Shown here one piece after another: positions 1-64,000 of a stretch of 64,000 nt of DNA (positions are counted from its first letter, which is position 1; every line of letters begins with the position of its first letter). The stretch lies in the NCBI RefSeq assembly GCF_044324875.1, contig NZ_CP172185.1; one strand, written 5' to 3'. The translations under genes were made by a program, and so were the position numbers. The notes below the pieces were generated by a model, which saw only the letters and a list, made by a program, of their open reading frames with translations, had not been told where the DNA came from and did no database searches. The stretch comes from Escherichia coli. Lineage in GTDB: Bacteria > Pseudomonadota > Gammaproteobacteria > Enterobacterales > Enterobacteriaceae.

Positions 1-21
1 ACAAGTAAGGGGCTTTTCGTT

Positions 22-2466
22 ATGATGATTTTGAGTATTCTCGCTACGGTTGTCCTGCTCGGCGCGTTGTTCTATCACCGCGTGAGCTTATTTATCAGCA
101 GTCTGATTTTGCTCGCCTGGACAGCCGCCCTCGGCGTTGCTGGTCTGTGGTCGGCGTGGGTACTGGTGCCTCTGGCCATTATCCTCGTGCCATTTAACTT
201 TGCGCCTATGCGTAAGTCGATGATTTCCGCGCCGGTATTTCGCGGTTTCCGTAAGGTAATGCCGCCGATGTCGCGCACTGAGAAAGAAGCGATCGACGCA
301 GGCACCACATGGTGGGAAGGCGATTTGTTCCAGGGCAAGCCGGACTGGAAAAAGCTGCATAACTATCCGCAGCCGCGCCTGACCGCAGAAGAGCAAGCGT
401 TTCTCGATGGCCCGGTAGAAGAAGCCTGCCGGATGGCGAATGATTTCCAGATTACTCATGAGCTGGCTGATTTGCCGCCGGAGTTGTGGGCGTACCTTAA
501 AGAGCATCGTTTCTTCGCGATGATCATCAAAAAAGAGTACGGCGGGCTGGAGTTCTCGGCTTATGCCCAGTCTCGCGTGCTGCAAAAACTCTCCGGCGTG
601 AGCGGGATCCTGTCGATTACCGTCGGCGTGCCAAACTCATTAGGCCCGGGTGAGCTACTGCAACATTACGGCACTGACGAGCAGAAAGATCACTATCTGC
701 CGCGTCTGGCGCGTGGTCAGGAAATCCCTTGCTTTGCACTGACCAGCCCGGAAGCGGGTTCCGATGCGGGCGCGATTCCGGATACCGGGATTGTCTGCAT
801 GGGGGAATGGCAGGGCCAGCAGGTGCTGGGAATGCGTCTGACCTGGAACAAACGTTACATTACGCTCGCACCGATTGCGACCGTGCTTGGTCTGGCGTTT
901 AAACTCTCCGACCCGGAAAAACTGCTGGGTGGCGCAGAAGATTTAGGTATTACCTGTGCGCTGATCCCGACCACCACGCCGGGCGTGGAAATTGGTCGTC
1001 GCCACTTCCCGCTGAACGTGCCGTTCCAGAACGGACCGACGCGCGGTAAAGATGTCTTCGTACCGATCGATTACATTATCGGCGGACCAAAAATGGCCGG
1101 GCAAGGCTGGAGGATGCTGGTGGAGTGCCTCTCGGTAGGCCGCGGCATCACCCTGCCTTCCAACTCAACCGGCGGCGTGAAATCGGTAGCGCTGGCAACG
1201 GGTGCGTATGCGCACATTCGCCGTCAGTTCAAAATTTCTATTGGTAAGATGGAAGGGATTGAAGAGCCGCTGGCGCGTATTGCCGGTAATGCCTATGTGA
1301 TGGATGCTGCGGCATCGCTGATTACCTACGGCATTATGCTCGGTGAAAAACCTGCCGTGCTGTCGGCTATCGTTAAGTATCACTGTACCCACCGCGGGCA
1401 GCAGTCGATTATTGATGCGATGGATATCACTGGTGGCAAAGGCATTATGCTCGGGCAGAGCAACTTCCTGGCGCGTGCTTATCAGGGCGCGCCGATTGCC
1501 ATCACCGTTGAAGGGGCTAACATTCTGACCCGCAGCATGATGATCTTCGGACAAGGAGCGATTCGTTGCCATCCGTACGTGCTGGAAGAGATGGAAGCGG
1601 CGAAGAACAATGACGTCAACGCGTTCGATAAACTCCTGTTTAAACATATCGGTCACGTCGGTAGCAACAAAGTTCGCAGCTTCTGGCTGGGCCTGACGCG
1701 CGGTTTAACCAGCAGCACGCCAACCGGCGATGCCACTAAACGCTACTATCAACACCTGAACCGCCTGAGCGCCAACCTCGCCCTGCTTTCTGATGTCTCG
1801 ATGGCTGTGCTGGGCGGCAGCCTGAAACGTCGCGAGCGTATCTCGGCACGTCTGGGGGATATTTTAAGCCAGCTTTACCTCGCCTCTGCCGTTCTGAAGC
1901 GTTATGACGACGAAGGCCGTAATGAAGCCGACCTGCCGCTGGTGCACTGGGGCGTACAGGATGCGCTGTATCAGGCAGAACAGGCGATGGACGATTTACT
2001 GCAAAACTTCCCGAACCGCGTGGTTGCCGGGCTGCTGAATATGGTGATCTTCCCGACCGGACGTCATTATCTGGCACCGTCTGACAAGCTGGATCATAAA
2101 GTGGCGAAGATTTTACAAGTGCCGAACGCCACCCGTTCCCGCATTGGTCGCGGTCAGTACCTGACGCCGAGCGAGCATAACCCGGTTGGCTTACTGGAAG
2201 AGGCGCTGGTGGATGTGATTGCCGCCGACCCAATTCATCAGCGGATCTGTAAAGAGCTGGGTAAAAACCTGCCGTTTACCCGTCTGGATGAACTGGCGCA
2301 TAACGCGCTGGCGAAGGGGCTGATTGATAAAGATGAAGCCGCTATTCTGGTGAAAGCTGAAGAAAGCCGTCTGCGCAGTATTAACGTTGATGACTTTGAT
2401 CCGGAAGAGCTGGCGACGAAGCCGGTAAAGTTGCCGGAGAAAGTGCGGAAAGTTGAAGCCGCGTAA
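22..2466 (+). CDS. fadE: Acyl-CoA dehydrogenase FadE
   Basis: 814-aa ORF starting [24 protein letters not shown], matching FadE in length and sequence from memory; ATG at 22. Confidence 0.93.
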
Positions 2467-2474
2467 TTGAATAA

Positions 2475-2499
2475 CGGAGCCGAAAGGCTCCGTTTCTTT
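2475..2499 (+). terminator. Rho-independent terminator after fadE
   Basis: Hairpin cggagcc-gaaa-ggctccg followed by tttcttt, directly after the fadE stop. Confidence 0.5.
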
Positions 2500-2508
2500 A
2501 TCCGCTAA

Positions 2509-2982
2509 TTATTTAAAATTAAAGCCATCCGGATGGTTTTCCAGGCTGCCGGTCAACGCCGCGAACAGCACCGTTTTACCATCAATCGAAAGCGCATCGT
2601 TCACATTCAACCAGGTGAGTTTCTCTTGCGACGTTTTCTCATCAATAGTCGAGAACAGCCCCGTCATCTGATTAGATTTCTCGGACCACATCACAGCGAT
2701 ACGTTGCGAGCCACAGTCATGCGGTTTGCACGCGCTCATCACCTGATACGTCTCATCTCCCAACGTTACGGTTTGTGCAGGGGTATAAGTCCCGCCTTTC
2801 ATCACCCAGGCAGGCAGCTTATGCCCTTGCACCATCTGATTAAACGCAGCTTTGGTGGTTTCGCCCTTTGCAAGGCTGCTAATGGTTAAATCATCCTGCG
2901 CCATTGCACTGGTGGCGATGACCAGAGCGGCGACTGTCGTTATTGCCTTAAACATCATTCCTCCCGAGCTTATCCTGCCCAT
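2509..2982 (-). CDS. ivy: Inhibitor of vertebrate lysozyme Ivy (periplasmic)
   Basis: 157-aa ORF with signal peptide (MFKAITTVAALVIATSAMAQDD) and a CKPHDCG motif; sits between fadE and yafV as in E. coli. Confidence 0.88.
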   Translation of the reverse strand: MGRISSGGMMFKAITTVAALVIATSAMAQDDLTISSLAKGETTKAAFNQMVQGHKLPAWVMKGGTYTPAQTVTLGDETYQVMSACKPHDCGSQRIAVMWSEKSNQMTGLFSTIDEKTSQEKLTWLNVNDALSIDGKTVLFAALTGSLENHPDGFNFK

Positions 2983-3135
2983 GTTATTAACCTCCTAAAG
3001 CCTGGCGATAACACGATAATTTGCAAATCAGATATTTCCAATATCAGCATTTGTTATCAATTTATTCTGCGCTAAGGCAACTGCCTGATAAGGTGTTAAA
3101 GTTATAAAACCCTTCGCATAAAGGAGTTGTACACC

Positions 3136-3906
3136 GTGCCTGGTTTGAAGATTACGCTTTTGCAGCAACCACTGGTGTGGATGGATGGTCCTGCCAACCT
3201 GCGTCATTTTGATCGTCAACTGGAAGATATTACCGGACGCGATGTGATCGTTCTACCGGAGATGTTTACCAGCGGCTTTGCCATGGAAGCGGCAGCTTCG
3301 TCGCTAGCACAAGATGACGTAGTGAACTGGATGACAGCCAAAGCGCAGCAGTGCAATGCGCTGATTGCAGGCAGTGTTGCATTACAAACGGAGTCTGGTT
3401 CGGTTAACCGCTTTTTGCTGGTTGAGCCAGGCGGCACGGTACATTTTTATGATAAGCGTCATCTGTTCCGCATGGCAGATGAGCATCTGCATTATAAAGC
3501 GGGCAATGCGCGAGTGATTGTGGAATGGCGCGGCTGGCGTATTTTGCCGCTGGTGTGCTACGACTTACGTTTTCCTGTGTGGTCGCGCAATCTCAACGAT
3601 TACGACCTCGCCCTGTACGTCGCCAACTGGCCGGCTCCGCGCTCTCTGCACTGGCAGGCATTGCTGACGGCCCGCGCGATTGAGAATCAAGCGTATGTGG
3701 CGGGATGCAATCGCGTCGGCAGCGATGGCAACGGCTGCCATTATCGCGGTGACAGCCGGGTGATTAATCCACAGGGCGAGATTATCGCCACCGCCGACGC
3801 GCATCAGGCAACGCGCATTGATGCGGAGCTGTCGATGGCGGCATTGCGGGAATATAGAGAAAAGTTTCCGGCATGGCGGGATGCGGATGAGTTTAGGTTG
3901 TGGTGA
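3136..3906 (+). CDS. yafV: Nitrilase-family omega-amidase YafV
   Basis: ORF translating [18 protein letters not shown] from GTG 3136, with AAGGAG 9 nt upstream; the ORF track begins at an upstream TTG (3127). Carbon-nitrogen hydrolase-like sequence. Confidence 0.85.
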
Positions 3907-3944
3907 GTGGGTGTTGTGTTTAGGGCCGGGGAGAGTCGGGCTAA

Positions 3945-4160
3945 GACTACGAAAGCCCGCTCCCCTGCGACCACTTTTATCATAGGAGTGTGGAAGCGCT
4001 TTTCCATCAATTGCGATGACGTCTTTATCATTTGATGAATGGCAATCTCGCATCCAGTTAATAAAGCATTCGTGAAATTATACTGAACGGATACAAGACA
4101 TAACTCTAATTATGGTGCCGTGAACAGGATTACCATTTTCAAAATTACGATATTATTTGC
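3945..4160 (-). pseudogene. Internally deleted remnant of an ISAs1-family (H-repeat) transposase gene
   Basis: About 200 nt align at roughly 80 percent identity with 6143-6345 of the intact transposase gene, preceded by a sequence resembling that gene's 3' end (gactacgaaagcccgctcccc versus attacgaaagcccgctcccc at 5379). No intact reading frame. Confidence 0.6.
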
Positions 4161-4177
4161 AGTAATTATGTTATTAA

Positions 4178-4690
4178 TCATTGTGATATTTCCATCTCTG
4201 TGATTAATACCGGATAAGCATTTAATTGCAGAGTTTGCACGAAATTATCGCAGATAACTGGCAATAACAATAACCCATCAGCCCGCTGCTGTAATACCTC
4301 CATTCGTTCTACTGATTCAACATTAACAACCAAACCAAGGGCATTTAGCGATTTAAGGATCTCCAGATGTTCACTCATCCAGCGCAGAGAAAAAGGATCA
4401 TCACCAATTATAAAAACAGGCCCCCAGCCGGTTAATAACTGGCGTTTCATTACGGAGCCAGGATGAAGTCGAGTACATATTACAGGAAATACCCCCTGTT
4501 GCGATGGTTCCGATGATGTGGATAATTCAGAAATATTTTCCATTGTTAGTGAAGAATTAACATCCATTAATAATGGTGAAACAACCTCACTTTCCTTGCT
4601 AGTAATGGCTGCACTAATCTGAAAGGAAAATAACAATATTATTACGTACAAACTTATTTTTAACATAACACATTCAATCCGTTTATTCAT
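4178..4690 (-). CDS. Hypothetical exported protein (N-terminal hydrophobic signal-like segment), AT-rich orphan
   Basis: 170-aa ORF with MLKISLYVIILLFSFQISA near the N-terminus; low-GC codon usage; no recognisable family. Start uncertain (4690 or 4666). Confidence 0.45.
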   Translation of the reverse strand: MNKRIECVMLKISLYVIILLFSFQISAAITSKESEVVSPLLMDVNSSLTMENISELSTSSEPSQQGVFPVICTRLHPGSVMKRQLLTGWGPVFIIGDDPFSLRWMSEHLEILKSLNALGLVVNVESVERMEVLQQRADGLLLLPVICDNFVQTLQLNAYPVLITEMEISQ

Positions 4691-4756
4691 GTTATAGAAT
4701 AATAATGCTATAAATCATCATTAATGTTCAATTATTTAATCACACAATTTAAAAAA

Positions 4757-5260
4757 TCATCGACCAATGTGAATTGGCAATGTACCACTCAAGTTAAAAT
4801 CACTGAATATTTTATCAATTTCTCTTGCAGTTTCTATATATTTAACCTCTTTCGTACTTGCATTATAAATAGCCCAAGCCTCGGGATGGGATGTTCCACC
4901 AAACCTTACAAAAAAACTTGATTTCATATTATTATATAAATTAACATCAGGAAAAGGATCTTCTCCAAAATTAGTAGTATTAAATAATGAAAGTTCGTAT
5001 CGCTTAGAAAATTCTGTTGGTAGGATAGCTTCACTGCCATCAATAGCATTCATCCAGAGTTTGTTACCATTATATTCCAACAATAATCTCTGTTTTGCAT
5101 GTGTCTTATCTCGTTCTTTAACGACAGCGAATACCTTTTTAACAACTTGCTGTGCGGATGGTCCTATTGTATTACCAAAAGCTGGCAACCCGATTTTGCC
5201 ATAAACACTCTCCTGAATGAAATAAATATCCGTTTTATCGGCCTCGACAATATCTACCAT
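4757..5260 (-). CDS. Hypothetical protein, AT-rich orphan
   Basis: 167-aa ORF on the same strand as, and immediately upstream of, the 170-aa ORF; no recognisable motif. Confidence 0.45.
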   Translation of the reverse strand: MVDIVEADKTDIYFIQESVYGKIGLPAFGNTIGPSAQQVVKKVFAVVKERDKTHAKQRLLLEYNGNKLWMNAIDGSEAILPTEFSKRYELSLFNTTNFGEDPFPDVNLYNNMKSSFFVRFGGTSHPEAWAIYNASTKEVKYIETAREIDKIFSDFNLSGTLPIHIGR

Positions 5261-5339
5261 TTATCCCTCCAAACAAGACCTGACTCCAGGACAAGAGCAT
5301 AGTGTGTAGTAAACACTTCATGCTCTTGCCCTGACCATT

Positions 5340-6560
5340 GAAATAACAACTTTCGTTTGTTTACTGTACCAGGGCAAGATTACGAAAGCCCGCTCCCCGC
5401 AAGGACTGACGCCAGGTAGTTTCTGTCCATGGCTGCTTTTCGCATCTTACGTCTTAACCCTGCCTTGAATACCTTATCATTCGTCAAAATATTAATAGCA
5501 ATGTGCCGTATCCCTGAAAATAATTCTGCTGCGTTTCCTCTTCTTATTTTGCAGTCGTCTTCATTCATTACCACGTCCAGACGCCAGTGCAGCTTATTCT
5601 CCACGTGCCAGTGGTTTCGGATTGCTGTGGCGAACTTCTCTGCGGTTAAATCAGCAGAACTGATATAATATCTGACCGTCATTTCGGGCTCTTTCTTTTG
5701 TTCTGCTATTATTGACCGAAAGGAGACTGCCACGCATAATTTCTTCAGACCTTTCCATTCAAACGTGAAATCAATAAGTTCATCAGGGACATCGCAAACA
5801 ATATGAAGACGGATTTCTTCTCTGCCGTGACTCTTTTCACTCATTGCGTAACTGTCATGCTCTGGATTATTTAATTCTTTCAGTGGGAATTTTTCCTCAA
5901 AGGCTTTATTAAGCCGCCCCTGATTTCCTTTTACAGCGAATAAATAATCACCGCCCTGTTTTTGTATCTTCTCTGCAATATCTTTCTGGCAACCCATCGC
6001 ATCAGTTGTGATGATTTTTCCTTTAATATCCAGCATGTTAAGAAGTTCTGGGATAGCTGTAATCTCATTGGATTTCTCATCCGTCTTGATCTGTCCGATG
6101 ACCAGGCTGTGCATTGTTGAGAACGCACTAATGACATGAATCGCTCCCCTGCGGCGACTCTTGTCATAAGAGTGCCGGAGCGTTTTTCCATCAATTGCGA
6201 TGACGTCTTTATCATCTGAAGTATGGCAGTCTCGCATCCAGTTAATAAAGCACTCGTGAAATTTTGCAGGACTGATACAGGATACAACTCTGGCGATGGT
6301 ATCGTGAACAGGAATACCATTTTCAAAATCACCGTATTGTTTTAAAAAATCGAGATGTGTTTCCCCAAAATCCTCTATATCTTCCCAACCTTCTGCACCC
6401 GAAATAACGGCACAAATAGTCAACAGTAGAATATCCGACAATTTATGTTCCACTTTCCAGGCTTGTCTGTAATCGGGAATAACAGAAATATGCTCCATCA
6501 ATTTTTAAGTTCCATTTTGTTCCCCTTAATTATGTAAGGAGTATTTGATCATGTATAAGT
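5340..6560 (-). mobile_element. ISAs1-family (H-repeat) insertion element; ends approximate
   Basis: Contains the intact transposase gene; element termini were not resolved, so boundaries are approximate. Confidence 0.5.
5380..6498 (-). CDS. ISAs1-family transposase (Rhs-associated H-repeat protein)
   Basis: About 372 aa from ATG 6498 (track begins at TTG 6501); sequence [46 protein letters not shown] ... [25 protein letters not shown] is characteristic of H-repeat / ISAs1 transposases. Confidence 0.85.
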
Positions 6561-6725
6561 AATAAAAAACAGCCTCAGGTAATGAGGAATATCTCAAATT
6601 TTAAACATAAAATGCGAATTATTTAGTACAAAAAAGCAGCGTTACGTGATCTTTCCCTGTGCCGGTACCTTTGTCGTTTAATCTGGCAGCTAAAGGCATA
6701 TTGTTTTCCTGTCTGGAATATCAGC

Positions 6726-6780
6726 GACAAAAAATTTAAAAAACGGTAAGGTGCTTAACTCAGTAATAATCACCTTACCG
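6726..6780 (-). terminator. Putative terminator after the cargo operon
   Basis: Inverted repeat cggtaaggtg / caccttaccg followed, on the minus strand, by a T-rich run (ttttttaaatttttt); just downstream of the 336-aa gene stop. Confidence 0.4.
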
Positions 6781-6810
6781 GACATCCTGATTTGTAGCCC
6801 AACAGGTTAA

Positions 6811-7821
6811 TCAAGTAACAGGGATAAACTGACCATCAATCAGCGAAAATACCGGAGCGTAATACCCCATACGCTCTTCACCACTTTCATCTGTAAAACG
6901 GTAAGTCAGTGGGGAATATATTGGTTTCGATTTATTATATAGCTGCACCATACGTCCACCATTCATAACCCGGACGGCATAATCGTCCCACCTGATGGGC
7001 TGCATTCTGGCTTTCCCTCCCTCCACATTATCTTTTGAGAAGAGTGAGAGTAATATGTCATCCTCAGAGTCACCGGTTGTGGCTGACCATGCCTTCAGCG
7101 CCTCTTTGTTATAAGCTTTCAGACGTGCCCTGTCCCGGCTACTGATGATGCTTGCCATTTCGGTATAGGCGGCTTTTAACTTCCGTAACTGCTCGTCGCT
7201 TCCGGTATAGGGGGTTGCCCGCGTCCAGGCCCATTCAGGAAGCCCTGTCACGGTAACTTTTTGAGTGAACTGATACACCTTCATCCCTTTCGGGAAATAG
7301 GTTTCATCAAAATAATCTGGATCAATAAATCCTGGCTCCGCCTGCTCAGCCAAAATCTCTTTCCGGATAACGGGATGCACGCTGTCTGGCCGGGCTTCAG
7401 GTATGCCCTGCTGGTTGATGGTCACTTTTATTGAAGAAAGCAGCGTTTCCTCCTGTTTAATAAAACGAACCAAATCCAGGCTGCATCCTGCTTTTGGAAA
7501 AAAACGCCCCCGTTCTTCCATACTGGCAGGCTTGTCAGAAAACCATCCTAATGCCCCAATCTCCAGACTGATTTCATTTTCTCCATTCGCCATCAGCATC
7601 ATGGCATTGGTGCTGGATATGGCCCCGGTTGAATCACCATTTGCCCGCCAGGCACTTCTTCGGTTACTGAACCCGAGGACGCCATTAGTCTTAATGGCAC
7701 AATATGACTCTTCAATATTAAACTTACTGCGAATTTTTTGCTGGTTATCGTTAGAGCAAAATCCAGTTCCCATAACAACTCCTGACAGTAAAATAACCGA
7801 TATTAAATGTTTTGCCTTCAT
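6811..7821 (-). CDS. Signal-peptide protein, candidate immunity protein of the vgrG-linked cargo module
   Basis: 336-aa ORF starting MKAKHLISVILLSGVVMGTGFC (Sec-type signal, possible lipoprotein); last gene of the vgrG-adaptor-effector operon; AT-rich. The ORF is confident; the function is inferred from position only. Confidence 0.55.
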   Translation of the reverse strand: MKAKHLISVILLSGVVMGTGFCSNDNQQKIRSKFNIEESYCAIKTNGVLGFSNRRSAWRANGDSTGAISSTNAMMLMANGENEISLEIGALGWFSDKPASMEERGRFFPKAGCSLDLVRFIKQEETLLSSIKVTINQQGIPEARPDSVHPVIRKEILAEQAEPGFIDPDYFDETYFPKGMKVYQFTQKVTVTGLPEWAWTRATPYTGSDEQLRKLKAAYTEMASIISSRDRARLKAYNKEALKAWSATTGDSEDDILLSLFSKDNVEGGKARMQPIRWDDYAVRVMNGGRMVQLYNKSKPIYSPLTYRFTDESGEERMGYYAPVFSLIDGQFIPVT

Positions 7822-7887
7822 AATTATTCTCTCTCAAAAGGGGAAAATACTCATTATACTGTTCACTTTTAATTTCTGTAATATCAC

Positions 7888-9459
7888 TTAATAATCCATA
7901 CCTATCGTCCACGTTGTCACTGGCTTCGGCGGTGTTACTTTTTTCTCCACAGTGCGTTCTTTACCGTATAAATTAACCCGTAATGGTGAATCCTTTACCT
8001 CCATAGGATCACATAACTGCCACTCAACGGTATCTTTCTTCTCAGGTTTTTCGCTCTTTTCCTTCCCCTTTCCTTTTTCATCAACTTCACCATGAGACAC
8101 ATCAATCTTAAATTCAAACTTCCCTTTAATGCCGTCATGAAATAATGCTAGGTCCAGTCCGTCATCATGTGAATCAAATCCAAATCCAGCTTTCGCTTCT
8201 ATAGAGGCAGTCGCTTCGGCGGTCAGTTGTACAACAAAAACATTCGCCTCAAACGTCGCACTCACCACACCTTTTAAACCGAGCTTGATGTTACTTTCCT
8301 TTACATTAAACTCCCATTTTTTATCCTTTTCAGCGTATACTGCGCCAAGATCAAGATTAATCTCCGCTGAAATCTCGATATAGCATTCAACACTGGCTCC
8401 GTTTTTACGGAGATATTCACGACATCTGTTGACCAATGACTCGACTTTACAATATGCACATATAAATGAAATAATATCGAATCTGAACGACGCTTCAAAA
8501 AATGGGGCACCAAACAAACCATAAAAATGACAGGGGCCATCCTGGATATCGGTATATTGATAGGCATACGATATACCCAGTTTAACGGGTTCTATTTTTG
8601 CACTGAACAATGCATATTTGCGCGTACCATTATTATTGTCAGGATCTGGCGCAAAATATTTATTGACATTCTTGACCAGAGAGTCAATTCTTCCTATCTG
8701 TTCCAGTTGCTTTGTTTGTCGAAGTTTTTTTATCTCTTTTTCATATTCACTTGTGTGTTCAACATTAGCTATTTTTACGCCAAAATCGACAGTCAGGGAA
8801 GTCTTGTTTATCCACTCAAACTCAGCAGTGGTATTTGTCCAGCCGCTACGGAGTTTATTTTTATCCCTGGGCTTGGTGTTCTCCATTGCGTCCCTGGCTT
8901 TTATTCTTTCGTCACGCCGCTCTTTTACTGTTCTCGTCTGTTTTGATGACGAAATCTCATAGCTGAACCCTGTAGTAAACCTAATTTCCACTGTAGGATA
9001 AACATCAATTTCAACATAATTGCCACATTCGTAACAACTGTCAATTCTGACTGAATAATGGGCAGGTTCATAATGATTCTTAAGTGGAGAGGATATTGCC
9101 CCCAAATAATCCCATGGTACTCGAAATGTACCCATAGCAATTATTTCACCTTCAGACAAGTTATCATCCAAAGTGACCTTATTAGGTATTCCGAAAGGTT
9201 GCAGTATCTTATGATTATTTTCTGATTCTTCCTCTAACCATGCCTCATGTGTTCCACTTTTATCGCACTGGTAGGTAATGGTAATTATACCATCACATCC
9301 GGAACCATCATCCAGTAGCTTAAAACGCGCCACTCCTTCTTTTGACCAGAAATGTTTCTCGCCGGCCTCTGGAAAATCACTAATAACATCAAAAATACAT
9401 GGATCAGGAATGCCGCATTCCACACAGGGCTTTCCGGCTGTCGAAGATGGAGATGTCAT
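7888..9459 (-). CDS. Candidate T6SS cargo effector of unknown activity
   Basis: 523-aa ORF directly downstream of the DUF4123 adaptor; no signal peptide; about 13 cysteines including three C-x-x-C pairs (C12/C15, C142/C145, C334/C337); lysine-rich C-terminus; no G-x-S-x-G lipase motif found by eye. The ORF is confident; the function is inferred. Confidence 0.55.
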   Translation of the reverse strand: MTSPSSTAGKPCVECGIPDPCIFDVISDFPEAGEKHFWSKEGVARFKLLDDGSGCDGIITITYQCDKSGTHEAWLEEESENNHKILQPFGIPNKVTLDDNLSEGEIIAMGTFRVPWDYLGAISSPLKNHYEPAHYSVRIDSCYECGNYVEIDVYPTVEIRFTTGFSYEISSSKQTRTVKERRDERIKARDAMENTKPRDKNKLRSGWTNTTAEFEWINKTSLTVDFGVKIANVEHTSEYEKEIKKLRQTKQLEQIGRIDSLVKNVNKYFAPDPDNNNGTRKYALFSAKIEPVKLGISYAYQYTDIQDGPCHFYGLFGAPFFEASFRFDIISFICAYCKVESLVNRCREYLRKNGASVECYIEISAEINLDLGAVYAEKDKKWEFNVKESNIKLGLKGVVSATFEANVFVVQLTAEATASIEAKAGFGFDSHDDGLDLALFHDGIKGKFEFKIDVSHGEVDEKGKGKEKSEKPEKKDTVEWQLCDPMEVKDSPLRVNLYGKERTVEKKVTPPKPVTTWTIGMDY

Positions 9460-9480
9460 ATAATCTATCCGTTTGTCTTT

Positions 9481-10320
9481 TTATTGTGGGATAAATCCCA
9501 GTTCCTGTTGTGCAAGTTCATGTACCCGAATATGTCCCGGGTATGACTGATTGCTGAGTTGTTCATACCAGTCATCCGGAATATATCTGAGATCGATTAT
9601 ATTTTTTTTCAGTAATATAAGCGTCATTGTTCTGACGGAACGATCATCTGCTATATTTAATGACTGGCAAAAAGAGAAATAATCTTCTGCCAGAATTCGG
9701 GATGATTCAGCTTTTGATGAATCATCCCATCCGTTTTTATCTACATTTTCTTCGATAAATGCAGATAATATATCAAGATAATTATCCCGTGCCTTTCGTT
9801 CCAGTTGGCTATATTGTCTGTAACTCAGCGTCAGTTGTGATGGCCGTTCTGCCCTTATATTCATAGTTTCTGCGGGACGGACGGAAGAAAAATTATCCTC
9901 ACGACATTCTTCACCATAACGGGTACTTAGCTGTCTGACGGGACTGATAAAAGAAAGACGCTGGCGGGGGGTCAGAACTTCCACTAATACCCATATATTC
10001 CGGGGATCATAAAATCGCATGAGAACAGGTTTCTCCTGTTCGGGGATCCTAACCCACAGATAACGTCTGAAGTGTTGCTGTAGCTCACGCATGGATGACT
10101 CAGAAGTCAGATATATTCCCCATGGCGACGCCTTAACACTCAGCCATGCTTCAACCTCCGGAACGACTTCCACGAGATAGGGGGCTAGCGCGACCAGATC
10201 CAGTTGTATGGGTTCTGCATACAGACAACAGTGCGGGGGATTCACCTCGTTCAGAAAATCCAGCAATCCTTCCTCCACAGCGCCATCCACAATGGCGTAC
10301 TGCACGGGTGCCGTTTCCAT
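9481..10320 (-). CDS. T6SS adaptor/chaperone, DUF4123 (Tap) family
   Basis: About 279 aa with N-terminal YAIVDGA and LMRFYDPR motifs typical of DUF4123 adaptors; ATG at 10320 overlaps the vgrG TGA stop (TGATG). Confidence 0.7.
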   Translation of the reverse strand: METAPVQYAIVDGAVEEGLLDFLNEVNPPHCCLYAEPIQLDLVALAPYLVEVVPEVEAWLSVKASPWGIYLTSESSMRELQQHFRRYLWVRIPEQEKPVLMRFYDPRNIWVLVEVLTPRQRLSFISPVRQLSTRYGEECREDNFSSVRPAETMNIRAERPSQLTLSYRQYSQLERKARDNYLDILSAFIEENVDKNGWDDSSKAESSRILAEDYFSFCQSLNIADDRSVRTMTLILLKKNIIDLRYIPDDWYEQLSNQSYPGHIRVHELAQQELGFIPQ

Positions 10321-19024: not shown

Positions 19025-20317
19025 ATGGAACCACTTATGGCTGAGGAAAAACAGCAATCCCGCCAGGCCTCACTGACTTTACAGGTGATGAATGGCAACG
19101 AACTGGAAAGCGGACGCGCCGCAAAATGCCTGTTCAGCGAAAACGGCGGTGATATTGGCCATACGCCGGAATGTCACTGGCAGGTACAGGACCGGGCGGG
19201 AAGCATTGCTGCGCGTGCCTGTACCGTTATCCGGCACGACGGAGCCTATTGCCTGCGGTGCCTGACGCCGGGACTGATGATTAATCTGGCCCCGGTCTCT
19301 TCCGATGCGCTCATCCGCCTGCGCCAGGGGGATGAGATCCAGCTCGGCGCACTGGCGCTGAAAGTGTTTCTGCATGACGGTGTAGCTGTTATCTATGACG
19401 AGCGGATGGCGACCCCGGAAACGATTGTAATGAACCGCGACAGTCTGGCGGACACCCTGTTGACCACCGAGGGACAACCGGCGTATCCGGGAATGCCGTT
19501 CCAGCATCAGCTTGCCCCCACGGTTGCGCACGGTTTTTCCAGCGATCCGCTCCAGGCACTCCAGACGGAAAGCCTGATGGTGGCAGATGATCCGATCGCC
19601 CCACGCGTTTCCCGGCCCGTTGCCCCCGCCTCCGATCTGACAGGTGCAAACGGGATCAACACGCCGTTTATGGATCTGCCGCCCGGCAATGCCCGTCATG
19701 AGGACGGCGATGAATTTTCTGCCATGGCGCAGTACCACCTGGCCGTAACCCCGCTGCTGCGCGGTATGGAGTGTCCGCTGACGCTGCACAATTCTCAGGA
19801 TGCGGATGAGTTTCTCGAAGAGGCCGGACGGGCGTTGCAGGCCGCCATTAAGGGATTGCTGAGTCTGCAACAACAACAGAACAGCCTGTCGGATAAACAC
19901 CTGCGTCCACTGGAAGACAACCCGTTGCGCCTTGATATGGACTATCCCACCGCGCTGAACGTCATGTTCGCCGAGGGTAAAAGCCCGGTACATCTCGCCG
20001 CACCTGCGGCCATCGCCGAAAGCCTGCGCAACATCCGGCATCATGAAGAGGCCAACCGGGCGGCGATTGTGGAAGCGTTGCGTGTCATGCTGGACGCCTT
20101 CTCGCCGGGCAACCTGATGCGCCGCTTTGCGCAATACCGCCGCAGCCATGAGCTGCGCCAGAAAATGGACAACGCCTGGGCATGGCAGATGTACAGCAAC
20201 TATTACGATGAACTGGCCTCCAGCCGACAGCAGGGATTTGAAATGCTGTTCAATGAAGTTTATGCCCAGGTCTATGACCGGGTGCTGCGCGAAAAACAGC
20301 GGGAGCCGGAAGCATGA
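19025..20317 (+). CDS. fha: FHA-domain T6SS scaffold protein (Fha/TagH-like)
   Basis: About 430 aa from ATG 19025 (MEPLMAEEKQQ...); FHA-like N-terminal region; the track ORF (18929) is over-extended into tssG. Confidence 0.75.
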   Translation: MEPLMAEEKQQSRQASLTLQVMNGNELESGRAAKCLFSENGGDIGHTPECHWQVQDRAGSIAARACTVIRHDGAYCLRCLTPGLMINLAPVSSDALIRLRQGDEIQLGALALKVFLHDGVAVIYDERMATPETIVMNRDSLADTLLTTEGQPAYPGMPFQHQLAPTVAHGFSSDPLQALQTESLMVADDPIAPRVSRPVAPASDLTGANGINTPFMDLPPGNARHEDGDEFSAMAQYHLAVTPLLRGMECPLTLHNSQDADEFLEEAGRALQAAIKGLLSLQQQQNSLSDKHLRPLEDNPLRLDMDYPTALNVMFAEGKSPVHLAAPAAIAESLRNIRHHEEANRAAIVEALRVMLDAFSPGNLMRRFAQYRRSHELRQKMDNAWAWQMYSNYYDELASSRQQGFEMLFNEVYAQVYDRVLREKQREPEA

Positions 20318-20838
20318 ACGGCAAAGCGTTTCTGGCCTGCGTTCTGATGAGCGTTGTGTTAACTGGCTGTGAAACAGCGAAAAAAATCAGCCAGGTGATC
20401 CGCAATCCGGATATTCAGGTCGGAAAGCTGATGGATCAGTCAACCGAGCTGACCGTCACGCTGCTGACCGAGCCGGACAGCAACCTGACGGCGGACGGTG
20501 AAGCCGCGCCGGTGGATGTCCAGTTGGTGTATCTGAGCGACGACTCCAAATTCCAGGCCGCCGATTACGATCAGATTGCCACCACCGCGCTGCCCGACGT
20601 GCTGGGGAAGAACTATATCGATCACCAGGACTTCAACCTGTTGCCGGACACCGTAAAAACACTGCCGCCGATCAAGCTGGATGAGAAAACCGGTTATATC
20701 GGTGTCATTGCCTATTTTTCAGACGACCAGGCCACAGAATGGAAACAAATTGAGCCGGTAGAAAGTATCGGCCACCACTATCGCCTGCTGGTGCATATCC
20801 GCGCCAGTGCGATTGAGATGAAAAAAGAGGAAAACTGA
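20314..20838 (+). CDS. tssJ: T6SS outer-membrane lipoprotein TssJ
   Basis: 174-aa ORF with lipoprotein signal and lipobox LTGC (MNGKAFLACVLMSVVLTGC); ATGA overlap with the fha stop. Confidence 0.85.
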   Translation: MNGKAFLACVLMSVVLTGCETAKKISQVIRNPDIQVGKLMDQSTELTVTLLTEPDSNLTADGEAAPVDVQLVYLSDDSKFQAADYDQIATTALPDVLGKNYIDHQDFNLLPDTVKTLPPIKLDEKTGYIGVIAYFSDDQATEWKQIEPVESIGHHYRLLVHIRASAIEMKKEEN

Positions 20839-20840
20839 CG

Positions 20841-22187
20841 ATGGCAACAATGAAAAACAAGGTGATCTGGCAGGAAGGGCTGTTTGCCCTGCCGCAGCAT
20901 TTTCAGCAACAGCAGCGTCATTGCGAGTACCTGCTGAACCGTCGTCTGGATGCACTGGGTGATTTTTTCTGGGGCTTTACGGAACTCTCCATCAATACCG
21001 AACTGCTTGCCCAGGGCAAAATCATGATTGACCGTGCGGCGGGCTGTATGCCTGACGGCACCGTATTCAGCATTCCCGACCAGGATCTGCTGCCGGAACC
21101 TTTCCAGCCGGGAACCCTTTCATCGAAAGAGAGCCACAATATTTATCTGGCGCTGCCTGTAATCAGCGACGTGATCAATGAAATCCAGGGGTTGCACAGC
21201 GCCGGTCAGGGTACGGAGCGTTACCGCCTCACCCATACCCGCGTCCGTGATTTTCACACTGACGAAGGCGACGAACAGCCGGTCGGTCTGGGGCAGTTGA
21301 TCCCCAGGATAGTCAGCGGCGCAGATGATCTCAGCGCGATGGTGACCCTCCCCCTGTGCCGTATCCTCAATAAAAATGCTACCGGCGCACTGGTGCTGGA
21401 CAACACCTTTATTCCCACCATTCAGGCCGTCCGTGTCAGCGGGTTGCTCGGGGCATTCTCCGGCGAGGTGCAGGGGCTGCTTGCCACCCGCGCCGCCGAC
21501 CTGGCCGGGCGCATCGGTTCGCCTGAACAGAGCGGGATCGCCGATGTGGCCGAATTTATGATGTTGCAGATGCTTAACCGCCATCAAATGCAGTTCACGC
21601 ACCGTTCACAACTGCACACGCTGCATCCGGAAGCCTTCTACCAAGATCTGGTGGGGCTGCTGGGAGAACTGATGACCTTTACCGAAGGTAATCGCCTGCC
21701 CTGCACCGTGGAGCCGTATAATCACCGGGATCTTACCGCGACCTTCACCAGAACCGTGATCCCGGAACTGCGGCGCGCACTCAATACCGTACTGGTGCCG
21801 CGTGCGCAGAATCTGCCGCTGTTCTTTTCAGAGGGGACCTGGATCGCCACCATCAGCGATCCCACACTGTTGCAGTCCTGCAAGCTGGTACTGGCAGTGC
21901 GCGCCAGGATGCCCTACGACCAGGTACAACGCCAGTTCATCCAGCAGTCAAAAGTGGCCGCTACCGACAAAATCCGCAGCGTGGTCAGCGTGCAGGTGCC
22001 GGGTATTCCGCTGCACACTCTTACCGCTGCGCCGCGTCAGTTGCCCTGGCATGAAGGTTATGTTTACTTCGAACTGGAAAAAGGCACCCCAGCCTGGCAG
22101 GACGTGATAAAAGCGGGCGCGCTGGCGCTGCATATCTCCGGCACCTTCCCCGATCTGAACCTTCAGCTCTGGGCGATAAGGGGATAA
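20841..22187 (+). CDS. tssK: T6SS baseplate protein TssK
   Basis: 448-aa ORF MATMKNKVIWQEGLFALPQHFQQQ...; characteristic TssK N-terminus. Confidence 0.88.
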   Translation: MATMKNKVIWQEGLFALPQHFQQQQRHCEYLLNRRLDALGDFFWGFTELSINTELLAQGKIMIDRAAGCMPDGTVFSIPDQDLLPEPFQPGTLSSKESHNIYLALPVISDVINEIQGLHSAGQGTERYRLTHTRVRDFHTDEGDEQPVGLGQLIPRIVSGADDLSAMVTLPLCRILNKNATGALVLDNTFIPTIQAVRVSGLLGAFSGEVQGLLATRAADLAGRIGSPEQSGIADVAEFMMLQMLNRHQMQFTHRSQLHTLHPEAFYQDLVGLLGELMTFTEGNRLPCTVEPYNHRDLTATFTRTVIPELRRALNTVLVPRAQNLPLFFSEGTWIATISDPTLLQSCKLVLAVRARMPYDQVQRQFIQQSKVAATDKIRSVVSVQVPGIPLHTLTAAPRQLPWHEGYVYFELEKGTPAWQDVIKAGALALHISGTFPDLNLQLWAIRG

Positions 22188-22191
22188 GTGA

Positions 22192-22965
22192 ATGAGCGAT
22201 ATCAGCGATATGGGTGAACCGTCGGTTTTTCCCATGGAGCCGGAGAGCGGAACATCAGGACGTCAGTACCGTCTCGCCCTTCGCGGCAACAGCCTGAACC
22301 CAATGATTGACGCCGCCACGCCGTTGCTCGGCATGGTGATGCGTCTGTCCACCATGAACAGCCAGGCCATGCCGGAACATCTGTTTGCCCAGGTGGTAAC
22401 CGATGTCCAGGCTGTGGAACAACTACTCCAGGAGCAGGGTTACGAGCCGGGCGTCATTGTTTCGTTCCGCTACATTCTCTGCACGTTTATTGACGAAGCG
22501 GCGCTGGGCAACGGCTGGTCCAACAAAAACGAATGGATAAAACAGTCGCTACTGGTTCATTTCCATAACGAAGCCTGGGGCGGCGAGAAAGTGTTTATCC
22601 TGCTCGAACGCCTGATCCGGGAGCCGGTACGTTACCAGGATCTGCTGGAATTTTTATACCTCTGCTTTTCGCTGGGCTTTCGCGGGCGCTACAAGGTTGC
22701 CATTCAGCAACAGGATGAATTTGAGCGGATCTACCAGCGCCTGCACCATGCCCTGCACAAACTGCGCGGTGACGCGCCATTTCCGCTGCTTCACCAGAAG
22801 AACAACATACAGGGCGGGCGTTATCAGTTAATCCGGCGGCTGACCATCAGGCATGTACTGTGCGGCGGTCTTGTTGTGCTGGCCGTATTTTATCTGTTTT
22901 ATCTGCTGCGTCTGGACAGCCAGACACAGGATATTCTGCATCAGCTCAATAAATTACTCCGATAA
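22192..22965 (+). CDS. tssL: T6SS membrane-complex protein TssL (DotU-like)
   Basis: 257-aa ORF with a C-terminal transmembrane segment (VLCGGLVVLAVFYLFYLL); DotU-like. Confidence 0.85.
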   Translation: MSDISDMGEPSVFPMEPESGTSGRQYRLALRGNSLNPMIDAATPLLGMVMRLSTMNSQAMPEHLFAQVVTDVQAVEQLLQEQGYEPGVIVSFRYILCTFIDEAALGNGWSNKNEWIKQSLLVHFHNEAWGGEKVFILLERLIREPVRYQDLLEFLYLCFSLGFRGRYKVAIQQQDEFERIYQRLHHALHKLRGDAPFPLLHQKNNIQGGRYQLIRRLTIRHVLCGGLVVLAVFYLFYLLRLDSQTQDILHQLNKLLR

Positions 22966-22974
22966 GGACATCTT

Positions 22975-25707
22975 ATGATCCAGATTGATTTAGCCACGCT
23001 GGTAAAGCGGCTTAACCCCTTTGCAAAACAGGCGCTGGAAATGGCTGCCTCGGAGTGTATGAGCCAGCAGGCCAGTGAGATCACCGTTGCCCATATGCTG
23101 TTGCAGATGCTGGTTATCCCGCGCAGCGACGTAAGGGTGATTGCCGAACGCACAGGCATCAGTGCGGAGGATTTACGCCAGGCGCTGACCGTGGAGAGTT
23201 ATCCCGGCGGACGTTCCGCCGAAGGCTATCCCAGCTTCTCCCCGATGCTGATCGAATGGCTCAAGGAGTCATGGCTGCTGGCCTCAGCCCAGATGCAGCA
23301 CAGCGAACTGCGCAGCGGCGTCCTGCTGCTTACTCTGCTGCATTCACCGCTGCGCTATATTCCACCCGCTGCTGCCCGTCTGCTGACGGCCATAAACCGT
23401 GACCAGTTACAGCAGGATTTCACCGCATGGACAAAAGAATCCGCCGAATCCGTGGATCTGGCTGGTGGGCAAGCGTTCCGTGCAACAGAAACCGGCGACA
23501 CCCTGCTTGCCCGCTATGCCAAAAATATGACCGAAGACGCCCGTAACGGAAAACTCGATCCGGTACTGTGCCGCGACCACGAAATCGATTTGATGATCGA
23601 CATTCTCTGCCGCCGTCGTAAAAATAACCCGGTGGTAGTGGGCGAAGCGGGCGTGGGCAAAAGCGCACTGATTGAAGGGCTGGCGCTGCGCATCGTGGCA
23701 GGCCAGGTGCCGGACAAGCTGAAAAACACCGATATCATGACCCTTGACCTGGGCGCATTGCAGGCCGGAGCGTCGGTGAAGGGCGAATTCGAAAAACGTT
23801 TCAAAGGGCTGATGGCGGAGGTCATTTCCTCCCCGGTGCCGATCATTCTGTTTATCGACGAAGCGCATACCCTGATTGGCGCGGGCAACCAGCAGGGCGG
23901 GCTGGATATCTCCAACCTGCTCAAACCGGCGCTGGCGCGTGGCGAACTGAAAACCATCGCCGCCACAACCTGGAGCGAATACAAAAAATACTTCGAAAAA
24001 GACGCTGCCTTATCGCGCCGCTTCCAGTTAGTTAAGGTCAGCGAACCTAACGCTGCCGAAGCGACGATTATTCTGCGTGGCCTGTCGGCGGTCTATGAAC
24101 AGTCTCACGGTGTGCTGATTGACGATGAGGCCTTACAAGCCGCAGCAACACTGAGCGAGCGTTATCTCTCCGGACGTCAGTTGCCGGACAAAGCGATTGA
24201 TGTGCTGGACACCGCCTGCGCCCGCGTGGCAATCAACCTTTCTTCGCCGCCGAAACAGATTTCGGCGCTGGCCACGTTAAGCCAGCAGCAGGAGACGGAA
24301 ATCCGCCAGCTTGAGCGCGAAAGGCGTATCGGGCTGCGTACCGATACCGCCCGGATGACGGAAGTGCTGGTGCAGTACGATGAAACACTGACGGCGCTGG
24401 ATGAACTGGAAGCCGCCTGGCACCAGCAACAGGCGCTGGTACAGGAGATTATTACGCTACGCCAGCAGTTACTGGGCGTTGCAGAGGACACAGATGCCGT
24501 AGTGGATACGCCGCCAGAGTCAGAACAGGATAATACTGGTGCCATACCGGCTGATGAAGCTGGCAGCGTACAGCCGGAAGAGACCGCTGAAACAGTTTCC
24601 CCGGTACAGCGGCTGGCACAGCTTACTGCCGAACTGGACGCCCTGCATAACGATCGGTTGCTGGTCTCTCCGCATGTCGATAAAAAACAGATTGCGGCGG
24701 TAATTGCCGAATGGACTGGTGTTCCGCTTAACCGCCTGTCGCAGAATGAAATGTCGGTCATCACCGACCTGCCGAAGTGGCTTGGTGACACCATCAAAGG
24801 CCAGGACCTGGCGATTGCCAGCCTGCATAAACACCTGCTGACCGCACGCGCCGACCTGCGCCGTCCGGGACGCCCGCTTGGCGCGTTTCTGCTGGCTGGT
24901 CCCAGTGGCGTGGGTAAAACCGAAACCGTCCTGCAACTGGCAGAGCTGCTCTACGGCGGTCGCCAGTACCTGACCACCATCAATATGTCCGAGTTCCAGG
25001 AGAAGCACACCGTCTCGCGGCTGATTGGTTCCCCTCCGGGCTATGTCGGCTATGGCGAAGGCGGCGTGCTGACTGAGGCCATCCGCCAGAAACCCTACTC
25101 GGTGGTACTTCTCGATGAAGTGGAAAAAGCGCACCCGGATGTGCTCAACCTGTTCTACCAGGCGTTTGACAAGGGCGAGATGGCGGACGGCGAGGGCCGC
25201 CTGATTGACTGTAAAAACATCGTCTTCTTCCTCACCTCCAACCTCGGCTATCAGGTGATTGTCGAACACGCCGATGACCCGGAAACCATGCAGGAAGCCC
25301 TGTATCCGGTGCTGGCAGACTTCTTTAAACCCGCCCTGCTGGCGCGTATGGAAGTGGTGCCATACCTGCCGCTGTCGAAAGCGACGCTCGCTACCATTAT
25401 TGCCGGGAAACTGGCCCGCCTGGATAACGTGCTGCGCAGCCGCTTTGGTGCGGACGTGATTATTGAACCGGAAGTGACGGACGAAATCATGAGCCGCGTC
25501 ACCCGCGCGGAAAACGGCGCGAGGATGCTCGAATCGGTCATTGACGGCGACATGCTGCCGCCGCTCTCGCTGCTGCTGTTGCAGAAAATGGCGGCTAACA
25601 CGGCGATTGCCCGGATTCGCCTGTCGGTGGCAGACGGTGCATTCACAGCAGACGTGGAAGATGTTCTGAACGACGAGTCCGTCACAGAGGATGAAACGGT
25701 TTTATGA
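22975..25707 (+). CDS. clpV: T6SS AAA+ ATPase ClpV (TssH)
   Basis: 910-aa ORF with two Walker A motifs (GEAGVGKS, GPSGVGKT) and a Clp N-domain; ClpB/ClpV family. Confidence 0.92.
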   Translation: MIQIDLATLVKRLNPFAKQALEMAASECMSQQASEITVAHMLLQMLVIPRSDVRVIAERTGISAEDLRQALTVESYPGGRSAEGYPSFSPMLIEWLKESWLLASAQMQHSELRSGVLLLTLLHSPLRYIPPAAARLLTAINRDQLQQDFTAWTKESAESVDLAGGQAFRATETGDTLLARYAKNMTEDARNGKLDPVLCRDHEIDLMIDILCRRRKNNPVVVGEAGVGKSALIEGLALRIVAGQVPDKLKNTDIMTLDLGALQAGASVKGEFEKRFKGLMAEVISSPVPIILFIDEAHTLIGAGNQQGGLDISNLLKPALARGELKTIAATTWSEYKKYFEKDAALSRRFQLVKVSEPNAAEATIILRGLSAVYEQSHGVLIDDEALQAAATLSERYLSGRQLPDKAIDVLDTACARVAINLSSPPKQISALATLSQQQETEIRQLERERRIGLRTDTARMTEVLVQYDETLTALDELEAAWHQQQALVQEIITLRQQLLGVAEDTDAVVDTPPESEQDNTGAIPADEAGSVQPEETAETVSPVQRLAQLTAELDALHNDRLLVSPHVDKKQIAAVIAEWTGVPLNRLSQNEMSVITDLPKWLGDTIKGQDLAIASLHKHLLTARADLRRPGRPLGAFLLAGPSGVGKTETVLQLAELLYGGRQYLTTINMSEFQEKHTVSRLIGSPPGYVGYGEGGVLTEAIRQKPYSVVLLDEVEKAHPDVLNLFYQAFDKGEMADGEGRLIDCKNIVFFLTSNLGYQVIVEHADDPETMQEALYPVLADFFKPALLARMEVVPYLPLSKATLATIIAGKLARLDNVLRSRFGADVIIEPEVTDEIMSRVTRAENGARMLESVIDGDMLPPLSLLLLQKMAANTAIARIRLSVADGAFTADVEDVLNDESVTEDETVL

Positions 25708-26447
25708 GCAGGTTGCGCGTTTTCCTGCAGACAGGATGGTTTATCGCGGGCCTGATGGCGGGCTTACCCGCCAGTGCCGCGCCCGCAGAAACATCGTCAA
25801 TGGCCGGTGTGGCGGTAGCCGCTGCAACAGCGACACCTTCGGATGCGGCAGCCACGTTACAGTCCATGCGGTCCTGTCGGCGGGAGCCTGCGGCGCTGGA
25901 GCGGCTTGACTGTTATGACCGCATTCTTTCGCCAGAGCAGCCAGCCTTTGGTGGGGCTGCACTGGTGAAAGCCCGTTACCAGGGCGAAGCCTGGACCCGC
26001 GCCACAGAGCAGGAAAAACGCCGCCAGGGCAATACCACAGGGCTGCTGGTGACGCAGGTGCCGGGTGAACGCCCGACGGTAGTGATAACCACCCCGGCTA
26101 TCGGCCATGTTCCGCCGCGCCCGGTGCTGATGTTCAGTTGCGTGGACAATATCACCCGGATGCAGGTGGCGCTGATGCACCCTCTGGATGTCCATGATAT
26201 CGCCGTCACCCTGAATGCCGACAGCCGGGCATTACGCAGCCACTGGTTTGTGCGCGAGAACGGCACCCTGCTGGAGTCCAGCCGGGGGTTATCCGGTATC
26301 GATGAAATTAAGCAACTGTTCGGCGCAAAAACGCTGACGGTGGATACCGGCACAGACAACGCCGCCGGAAAGCTGACCTTTAACATTGACGGGCTGGCAC
26401 GGGTTATTGCGCCGCTACGCGACGCCTGCCACTGGGCGGGAGAATAA
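25704..26447 (+). CDS. T6SS-associated VasI-like protein with signal peptide
   Basis: 247-aa ORF with N-terminal signal sequence; sits after clpV as vasI does in Vibrio-type clusters; ATGA overlap with the clpV stop. Confidence 0.6.
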   Translation: MSRLRVFLQTGWFIAGLMAGLPASAAPAETSSMAGVAVAAATATPSDAAATLQSMRSCRREPAALERLDCYDRILSPEQPAFGGAALVKARYQGEAWTRATEQEKRRQGNTTGLLVTQVPGERPTVVITTPAIGHVPPRPVLMFSCVDNITRMQVALMHPLDVHDIAVTLNADSRALRSHWFVRENGTLLESSRGLSGIDEIKQLFGAKTLTVDTGTDNAAGKLTFNIDGLARVIAPLRDACHWAGE

Positions 26448-26451
26448 GAAT

Positions 26452-27894
26452 ATGGCAATGGACTTACGTAATCCCGATGTATGGCTTGCACACCTGCTGG
26501 AAAACCTGCCGGAAGATAAGCTGTCCGCCGCGCTTGATGATGGCAATGCAGACTGGGAGTTTGTCGACAGCGAAATCGTCAAGCTCGGTTCACTGGCGCA
26601 CAGCCAGCTTGATATCCCGGAACTTCAGCGCCGGGGCCTGATGCTTCTGGCCTCAGAAACCAAAGATTTTCGCCTGCTGGCCCACCTGCTGCGTACCCTG
26701 CAACATGCCGGTGATATTCTGCTGGCCTCCAGGATGCTGGCACAATATACAGAACACTACTGGACATGCGCCGCACCGCAGAACATGGCCCACAAAAAAC
26801 GCTTTGCCGCCCAGGTGATAAAACGCTTTGAGTCTGCCGTTCAGGACTTTGCCGGGAATGCTGCGACAATACAGCGCGATGCTTTGCTGGGAGAGCTGGC
26901 AAAACTGGCACAGTGCTGGCAGGCGCACAACGCTCCTGAGCTGGCTAAGGCGACAGACGATTTATTTGCCCTGTTTCAGCGCGCGTTTCGTGATGTAGCG
27001 CCTGAAATGCCATCATCTGCACGAACCGCCGCCATTGCGCCGCAGGCCACAGCCGGATCTGTACCGGATATGTCACCGCACACGGTTGCCGCTCAGCCTC
27101 CTGTTGCAGCCACTCCAATCCCGCAGGTCACTGTTGACAGCCACGACGATAAAGCATGGCGCGACACCCTGCTGAAGGTGGCCGCCATTCTCTGTGAGCG
27201 CCAGCCGGAGTCACCGCAGGGTTACCGACTGCGCCGCCATGCTCTGTGGCAGACCATCACCAGTACCCCGCAGGCAGAAAGCGATGGCCGGACCCCACTG
27301 GCAGCCTTCCCTGTCGATATGATGGATGATTACCTGGCGCGGCTGAACAATGCCGACATGGCGCTGTGGCAGCAGGTGGAAAAAAGCCTGCTGCTGGCCC
27401 CGTACTGGCTGGACGGTCATTACCTCTCAGCACAGACCGCGCTGCGCCTCGGTTATAAACAGGTGGCGGATGCTATCCGTGATGAAGTTACCGGTTTTCT
27501 GGCCCGCCTGCCCGCACTGATCAACCTGTTGTTTAACGACCGCACTCCGTTTGTGTCCGAACAGACGAAACAGTGGCTGGCATCATCCGGCTCAGTCAAC
27601 CAGACCGCCCCGGTTGTACAGACCGATGAAGAATTACAGGCGGCCAGGGCGTGCTTCGATGAAAACGGGCTGGAAGCCGCGCTGCGGTACCTGGAAAACC
27701 TGCCCGAAGGTGATCCCCGCCACCAGTTTCACCGCCAGTTTTTCGGCGCGCAGTTACTGGAAGAGGCCGGTATGGTTCAGCTTGCACAACAGCAGTACCG
27801 GATGCTCTTCAGAACAGGATTACACATGATGCTGTCCGAATGGGAACCGTCCCTGCTGGAAGCACTGGAACAAAAATTCACGGCAGAACAGTAA
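26452..27894 (+). CDS. tssA: T6SS protein TssA (ImpA N-terminal domain)
   Basis: About 480 aa from ATG 26452 (MAMDLRNPDVWLAHLLENLPEDKL...); ImpA_N-like N-terminus; the track ORF starts earlier (26386) inside vasI. Confidence 0.8.
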   Translation: MAMDLRNPDVWLAHLLENLPEDKLSAALDDGNADWEFVDSEIVKLGSLAHSQLDIPELQRRGLMLLASETKDFRLLAHLLRTLQHAGDILLASRMLAQYTEHYWTCAAPQNMAHKKRFAAQVIKRFESAVQDFAGNAATIQRDALLGELAKLAQCWQAHNAPELAKATDDLFALFQRAFRDVAPEMPSSARTAAIAPQATAGSVPDMSPHTVAAQPPVAATPIPQVTVDSHDDKAWRDTLLKVAAILCERQPESPQGYRLRRHALWQTITSTPQAESDGRTPLAAFPVDMMDDYLARLNNADMALWQQVEKSLLLAPYWLDGHYLSAQTALRLGYKQVADAIRDEVTGFLARLPALINLLFNDRTPFVSEQTKQWLASSGSVNQTAPVVQTDEELQAARACFDENGLEAALRYLENLPEGDPRHQFHRQFFGAQLLEEAGMVQLAQQQYRMLFRTGLHMMLSEWEPSLLEALEQKFTAEQ

Positions 27895-27913
27895 AAGATA
27901 ACAAGGAGTTACC

Positions 27914-39217: not shown

Positions 39218-39988
39218 TTATGCCGCTTTATGTGCTTCTACCATGATGATATCACTGGTGAAAGAGCCGTCATTCTGCAAGGCAAAATACGTTCTCACCT
39301 CTGTCGATGCGCTCTGTTGGTAAATGCGAATAGCGTCTATTAACGCTTCTGGCGTACGCATTCTCGCGACCCATGAAGAAAATTCCAGCGGTAACTTATC
39401 TGTAATTAAATTATCAACTATCAGATTGGCTTCATTGATTAACCTCAACCACTCACCGCTGGCGTAGTTTCGTACGTGAGAGGTATCGCGTAATGCTTCT
39501 ACCGTCTGTAACCAGATGTCGCGCACTGGGTGACCCGGAGACATTACGTCCATCACAATCAGCCTACCGCCAGGTTTCAATATCCTATTCACTTCTCGCA
39601 GTGCTGCACCAACATCATGCCAGTGATGGGCAGAATAACGGCTGATAACAATATCAAATGCGTTGTCGGCAAATGGCAGACTTTCGGCATAACCCTGGCG
39701 GGTGGTGATATTTTTCAGTTGCCGGACTTCGGCAGCTTGTGCCACGACATCCAGCATTTGGGCAGATAAGTCATACGCCACCACCGTGCTCACGTTCTGC
39801 GCAGCGACAAAGCTGGCATGCCCTGCTCCGCAGCCCATATCAAGGACACTTGTATCAGGATAATCAGCCAGACGCACCGCCAGGCGCTGTAAATCTCGCC
39901 CGGATGCATGTACGGTACTGGTTAAATACTCACTGGCCTGCGAGCTAAACTGCTTTTCTACGTGGTCATGGTGGGATTGTGTTGTCAT
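39218..39988 (-). CDS. yafE: SAM-dependent methyltransferase YafE
   Basis: 256-aa ORF with SAM-binding motif LDMGCGAGH; the annotated start may be an internal Met. Confidence 0.8.
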   Translation of the reverse strand: MTTQSHHDHVEKQFSSQASEYLTSTVHASGRDLQRLAVRLADYPDTSVLDMGCGAGHASFVAAQNVSTVVAYDLSAQMLDVVAQAAEVRQLKNITTRQGYAESLPFADNAFDIVISRYSAHHWHDVGAALREVNRILKPGGRLIVMDVMSPGHPVRDIWLQTVEALRDTSHVRNYASGEWLRLINEANLIVDNLITDKLPLEFSSWVARMRTPEALIDAIRIYQQSASTEVRTYFALQNDGSFTSDIIMVEAHKAA

Positions 39989-40065
39989 TGCGCTGTCCTT
40001 TTGTTATTTGAGTATAAAAGGGCAGCGCCAAACTTTGGTCTGCCCTGTGGCAGACCTGACATACC

Positions 40066-40917
<852 letters not shown>

Positions 40918-41106
40918 CTACTGTTATAGGGATTTTAGCTCACTCTTTCAACGAGCAATTGTATATTGTTATGTAAGCAAGTGCTTACACCGGTCAGAAT
41001 TTTGCTCATTGTTGAGAACATTAAATCGGATGACATATCACGCATCCTGATGGTTTAATGACAAATAAATTCAAAATATCTCTTCTATTTTGCAACAGGA
41101 GCAAAA

Positions 41107-42021
41107 ATGAAAGCCACGTCGGAAGAACTCGCCATTTTTGTTTCGGTCGTCGAAAGCGGCAGCTTTAGCCGGGCAGCGGAACAATTAGGGCAAGCAAACT
41201 CAGCGGTAAGCCGGGCAGTGAAAAAGCTGGAGATGAAACTTGGCGTTAGCCTGCTTAATCGGACCACGCGACAACTTAGCCTGACGGAAGAAGGCGAGCG
41301 TTATTTTCGTCGCGTACAGTCAATTTTGCAGGAGATGGCAGCGGCAGAATCAGAAATTATGGAGACGCGTAATACACCGCATGGACTGTTGCGCATCGAT
41401 GCCGCAACTCCAGTGGTGCTGCACTTTCTGATGCCGTTGATTAAGCCTTTCCGTGAACGCTATCCGGAAGTCACTTTGTCGCTAGTCTCCTCCGAAACGA
41501 TTATTAATTTGATCGAAAGAAAAGTTGATGTCGCGATACGCGCCGGTACGTTAACGGATTCCAGCTTACGTGCCAGGCCGTTATTTAATAGTTATCGAAA
41601 AATTATCGCCTCCCCCGATTATATTTCCCGCTACGGGAAGCCAGAAACGATCGACGATTTAAAGCAACATGTTTGCCTGGGATTCACTGAACCCGCTTCC
41701 CTCAATACCTGGCCGATAGCCTGTAGTGATGGACAATTACATGAGGTGAAGTACGGTTTGTCATCCAATAGTGGGGAAACACTGAAACAGCTTTGCCTGA
41801 GTGGCAACGGGATTGCGTGTTTGTCCGACTACATGATCGACAAAGAAATCGCTCGCGGAGAATTGGTGGAGTTAATGGCAGATAAAGTGTTGCCAGTGGC
41901 AATGCCATTCAGTGCAGTCTATTACAGCGACCGTGCGGTAAGTACGCGCATCCGGGCTTTTATCGATTTCCTTAGCGAGCATGTAAAAACAGCTCCCGGA
42001 GGAGCTGTCAGAGAGGCTTAA
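41107..42021 (+). CDS. yafC: LysR-family transcriptional regulator YafC
   Basis: 304-aa ORF with N-terminal LysR helix-turn-helix ([36 protein letters not shown]). Confidence 0.88.
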
Positions 42022-42821
42022 TCCCATTCAGGAGCCAGACCTTTCGGGCTAACCAGGCGGTCGTTGCAATCCAGGGCGGCGATCGCTTTTTTATCTTTGG
42101 CATCGAGCTGTAAATTTTGTGCCTTAAGATTACTTTCCAGGTTTTTACGTTTAGTAGAAGAAGGAATTACTGAGTAACCTTCCCCCATAGCCCACGCCAG
42201 AATCACTTGTGCCGGAGTCGCATTGTGTTTAGCTGCGATACGAGCAATAACCTCATCTTTCAGGGCCTTACCATACGCCAGCGTCATATAGGAAGTAATA
42301 TGGATGCCGTGCTGTTTAGCCCAGGCAACCACTTTACGGTTTTGCAGATAAGGAGAGAGTTCAATCTGGTTAGTAGCGATGTTTTCAGCGCCAACAGCAG
42401 CAATCGCTTTTTCCATCAATGGGATCGTGAAGTTGGAAATACCGATCTCACGCGTCAGCCCTTGTTTTTTCGCTTCCAGCAGCGCCTGCATAAACTCTTC
42501 AACAGAGACTTCATCGTTTGGTGACGGCCAGTGGATTAGCGTCAGATCAACATAATTGGTACGCAATTTTTGCAGGCTCTCTTTCAGACTTGGGATCAAT
42601 TTGTCTTTGCTGAGATTTTCAATCCAGATTTTAGTGGTGATGTAGAGTTCATTACGTGGCACGCCACTTTCTGCAATCGCCTGACCTACTGCGGCTTCGT
42701 TATCATAGATTTGTGCGGTATCAATTGCGCGATAACCAAGTTCTAGCGCCGTTTTCACAGATGAAATAACAACGTCGTCTTTGAGACGGAAAGTACCTAA
42801 ACCAAATGCAGGGATAGCCAT
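42018..42821 (-). CDS. dkgB: 2,5-diketo-D-gluconate reductase B (aldo-keto reductase)
   Basis: 267-aa [21 protein letters not shown]...; aldo-keto reductase family. Confidence 0.9.
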
Positions 42822-42943
42822 AATATGCCTCTTTTAATGCTATGTTCGTTAACTGAGGTGATTATGGACTTTAGACTGTTGCGGAAAAAGGGCGTAAAAC
42901 GCAGAGGATTTTTGCGATTTTGGCAATAATAGAAATACAGACG

Positions 42944-42972
42944 AAAAAAAACCTCGAGCGTTAACTCGAGGC
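42944..42972 (-). terminator. rrnH operon terminator (after aspU)
   Basis: On the minus strand, hairpin cctcgag-ttaacg-ctcgagg followed by eight T. Confidence 0.65.
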
Positions 42973-42983
42973 TTCTTAATAAG

Positions 42984-43060
42984 TGGCGGAACGGACGGGA
43001 CTCGAACCCGCGACCCCCTGCGTGACAGGCAGGTATTCTAACCGACTGAACTACCGCTCC
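42984..43060 (-). tRNA. aspU: tRNA-Asp (GUC), distal gene of rrnH
   Basis: 77 nt, identical to the aspV sequence at 34760-34836; located just 3' of the 5S rRNA. Confidence 0.97.
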
Positions 43061-43112
43061 ACCGAATTCTTTTACAACCACCGGTTTTATGACCGGTTTA
43101 CTGCTTAATTTG

Positions 43113-43232
43113 ATGCCTGGCAGTTCCCTACTCTCGCATGGGGAGACCCCACACTACCATCGGCGCTACGGCGTTTCACTTCTGAGTTCGGCATGGGGTC
43201 AGGTGGGACCACCGCGCTACGGCCGCCAGGCA
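43113..43232 (-). rRNA. rrfH: 5S ribosomal RNA
   Basis: 120-nt reverse-complement match to E. coli 5S rRNA (ATGCCTGGCAGTTCCCTACTCTCGCATGGGGAGACCCC...). Confidence 0.95.
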
Positions 43233-43324
43233 AATTCTGTTTATCAGACCGCTTCTGCGTTCTGATTTAATCTGTATCAGGCTGAAAATCTTTCTCTCAT
43301 CCGCCAAAACATCTTCGGCGTTGT

Positions 43325-46229
<2,905 letters not shown>

Positions 46230-46403
46230 TCACAACCCGAAGATGTTTCACTTCAGAGTTGCGAAAATTTGAGAGACTCACGAACAACTTTCGTTGTTCA
46301 GTGTTTCAATTTTCAGCTTGATCCAGATTTTTAAAGAGCAAAACTTCGCAGTGAACCTTTGCAGGTACACTCTGAAGTATTTTTTATTTAATCACTACAG
46401 AGA

Positions 46404-46479
46404 TGGTGGAGCTATGCGGGATCGAACCGCAGACCTCCTGCGTGCAAAGCAGGCGCTCTCCCAGCTGAGCTATAGCCCC
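46404..46479 (-). tRNA. alaV: tRNA-Ala (UGC), rrn spacer
   Basis: 76-nt reverse complement of GGGGCTATAGCTCAGCTGGGAGAGCGCCTGCTTTGCACGCAGGAGGTCTGCGGTTCGATCCCGCATAGCTCCACCA. Confidence 0.96.
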
Positions 46480-46521
46480 ATAACATGTAGTTAAAACCTC
46501 TTCAAATTTGCGGTGCAAATT

Positions 46522-46598
<77 letters not shown>

Positions 46599-46666
46599 GT
46601 AGAGGTTTTACTGCTCATTTTCATCAGACAATCTGTGTGAGCACTGCAAAGCACAGTTCTTTAAGG

Positions 46667-48208
<1,542 letters not shown>

Positions 48209-48332
48209 AAAAGTTTGATGCTCAAAGAATTAAACTTCGTAATAAATTACGTGTTCACTCTTGAGACTTGGTATTCATTTTTCGTCTTGCGACGTTAAGA
48301 ATCCGTATCTTCGAGTGCCCACACAGATTGTC

Positions 48333-48352
48333 TGATAAATTGTTAAAGAGCA
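48333..48352 (-). promoter_or_regulatory. rrn leader boxA antitermination element
   Basis: Plus-strand tgataaattgttaaagagca is the reverse complement of the boxA-containing TGCTCTTTAACAATTTATCA in rrn leaders. Confidence 0.6.
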
Positions 48353-48379
48353 GTTGCGACGCGGCTTTCAGCTCACTGT

Positions 48380-48560
48380 CGCGAGGTGGCGTATATTACG
48401 CTTTCCTCTTTAAGAGTCAACCCTGAATTTCAGGATTTTTTCTCTTCAACCGAACCAGCTGTTTGTGTGAAGTGATTCACATCTGCCGTGTCGATGGAGG
48501 CGCATTATAGGGAGTCGTTTCAGGAAGACAAGCGGAAAAATGCATTTTTATTTCAACCGC
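48380..48560 (-). promoter_or_regulatory. rrnH tandem promoters P1 and P2 with UP element
   Basis: Minus strand: P1 -10 TATAATGCGCC (plus 48499-48509) with a TTGTCT-like -35 (about 48526-48532) and an AT-rich UP element (48534-48560); P2 -35 TTGACT (48415-48420) and -10 TAATAT (48393-48398) with a GC-rich discriminator. Confidence 0.6.
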
Positions 48561-48574
48561 TCATCTTTTAATCA

Positions 48575-49147
48575 TTACGCCGGTTTTTGCTGCTTTTTTA
48601 TCGCTTGCGGCAGGTCTGCCAGGCTATTTAACACCCAATCCGCCGCGTTTTCTGCTTCAGGCGTAACAGGTTTACCCGTACGCACCAGCACTTTTGTTCC
48701 CACGTTCGCCGCAGCCGCTGCCTGCATATCTTCTAATTTATCGCCCACCATATAAGAAGCGGCCATATCAATATGCAAATAATCGCGTGCTGACAAAAGC
48801 ATCCCCGGATGTGGTTTGCGGCAGTCGCAGACCTGGCGAAACTCTTCAACACTACCCTGCGGATGATGCGGGCAATAATAGATACCATCCAGATCGACAT
48901 CGCGGTCCGCCAGCGACCAGTCCATCCACTCGGTCAGCGTTTCAAACTGTGCTTCAGTAAATTTACCGCGAGCAATGCCAGACTGGTTGGTTACTACCAC
49001 CAGCGCAAAGCCCATTTTTTTTAGCTCGCGCATGGCGTCAATAACACCGTCGATAAATTCAAAGTTGTCGATCTCATGGACATAGCCGTGATCGACATTA
49101 ATGGTGCCATCACGGTCAAGAAAAATTGCGGGTACGCTCTTCGCCAC
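48575..49147 (-). CDS. gmhB: D-glycero-beta-D-manno-heptose-1,7-bisphosphate 7-phosphatase
   Basis: 190-aa ORF with HAD-phosphatase motif FLDRDGTIN and a CxH...C zinc site; conserved position next to rrnH. Confidence 0.9.
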
Positions 49148-49246
49148 CTTTTATAGCTCCTTAATAAGGCATGTGACGCTAGTATCGCATGTTTCGACCA
49201 GCAAGAAAGTGCTCTTCGCATAAACCTGATTGATTTAGACGTCTGG

Positions 49247-49262
49247 ATGCCTTAACATCCAT
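49247..49262. promoter_or_regulatory. Putative MetJ operator (met box) upstream of metN
   Basis: AGACGTCT followed by GGATGCCT about 80 nt upstream of the metN start; matches the 8-bp met-box consensus in the first repeat. Confidence 0.45.
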
Positions 49263-49334
49263 TTCATTGACGGCGTTGCCCGTTCCAGGCATTCGAAATG
49301 CCACGACTAACTTAATGACGATAATAAATAATCA

Positions 49335-50366
49335 ATGATAAAACTTTCGAATATCACCAAAGTGTTCCACCAGGGCACCCGCACCATCCAGGCGTTGAAC
49401 AACGTCAGCCTGCATGTGCCAGCTGGACAAATTTATGGCGTTATCGGTGCCTCAGGCGCGGGTAAGAGTACGCTTATACGTTGTGTAAACCTGCTGGAGC
49501 GCCCAACCGAGGGTAGCGTGCTGGTCGATGGCCAGGAACTGACCACGCTGTCAGAATCCGAGTTGACCAAAGCTCGCCGCCAGATTGGTATGATTTTCCA
49601 GCATTTTAACCTGCTCTCTTCGCGCACTGTTTTTGGCAACGTGGCTCTGCCGCTGGAGCTGGACAACACACCGAAAGATGAGATCAAACGTCGCGTGACG
49701 GAATTGCTGTCATTGGTTGGTCTTGGCGATAAGCATGATAGCTACCCGTCGAATCTTTCCGGTGGGCAGAAACAACGTGTGGCGATTGCCCGTGCATTAG
49801 CCAGCAATCCCAAAGTATTGCTGTGTGATGAAGCCACCAGCGCGCTGGACCCGGCAACGACACGTTCTATTCTCGAACTGCTGAAAGACATTAACCGCCG
49901 TCTGGGTTTGACGATTCTGTTGATCACCCACGAAATGGACGTTGTGAAGCGTATTTGTGATTGCGTGGCGGTCATCAGCAATGGCGAACTGATCGAGCAG
50001 GACACGGTAAGTGAAGTGTTCTCGCATCCGAAAACGCCGCTGGCGCAGAAGTTTATTCAGTCGACCCTGCATCTGGATATCCCGGAAGATTATCAGGAGC
50101 GTCTGCAAGCGGAGCCATTCACTGACTGCGTGCCGATGTTGCGTCTGGAGTTTACCGGTCAATCGGTCGATGCCCCACTGCTTTCTGAAACCGCGCGTCG
50201 TTTCAACGTCAACAACAACATTATTAGCGCGCAGATGGATTACGCCGGTGGCGTTAAGTTCGGCATCATGCTGACTGAAATGCACGGCACACAACAAGAT
50301 ACGCAAGCCGCCATTGCCTGGCTGCAGGAACACCATGTAAAAGTAGAGGTACTGGGTTATGTCTGA
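49335..50366 (+). CDS. metN: Methionine ABC transporter ATP-binding protein
   Basis: 343-aa ORF with Walker [10 protein letters not shown] and ABC signature LSGGQKQR. Confidence 0.93.
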
Positions 50367-51012
50367 GCCGATGATGTGGCTGCTGGTTCGTGGCGTATGG
50401 GAAACGCTGGCAATGACCTTCGTATCCGGATTTTTTGGGTTTGTGATTGGTCTGCCGGTTGGCGTCCTGCTTTATGTCACGCGTCCGGGGCAAATTATTG
50501 CTAACGCGAAGCTGTATCGTACCGTTTCTGCGATTGTGAACATTTTCCGTTCTATCCCGTTCATTATCTTGCTGGTATGGATGATTCCGTTTACCCGAGT
50601 TATTGTCGGTACATCGATTGGTTTGCAGGCAGCGATTGTTCCGTTAACCGTTGGTGCAGCACCGTTTATTGCCCGTATGGTCGAGAACGCTCTGCTGGAG
50701 ATCCCAACCGGGTTAATTGAAGCTTCCCGCGCAATGGGTGCCACGCCAATGCAGATCGTCCGTAAAGTGCTGTTACCGGAAGCGTTGCCGGGTCTGGTGA
50801 ATGCGGCAACTATCACCCTGATTACCCTGGTCGGTTATTCCGCGATGGGTGGTGCAGTCGGTGCCGGTGGTTTAGGTCAGATTGGCTATCAGTATGGCTA
50901 CATCGGCTACAACGCGACGGTGATGAATACGGTACTGGTATTGCTGGTCATTCTGGTTTATTTAATTCAGTTCGCAGGCGACCGCATCGTCCGGGCTGTC
51001 ACTCGCAAGTAA
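50359..51012 (+). CDS. metI: Methionine ABC transporter permease
   Basis: 217-aa hydrophobic ORF overlapping the metN stop; ABC permease. Confidence 0.92.
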
Positions 51013-51051
51013 CGTTCAACACAACATAAATAATTGAAGAAGGAATAAGGT

Positions 51052-51867
51052 ATGGCGTTCAAATTCAAAACCTTTGCGGCAGTGGGAGCCCTGATTGGAT
51101 CACTGGCACTGGTAGGCTGCGGTCAGGATGAAAAAGATCCAAACCACATTAAAGTCGGCGTGATTGTTGGTGCCGAACAGCAGGTTGCAGAAGTCGCGCA
51201 GAAAGTTGCGAAAGACAAATATGGCCTGGACGTTGAGCTGGTAACCTTCAACGACTATGTTCTGCCAAACGAAGCATTGAGCAAAGGCGATATCGACGCC
51301 AACGCCTTCCAGCATAAACCGTACCTTGATCAGCAACTGAAAGATCGTGGCTACAAACTGGTCGCAGTAGGCAACACTTTTGTTTATCCGATTGCAGGTT
51401 ACTCCAAGAAAATCAAATCACTGGATGAACTGCAGGATGGTTCGCAGGTTGCCGTGCCAAACGACCCAACTAACCTTGGTCGTTCACTGCTACTGCTGCA
51501 AAAAGTGGGCTTGATCAAACTGAAAGATGGCGTTGGCCTGCTGCCGACAGTTCTTGATGTTGTTGAGAACCCAAAAAATCTGAAAATTGTTGAGCTGGAA
51601 GCACCGCAGCTGCCGCGCTCTCTGGACGACGCGCAAATCGCTCTGGCAGTTATTAACACCACCTATGCCAGCCAGATTGGCCTGACTCCAGCGAAAGACG
51701 GTATCTTTGTCGAAGATAAAGACTCCCCGTATGTAAACCTGATCGTGACGCGTGAAGATAACAAAGACGCCGAGAACGTGAAGAAATTCGTCCAGGCTTA
51801 TCAGTCTGACGAAGTTTACGAAGCAGCAAACAAAGTGTTTAACGGCGGCGCTGTTAAAGGCTGGTAA
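51052..51867 (+). CDS. metQ: Methionine-binding lipoprotein MetQ
   Basis: 271-aa ORF with lipoprotein signal (LALVGCGQ); NlpA-family binding protein. Confidence 0.92.
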   Translation: MAFKFKTFAAVGALIGSLALVGCGQDEKDPNHIKVGVIVGAEQQVAEVAQKVAKDKYGLDVELVTFNDYVLPNEALSKGDIDANAFQHKPYLDQQLKDRGYKLVAVGNTFVYPIAGYSKKIKSLDELQDGSQVAVPNDPTNLGRSLLLLQKVGLIKLKDGVGLLPTVLDVVENPKNLKIVELEAPQLPRSLDDAQIALAVINTTYASQIGLTPAKDGIFVEDKDSPYVNLIVTREDNKDAENVKKFVQAYQSDEVYEAANKVFNGGAVKGW

Positions 51868-51984
51868 TTTTTAGGCTGTTTCCACAATTTGTAATATCAT
51901 TCAGGACGGGCGCTTGCCCGTCTTGTCATTTTTACAAGCTCCTGATTCAATATTGACGTTTTGATCATACATTGAGGAAATACT

Positions 51985-52389
51985 ATGCGTGCTTTACCGA
52001 TCTGTTTAGTAGCACTCATGCTAAGCGGCTGTTCCATGTTAAGCAGATCCCCTGTCGAACCCGTTCAAAGCACTGCACCCCAGCCGAAAGCGGAGCCTGC
52101 AAAACCGAAAGCGCCGCGCGCCACGCCGGTCCGAATTTATACCAATGCAGAAGAATTAGTCGGCAAACCGTTCCGCGATCTCGGTGAAGTCAGTGGCGAC
52201 TCTTGCCAGGCCTCTAATCAGGACTCTCCGCCGAGCATTCCAACCGCGCGTAAGCGGATGCAAATCAACGCCTCGAAAATGAAAGCCAATGCGGTATTAC
52301 TGCATAGCTGCGAAGTCACCAGCGGTACGCCAGGCTGCTATCGTCAGGCTGTATGTATCGGTTCTGCGCTTAACATTACGGCGAAATGA
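51985..52389 (+). CDS. rcsF: Outer-membrane lipoprotein RcsF
   Basis: 134-aa ORF MRALPICLVALMLSGCSM... with lipobox; conserved neighbourhood. Confidence 0.9.
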   Translation: MRALPICLVALMLSGCSMLSRSPVEPVQSTAPQPKAEPAKPKAPRATPVRIYTNAEELVGKPFRDLGEVSGDSCQASNQDSPPSIPTARKRMQINASKMKANAVLLHSCEVTSGTPGCYRQAVCIGSALNITAK

Positions 52390-53093
52390 GCAGTTTCCAG
52401 TTCGAGCAAATAGGCGTTATTCGCTCGCCCTATAAAGAAAAATTCGCCGTTCCGCGCCAGCCAGGTCTGGTAAAAAGCGCCAACGGCGAGCTGCATCTCA
52501 TTGCTCCCTACAACCAGGCCGACGCCGTTCGCGGCCTGGAAGCGTTCAGCCATTTATGGATCCTTTTCGTCTTTCATCAAACGATGGAAGGCGGCTGGCG
52601 TCCGACTGTGCGTCCACCGCGCCTCGGCGGTAATGCCAGAATGGGTGTTTTCGCTACGCGCTCCACTTTCCGCCCTAACCCGATTGGTATGTCGCTGGTA
52701 GAGCTGAAAGAGGTTGTTTGCCATAAAGACAGCGTGATTCTGAAGCTCGGCAGTCTGGATCTGGTCGATGGTACGCCGGTGGTGGATATCAAACCGTATC
52801 TCCCCTTTGCCGAATCGCTTCCAAATGCCAGTGCCAGCTATGCGCAAAGTGCGCCAGCGGCAGAGATGGCGGTGAGCTTTACCGCAGAGGTCGAAAAGCA
52901 GCTTTTGACGCTGGAGAAACGTTATCCGCAGTTAACGCTGTTTATCCGCGAAGTACTGGCGCAGGACCCGCGCCCGGCCTATCGTAAAGGTGAGGAAACG
53001 GGCAAAACCTATGCCGTCTGGCTGCATGATTTTAACGTTCGCTGGCGCGTCACCGACGCAGGTTTTGAAGTCTTTGCGCTGGAACCGCGTTAA
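52386..53093 (+). CDS. trmO: tRNA (adenine37-N6)-methyltransferase TrmO (YaeB)
   Basis: 235-aa ORF; YaeB/TsaA-like sequence; overlaps the rcsF stop. Confidence 0.85.
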   Translation: MSSFQFEQIGVIRSPYKEKFAVPRQPGLVKSANGELHLIAPYNQADAVRGLEAFSHLWILFVFHQTMEGGWRPTVRPPRLGGNARMGVFATRSTFRPNPIGMSLVELKEVVCHKDSVILKLGSLDLVDGTPVVDIKPYLPFAESLPNASASYAQSAPAAEMAVSFTAEVEKQLLTLEKRYPQLTLFIREVLAQDPRPAYRKGEETGKTYAVWLHDFNVRWRVTDAGFEVFALEPR

Positions 53094-53203
53094 ATTCGCG
53101 CCCTTCTCTTTTGACATTTCTTTTGCACTGGTAAACTAAATCACTTTTTTTGTCCCAGGCTCACCTTGAGCCTGTTCTACCTTCCAACTGGAACCGTAAC
53201 AAC

Positions 53204-54922
53204 ATGCGTACTAGCCAATACCTGCTCTCCACTCTCAAGGAGACACCTGCCGACGCCGAGGTGATCAGCCATCAGCTGATGCTGCGCGCCGGGATGATCC
53301 GCAAGCTGGCCTCCGGGTTATATACCTGGCTGCCGACCGGCGTGCGCGTTCTGAAAAAAGTCGAAAACATCGTGCGTGAAGAGATGAACAACGCCGGTGC
53401 GATCGAGGTGTCGATGCCGGTGGTTCAGCCAGCCGATTTGTGGCAAGAGAGTGGTCGTTGGGAACAGTACGGTCCGGAACTGCTGCGTTTTGTTGACCGT
53501 GGCGAGCGTCCGTTCGTACTCGGCCCAACTCATGAAGAAGTTATTACAGACCTGATTCGTAACGAGCTTAGCTCTTACAAACAGCTGCCGCTGAACTTCT
53601 ATCAGATCCAGACCAAGTTCCGCGACGAAGTGCGTCCGCGTTTCGGCGTCATGCGTTCCCGCGAATTCCTGATGAAAGATGCTTACTCTTTCCATACTTC
53701 TCAGGAATCCCTGCAGGAAACCTACGATGCAATGTATGCGGCCTACAGCAAAATCTTCAGCCGCATGGGGCTGGATTTCCGCGCCGTACAGGCCGACACC
53801 GGTTCTATCGGCGGTAGCGCCTCTCACGAATTCCAGGTGCTGGCGCAGAGCGGTGAAGACGATGTGGTCTTCTCCGACACCTCTGACTATGCAGCGAACA
53901 TTGAACTGGCAGAAGCTATCGCGCCGAAAGAACCGCGCGCTGCTGCTACCCAGGAAATGACGCTGGTTGATACGCCGAACGCGAAAACCATCGCGGAACT
54001 GGTTGAACAGTTCAATCTGCCGATTGAGAAAACGGTGAAGACTCTGCTGGTTAAAGCGGTTGAAGGCAGTAGCTTCCCGCTGGTTGCGCTGCTGGTGCGT
54101 GGTGACCACGAGCTGAACGAAGTTAAAGCAGAAAAACTGCCGCAGGTTGCAAGCCCGCTGACTTTTGCGACCGAAGAAGAAATTCGTGCCGTGGTTAAAG
54201 CCGGTCCGGGTTCACTGGGTCCGGTAAACATGCCGATTCCGGTGGTGATTGACCGTACCGTTGCAGCGATGAGTGATTTCGCTGCTGGTGCTAACATCGA
54301 TGGTAAACACTACTTCGGCATCAACTGGGATCGCGATGTCGCTACCCCAGAAATTGCTGATATCCGTAACGTGGTGGCGGGCGATCCAAGCCCGGATGGC
54401 CAGGGTACACTGCTGATCAAACGTGGTATCGAAGTTGGTCACATCTTCCAGCTGGGTACCAAGTACTCCGAAGCACTGAAAGCCTCCGTACAGGGTGAAG
54501 ATGGCCGTAATCAAATCCTGACGATGGGTTGCTACGGTATCGGAGTAACGCGTGTAGTAGCTGCGGCGATTGAGCAGAACTACGACGAACGCGGCATCGT
54601 ATGGCCTGACGCTATCGCACCGTTCCAGGTGGCGATTCTGCCGATGAACATGCACAAATCCTTCCGCGTACAGGAGCTTGCTGAGAAACTGTACAGCGAA
54701 CTGCGCGCGCAGGGTATTGAAGTGCTGCTGGATGACCGCAAAGAGCGTCCGGGCGTGATGTTTGCTGATATGGAACTGATCGGTATTCCGCACACTATTG
54801 TGCTGGGCGACCGTAACCTCGACAACGACGATATCGAATATAAATATCGTCGTAACGGCGAGAAACAGTTAATTAAGACTGGTGACATCGTCGATTATCT
54901 GGTGAAACAGATTAAAGGCTGA
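53204..54922 (+). CDS. proS: Prolyl-tRNA synthetase
   Basis: 572 aa from ATG 53204 ([20 protein letters not shown]...); class II aaRS sequence; the track ORF is 5' over-extended. Confidence 0.95.
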
Positions 54923-54929
54923 TGCCAGA

Positions 54930-54959
54930 AAGGGTCCTGAATTTCAGGGCCCTTTTTTA
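54930..54959 (+). terminator. proS terminator
   Basis: Hairpin gggtcctgaa / ttcagggccc followed by tttttt. Confidence 0.6.
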
Positions 54960-54974
54960 CATGGATTGTATAAA

Positions 54975-55799
54975 ATGGATAAACCAAAGGCGCATTGCTG
55001 CCTGCTTCTCCCCTGCTTTCTTTTCCTTTCGGCCTGTACCGTAGATATCAGCCAGCCAGACTCATCAGCCACAGCGGTAGATGCCGGGGCGAAAACATGG
55101 GCAGTCCAATTCCAGCATCAAAGCTCTTTCACCGAACAATCAATAAAAGAAATAACGGAACCTGATCTCAAACCCGGCGATTTGCTGTTCTCCTCAAGCC
55201 TTGGGGTAACCTCATTTGGAATCCGCGTCTTCAGCACTTCCTCTGTGAGTCACGTTGCAATCTATCTGGGTGAAAATAACGTTGCAGAAGCGACAGGCGC
55301 TGGCGTCCAGATTGTTTCCCTCAAAAAAGCGATGAAGCATAGCGATAAGCTTTTCGTCTTACGAGTCCCGGATCTTACCCCGCAACAAGCCACAGAAATC
55401 ACCGCGTTCGCCAACAAAATTAAAGATAGCGGTTACAACTATCGCGGCATTGTCGAATTTATTCCCTTTATGGTGACTCGCCAGATGTGCTCACTGAATC
55501 CGTTCTCCGAGGATTTTCGTCAACAGTGCGTCAGCGGCCTGGCGAAAGCGCAGTTAAGCAGTGTGGGCGAAGGAGACAAAAAGTCGTGGTTTTGTTCGGA
55601 ATTTGTCACTGATGCATTTGCCAAAGCCGGGCATCCGCTTACCCTAGCGCAATCGGGCTGGATTAGCCCTGCCGATCTGATGCATATGCGTATTGGTGAT
55701 GTCTCTGCGTTTAAGCCAGAAACGCAGTTACAGTATGTTGGGCACCTGAAGCCAGGGATTTATATCAAGGCGGGTCGCTTTGTTGGGCTGACTCAGTGA
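54975..55799 (+). CDS. yaeF: Putative lipoprotein YaeF (NlpC/P60-like)
   Basis: About 274 aa from MDKPKAHCCLLLPCFLFLSAC...; conserved position after proS. Confidence 0.8.
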   Translation: MDKPKAHCCLLLPCFLFLSACTVDISQPDSSATAVDAGAKTWAVQFQHQSSFTEQSIKEITEPDLKPGDLLFSSSLGVTSFGIRVFSTSSVSHVAIYLGENNVAEATGAGVQIVSLKKAMKHSDKLFVLRVPDLTPQQATEITAFANKIKDSGYNYRGIVEFIPFMVTRQMCSLNPFSEDFRQQCVSGLAKAQLSSVGEGDKKSWFCSEFVTDAFAKAGHPLTLAQSGWISPADLMHMRIGDVSAFKPETQLQYVGHLKPGIYIKAGRFVGLTQ

Positions 55800-55801
55800 T
55801 G

Positions 55802-55825
55802 AAAGCCGGAGAATGCTCCGGCTTT
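55802..55825. terminator. Hairpin between convergent yaeF and nlpE
   Basis: aaagccggag-aatg-ctccggcttt; T-runs are weak in both directions. Confidence 0.4.
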
Positions 55826-55828
55826 CAA

Positions 55829-64000: not shown

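Follow-up and report, generated by a model that had tools for sequence, protein, structure and literature searches.

A deleted ISAs1 remnant and a chimeric ISEc1-type copy flank two cargo genes next to yafV, at one edge of the aspV type VI secretion island of Escherichia coli

The window analyzed here, a stretch of 64,000 nt of Escherichia coli DNA, carries the aspV type VI secretion system (T6SS) island (described in PMC2808357 and PMC2941450), which corresponds to the third T6SS of EAEC 042 (Ec042-0210 to 0226) and to PAI I of LF82. In the window, the island spans yafV (3906) to yafT/aspV (33648 and 34760–34836, respectively). The gene yafV is conserved in the chromosome and is the fixed border of the variable region. 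It is followed by a short ISAs1 fragment (the stump), two cargo ORFs, a palindrome, and a full ISAs1 copy (Table 1). As claimed in the initial annotation, the two ISAs1 copies are in the same orientation, the transposase sense being on the minus strand in both, and they flank the orphan ORFs. In a literature search, no paper joining yafT, aspV, and T6SS was found, and none joining H-rpt and ISAs1.

Table 1. Features at the yafV edge of the island, with their positions in the window
Feature	Position	Strand	Basis
yafV (2-oxoglutaramate amidase)	3136–3906	+	RefSeq annotation of the near-identical strain 300444; colinear in K-12, C43, and others
ISAs1 stump	3938–4158	-	Sequence matches to the full copy; RefSeq incomplete ISAs1 pseudogene
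Deletion junction, a single CGCTCCCC octamer	3958–3965		Octamer present twice in the full copy, flanks matching on both sides
Cargo ORF 1, DUF2859/PFL_4695-family 'integrating conjugative element protein'	4178–4690	-	TIGR03765, PF11072
Cargo ORF 2, 167 aa, uncharacterised family	4757–5260	-	Homologues and their gene contexts
47-nt palindrome, arms CAGGRCAAGAGCAT	5287–5333		dG -29.9 kcal/mol, z -4.5
ISEc1-like ISAs1 element, 1,290 bp	5370–6659	-	Ends from copies at other loci and C43/042 comparisons
Transposase ORF, 372 codons from ATG 6498	5380–6498	-	NF033564 profile; PGAP 1,119-nt CDS in strain 300444
Crossover interval of the chimeric IS	5749–5803		Left of 042 IS#2 type, right of 042 IS#3 type
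Disabled canonical start, ATG GAA CTT AAA AAT TGA	6498–6515	-	Alignment with C43 and 2EC1; sequence read

The full copy is near-complete and, from its sequence, live-looking. Its assignment to the ISAs1 family was confirmed by the NCBIfam profile NF033564 (418.5 bits, cut-off 70, matching positions 1–314 of the 314 in the model) and by its RefSeq name, 'ISAs1-like element ISEc1 family transposase'. Elements of this family are about 1.2–1.33 kb long, with one long ORF (ISfinder). Besides the match over the whole profile, the copy has this length, a single long ORF, and short terminal inverted repeats, with IRL (5370–5387, CAGGGCAAGATTACGAAA) and IRR (6642–6659, CAGGGAAAGATCACGTAA) complementary at 15 of 18 positions. 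The element therefore runs beyond position 6560, which had been wrongly given as its right limit. The description of the transposase as intact is correct for the ORF, which is open and matches the whole model, but not for the canonical MELKKL start (6515). This start is out of frame, disabled because its A-run has five bases instead of six, and the TGA so produced overlaps the ATG at 6498. The same 1-nt loss is present in IS#3 of strain 042. No target-site duplication was detected at the IS, whose flanks (CTGTAC on the left and TGCCGG on the right) show no direct repeat, as would be expected if they derive from two different parental copies.

In strain 042, the stump is identical and the cargo is the same, but two IS copies come after the cargo, and a group II intron interrupts the second of them; the window has only one, chimeric copy. 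In the window IS, 9 of the first 10 informative sites are IS#2-like and 42 of the next 44 are IS#3-like, and its outer flanks match the left of IS#2 and the right of IS#3, respectively. These sites show that the window IS arose by crossover between two tandem copies like those of strain 042.

Pairwise alignment of the stump with the full copy showed 168 identities in 201 ungapped positions on the same strand (3958–4158 against 6142–6342; E = 7e-54). This value, 84%, is somewhat higher than the roughly 80% first estimated. The similarity is real and not a low-complexity match, with exact runs of up to 32 nt (then 23, 15, and 12 nt). To the left, 3938–3965 matches 5372–5398 at 26 of 28 positions and contains the outer inverted repeat, here degenerate, with the transposase stop codon and the last codons. 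This end is fused to an internal segment (3966–4158, approximately codons 53–119), whose translation aligns with residues ~53–119 of the ISAs1 transposase, colinear and in frame, with in-frame stops and without the DDE domain. The 5' end is gone too, the equivalent of 6343–6659, including the IRR, being absent. By this significant nucleotide homology, colinear and in frame with the transposase, the stump is an ISAs1 remnant, and RefSeq labels it an incomplete ISAs1 pseudogene, a PGAP call independent of the present analysis.

The element from which the stump descends is diverged throughout, with 5 mismatches in 15 positions plus an indel at the IRL tip, 84% identity over the internal 201 nt, and 80% in a right-end relic in strain C43. 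The internal part is 83–84% identical to every ISEc1-type copy, while those copies are 94–99% identical to one another. Among 5,426 complete E. coli genomes, no full-length relative exceeded ~88% nucleotide identity. At the protein level none was closer than ~81%, and a search with the stump ORF yielded nothing but short fragments and that ORF itself, named 'Aec6' in UniRef. The 22 fixed differences between the stump and ISEc1 fall 7/4/11 by codon position (chi-square p ~0.19), a distribution that does not separate a diverged functional ancestor from decay in situ.

Both cargo ORFs are low in GC (30–37%). The product of the first scored 120.6 bits with TIGR03765 (cut-off 59.75) and E = 2.4e-28 with PF11072, and its N-terminus is hydrophobic. 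The second had no match in Pfam, NCBIfam, or PADLOC, and its AF2 model (pLDDT 84) had none among solved structures; its remote relatives adjoin hcp or sit within T6SS clusters elsewhere. One full-length relative has 190 aa, and where the gene downstream encodes the DUF2859 protein here, it encodes a membrane protein of roughly 145 aa elsewhere. The cargo is single-copy, at no more than two places per genome, and 760 of 763 places are chromosomal. A search of plasmids yielded only chromosomes that were mislabelled or records resembling chromosomes, together with two plasmid records in which the stump is present along with ORF 1. The spacer adjoining the IS is confined to this chromosomal locus and includes the palindrome, located 36 nt outside the left end of the IS, with arms that resemble IS termini. 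A MITE family was ruled out for the palindrome, which is single-copy and locus-specific in 546 genomes. An Rfam scan of 2400–7900 gave no match, and promoter and terminator scans gave background levels only.

The octamer CGCTCCCC occurs only four times on both strands of the window, and in the full copy it lies at exactly both breakpoints of the stump, 5391–5398 and 6142–6149, implying a 751-bp deletion between the repeats. This supports the earlier suggestion that the 3' end of the gene was joined to an internal segment by deletion between short repeats. The identical junction was observed in every stump-bearing lineage examined (O18, ATCC 25922, 042, 2EC1, isolate 12, E. whittamii, and Escherichia sp. 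E1V33) and, because it is common to all of them, it represents one old event. In isolate 12 (L019) and E1V33, the element has only the 751-bp deletion and continues to a right terminal inverted repeat, which shows a unit of the form IRL–deletion–IRR. The right end and flank of isolate 12 recur as the C43 relic, whereas those of E1V33 differ. Beyond the same stump, isolate 12 carries an RHS core gene.

The stump, two cargo ORFs, and IS are all annotated in RefSeq. Of the 5,426 complete E. coli genomes, about 540 have the whole arrangement, which is also conserved in Escherichia whittamii; because of this distribution, it is old. The undeleted K-12-type junction is found in about 2,830 of the 5,426. 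The junction between yafV and the IRL, with the same degenerate inverted repeat, is shared by K-12, C43, O18, 042, and the window. An alternative allele is present in L008, where a full ISAs1, placed and oriented alike, lies upstream of a 76%-identical cargo, and the homology of its spacer to the window starts at the 5' breakpoint of the stump.

In K-12, this position is occupied by the pseudogene yafF (b4503), which the initial annotation suggested to be a scar of this island. The colinearity of K-12 with the window extends to 3965, and yafF is an ISAs1 remnant at the same yafV junction, with the same degenerate outer repeat and orientation. However, what it retains is 280 nt from the 3' end of an ISEc1-type copy (equivalent to 5381–5660 of the window, 98.9%) before it is broken, whereas the stump is equivalent to 5372–5398 plus 6150–6342, so that the two overlap only in their first 18–28 nt and share neither the retained part nor the deletion. 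The K-12 side also differs in having no octamer junction, 201-nt internal piece, cargo ORFs, or T6SS, and the yafU/ykfM DNA adjoining yafF has no counterpart in the window. Because a different part of the element was retained, with neither cargo nor T6SS, K-12 carries a remnant of the same IS insertion, but not demonstrably of the island.

Taken together, we consider it probable that the stump is an old, diverged ISAs1 element that suffered a deletion between 8-bp repeats and then a second deletion extending to the cargo, followed by the arrival of a chimeric ISEc1-type copy downstream. A sequence-diverged ISAs1 (H-repeat) would have inserted beside yafV before E. coli diversified, and would have lost 751 bp between two direct CGCTCCCC repeats within its own sequence. 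In the lineage of the window, a second deletion would have removed the 5' part of the stump, the right inverted repeat, and ~150 nt of spacer, leaving an immobile 220-nt stump that abuts the two cargo genes. Later, an ISEc1-type copy, itself the crossover product of two tandem copies, would have come to lie downstream in the same orientation. The order of these events, and the loss of the 751 bp within one element and not between two tandem ones, are what we infer from the comparisons above. A history with a single element also requires a later replacement or conversion of its body in C43 and K-12, as in both of them the same degenerate IRL is followed by an ISEc1-type body (97%).

In a different, less likely history, the junction would have been made between two tandem ISAs1 copies, an ISEc1-type copy at yafV, of the kind still found in C43 and K-12, and a diverged one upstream of the cargo. 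In this history, the octamer-to-octamer deletion took most of the first copy, the intervening DNA, and the 3' part of the second. In C43, a full ISEc1-type copy at the junction is followed within ~175 nt by the diverged right-end relic with the flank of isolate 12. Tandem arrays are usual for this IS (042, K-12 RhsC, and K-12 RhsE), and in L008 the IS is directly upstream of the cargo and not at the yafV junction. The divergence of the stump interior from the otherwise homogeneous ISEc1-type copies would also be explained. Against this, the outermost tip of the yafV IRL is diverged in C43, K-12, and the stump alike, which is more in keeping with an old diverged element than with one of ISEc1 type, and the IRL–deletion–IRR unit of isolate 12 and E1V33 is bounded by diverged ends. 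To the left of the junction, a stretch of 18–28 nt is not long enough to be assigned to either type.

That the stump, cargo, and IS are a present or former composite transposon, by which the cargo moved here as a unit, is very improbable. The direct copies do flank a low-GC cargo, and the 76%-identical cargo allele is likewise linked to an ISAs1 copy. However, the stump–yafV junction is common to more than 2,800 genomes without cargo, no target-site duplication was found around the IS or around the pair, and in E. coli chromosomes the single-copy cargo occurs at this locus only. Moreover, the stump has no right end and its outer repeat is degenerate, so that usable outer ends are lacking, and PMC3032704 states that transposition of H-repeats has not been observed. 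Finally, a chance or low-complexity match, with a fragment not derived from an IS, can be dismissed given the ungapped alignment and its E value, the recognizable transposase residues in the stump frame, and the independent PGAP annotation.

Under the favored reading of an old, internally deleted element, the direct repeats may still be substrates for RecA-type recombination or gene conversion, remodelling this end of the island. Hybrids between stump and ISEc1 sequences, which switch once in the interval 4038 to 4069 (pattern SSSSSSSSSIIIIIIIII?III), were found in at least 128 genomes. Two stump classes can be distinguished, one uniformly diverged and with cargo, the other hybrid and without it. 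The 2EC1 hybrid was considered as a cargo-deleting crossover between stump and IS and rejected, as the hybrids of isolate 12 and E1V33 terminate in diverged right ends of their own, a structure consistent with a conversion patch or a double exchange. The chimeric and hybrid elements document that ISAs1 copies have recombined at the yafV locus, and the proposal that the two copies mediate deletion or exchange is plausible. However, the predicted stump × IS product removing the cargo, used as a synthetic recombinant query, had no full-length match in 5,426 complete E. coli genomes. Given the absence of this product, and with the whole arrangement preserved in E. whittamii, the cargo is at most rarely lost in this way today.

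The principle is known from direct IS copies flanking dispensable genes, where homologous recombination removes the interval, for example in the loss of the T3SS of Aeromonas salmonicida, as stated in PMC3661141 and PMC7823893. The chimeric IS of the window is such a product, but stump and IS are homologous over just 201 nt (84% identity), and no exact run exceeds 32 nt. A broader proposal, which we regard as doubtful, is that the stump is a recombination anchor older than the split of E. coli and E. whittamii, swapping terminal modules of the aspV T6SS; the module of the window would comprise an orphan effector-like gene, of an uncharacterised hcp/T6SS-associated family, and a DUF2859 periplasmic protein. 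If so, module gain or loss would change interbacterial competition. The sole potentially useful lead is the family of the 167-aa cargo ORF, with its relatives beside hcp and inside T6SS clusters.

The arrangement is ordinary and already known in kind, since decayed and tandem H-repeat/ISAs1 copies are familiar in E. coli and the stump is annotated in hundreds of RefSeq genomes. The H-repeat/ISEc1 copies of the K-12 Rhs loci (yhhI, ydcC, ybfL, ybfD, ybfQ, and yncI) are the same element as the window IS, which is 95.6–96.2% identical to yhhI, ydcC, and ybfL. At these loci, too, copies of one orientation are arrayed head to tail, and the arrays include truncated as well as internally deleted members. 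For example, the RhsC array consists of 1–380, 1–1290, and 21–910 plus 1224–1290, and in RhsE a 67%-diverged pseudogene is paired with an intact copy. Unlike them, the array of the window adjoins yafV at the border of the aspV T6SS island, by a VgrG-linked effector module and not after rhs, and the end points of their deletions differ from those of the stump. The value of the locus is as a worked example of repeats reshaping the edge of a type VI secretion island. The stump provides a cleanly resolved 8-bp microhomology deletion, the chimeric and hybrid copies are direct sequence evidence for ISAs1 recombination at the variable end of the island, and what yafF is a remnant of is explained. In O18-type strains, a different effector module lies beyond the IS (PAAR-like/DUF2169; Cpe1/Cpi1 in the annotation of N44).

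The copies considered here lie at the yafV edge of the known aspV type VI secretion island. K-12 and the window are colinear as far as 3965 and again from 33648, and the ~30 kb between these points are this island, whose core genes reach ~33300; it has already been described in EAEC 042 and LF82 (PMC2808357, PMC2941450). At this boundary, a stump of an ISAs1 element adjoining yafV and a full ISEc1-like ISAs1 element (IS), with two cargo ORFs between them, are ordinary, annotated and ancient IS debris. The initial annotation, in which an intact ISAs1 transposase and an internally deleted direct copy flank a cargo whose deletion or exchange they could mediate, was correct in its finding and largely right in its interpretation.

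Features of the window from fadE to the tRNA-Asp gene aspV
Feature	Coordinates	Strand	Remarks
fadE	22-2466	+	
ivy	2509-2982	-	
yafV	3136-3906	+	
ISAs1 stump	3938-4158	-	RefSeq: incomplete ISAs1 pseudogene with internal stop
DUF2859 / PFL_4695-family protein gene	4178-4690	-	RefSeq: 'integrating conjugative element protein'
167-aa ORF	4757-5260	-	RefSeq: 'hypothetical protein'
Full ISAs1 element	5370-6659	-	1,290 bp; RefSeq: ISEc1-family transposase
vgrG	10320-12278		in aspV island
hcp	12499-13017		in aspV island
yafT	from 33648		K-12 colinearity with the window restarts here
tRNA-Asp aspV	34760-34836		after yafT

The claimed similarity between the stump and the full transposase copy was borne out by pairwise alignment, in which 6142-6342 and 3958-4158 were identical at 168 of 201 bases (84%, ungapped, E 7e-54). 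A second piece, 3938-3965, matched 5372-5398 at 26 of 28 positions and comprises the outer inverted repeat, the stop codon and the last transposase codons. The pieces meet in one CGCTCCCC (3958-3965), common to both; this octamer, present only four times in the window, marks precisely the two breakpoints in the full copy, at 5391 and 6142. The stump therefore lacks 751 bp internally relative to the full element, as proposed when it was described as a 3' end fused to an internal segment by a short-repeat deletion. Its whole 5' part, beyond the equivalent of 6342, is missing as well. A 162-codon ORF (3565-4053, minus strand), running from the stump reading frame antisense through the yafV 3' end, is artefactual, a consequence of the pseudogene frame; public databases list it as 'Aec6' or as an ISAs1 fragment.

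In the B strain C43(DE3), a complete ISAs1 element (1,137-nt CDS) occupies exactly the same yafV junction as the stump, and K-12 yafF corresponds to the initial 280 nt of a C43-like copy (window equivalent 5381-5660, 98.9%), after which comes unrelated yafU/ykfM DNA. Because the outer repeat is degenerate in the same odd way in K-12, C43 and the stump (CGGGGTATTAC/CGGGCTAAGAC; consensus CAGGGCAAGAT), all three derive from one insertion. The undeleted type of junction, as in C43 and K-12, was found in ~2,830 genomes. The K-12 pseudogene yafF, proposed as a scar of the island, is indeed of this family and beside yafV, but yafF and the stump are different derivatives of the IS, with no more than the outermost 18-28 nt in common. 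Past the full IS of C43(DE3), at 8229-8481 of the compared locus, were the remnant of a group II intron and two right-end relics, one of 14 nt and a diverged one of 78 nt, indicating that at least three tandem ISAs1 copies were once present in the B-strain locus.

Compared with each of the ISEc1-type copies examined, the 201-nt segment of the stump was 82-84% identical; among themselves these copies were 94-99% identical. In isolate 12 and Escherichia sp. E1V33, the element has the 751-bp deletion only and continues to a right end, which in isolate 12 is a diverged terminal sequence (...ATCACGTGATGCTTTTCCTG, flank CTATTAATAACC...). C43 repeats this right end as an 80%-identical relic, followed by 99%-identical flank. 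Three parts, namely the tip of the left terminal inverted repeat, the right end and the segment inside, are diverged to a similar degree and probably belonged to one old element, to which the octamer deletion would have been internal. An origin of the junction from two tandem copies, one of ISEc1 type at yafV and one diverged, seems rather unlikely: it would directly explain the ISEc1-type body in C43 and K-12 and agrees with the tandem-array habit of ISAs1/ISEc1, but the similar degree of divergence of the three parts, the best evidence at hand, argues for the single old element. The allele of OU349849.1 has a full ISAs1 at this position, oriented alike and upstream of a 76%-identical cargo, and homology to the window restarts at ~4150-4160, the 5' breakpoint of the stump; it follows that a second deletion took away the 5' part of the IS together with its right repeat and ~150 nt of spacer. 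This alternative yafV-edge allele also comprises an 87-aa ORF within a unique segment of 387 nt; its ISEc1-like element is followed by DUF2859 and 165-aa ORFs (76% nucleotide identity) and, further out, by thioredoxin-like and TIGR02270-family genes and a Mn-catalase region.

The true end of the full element, 6659, is 100 bp further than first annotated. Its termini were complementary at 15 of 18 positions, and no target-site duplication was found around it. The transposase ORF (5380-6498, 372 codons) covers the entire ISAs1 transposase model (418.5 bits); the canonical MELKKL start is out of frame, an A-run being short by one base, and the TGA created by this loss overlaps the ATG at 6498. 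Outside the left end of the IS, at a distance of 36 nt, there is a 47-nt palindrome with a perfect stem (5287-5333; dG -29.9 kcal/mol, z -4.5). Its arms, CAGGRCAAGAGCAT, resemble ISAs1 termini, and across 546 genomes it is single-copy and restricted to this locus; it may be what is left of two IS ends, or else a site favoured for insertion.

Strain 042 (L005, 9404-13898) has two tandem copies, IS#2 and IS#3, 19 bp apart, the latter interrupted, at the position equivalent to 5576, by a group II intron (ltrA); an 86%-identical remnant of the 3' end of this intron follows the IS in C43(DE3). In the window IS, the left flank is that of IS#2 and the sequence is of IS#2 type until ~5749; from ~5803 it is of IS#3 type, and the right flank is that of IS#3. 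Of the informative sites, 9 of the first 10 were IS#2-like, and 42 of the 44 that follow were IS#3-like. Judging by the flanks and these sites, the single IS is a chimera of the two tandem copies found in 042, the expected product of a direct-repeat crossover with the interval lost. Hybrid stumps (2EC1 type, pattern SSSSSSSSSIIIIIIIII?III), stump-like to 4038 and ISEc1-like from 4069, were found in at least 128 genomes. Because the ISEc1-like tract of isolate 12 and E1V33 gives way again to a diverged right end (which, with its flank, is in isolate 12 the old one also present in C43), a cargo deletion was rejected, and such hybrids are better explained by a gene-conversion patch or a double exchange. 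The proposal that the copies could mediate deletion or exchange was thus upheld by the chimeric IS and the hybrid stumps, but the predicted product of a crossover between stump and IS, built synthetically by joining 3900-4050 to 6235-6800, matched nothing over its full length among 5,426 genomes. The homology available to such a crossover is 201 nt long at 84% identity, its longest exact run being 32 nt, so that the event is expected to be rare, in agreement with the conserved arrangement in E. whittamii.

The H-repeats of the K-12 Rhs loci are the same element and show the same behaviour: RhsC has three abutting copies (1-380, 1-1290 and 21-910 + 1224-1290), and RhsE a 67%-diverged pseudogene, then an intact copy. 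They are listed as IS though their transposition has not been observed (PMC3032704). A composite transposon formed by the stump and the IS was rejected: the stump has a degenerate outer repeat and no inner end, a duplication is absent, and the single-copy cargo is in at most two places per genome, nearly all of them chromosomal.

At least 80% of 3000-7000 was covered in 539 of the 5,426 complete E. coli genomes, and the cargo was present in 758 (median one copy, maximum two per genome). The octamer junction was also found in two other Escherichia species, so the arrangement is ancient or was passed between species: E. whittamii has all of it (colinear at 92%, both cargo ORFs intact), and E1V33 has the stump without the cargo. 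Between E. coli and E. whittamii, nucleotide identity was 94-99% for cargo and spacer and 91% for yafV; the greater likeness of the cargo than of this flanking core gene hints at a possible recent horizontal exchange. The DUF2859 protein was more diverged (89% amino-acid versus 94% nucleotide identity).

No family could be assigned to the 167-aa ORF in Pfam, NCBIfam or PADLOC. An exhaustive profile-free search placed it in an uncharacterised family, with relatives of ~190 aa at 30-40% identity, one of them 16 nt after an orphan hcp and another within a T6SS cluster, between tssC and a small-ORF array. Several further relatives, located elsewhere, are each directly followed by a hydrophobic/membrane ORF of ~145-157 aa, as at most loci examined. 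Because of the hcp/T6SS siting and the trailing membrane ORF, this suggests a candidate family of small T6SS effectors with a membrane immunity protein, a lead rather than a result. The E. coli protein is missing ~30 internal family residues, and its ORF is followed by the unrelated DUF2859 gene, not by a membrane ORF. Its structural model was confident (pLDDT 84, pTM 0.79), with no counterpart among solved structures, and its AFDB matches were all uncharacterised proteins. The DUF2859 gene is outside any conjugative element and far from one; it sits in the slot that an immunity-like gene occupies beside the relatives of the neighbouring ORF.

Just past the IS, a module on the minus strand (6811-12278) encodes VgrG, a DUF4123 protein (a weak match to a Tla1-like chaperone) and ORFs of 523 and 336 aa. 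O18/N44-type strains have another module there, with DUF2169, a PAAR-like protein (Cpe1 in the N44 annotation) and the immunity protein Cpi1, and homology to the window restarts at 10773, within the vgrG 3' end, which makes the IS one border of an exchangeable effector cassette. A second tRNA-Asp (GTC) in the window, identical to aspV over 77-79 nt, with tRNA-Ala and tRNA-Ile nearby (regions 42984-43060 and 46404-46598), suggests that a ribosomal RNA operon lies downstream of the island.

Follow-up and report, generated by a model that had tools for sequence, protein, structure and literature searches.

The AT-rich segment of about 1.1 kb at the yafV-proximal end of the Escherichia coli T6SS-1 island holds two real genes, apparently of different origin, and we give roughly an even chance to the proposal that the locus is a conserved mosaic relic, in which an orphaned effector-family gene (ORF2) lies beside an exapted or hitch-hiking conjugation gene (ORF1). 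The window, that is, the whole stretch of 64,000 nucleotides analysed here, has the order hcp-vgrG-chaperone-523aa-336aa-ISEc1-ORF2-ORF1-ISAs1 remnant-yafV in this region, with the following features.

3943-4158, minus strand: ISAs1-family (H-repeat) remnant, abutting yafV, 5' part absent
4178-4690, minus strand: ORF1, 170 aa (with the RefSeq start at Met9, 4178-4666, 162 aa)
4691-4756: ORF2-ORF1 spacer, 66 nt, GC 0.167
4757-5260, minus strand: ORF2, 167 aa, Escherichia-specific, internally shortened member of an undescribed, predicted beta-rich family of ~190 aa
5265-5270, minus strand: Shine-Dalgarno sequence GGAGGG, 4 nt upstream of the ORF2 ATG, read from the sequence
5287-5333: imperfect hairpin (21-nt arms, 81% complementary, 5-nt loop) between the ISEc1 end and ORF2
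5380-6516, minus strand: intact ISEc1 (ISAs1-family) transposase gene, upstream of ORF2 (NF033564, E 1.6e-125)
6811-13017, minus strand: T6SS-1 cargo operon, in the same orientation as ORF2 and ORF1, made up of the five genes below
6811-7821, minus strand: lipoprotein-like candidate immunity protein, 336 aa
7888-9459, minus strand: candidate effector, 523 aa
9481-10323, minus strand: DUF4123/Tla1-like chaperone gene
10320-12278, minus strand: vgrG
12499-13017, minus strand: hcp

An earlier note on this DNA had described two same-strand, strongly AT-rich ORFs, bracketed by an intact transposase gene and a degenerate second copy and placed at the distal end of a T6SS island, and all of this holds. 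Both ORFs are on the minus strand, their GC contents are 0.376 (ORF1) and 0.347 (ORF2), below the 0.516 of the window and the 0.55-0.56 of yafV and fadE, the ISEc1 gene and the ISAs1 remnant flank them, and the pair is co-oriented with the hcp-vgrG-chaperone-effector-lipoprotein series. Positions 3900-5400 are 99.9% identical to E. coli 042, in which the ISEc1 transposase is RefSeq WP_000420764.1 and the ISAs1 remnant is annotated as a pseudogene by RefSeq. Inspection of the spacer sequence revealed no remnant of a membrane-protein gene, Rfam gave no match in 3000-7000, and a promoter and terminator scan did not rise above shuffled expectation.

ORF1 is a full DUF2859/TIGR03765 (PFL_4695-family) protein, and so belongs to an accessory family of ICEclc/PAPI-1-type (MPF_G) conjugation systems. 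It matches NCBIfam TIGR03765 over model positions 1-105 of 105 (120.6 bits, cut-off 59.75; E 2.2e-35) and Pfam PF11072 (E 2.4e-28). Neither ORF had been recognised when the segment was first described, which remains true of ORF2 and not of ORF1. The hydrophobic, signal-like N-terminus then ascribed to ORF1 is confirmed by hydropathy, residues 1-24 of the Met9 form being hydrophobic and followed by ISA/A; a Sec-type signal peptide and a periplasmic location are predicted. ORF1 resembles ICEclc Orf71178 and the pEB102 homologue in its whole-domain HMM match, its signal peptide and its FIIGDD, GL(V/I)VNVES and YPVLIT motifs, of which FIIGDD, GLVVNVES and YPVLIT are common to ORF1 and the pEB102 protein. 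A CxxC motif is lacking in ORF1, and the pEB102 protein is entirely free of cysteine. Orf71178 has an SPI signal peptide and a predicted thioredoxin-like fold, and its deletion from ICEclc reduces transfer only partly (PMC10018362); by analogy with this homologue, ORF1 may be thioredoxin-like as well.

ORF1 differs from these homologues in its setting and in its distance from them. Its nearest non-Escherichia relatives are on MPF_G plasmids, where the order, seen in pEB102, is TIGR03759 - lytic transglycosylase - DUF2859 - (restriction endonuclease) - TraD. In such elements a VirB1-like lytic transglycosylase lies upstream of the DUF2859 gene and TraD downstream; ORF1 instead has ORF2 upstream and no TraD downstream. 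There is no MPF_G T4SS neighbourhood around it, the neighbours being ORF2, ISEc1, the ISAs1 remnant and yafV, and the window flanks contain no other ICE or T4SS gene. Because ORF1 is only 33-44% identical to ICE and plasmid DUF2859 proteins, it has probably long been resident outside a T4SS.

ORF2 is an Escherichia-only, shortened and acidic branch of an undescribed family of basic, beta-rich proteins of ~190 aa. It has no match in Pfam, NCBIfam, PHROG or PADLOC; searches of Pfam with all 20 family members, and of PADLOC, PHROGs and NCBIfam, likewise found nothing, and neither ORF2 nor its full-length relatives have a fold match in the PDB. Nothing in ORF2 or the full-length relatives corresponds to a known marker of effectors or to a toxin domain (MIX, FIX, PAAR, Rhs or a known Pfam toxin), and no catalytic signature was recognised in the family. 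The AF2 model (pLDDT 84.9) is beta-rich, and the Foldseek matches in AFDB50 at E<=1e-3, from Enterobacterales, Burkholderia and relatives, Marinobacterium and Halopseudomonas, are all uncharacterised or uninformatively named. Among 1.84 billion representatives there are 31 ORF2 homologues at E<=1e-3. The full-length members have a pI of ~9.2 and the Escherichia branch a pI of 5.9; against the family alignment, Escherichia ORF2 has an internal gap of ~30 aa, and the missing segment is helix-containing and family-conserved. Motifs of the ES...AxYN kind resemble those of SLT domains, and ICEs carry an SLT gene ahead of DUF2859; together these had suggested a lysozyme- or lytic-transglycosylase-like enzyme. 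That identity was rejected, as the hhalign probability against the pEB102 transglycosylase is 0.6% and the AF2 model is beta-rich.

What surrounds the ORF2 family elsewhere? Members occur in Serratia, Morganella, Pantoea, Erwinia, Yersinia, Salmonella, Citrobacter, Enterobacter and Cedecea, and also in Burkholderia, and the non-Escherichia homologues have three kinds of setting: an hcp operon, a T6SS core cluster and orphan islets. One comes second in an hcp operon, separated from hcp by a 16-nt spacer; another directly follows tssBC in a T6SS core cluster and lies ahead of a series of candidate genes for effectors and immunity proteins. All the others are in islets with a gene for a four-transmembrane-helix (4-TM) protein of 135-157 aa, usually together with a DUF805 gene, which often comes after it; in the literature, DUF805 is not linked to T6SS immunity. 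A small multi-TM (4-TM) protein gene adjoins every non-Escherichia homologue with a readable flank, and DUF2859 never does. The stop and start codons of the family gene and the 4-TM gene often overlap; in the subfamily nearest to E. coli the multi-TM gene instead faces the family gene in convergent orientation. The 4-TM partners are fast-evolving (23-32% identity), and family members in Yersinia and Salmonella show toxin-like gene decay. T6SS genes are physically joined to the family gene at only 2 of ~14 independent non-Escherichia loci. A locus search with a five-sequence alignment gave 9 loci, and none of the eight new genome loci carried a T6SS core gene in the flanking sequence available, at most 8 kb per side. 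Several Pantoea agglomerans strains carry the module at a fixed chromosomal site, and the Serratia homologue (193 aa, 21.9 kDa) is present on hundreds of contigs.

By analogy, these neighbourhoods are organised like those of a cargo effector whose immunity protein is a membrane protein. In its orphan two- or three-gene islets and its occasional placement in an hcp operon or T6SS cluster, the ORF2 family is like the small Hcp-dependent T6SS cargo effectors. The full-length members are also in the size class of Serratia marcescens Ssp4-Sip4, a pore-forming system in which Sip4 has four TM helices, and share with it a 4-TM partner. There is no sequence or fold kinship between the two, Ssp4 consisting of 13 alpha-helices and the ORF2 family being beta-rich, and, unlike Ssp4-Sip4, E. 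coli ORF2 has no 4-TM partner. The family is a candidate T6SS cargo-effector family. Three Serratia effectors were considered as identities for the 21.9-kDa homologue and rejected: Ssp4 is alpha-helical and in the ilv locus; Ssp3/Tfe1 measures 20.6 kDa and its immunity gene lies upstream, whereas the homologue has its partner downstream; and Ssp6 is 24.5 kDa, again versus a 21.9-kDa homologue with a downstream partner. The published table of the T6SS-dependent secretome of S. marcescens Db10 lists no 21.9-kDa protein, a silence that would count only if Db10 encodes the homologue.

Within E. coli, both genes are present in 541 of 5426 genomes and some part of the pair in 758. The roughly 10% of complete E. 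coli genomes with both genes include the ExPEC/APEC strains UTI89, UM146 and APEC O18 and the EAEC strain 042. Other E. coli carry a second allele in which both frames are open, with amino-acid identities of 68% and 75%. Between the alleles each gene has a dN/dS of 0.32 (Fisher p ~1e-6), and dS is 0.57 and 0.42, versus 0.076 for yafV. The open frames of the second allele and the dN/dS value indicate that ORF1 and ORF2 are more than chance ORFs, and by these sequence comparisons purifying selection has acted on both across the split between two deep alleles. Their adjacency is kept in both alleles and in E. whittamii, with gaps of 66-90 nt. The pair ends T6SS effector arrays with differing cargo, Cpe1/Cpi1 in L021 and L022 and HNH/PAAR in ET350; in strain L003 it has no T6SS within 10 kb. 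We found no paper that treats the yafV-side genes of the island.

The word "degraded", used of the pair at the outset, suits ORF2, with its internal deletion and recurrent inactivation. ORF2 has been broken in at least three independent ways: by nonsense mutation in L021, by loss of a single nucleotide in L022 and L032, and by insertion of IS1 in L033. In contrast, all 10 sampled genomes that keep both genes have an intact ORF1, and ~200 further genomes keep ORF1 only, in truncated form. In the rare allele the upstream IS is missing and three other genes stand in its place. A thioredoxin-like gene upstream of the ORF2 counterpart in this allele was considered as the TIGR03759 gene of an ICE and rejected: it has no similarity to that family and encodes a cytoplasmic protein with a WCNNC motif. 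A TIGR03759 identity would have made ORF2 a VirB1 replacement inside an ICE fragment.

T6SS vgrG/hcp islands can carry orphan or degenerate effector-immunity cassettes at their distal ends, and the present pair is like these cassettes in following a vgrG-chaperone-effector-immunity module, in being AT-rich, IS-flanked and patchy in distribution, and in the decay of an effector-like gene with retention of the gene downstream. The pair is unlike them in that the retained gene belongs to a conjugation-system family and to no described immunity family. We picture the relic as follows. The ancestor of ORF2 would have been a beta-rich protein of ~190 aa and, judging by gene context, an Hcp-borne T6SS cargo effector with a 4-TM inner-membrane immunity partner; because its neutraliser would be a 4-TM inner-membrane protein, the family is probably membrane-targeting. 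The Escherichia branch would then have lost the helix-containing segment of ~30 residues, turned acidic and lost the 4-TM partner gene, leaving a copy that would be attenuated or orphaned and is now undergoing repeated inactivation. ORF1 would be a periplasmic, thioredoxin-like conjugation accessory, stranded with no T4SS gene and kept intact. In E. coli the DUF2859 gene stands where the 4-TM gene would be, and we infer that ORF1 persists as an exapted or hitch-hiking gene and not as a classical cognate immunity protein. The effector-immunity interpretation that had been offered for the pair survives in part: the remote relatives of ORF2 are tied to T6SS genes and small membrane proteins, but the partner elsewhere is the 4-TM protein and not an ORF1-like one.

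Several observations pull against a relic. T6SS secretion and toxicity of the ORF2 family are deduced by analogy from gene context, and most homologue loci, like the pair in L003, are not joined to T6SS genes. Purifying selection and constant adjacency would also fit a working two-gene unit, and retention of ORF1 with loss of ORF2 is exactly the pattern expected of an immunity gene. The pair might be a functional orphan effector-immunity pair of T6SS-1, with ORF2 a periplasm- or membrane-acting cargo effector and the DUF2859 protein recruited, in place of the 4-TM protein, as its periplasmic immunity protein or partner. Close spacing on one strand, a strong GGAGGG ribosome-binding site for ORF2, an adjacency that outlasts deep allelic divergence, an omega of 0.32 for both genes, ORF1 intact wherever ORF2 is broken, the position at the distal end of T6SS cargo arrays, and the divergence of ORF1 from ICE and plasmid DUF2859 proteins all speak for such a pair. 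We nevertheless consider it unlikely, as DUF2859 accompanies no other member of the ORF2 family, no immunity role is recorded for DUF2859 in the literature, ORF2 has lost a family-conserved segment and shifted its charge, and ORF1 is truncated as well in the ~200 genomes. A broader speculation, to which we give a distinctly small chance, is that ORF2 and its relatives make up a new family of T6SS cargo effectors with an unseen fold, directed at the inner membrane and countered by 4-TM proteins with or without DUF805 proteins, and that the Escherichia derivative works with, or is neutralised by, a captured DUF2859 protein. Could the family instead have nothing to do with toxicity? The ORF2-like, 4-TM and DUF805 proteins would then form a small membrane-associated module whose adjacency to T6SS genes is coincidental, and the E. 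coli pair would be unrelated leftovers. The majority of loci away from T6SS genes, the core-like distribution in P. agglomerans and Serratia, the lack of a recognised toxin domain or catalytic signature and the silence of the Db10 secretome table fit this. Against it are the homologue 16 nt after hcp, the one between tssC and a candidate effector/immunity array, the placement of E. coli copies at T6SS island ends in two allele contexts, and the fast-evolving 4-TM partners and toxin-like decay, both typical of effector-immunity modules; we regard it as improbable.

Mobile elements provide two other explanations. Both genes might be debris of a decayed MPF_G ICE, ORF1 a T4SS gene and ORF2 ICE cargo, unrelated to the T6SS. 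ORF1 is indeed a hallmark ICE protein, the segment is AT-rich and IS-flanked, and DUF2859 adjoins a cargo hotspot in PAPI-1-type islands (PMC12629846). True elements, however, have the VirB1-like transglycosylase upstream of DUF2859, which ORF2 does not resemble, the flanks are free of other ICE or T4SS genes, and the relatives of ORF2 are chromosomal and T6SS-linked. In a tblastn search of 72,556 plasmids, ORF2 had no relative in conjugative or mobilizable records, and both of its matches (n=2) were in records typed as non-mobilizable that carry chromosomal genes. ICE debris is a quite unlikely origin. Least credible, and in our judgement very improbable, is that the pair is passenger cargo of an ISAs1 composite transposon inserted beside yafV. 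ISAs1 sequences in the same orientation do lie on both sides, in E. whittamii as here. The yafV-side copy, however, is an internal transposase fragment joined to the IS 3' end: 3958-4158 repeats 6142-6342 of the intact ISEc1 directly at 84% identity, and 3943-3965 repeats 5376-5398, the IS 3' end, at 96%, so that this copy is internally deleted and has no 5' end. The upstream copy is frameshifted in most genomes and is missing from the rare allele. The unit is at the yafV locus only, and the few "plasmid" matches to the pair are all chromosomal yafV regions. Compared with ISAs1/H-repeat elements such as ISEc1 and the yafF-type remnants beside yafV, the flanks are ordinary ISAs1-family copies. 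The classical association of H-repeats with Rhs loci, raised by the earlier note, has no bearing here: no Rhs core (YD repeats) or Rhs C-terminal tip is found among the ORFs of 3900-6800, ISAs1 transposase and DUF2859 are the only family matches around the pair, and, unlike Rhs-associated H-repeats, these IS copies have no Rhs element beside them and no part in ORF1 or ORF2 function.

What does the locus mean for the biology of these modules? Its practical yield is a lead, an unannotated family with a confident predicted fold that matches nothing, and not a discovery in E. coli itself. If the family is a membrane-targeting effector, it would be a new entry on a still short list, and one that could readily be tested in Serratia or Pantoea. 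Should the DUF2859 protein prove to be a partner of ORF2, that would be the first DUF2859 function outside conjugation, and a T4SS part would have been exapted into T6SS warfare. Why does a conjugation accessory gene stay intact there under purifying selection? Whatever the answer to this question, which the locus raises, the E. coli segment illustrates the build-up and erosion of modules at the ends of T6SS islands.

The earlier note placed two AT-rich same-strand ORFs between an intact ISAs1-family transposase gene and a degenerate copy, and the coordinates, base composition and flanks all hold: ORF1 has a GC content of 0.376 and ORF2 one of 0.347, where the window as a whole has 0.516 and yafV and fadE have 0.55-0.56. 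Positions 3900-5400 are 99.9% identical to EAEC 042. The features of the region are as follows.

3943-4158, IS remnant abutting yafV, downstream of ORF1; an internal transposase piece fused to the IS 3' end
4178-4690, minus strand, ORF1, 170 aa (162 aa from the RefSeq start at 4666)
4757-5260, minus strand, ORF2, 167 aa
5380-6516, minus strand, intact ISEc1 (ISAs1-family) transposase gene, upstream of ORF2
6811-7821, minus strand, 336-aa lipoprotein-like protein
7888-9459, minus strand, 523-aa protein with no Pfam or NCBIfam match
9481-10323, minus strand, DUF4123/Tla1-like chaperone (NF053803, E 4.5e-10, below cut-off)
10320-12278, minus strand, vgrG
12499-13017, minus strand, hcp

The genes from hcp to the 336-aa protein, ISEc1, ORF2 and ORF1 all lie on the same strand, which puts the pair at the far end of the T6SS-1 cargo operon. 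The connection to Rhs loci once drawn from the H-repeats we judge to be irrelevant here, the flanks being ISAs1-family copies. The chaperone gene and the 523-aa and 336-aa genes after it (6811-10323, minus strand), downstream of vgrG, are probably an uncharacterised T6SS-1 effector-immunity cargo; DUF2169-Cpe1-Cpi1 occupies that post-vgrG position in other strains. An imperfect hairpin with 21-nt arms (5287-5333) separates the end of ISEc1 from the ribosome-binding site of ORF2; it could be a structure of the IS end or else a terminator insulating ORF2. In 042 (L001 8617-12115) a second ISAs1 copy, interrupted by a group II intron (ltrA), lies between ISEc1 and the 336-aa gene; it is missing from the window (6517-6810), so that the window strain is near 042, not identical to it.

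What are the two genes? Neither had been recognised from the sequence, but ORF1 matches TIGR03765, the PFL_4695-family integrating conjugative element protein, at 120.6 bits (curated cut-off 59.75) and Pfam DUF2859 at E 2.4e-28, and its RefSeq product name is already 'integrating conjugative element protein'. The family motifs FIIGDD, GLVVNVES and YPVLIT are all present, and the N-terminus is signal-peptide-like, as the note had observed. By tblastn the nearest non-Escherichia relatives, at 33-44% identity, reside on MPF_G-type plasmids of Erwinia, Pantoea, Pseudomonas, Klebsiella, Vibrio and other hosts; the order on pEB102 is PilL, DUF2275, TIGR03759, lytic transglycosylase, DUF2859, restriction endonuclease, TraD, TIGR03747. 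No T4SS genes are found near ORF1. The ICEclc homologue Orf71178 has a signal peptide and is predicted to be thioredoxin-like, and its deletion only partly reduces transfer (PMC10018362). ORF1 is an ordinary DUF2859 family member in an unusual location.

ORF2 is a different matter. The homology and structure searches that the note proposed gave no known-function match for ORF2: there is none in Pfam, NCBIfam, PHROGs or PADLOC, and a word-indexed protein search returned E. coli proteins only. A full HMMER scan of 1.84 billion representatives did find 31 relatives, most of about 190 aa with 30-40% identity to ORF2, which cluster membership places in Serratia, Morganella and Pantoea. A Foldseek comparison with AFDB50 extends the set to uncharacterised proteins of Cedecea, Citrobacter, Yersinia, Enterobacter, Siccibacter, Burkholderia, Trinickia, Marinobacterium and Halopseudomonas, none with a known function. 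The libraries and literature searched hold no name for the family. Compared with the rest of the family, some 30 internal residues are missing from both Escherichia alleles, corresponding to helix 59-72 and a short strand in the Serratia model, and the Escherichia proteins are acidic (pI 5.3-5.9, versus about 9.2 for the family); the conserved E16 survives, as do the GxDPxP...LY and GG motifs.

The neighbourhoods of the family are suggestive. The gene for P0028, the closest non-Escherichia relative (40% identity), lies 16 nt after an orphan hcp and overlaps at its end with a convergent multi-TM ORF of 145 aa. The gene for P0038, another family member, lies immediately after tssB-tssC inside a metagenomic T6SS core cluster (L023 7001-12062). 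Between it and tagJ-tssE-tssF come a 4-TM gene of 145 aa and an array that includes several signal-peptide proteins, a Cys/His amidase-like protein of 126 aa and a 275-aa protein whose C-terminal tail is glycine-rich and hydrophobic; the run from tssC to tagJ resembles a densely packed effector-immunity array. Serratia, Pantoea, Morganella and several metagenomic contigs carry the family gene in an islet of two or three genes: a 135-157-aa 4-TM gene comes next, its start codon often overlapping the stop codon of the family gene, and after it there is usually a gene for a DUF805 membrane protein. Erwinia rhapontici, Yersinia pekkanenii and Salmonella have a convergent multi-TM gene in the next position, and the Yersinia and Salmonella family copies are split or truncated. 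The 4-TM partners share only 23-32% identity with one another. No T6SS core genes were detected in the flanks of eight non-Escherichia genome loci. In Pantoea agglomerans (L017 3663-4906) an orphan islet of a Tlde1-domain gene, an 86-aa gene and hcp lies about 3 kb from the ORF2-like/4-TM/DUF805 module; it is missing in two other strains that keep the module. Together, these contexts have the layout of a small cargo effector paired with an immunity protein of the integral-membrane type, comparable in logic to Serratia Ssp4-Sip4, though sequence and fold differ. The T6SS link itself we infer from two physical linkages and the Escherichia position. ORF2 reveals an undescribed family, one that probably belongs to this T6SS cargo effector and membrane immunity kind.

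How has the pair fared within Escherichia? The comparison with other E. coli genomes was run: some part of the segment occurs in 758 of 5426 complete genomes, both genes in 541, and a diverged second allele in 12. The second allele keeps the ORF2-ORF1 order beside an ISAs1 copy and yafV, with 68% and 75% amino acid identity. A three-gene operon precedes the pair in that allele (L003 6931-9576; L027 15956-18646), encoding a 327/342-aa protein, a 411-aa TIGR02270-like protein (partial match) and a cytoplasmic, thioredoxin-like protein of 137 aa with a WCNNC motif; fusions of TIGR02270 to candidate T6SS adaptors are on record (PMC7714669). In strain ET350 this block terminates a long VgrG/PAAR/HNH effector array. 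Between alleles dN/dS is 0.32 for ORF2 (dS 0.57), 0.32 for ORF1 (dS 0.42) and 0.13 for yafV (dS 0.076). ORF2 and ORF1 depart significantly from neutrality (Fisher p about 1e-6) and therefore have been selected protein-coding genes, and the dS contrast makes their alleles far older than the flanking core gene. E. whittamii has the pair, IS-flanked likewise.

ORF1 is intact in all ten examined sequences having both genes. ORF2 carries a nonsense mutation in one locus (L021), a 1-nt deletion in two (L022, L032) and an IS1B/OXA-48 insertion in another; in the last, clinical isolate 127 from Spain (L033 2091-3838), IS1B truncates ORF2 and blaOXA-48 adjoins. About 200 genomes have a piece of ORF1 only; its annotation gives a fragment of 66 aa, and other insertions lie alongside. 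Two of these were looked at, strains NE88 and EC93 (L002/L010), where ORF2 is absent and the neighbours are a pair of HTH regulators and a very large protein of repeat or Ig-like type; in NE88 an IS630 pseudogene is annotated among them. The EC93 'plasmid' record pCP127 with the ORF1 fragment also carries fadE-ivy-yafV, which are chromosomal genes.

With moderate confidence we read the pair as a mosaic relic. ORF2 would belong to a candidate family of membrane-targeting T6SS effectors, as a member now orphaned and attenuated, and ORF1 would be an accessory gene of conjugation left stranded next to it, where it has been exapted or hitch-hikes. The E. coli genes are probably decaying, and the earlier suspicion of a degraded effector-type cassette is borne out by the lost segment and the lesions, the effector kinship being our inference. 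Might the pair still be functional, with ORF1 recruited as a periplasmic immunity protein against the effector ORF2? The constant adjacency, the equal purifying selection on both genes and the keeping of ORF1 after ORF2 loss speak for this main rival, which we nonetheless think unlikely, as DUF2859 is never the partner in other ORF2-family loci with readable flanks and a conserved segment is gone from ORF2.

That the ORF2 family is not a toxin at all seems somewhat less likely still. It is improbable that both genes are ICE debris, as ORF2 relatives are absent from conjugative or mobilizable plasmids, and very improbable that they are cargo of a composite transposon, given a crippled distal IS and a single genomic site. 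The retention of the DUF2859 gene is a small unexplained puzzle, and the ORF2 family is a testable lead.

Follow-up and report, generated by a model that had tools for sequence, protein, structure and literature searches.

The 336-aa gene at 6811-7821 very probably encodes the immunity protein cognate to the 523-aa T6SS toxin next to it and would be the E. coli counterpart of TpiV from Vibrio cholerae, judging by its sequence and genomic context. An earlier note, made from the letters of this DNA, had put the gene forward as a putative immunity gene. That proposal now gains support from synteny, from a conserved Sec signal and from homology to the second gene of the Aux-4-type pair in Vibrio.

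We analysed a window of 64,000 nucleotides from Escherichia coli (GCF_044324875.1, contig NZ_CP172185.1), which matches E. coli 042 (NC_017626) at 100% over positions 6500-10400. The locus adjoins fadE-ivy-yafV at the edge of a T6SS cluster, and the order on the minus strand is hcp, vgrG, a DUF4123 gene, the 523-aa ORF and the 336-aa ORF. The latter is as it had been described: 336 aa at 6811-7821 on the minus strand, directly after the effector gene, with a spacer of 66 nt from the effector stop codon. It starts with MKAKHLISVILLSGVVMGTGFC, matching the earlier quotation. Across the locus, the G+C content changes from ~55% in the flanks to 38-49% over the effector and immunity genes and to 29% slightly farther downstream. 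The features of the cassette are as follows:

12499..13017, minus strand: Hcp, first gene of the hcp-vgrG-adaptor-effector-immunity unit
10320..12278, minus strand: VgrG spike, 652 aa, carrier of the cargo module
9481..10323, minus strand: DUF4123 gene, adaptor/chaperone of the effector, with a 4-nt overlap between its start and the vgrG stop
7888..9459, minus strand: putative TpeV-family T6SS cargo effector, 523 aa (homology, model)
7853..7882, minus strand: candidate sigma-70-like site (ATTACA, 18 nt spacer, TATAAT; 10/12 matches), called on a consensus match only
6811..7821, minus strand: predicted TpiV-family periplasmic immunity protein, 336-aa precursor (homologues, context, model)
7756..7821, minus strand: Sec-type signal peptide, codons 1-22 (MKAKHLISVILLSGVVMGTGF, then Cys22), from the homologue alignment and from SignalP 6 as given in PMC11114119
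6744..6780, minus strand: stem-loop with a 10-bp outer stem, then a U-run at ~6738-6743 (folding: dG -21.6 kcal/mol, z -2.95)
6664..6699, minus strand: PAAR gene remnant of 12 codons (MPLAARLNDKGT) that match the beginning of the Nissle PAAR gene exactly
5380..6501, minus strand: ISAs1/ISEc1-family transposase bounding the cassette

RefSeq lists the vgrG gene (10320-12278, minus strand; compare 11878-13779 in locus L001) as a pseudogene in 042 (‘missing C-terminus’), yet the 652-aa ORF is intact. Since its C-terminal tail (...FVAHCPKEDK) is also kept in other genera, it is probably a genuine short VgrG.

The closest characterized system is Aux 4 of V. cholerae (BGT49), which consists of hcp, vgrG, a DUF4123 gene, tpeV, tpiV and paar (Crisan et al. 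2021, PMC8386463). TpeV is a protein of 535 aa with 11 Cys and no signal peptide that has to be directed to the periplasm to permeabilise and depolarise cells, while TpiV carries a Sec signal and neutralises TpeV, a protection shown for the V. cholerae proteins only (PMC8386463). The E. coli gene resembles tpiV in following directly on a Cys-rich effector of ~525-535 aa that lacks a signal peptide, with vgrG and the DUF4123 gene preceding. Its product has a Sec signal, and a PAAR gene comes next, intact in Nissle and reduced to a remnant in this strain. It differs in belonging to a distinct enterobacterial subfamily of ~336 aa, with an identity to the Vibrio proteins (~21-30%) that is low and that we counted against the assignment.

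Our comparison was made via a V. brasiliensis cluster as a proxy for that of BGT49 and by matching accessions and lengths to Table S1 of PMC8386463, which we likewise counted against the assignment. Three word-indexed homologue searches reached no Vibrio relative, which was found by an exhaustive search of representatives (phmmer with the 336-aa query; V. brasiliensis protein at E 7.4e-7). The V. brasiliensis contig carries hcp, vgrG, a DUF4123 gene and a 536-aa gene, followed by four repeated units of a 262/330-aa gene plus PAAR; this is the Aux 4 layout. Both members of the pair could be aligned with their Vibrio counterparts: the 336-aa protein matched the V. brasiliensis 330-aa protein at E 8e-15 in BLASTP, and its family profile did so at an hhalign probability of 99.5% (E 6e-23, 252 columns), while the 523-aa effector matched the 536-aa protein over residues 9-497 (BLASTP E 1e-11, 22% identity).

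With the immunity model, Foldseek retrieved two Vibrio proteins at probability 1.00, D2YIH2 of V. mimicus (E 3.6e-19) and A0A655XSE5 of V. cholerae (E 1.2e-18). The accession D2YIH2 is numbered beside D2YIH3, which Table S1 of PMC8386463 lists as a TpeV orthologue of 536 aa, and other immunity hits are likewise numbered beside Table S1 entries (A0A081FT97/98, A0A1C0U6I4/I3 and C7BTS5/6). The effector model retrieved the Table S1 entries A0A380QA02 and C7BTS6. The V. cholerae study (PMC8386463) reports homologues from E. coli, Yokenella, Citrobacter koseri, Serratia fonticola, Photorhabdus and Pectobacterium, in many cases accompanied by several putative immunity genes, and these taxa are the ones that our homologue searches returned.

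The earlier note had proposed checking whether homologues of the gene always sit next to homologues of the 523-aa gene. A scan of one genome per species gave 45 loci; these were searched by tblastn with five window proteins, and the immunity copies were grouped into arrays. A homologue of the 523-aa gene lies <400 bp upstream in 26 of the 32 arrays that have enough upstream flank (Lelliottia, Kluyvera, E. whittamii, Rahnella, Siccibacter, Brenneria, Pectobacterium, Dickeya, Symbiopectobacterium, Photorhabdus and Serratia). Gene order is typically vgrG, DUF4123, effector and 1-4 tandem immunity copies per contiguous run, and separate runs within one island total up to 8 copies (Photorhabdus heterorhabditis, L023). 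Across loci, the identities of the immunity and effector proteins to those of the window fall in step (71/63, 65/58, 55/52 and ~43/35%). The remaining six arrays have no adjacent effector and were counted against the immunity reading. Five of them (L012, L017, L030 and two in L023) lie within islands carrying a second, related effector-immunity family and one (L040) is solitary; all six look like orphan immunity copies.

The second family, with an effector of ~533-544 aa and an immunity protein of ~310 aa, shares islands with the first (L008 7601-10094; L012 2818-12358; L017 7201-9727; L018 1397-5000; L023; L030). The immunity genes of both families are interleaved there, and truncated effector fragments occur (e.g. 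L018 5797-6474). Profiles of the two families align for the immunity proteins (hhalign probability 99.95%, E 2e-38) and for the effectors (99.9%, E 4e-34), the latter compared on a clean subset from which three sequences common to both profiles had been removed. Effectors of the second family also match Table S1 of PMC8386463 by accession and length (P. parmentieri AFI91657.1 and Y. pseudotuberculosis SUP83978.1).

Within E. coli, the two genes travel together almost without exception. Among 5,426 complete genomes, 329 have the immunity gene, 328 the effector gene and 324 the whole module (3.9 kb at >=80% coverage). The module occurs as two matched allele pairs, one of them >=99% identical and present in 173 genomes, the other at ~86% (immunity) and ~79% (effector) nucleotide identity and present in ~150 genomes. 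Nissle 1917 and ATCC 25922-type strains carry the divergent allele in a separate island between yncG and yddH; in Nissle (L047, NZ_CP035486 1634624-1649629), this island reads PAAR-vgrG-DUF4123-effector-immunity-PAAR-vgrG-M35 peptidase.

The 336-aa ORF is not a chance reading frame, since 193 homologues were found at E<=1e-3 in a word-indexed search and 81 representatives at 50% identity were matched in the exhaustive one. The predicted model (pLDDT 82) has an N-terminal beta-sandwich (~residues 28-190) and a C-terminal NTF2-like domain (~205-336). Neither the protein nor any of 22 family members had a Pfam match at E<=10, and the 523-aa protein had no Pfam match either. Searches of NCBIfam and PADLOC with both proteins and their relatives, and of PDB sequences with both family profiles, returned nothing significant. 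The Imm-NTF2 family profile gave no sequence match to the 336-aa protein despite the NTF2-like fold of the model. Database labels on the Foldseek relatives are doubtful: ‘glycosyl hydrolase family 26’ appears in Vibrio and ‘IdsF’ in Pectobacterium, Serratia and E. coli. We rejected the former as a functional guide, and no GH26 profile match was obtained.

The RefSeq model of the gene is 320 aa long, starts at Met17 (7773) and lacks the signal peptide, which raises the question of whether the true product acts in the cytoplasm. In favour of the shorter form, the ATG at 7773 is preceded at a distance of 5 nt by AGGAG, a better Shine-Dalgarno sequence than the weaker GAGAGAGAA at the ATG at 7821, and PGAP picks a Met17-type start in E. 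coli and in many relatives. Against it stand the 16 upstream codons, which are conserved in all homologues as the n- and h-regions of a signal peptide, including in the 84%-identical Nissle allele and in Photorhabdus and Pectobacterium copies of 39-45% identity. In all 22 aligned proteins (41-78% identity), a basic n-region and a hydrophobic core precede the conserved IRSxF...CAIKTNGV block. The same pattern recurs in the longest ATG-initiated ORFs of ~70 copies from the 45 loci, where the usual cleavage site is of the AxA type (ANA|A, ANA|D, ASA|A, AHA|E), and signal peptides are also present in the Vibrio and Enterovibrio relatives. Because every full-length homologue in Enterobacterales (39-78% identity) keeps these regions upstream of IRSxF, the 336-aa start is right and the RefSeq model is probably truncated. 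The invariant pair Cys41 and Cys113 would, moreover, fit an oxidising compartment. We therefore consider a cytoplasmic 320-aa product highly improbable, and the N-terminal Sec signal that the earlier note had read from one sequence proves to be conserved across the family. Many orthologues (317-321 aa; L001 8312-9274) are likewise started by RefSeq/PGAP at an internal conserved Met that removes the signal peptide, which is probably a systematic, family-wide start-site error.

Two further readings accept export but dispute the function. The earlier note had suggested that a protein of 336 aa, being large for an immunity protein, could instead be a second exported factor; such a factor or co-effector would work together with the 523-aa protein. 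The two domains of the model could be taken the same way, and binary effector modules exist in the T6SS (PMC8728615). The argument from size falls away, as 300-340 aa is normal for this family. T6SS substrates lack Sec signals, whereas the 336-aa family always has one; tandem arrays of paralogues, like orphan copies, are typical of immunity genes; and the Vibrio homologue protects target cells. Of only indirect relevance, T6SS secretomes in Proteus lacked all Ids proteins except IdsA, IdsB and IdsD. We thus regard a co-effector as very unlikely. According to the other reading, the protein is a mere passenger of the cassette, either a periplasmic enzyme (such as a glycoside hydrolase or one with the NTF2 fold) or accessory protein, or a recognition component like IdsF. 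The glycoside hydrolase label in Vibrio and the ‘IdsF’ label on some relatives speak for it, as does the NTF2 fold, which is common to many enzymes; we give it little credence, and the immunity function remains our preferred assignment.

Export of the 336-aa protein is thus well supported by comparison of homologues, and a lipid anchor, if any, would be a matter of the individual allele. Cys22 is confined to the 042-type allele and E. whittamii and is absent from most homologues; the Nissle allele has GTGLYSS at this position. The E. coli clade has no clear AxA site in the c-region. The lipobox of the 042 allele (T-G-F-C) is atypical, and a poor one given the Phe at -1 (both points were counted against), in contrast to the canonical LSAC of the V. 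brasiliensis copy and to the AxA sites of most enterobacterial copies. SignalP 6 had nonetheless assigned the E. coli protein to Sec/SPII with a score of 0.77 (PMC11114119). Lipidation was considered as a family trait and rejected, as Cys22 is specific to one allele.

In the mechanism that we propose, the 336-aa precursor would be exported by Sec and its signal peptide removed, or the 042-type allele may instead be lipidated at Cys22, in which case the Ser at +2 would predict sorting to the outer membrane. The mature two-domain protein would stay in the periplasm, probably with a Cys41-Cys113 disulfide, which the invariance of both residues across the family would fit. There it would bind TpeV-like toxin injected by sister cells via the VgrG/DUF4123 route and keep the inner membrane from being permeabilised and depolarised. 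What we infer here is that the two proteins bind directly and that the gene protects E. coli, and likewise the disulfide, the lipidation state and the precise compartment. An effector acting in the periplasm, as the earlier note had predicted from the signal peptide, would by analogy fit the behaviour of TpeV, which permeabilises only from that side (PMC8386463).

The 523-aa effector has no signal peptide, contains 13 Cys and carries a conserved N-terminal AG..C..C..PDPC motif. Across its family (7891-9459, minus strand, in the window), S..AG.....C..PD.C is invariant at the N-terminus (residues 5-21) and D......DL...H.G at the C-terminus (429-443). Both motifs are kept in two enterobacterial subfamilies and align in the Vibrio protein with partial conservation of residues. 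The effector model is weak (pLDDT 64), which was counted against the assignment, and shows very long beta-hairpins; in Foldseek, it gave a faint tail of matches to autotransporter and OmpA-type barrels, which is only a hint. The predicted structure would be compatible with a beta-type pore former and, at this pLDDT, gives no basis for any particular pore architecture.

The family may be linked to IdsF, encoded in the ids self-recognition operon, based on the database labels and on a 311-aa relative from Proteus mirabilis (243 cluster members; phmmer E 1.1e-5). Going further, one could imagine that the TpiV/ECUMN_0233 family is an unnamed two-domain immunity architecture (beta-sandwich plus NTF2-like cone, no Pfam entry) that caps the membrane-insertion hairpins of a beta-hairpin-rich, possibly beta-barrel pore-forming T6SS toxin and that may include Proteus IdsF. 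We offer this as speculation that is rather unlikely to hold. If IdsF did belong, the ids operon would carry a TpiV-like periplasmic component, giving IdsF a testable function.

Among known immunity proteins, TsiV2 (for VasX) and Tli (for Tle phospholipases) are Sec-exported, are encoded directly after their effectors and can have an internal promoter. They resemble the 336-aa protein in export and gene position and are unrelated to it in sequence and fold. An NTF2-like alpha+beta cone also serves as the toxin-binding module of the Imm-NTF2 and Imm-NTF2-2 families (Zhang et al. 2012, PMC3482391). These are single-domain proteins paired with nuclease or JAB-type toxins, whereas the 336-aa protein adds an N-terminal beta-sandwich and is predicted to be periplasmic.

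The role of this E. coli gene is already known as a proposal. Casiano Gonzalez et al. 2024 (PMC11114119) proposed ECUMN_0231/0232/0233 of UPEC UMN026 as a chaperone/effector/immunity system, with ECUMN_0233 as the putative immunity protein; the published signal peptide is identical to the one described here, and the gene is the same. Their evidence comprised domain searches, SignalP, AlphaFold docking, PCR surveys, RT-PCR and competitions between natural isolates without mutants, in which an ECUMN-positive isolate resisted killing by UMN026. TpeV is not mentioned in that paper, and the link to TpeV/TpiV is not part of the published proposal. Most PCR-positive isolates in PMC11114119 are reported to carry only one of the genes, as opposed to the near-perfect co-occurrence in complete genomes found here; the divergent second allele (~79-86% nucleotide identity) likely explains this by PCR drop-outs.

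The statement that the gene is the last of its operon holds for this strain but not in general, as a PAAR gene follows in Nissle. Here, its remnant lies 111 nt downstream of the immunity gene, and similarity to Nissle stops at 6664, beside the ISAs1/ISEc1 element. The terminal position of the immunity gene is therefore explained by an insertion or deletion that removed the PAAR gene, with the IS element as the probable cause of the truncation. The cassette may have lost its own PAAR tip; with the PAAR gene truncated, the strain may or may not still fire the toxin, a point that we counted against the assignment.

The sigma-70-like site in the effector-immunity spacer is possibly a promoter of the immunity gene’s own, as its sequence suggests. 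Independent expression of immunity genes is known for the tsiV genes of V. cholerae. The stem-loop resembles a terminator or attenuator; it is located in the spacer that separates the stop codon of the immunity gene from the PAAR remnant, and this spacer has 98% identity to that of Nissle. A terminator scan did not call this hairpin, whose loop is longer than the scan allows; it was seen by direct folding.

Through the link to TpeV/TpiV, three “hypothetical proteins” become a toxin, for which a membrane-permeabilising mode is predicted, and its antidote; the current understanding of T6SS biology stays unchanged. The cassette is present in ~6% of complete E. coli genomes, including enteroaggregative 042 and the uropathogen UMN026, with the second allele in the probiotic Nissle 1917 and in ATCC 25922 (“Seattle 1946”). 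With this distribution, it probably has a bearing on the coexistence of E. coli strains in the gut and in the urinary tract.

Two observations concern the mobility of such units. Between the IS element and yafV (4178-5260, minus strand, and 3565-4053), we found a PFL_4695-family integrating conjugative element protein (TIGR03765, E 2e-35), a 167-aa hypothetical protein without a family match, ISAs1 fragments and a G+C content down to 29%; this region is mobile-element debris at the island edge. In Enterovibrio norvegicus (L048, 1039-8915), an Aux-4-like unit (hcp, vgrG, DUF4123, 556 aa, 304 aa) lies directly beside smpB, which recalls the location of Aux 4 on a mobile element with VPI-1-like att sites (PMC8386463).

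What the first reader, a model, noticed from the sequence alone, without database searches (positions are those of the whole stretch)
19025..20317. FHA-domain protein present without a visible cognate kinase, phosphatase or TagF
The island encodes an Fha-type scaffold but none of the ORFs in the window resembles a Ser/Thr kinase (PpkA), a PP2C phosphatase (PppA) or TagF. Either this system is not controlled by threonine phosphorylation, or the FHA protein binds a phosphothreonine made by a kinase encoded elsewhere.
Basis: partly seen in the sequence, partly recalled or inferred. Interest (0 to 1): 0.4.

Follow-up and report, generated by a model that had tools for sequence, protein, structure and literature searches.

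The report
Kinase-less T6SS scaffold protein TagH
The gene encodes TagH, the known scaffold protein of an E. coli type VI secretion system of the Vibrio cholerae type, a type that never carries its own kinase; its FHA domain keeps the fold but has lost the residues that read phosphothreonine, so the missing kinase is expected.

Summary
Window 19037-20317 (in-frame alternative start 19025) is tagH, inside the E. coli T6SS-2 island next to tRNA-Asp, and this part is 100% identical to E. coli 042. No Ser/Thr kinase, PP2C phosphatase or TagF is encoded anywhere in the 64 kb, by RefSeq annotation, Pfam and NCBIfam scans, and a six-frame kinase HMM that does detect YegI.

It is not new. Fha without PpkA, PppA or TagF is the recognised hallmark of the V. 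cholerae-type T6SS subgroup (Boyer 2009), and Wang 2022 names E. coli O157 explicitly. The E. coli cluster has the same gene order as the vas cluster.

What I add is that the FHA domain is a true FHA fold (pLDDT 95-98; TM 0.83 to Rv0020c FHA) in which every canonical phosphothreonine-contact residue is replaced:
- Gly-Arg is G41-H42.
- Ser is A58.
- His is A61.
- The Asn loop is shortened to L-T-P-G-L.

None of 80 species-level orthologues keeps the Arg, and 85 of the 89 closest cluster representatives lack it. The four canonical representatives are the exceptions, and the three on long enough contigs carry PP2C and kinase genes beside tssM.

The most likely mechanism is a phosphorylation-independent assembly scaffold, as shown for V. 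cholerae Fha. Interest is low and the feature is already known.

The parts
19037..20317 (+). tagH (fha) CDS, 426 aa; an in-frame ATG at 19025 with AGGGA 9 nt upstream would add 4 residues
   Evidence: ORF list; RefSeq TagH WP_001306810.1; TIGR03354 at 419.5 bits; start region read
19064..19381 (+). FHA-fold beta-sandwich, residues 10-115
   Evidence: AlphaFold2 pLDDT 95-98; best Foldseek PDB hits are FHA domains, 3poa/3po8 TMt 0.82-0.83, rmsd 2.5 A; Pfam FHA only 24.2 bits
19157..19162 (+). G41-H42, in place of the canonical Gly-Arg of the beta3-beta4 loop
   Evidence: MAFFT alignment with canonical T6SS Fha representatives and GarA; profile-to-PDB alignment against Rv0020c and GarA; 0 of 80 orthologues have Arg
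19208..19219 (+). A58-A59-R60-A61, in place of the canonical Ser-Arg-x-His of the beta4-beta5 loop
   Evidence: A58 aligns with V. cholerae K54 and P. aeruginosa Fha1 S48 (PMC8993066)
19262..19276 (+). L76-T77-P78-G79-L80, the shortened beta6-beta7 loop with no Asn (canonical S/T-x-N-G)
   Evidence: DSSP loop 76-80 in the model
19394..19711 (+). Disordered linker, residues about 120-225
   Evidence: pLDDT 35-63; the least conserved segment of the protein
19667..19681 (+). Conserved short motif F211-M212-D213-L214-P215 in the linker; M212 is the only candidate for an internal start and has a weak Shine-Dalgarno
19715..20302 (+). Helical C-terminal domain (T6SS_FHA_C), residues 227-422
   Evidence: Pfam 6.6e-41; pLDDT about 90-97; the most conserved part of the protein
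19832..19867 (+). Leu-rich helix A266-L277 (ALQAAIKGLLSL); L267, L274 and L275 align with the V. cholerae condensate residues L334, L341 and L342
   Evidence: Alignment with the Vibrio-type representative P0144; G-L-L retained in all 80 orthologues; role of L341 from PMC13389060
12499..33307 (.). T6SS-2 island core. Minus strand: hcp; its neighbours vgrG, a DUF4123 gene and two unassigned ORFs lie upstream at 6811-12278. Plus strand: tssB, C, E, F, G, tagH, tssJ, K, L, tssH (clpV), vasI, tssA, tssM, a VasL-domain gene and hcp. No ppkA, pppA, tagF or vasH
34760..34836 (-). tRNA-Asp (aspV), right-hand boundary of the island
   Evidence: ARAGORN; RefSeq

Best explanation
The gene is tagH (fha) of the E. 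coli T6SS-2 cluster, the orthologue of V. cholerae VasC/TagH/Fha. It has three parts: an N-terminal FHA-fold beta-sandwich, a disordered linker, and a helical C-terminal domain with a Leu-rich helix.

The FHA fold is intact, but its phosphothreonine-binding site has been replaced. I therefore infer that the protein does not read phosphothreonine and needs no cognate kinase, phosphatase or TagF.

By analogy with V. cholerae, it acts as a phosphorylation-independent scaffold. It concentrates membrane-complex and baseplate components, probably through condensate formation driven by the C-terminal helix, and so nucleates T6SS assembly. Control of the system would then lie at the level of expression and not in a threonine phosphorylation switch.

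Shown here: the gene's identity, the fold, the residue substitutions, their clade-wide absence, the lack of kinase, phosphatase and TagF genes, and synteny with kinase-less clusters.

Inferred: the lack of phosphothreonine binding, and the scaffold or condensate mechanism.
For: Identity and context:
- TIGR03354 at 419.5 bits and T6SS_FHA_C at 6.6e-41.
- The gene order tssBCEFG-tagH-tssJKL-clpV-vasI-tssA-tssM-vasL matches Vibrio-type and Pseudovibrio clusters and the VCA0107-0121 table in PMC2660368.

Fold:
- pLDDT is 95-98 for residues 10-115, and all of the top PDB hits shown are FHA domains.

Binding site:
- G41-H42, A58, A61 and the loop LTPGL replace G-R, S, H and S/T-x-N-G in two independent alignments.
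- These loops are the most variable part of the domain among 81 sequences, the opposite of canonical FHA domains.
- None of 80 species-level orthologues keeps the Arg, and 85 of 89 closest 50%-cluster representatives lack it.
- Pfam FHA scores are 20-34 bits or absent for Arg-less proteins, against 54-68 bits for canonical T6SS Fha.

Association with kinases:
- All three canonical representatives on long enough contigs have PP2C and Pkinase genes right after tssM.
- Five Arg-less representatives and the 80 genome loci have none within the DNA held.

Literature:
- V. cholerae has no ppkA or pppA. TagH is required for Hcp secretion, and no TagH phosphorylation was detectable. Its S38 and K54 occupy the positions of Fha1 R32 and S48 (PMC8993066).
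- V. cholerae Fha works through condensates that depend on L341 (PMC13389060). The equivalent helix is conserved here.
- Fha condensates form independently of phosphorylation (10.1101/2023.12.21.572528).
Against: - No binding or genetic experiment exists for the E. coli protein, so loss of phosphothreonine binding is inferred from sequence alone.
- In V. cholerae, S38A and K54A, which sit on the same face of the domain, reduce Hcp secretion. The authors read this as binding of a phosphorylated partner (PMC8993066).
- His42 could in principle contact a phosphate.
- E. coli does carry YegI and PphC elsewhere.
- The association between pocket type and kinase presence rests on only three informative canonical loci, and the flanks held are at most 10 kb.
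- The internal start that produces the second Fha isoform in Vibrio is not evident in E. coli, so the V. cholerae mechanism may not transfer in full.
Confidence: 0.72

Rival explanations
1. TagH is still a phosphothreonine reader, and its ligand is phosphorylated by a kinase encoded outside the island, for example the Hanks-type kinase YegI with the PP2C phosphatase PphC.
For: yegI and pphC are present in 5416 of 5426 complete E. coli genomes. V. cholerae TagH S38A and K54A reduce secretion, and a review suggests unidentified kinases (PMC8993066, PMC10482370).
Against: All four canonical contact residues are replaced, and the corresponding loops are unconstrained across 81 sequences. A58 is already the alanine that disables V. 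cholerae K54. yegI is core genome, whereas this tagH allele occurs in only about 10% of complete genomes (578 of 5426 by megablast). No TagH phosphorylation was seen in V. cholerae, and ppkA and pppA are absent from its genome (PMC8993066).
Confidence: 0.1
2. The remodelled FHA face binds a different, non-phosphorylated ligand, such as an acidic or hydrophobic segment of a T6SS component. The same surface would then still be the functional site, with altered specificity.
For: V. cholerae S38A and K54A phenotypes map to that face (PMC8993066). The A. citrulli FHA domain binds TssE and forms condensates (10.1101/2023.12.21.572528). Phospho-independent use of FHA domains is established for GarA with its enzyme partners (my own knowledge; the complexes appear).
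Against: Loop residues on that face are not conserved, even between E. coli (H42, A58) and Vibrio (S38, K54), or among Enterobacterales. The conserved positions lie elsewhere: N19, L23-G26, W48, Q51-D52 and N83.
Confidence: 0.13
3. The FHA domain, or the whole gene, is a decaying relic with no function in this island.
For: The Pfam FHA score is weak. vgrG next door is flagged as truncated. T6SS loss is common in E. coli lineages (PMC10711316).
Against: The ORF is intact, and 549 of 5426 complete genomes carry it at 95% identity or more, every listed copy annotated as TagH. The fold is predicted with pLDDT 95-98. The FHA domain is more conserved than the linker. The orthologue is essential in V. 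cholerae (PMC8993066, PMC13389060).
Confidence: 0.03

Closest known systems
V. cholerae VasC/TagH/Fha (VCA0112), the kinase-less T6SS scaffold
   Same: Same position in a syntenic cluster (tssG-fha-tssJ). Same three-part architecture. No ppkA, pppA or tagF. Canonical Arg and Ser replaced. Leu-rich C-terminal helix conserved (PMC8993066, PMC13389060).
   Different: About 35% identity to Vibrio-type representatives. E. coli has H42 and A58 where V. cholerae has S38 and K54, and A61 where Vibrio keeps His. The codon homologous to the internal start M262 is ATC (I207) in E. coli, and the nearby M212 has only a weak Shine-Dalgarno. The E. coli cluster lacks vasH.
P. aeruginosa Fha1, A. tumefaciens Fha, S. 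marcescens Fha and A. citrulli Fha (threonine phosphorylation pathway)
   Same: Same protein family (TIGR03354/COG3456), with an FHA fold plus T6SS_FHA_C, and a role in T6SS assembly.
   Different: These proteins keep Arg and Ser (Fha1 R32/S48; Atu R30/S46), which are needed for phosphothreonine binding, and they sit in clusters with PpkA, PppA and TagF (PMC3953482, PMC5995506, PMC6082577). Canonical representatives found here score 54-68 bits on Pfam FHA and have kinase and PP2C genes after tssM.
FHA-fold cytoplasmic domains of type III secretion ring proteins (YscD, MxiG, PrgH)
   Same: An FHA-like beta-sandwich used in a secretion machine without the conserved phosphothreonine-binding residues. 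This is from my own knowledge and was not tested here.
   Different: These belong to an unrelated protein family and are membrane-anchored ring components. Only the canonical T6SS Fha representatives gave weak Yop-YscD_cpl hits; the E. coli TagH gave none.

Membership tests
T6SS-associated FHA protein TagH/Fha (TIGR03354, COG3456) | Full-length match to the family model above its curated cut-off | tested here: met
   TIGR03354 at 419.5 bits against a cut-off of 120.25, covering residues 13-418 and model positions 1-420 of 420
T6SS-associated FHA protein TagH/Fha (TIGR03354, COG3456) | N-terminal FHA fold plus C-terminal T6SS_FHA_C domain | tested here: met
   Pfam; AlphaFold2 model; Foldseek hits to FHA domains
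T6SS-associated FHA protein TagH/Fha (TIGR03354, COG3456) | Encoded inside a T6SS core gene cluster | tested here: met
   Lies between tssG and tssJ
Canonical phosphothreonine-binding FHA domain (PF00498) | Eleven-stranded beta-sandwich fold | tested here: met
   TMt 0.83 and rmsd 2.5 A to Rv0020c FHA
Canonical phosphothreonine-binding FHA domain (PF00498) | Gly-Arg in the beta3-beta4 loop, where the Arg contacts the phosphate | tested here: not met
   G41-H42; 0 of 80 orthologues have Arg
Canonical phosphothreonine-binding FHA domain (PF00498) | Ser-x-x-His in the beta4-beta5 loop | tested here: not met
   A58 and A61
Canonical phosphothreonine-binding FHA domain (PF00498) | Asn in the beta6-beta7 loop (S/T-x-N-G) | tested here: not met
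   The loop is L76-T77-P78-G79-L80, one to two residues shorter and without Asn
Canonical phosphothreonine-binding FHA domain (PF00498) | Binds phosphothreonine peptides | not testable with these tools
   Needs ITC or fluorescence polarisation with purified TagH(1-120)
Threonine-phosphorylation-regulated T6SS (PpkA-PppA-Fha-TagF) | Hanks-type kinase PpkA in the cluster | tested here: not met
   No Pkinase hit in any scan or annotation; nothing in the six-frame HMM search, with YegI as positive control
Threonine-phosphorylation-regulated T6SS (PpkA-PppA-Fha-TagF) | PP2C phosphatase PppA in the cluster | tested here: not met
   Same scans. The local PP2C HMM has limited sensitivity (PphC control E 0.3), but Pfam and RefSeq also find none
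Threonine-phosphorylation-regulated T6SS (PpkA-PppA-Fha-TagF) | TagF repressor in the cluster | tested here: not met
   No TagF family hit in the Pfam or NCBIfam scans of T6SS and hypothetical ORFs; none in RefSeq
Threonine-phosphorylation-regulated T6SS (PpkA-PppA-Fha-TagF) | Phosphorylation of Fha or TssL is required for activity | not testable with these tools
   Needs Phos-tag gels or mass spectrometry, plus genetics
V. cholerae-type kinase-less Fha scaffold (condensate-forming, two isoforms) | Synteny with the vas cluster and no threonine phosphorylation pathway genes | tested here: met
   PMC2660368
V. cholerae-type kinase-less Fha scaffold (condensate-forming, two isoforms) | Conserved Leu-rich C-terminal helix (V. 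cholerae L334, L341, L342) | tested here: met
   L267, L274 and L275 in ALQAAIKGLLSL; G-L-L retained in all 80 orthologues. The mapping goes through the Vibrio-type proxy P0144, not through the V. cholerae sequence itself
V. cholerae-type kinase-less Fha scaffold (condensate-forming, two isoforms) | Internal in-frame start codon with its own ribosome-binding site (V. cholerae M262) | tested here: inconclusive
   The homologous codon is ATC (I207). ATG M212 lies 5 codons downstream with a weak Shine-Dalgarno (duplex energy -3.6, against -7.4 for the Vibrio-type proxy)
V. cholerae-type kinase-less Fha scaffold (condensate-forming, two isoforms) | Forms condensates that recruit T6SS components | not testable with these tools
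   Needs in vitro phase-separation assays and imaging

The most novel reading that the evidence does not exclude
The TagH proteins of the whole V. cholerae-type T6SS lineage form a distinct pseudo-FHA subfamily. The lineage includes Enterobacterales, Pasteurellaceae, Vibrio, Pseudovibrio and Saezia. In this subfamily the beta-sandwich is retained as a phosphorylation-blind assembly module, and loss of the Arg/Ser/Asn pocket goes together with absence of PpkA, PppA and TagF. If so, the published reading of V. cholerae S38 and K54 as conserved phosphopeptide-binding residues, and the search for an unidentified kinase, would be misdirected. A different conserved surface (N19, L23-E24-S25-G26, W48, Q51-D52) would be the functional site.
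Probability: 0.55. Interest if true: 0.45.

Novelty: already known. Interest (0 to 1): 0.22.

Why it matters
For the window itself it matters little. The gene is a correctly annotated TagH, every listed copy of this allele in complete E. coli genomes is annotated TagH, and the lack of a kinase is the textbook state of this T6SS subgroup.

The useful by-product is a sharper statement for the field. In kinase-less T6SS clusters the FHA domain has lost its phosphothreonine-binding residues. This argues against looking for a hidden kinase, and for treating Fha as a constitutive scaffold whose activity is set by expression and condensate formation. It also gives simple predictions that can be tested in E. 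coli T6SS-2 or in V. cholerae.

Tried and rejected
- **Single-sequence search of solved structures.** TagH gave only a chance ankyrin hit. The 90-sequence profile was needed to reach FHA structures.
- **Whole-window Pfam scan of every ORF of 100 aa or more, pasted into artificial proteins.** I prepared this and dropped it as too bulky. It was replaced by targeted scans plus local six-frame HMM searches.
- **Metagenomic context look-ups.** Several contigs were too short to be informative: P0211, P0181, and in part P0206 and P0182.
- **Genome collection scan.** It returned only the 80 closest loci (Enterobacterales and Pasteurellaceae), so it gave no canonical or Vibrio loci.
- **V. cholerae sequence.** I did not obtain the V. 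cholerae TagH sequence. Mapping to S38, K54, M262 and L341 goes through Vibrio-type representatives (P0171, P0166, P0144) and the paper's stated equivalences.
- **Vibrio-type internal start in E. coli.** Not supported at the homologous codon.
- **Antisense ORF 19079-20149 (356 aa).** No family hit, so I treat it as not a gene.
- **Model coordinates.** They were not available to scripts, so residue equivalence rests on two sequence or profile alignments plus the model's secondary structure, not on a superposition.

Full report
**What is there.** The window is E. coli chromosome. Positions 13000-34000 are 100% identical to E. coli 042 (NC_017626.1 242836-263836) and to several other strains.

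The protein matches TIGR03354 over its full length (419.5 bits, cut-off 120) and Pfam T6SS_FHA_C (6.6e-41). It matches Pfam FHA at only 24.2 bits against a cut-off of 20.7.

It lies in the T6SS island between yafV and tRNA-Asp (34760-34836). On the minus strand, running away from the core genes, are hcp, vgrG, a DUF4123 gene and two unassigned ORFs. On the plus strand are tssB, C, E, F, G, tagH, tssJ, K, L, tssH, vasI, tssA, tssM, a VasL-domain gene and hcp. This tagH allele is found at 95% identity or more in 549 of 5426 complete E. coli genomes, and every listed copy is annotated TagH.

**Is a kinase, phosphatase or TagF really absent?** Yes.
- RefSeq annotation of matching genomes covers the whole 64 kb and names none.
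- Pfam or NCBIfam scans of all T6SS genes, all hypothetical ORFs and the long antisense ORFs give no Pkinase, PP2C or TagF hit.
- I built kinase and PP2C HMMs from T6SS-linked genes found in other loci and searched all 854 six-frame ORFs of 40 aa or more. I also ran phmmer with YegI and PphC. Nothing exceeded 8.5 bits.
- The kinase HMM detects the divergent E. coli kinase YegI at 1.7e-7, so that negative result is meaningful. The PP2C HMM is less sensitive.

**This is a known pattern.**
- Boyer et al. 2009 found that Fha co-occurs with PpkA, PppA and the TagF COG except in phylogenetic sub-group I. [quoted passage not shown]
- Wang et al. 2022 state that some clusters contain only the FHA gene without PpkA and PppA, "such as those of V. 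cholerae, E. coli O157, and Y. pestis" (PMC8993066).
- Pei et al. 2026 start from the fact that V. cholerae lacks the kinase (PMC13389060).
- The E. coli gene order is that of the vas cluster, apart from the missing sigma-54 activator vasH. It matches Vibrio-type and Pseudovibrio loci fetched here.

**The FHA domain keeps the fold but not the binding site.** An AlphaFold2 model built on 90 sequences gives three parts:
- a beta-sandwich at residues 10-115, with pLDDT 95-98;
- a disordered linker at about 120-225;
- a helical C-terminal domain at 227-422.

This is the same three-part layout described for A. citrulli Fha. All of the top Foldseek PDB hits shown are FHA domains; the best is Rv0020c FHA (3poa), with TMt 0.83 and rmsd 2.5 A.

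Two independent alignments place the canonical phosphothreonine-contact residues as shown below. One is MAFFT with GarA (sequence recalled from memory) and four canonical T6SS Fha representatives. The other is an HMMER profile of the family against Rv0020c and GarA sequences from the PDB.

| Canonical residue | Loop | E. coli TagH |
|---|---|---|
| Gly-Arg | beta3-beta4 | G41-H42 |
| Ser | beta4-beta5 | A58 |
| His | beta4-beta5 | A61 |
| S/T-x-N-G | beta6-beta7 | shortened L76-T77-P78-G79-L80, no Asn |

The literature ties these positions to function. Fha1 R32 and S48, and A. tumefaciens R30 and S46, are the phosphothreonine-binding residues needed for secretion (PMC3953482). V. cholerae S38 and K54 are stated to correspond to Fha1 R32 and S48 (PMC8993066). 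So E. coli H42 and A58 sit at those positions, and A58 is already the alanine that disables V. cholerae K54.

**How general is this?**
- Among the 89 full-length representatives closest to E. coli TagH in the 50%-identity library, 85 lack the Arg, mostly with Gly-Ser instead. Only four (P0211, P0244, P0255, P0262) have G-R, S-x-x-H and S-T-N-G.
- Among 80 species-level loci from Enterobacterales and Pasteurellaceae, none has the Arg. The Ser position is A, P, N, H, S and others, the His is A or Q in most, and no Asn is present.
- Across these sequences the three binding loops are the least conserved part of the domain. Conservation falls on N19, L23-G26, W48, Q51-D52, N83 and D99.
- Pfam FHA scores separate the classes. 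Canonical proteins score 53.7-68.3 bits. Arg-less proteins score 20.4-33.9 bits or give no hit. T6SS_FHA_C is at least as strong in the Arg-less proteins.
- Arg-less TagH also occurs in Vibrio spp., Pseudovibrio (Alphaproteobacteria) and Saezia (Betaproteobacteria).

**Association with kinases.** The three canonical representatives on long enough contigs all carry PP2C and Pkinase genes immediately after tssM. Five Arg-less representatives lie in vas-type clusters with no such genes in the DNA held. The 80 genome loci likewise gave no hit to the local kinase and PP2C HMMs. The canonical sample is small and the flanks are at most 10 kb, so this is an association and not a census.

**A kinase elsewhere?** E. 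coli K-12 has the Hanks-type kinase YegI and the PP2C phosphatase PphC. The region is present in 5416 of 5426 complete genomes, so it is core genome, whereas the T6SS-2 island is accessory. Their existence means the kinase-elsewhere idea cannot be excluded on grounds of absence. It is the missing binding residues that make it unlikely.

**Most likely mechanism.** TagH is a phosphorylation-independent scaffold that nucleates T6SS assembly, as in V. cholerae.
- V. cholerae Fha is essential and not detectably phosphorylated. It forms condensates through a C-terminal Leu-rich helix (L334, L341, L342) and recruits membrane-complex and baseplate proteins (PMC8993066, PMC13389060).
- The E. coli protein has the same helix (A266-L277, ALQAAIKGLLSL). 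Its G-L-L core is retained in all 80 orthologues.
- These functional steps are inferred by homology and are not shown for E. coli.

**The second Fha isoform.** V. cholerae makes a short isoform from an internal start at M262. That Met sits in a motif M-D-x-x-x-[LMIV]-[DE]-L.
- In the E. coli clade the homologous codon is ATC, CTG or ATT (0 of 32 are ATG). A Met five codons downstream (M212) has only a weak Shine-Dalgarno.
- In 49 more distant species (Photorhabdus, Xenorhabdus, Yersinia, Serratia, Proteus, Morganella and others) the homologous codon is ATG in 42 of 49. It is preceded by a purine-rich Shine-Dalgarno-like run that is kept at the nucleotide level while the encoded residues differ. 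The median duplex energy is -5.8 against -1.7 for background codons (the p-value is not corrected for relatedness).
- The two-isoform arrangement may therefore reach beyond Vibrio, but it is doubtful for this gene.

**Verdict.** The feature is an already known gene in an already known configuration. The residue-level degeneracy of the FHA pocket across the kinase-less lineage is, as far as the searched literature shows, not stated explicitly. Wang et al. even call the substituted positions conserved. It is a modest but testable refinement.

Noticed in passing
window 19652-19681 (TagH residues 206-215); loci L040-L088: The Vibrio Fha internal start (M262) maps to E. coli I207 (ATC). In 42 of 49 more distant Enterobacterales and Pasteurellaceae species that codon is ATG. 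It is preceded by a Shine-Dalgarno-like run kept at the nucleotide level while the amino acids vary (R-G, K-D, Q-G). The dual-isoform arrangement may therefore extend beyond Vibrio. The E. coli clade instead has M212 with a weak Shine-Dalgarno.
   Followed up: partly
window 19667-19681: A short motif [FY]-[MLIV]-[DE]-L-P (FMDLP in E. coli) is conserved in all 80 orthologues, inside the otherwise poorly conserved, disordered linker of TagH. It is a candidate docking motif.
   Followed up: partly
window 19091-19114 and 19178-19192 (TagH N19, L23-G26, W48, Q51-D52): These FHA-domain positions are nearly invariant in the Arg-less clade, while the classical binding loops vary. They may mark the surface actually used.
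   Followed up: no
window 6811-12278 (- strand): vgrG (10320-12278) is flagged in RefSeq as a truncated pseudogene. Downstream lie a DUF4123 adaptor (9481-10323), which hits the Tle1 chaperone Tla1 weakly and below cut-off, and two ORFs of 523 and 336 aa with no Pfam or NCBIfam family. These are probably an effector and immunity pair.
   Followed up: partly
window 3958-6501: The left edge of the island carries ISAs1/ISEc1 transposase genes and an ICE-type PFL_4695 (DUF2859) protein. E. coli 042 has an extra group II intron (ltrA) and further IS fragments here that the window lacks.
   Followed up: no
window 25704-26447 versus loci L003 and L093: The E. coli cluster has no sigma-54 activator vasH between clpV and vasI, unlike the Vibrio-type and Pseudovibrio clusters. 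Its transcriptional control must therefore differ.
   Followed up: no
window 33647-34432 (- strand): A 261-aa ORF between the second hcp and tRNA-Asp has no Pfam or NCBIfam hit. It is annotated as hypothetical.
   Followed up: partly
window 31452-32810: The VasL-domain protein combines ImpA_N with VasL and hits the TssA models only below their cut-offs. This is the same domain pair as V. cholerae VCA0121 (TagA, from my own knowledge).
   Followed up: no
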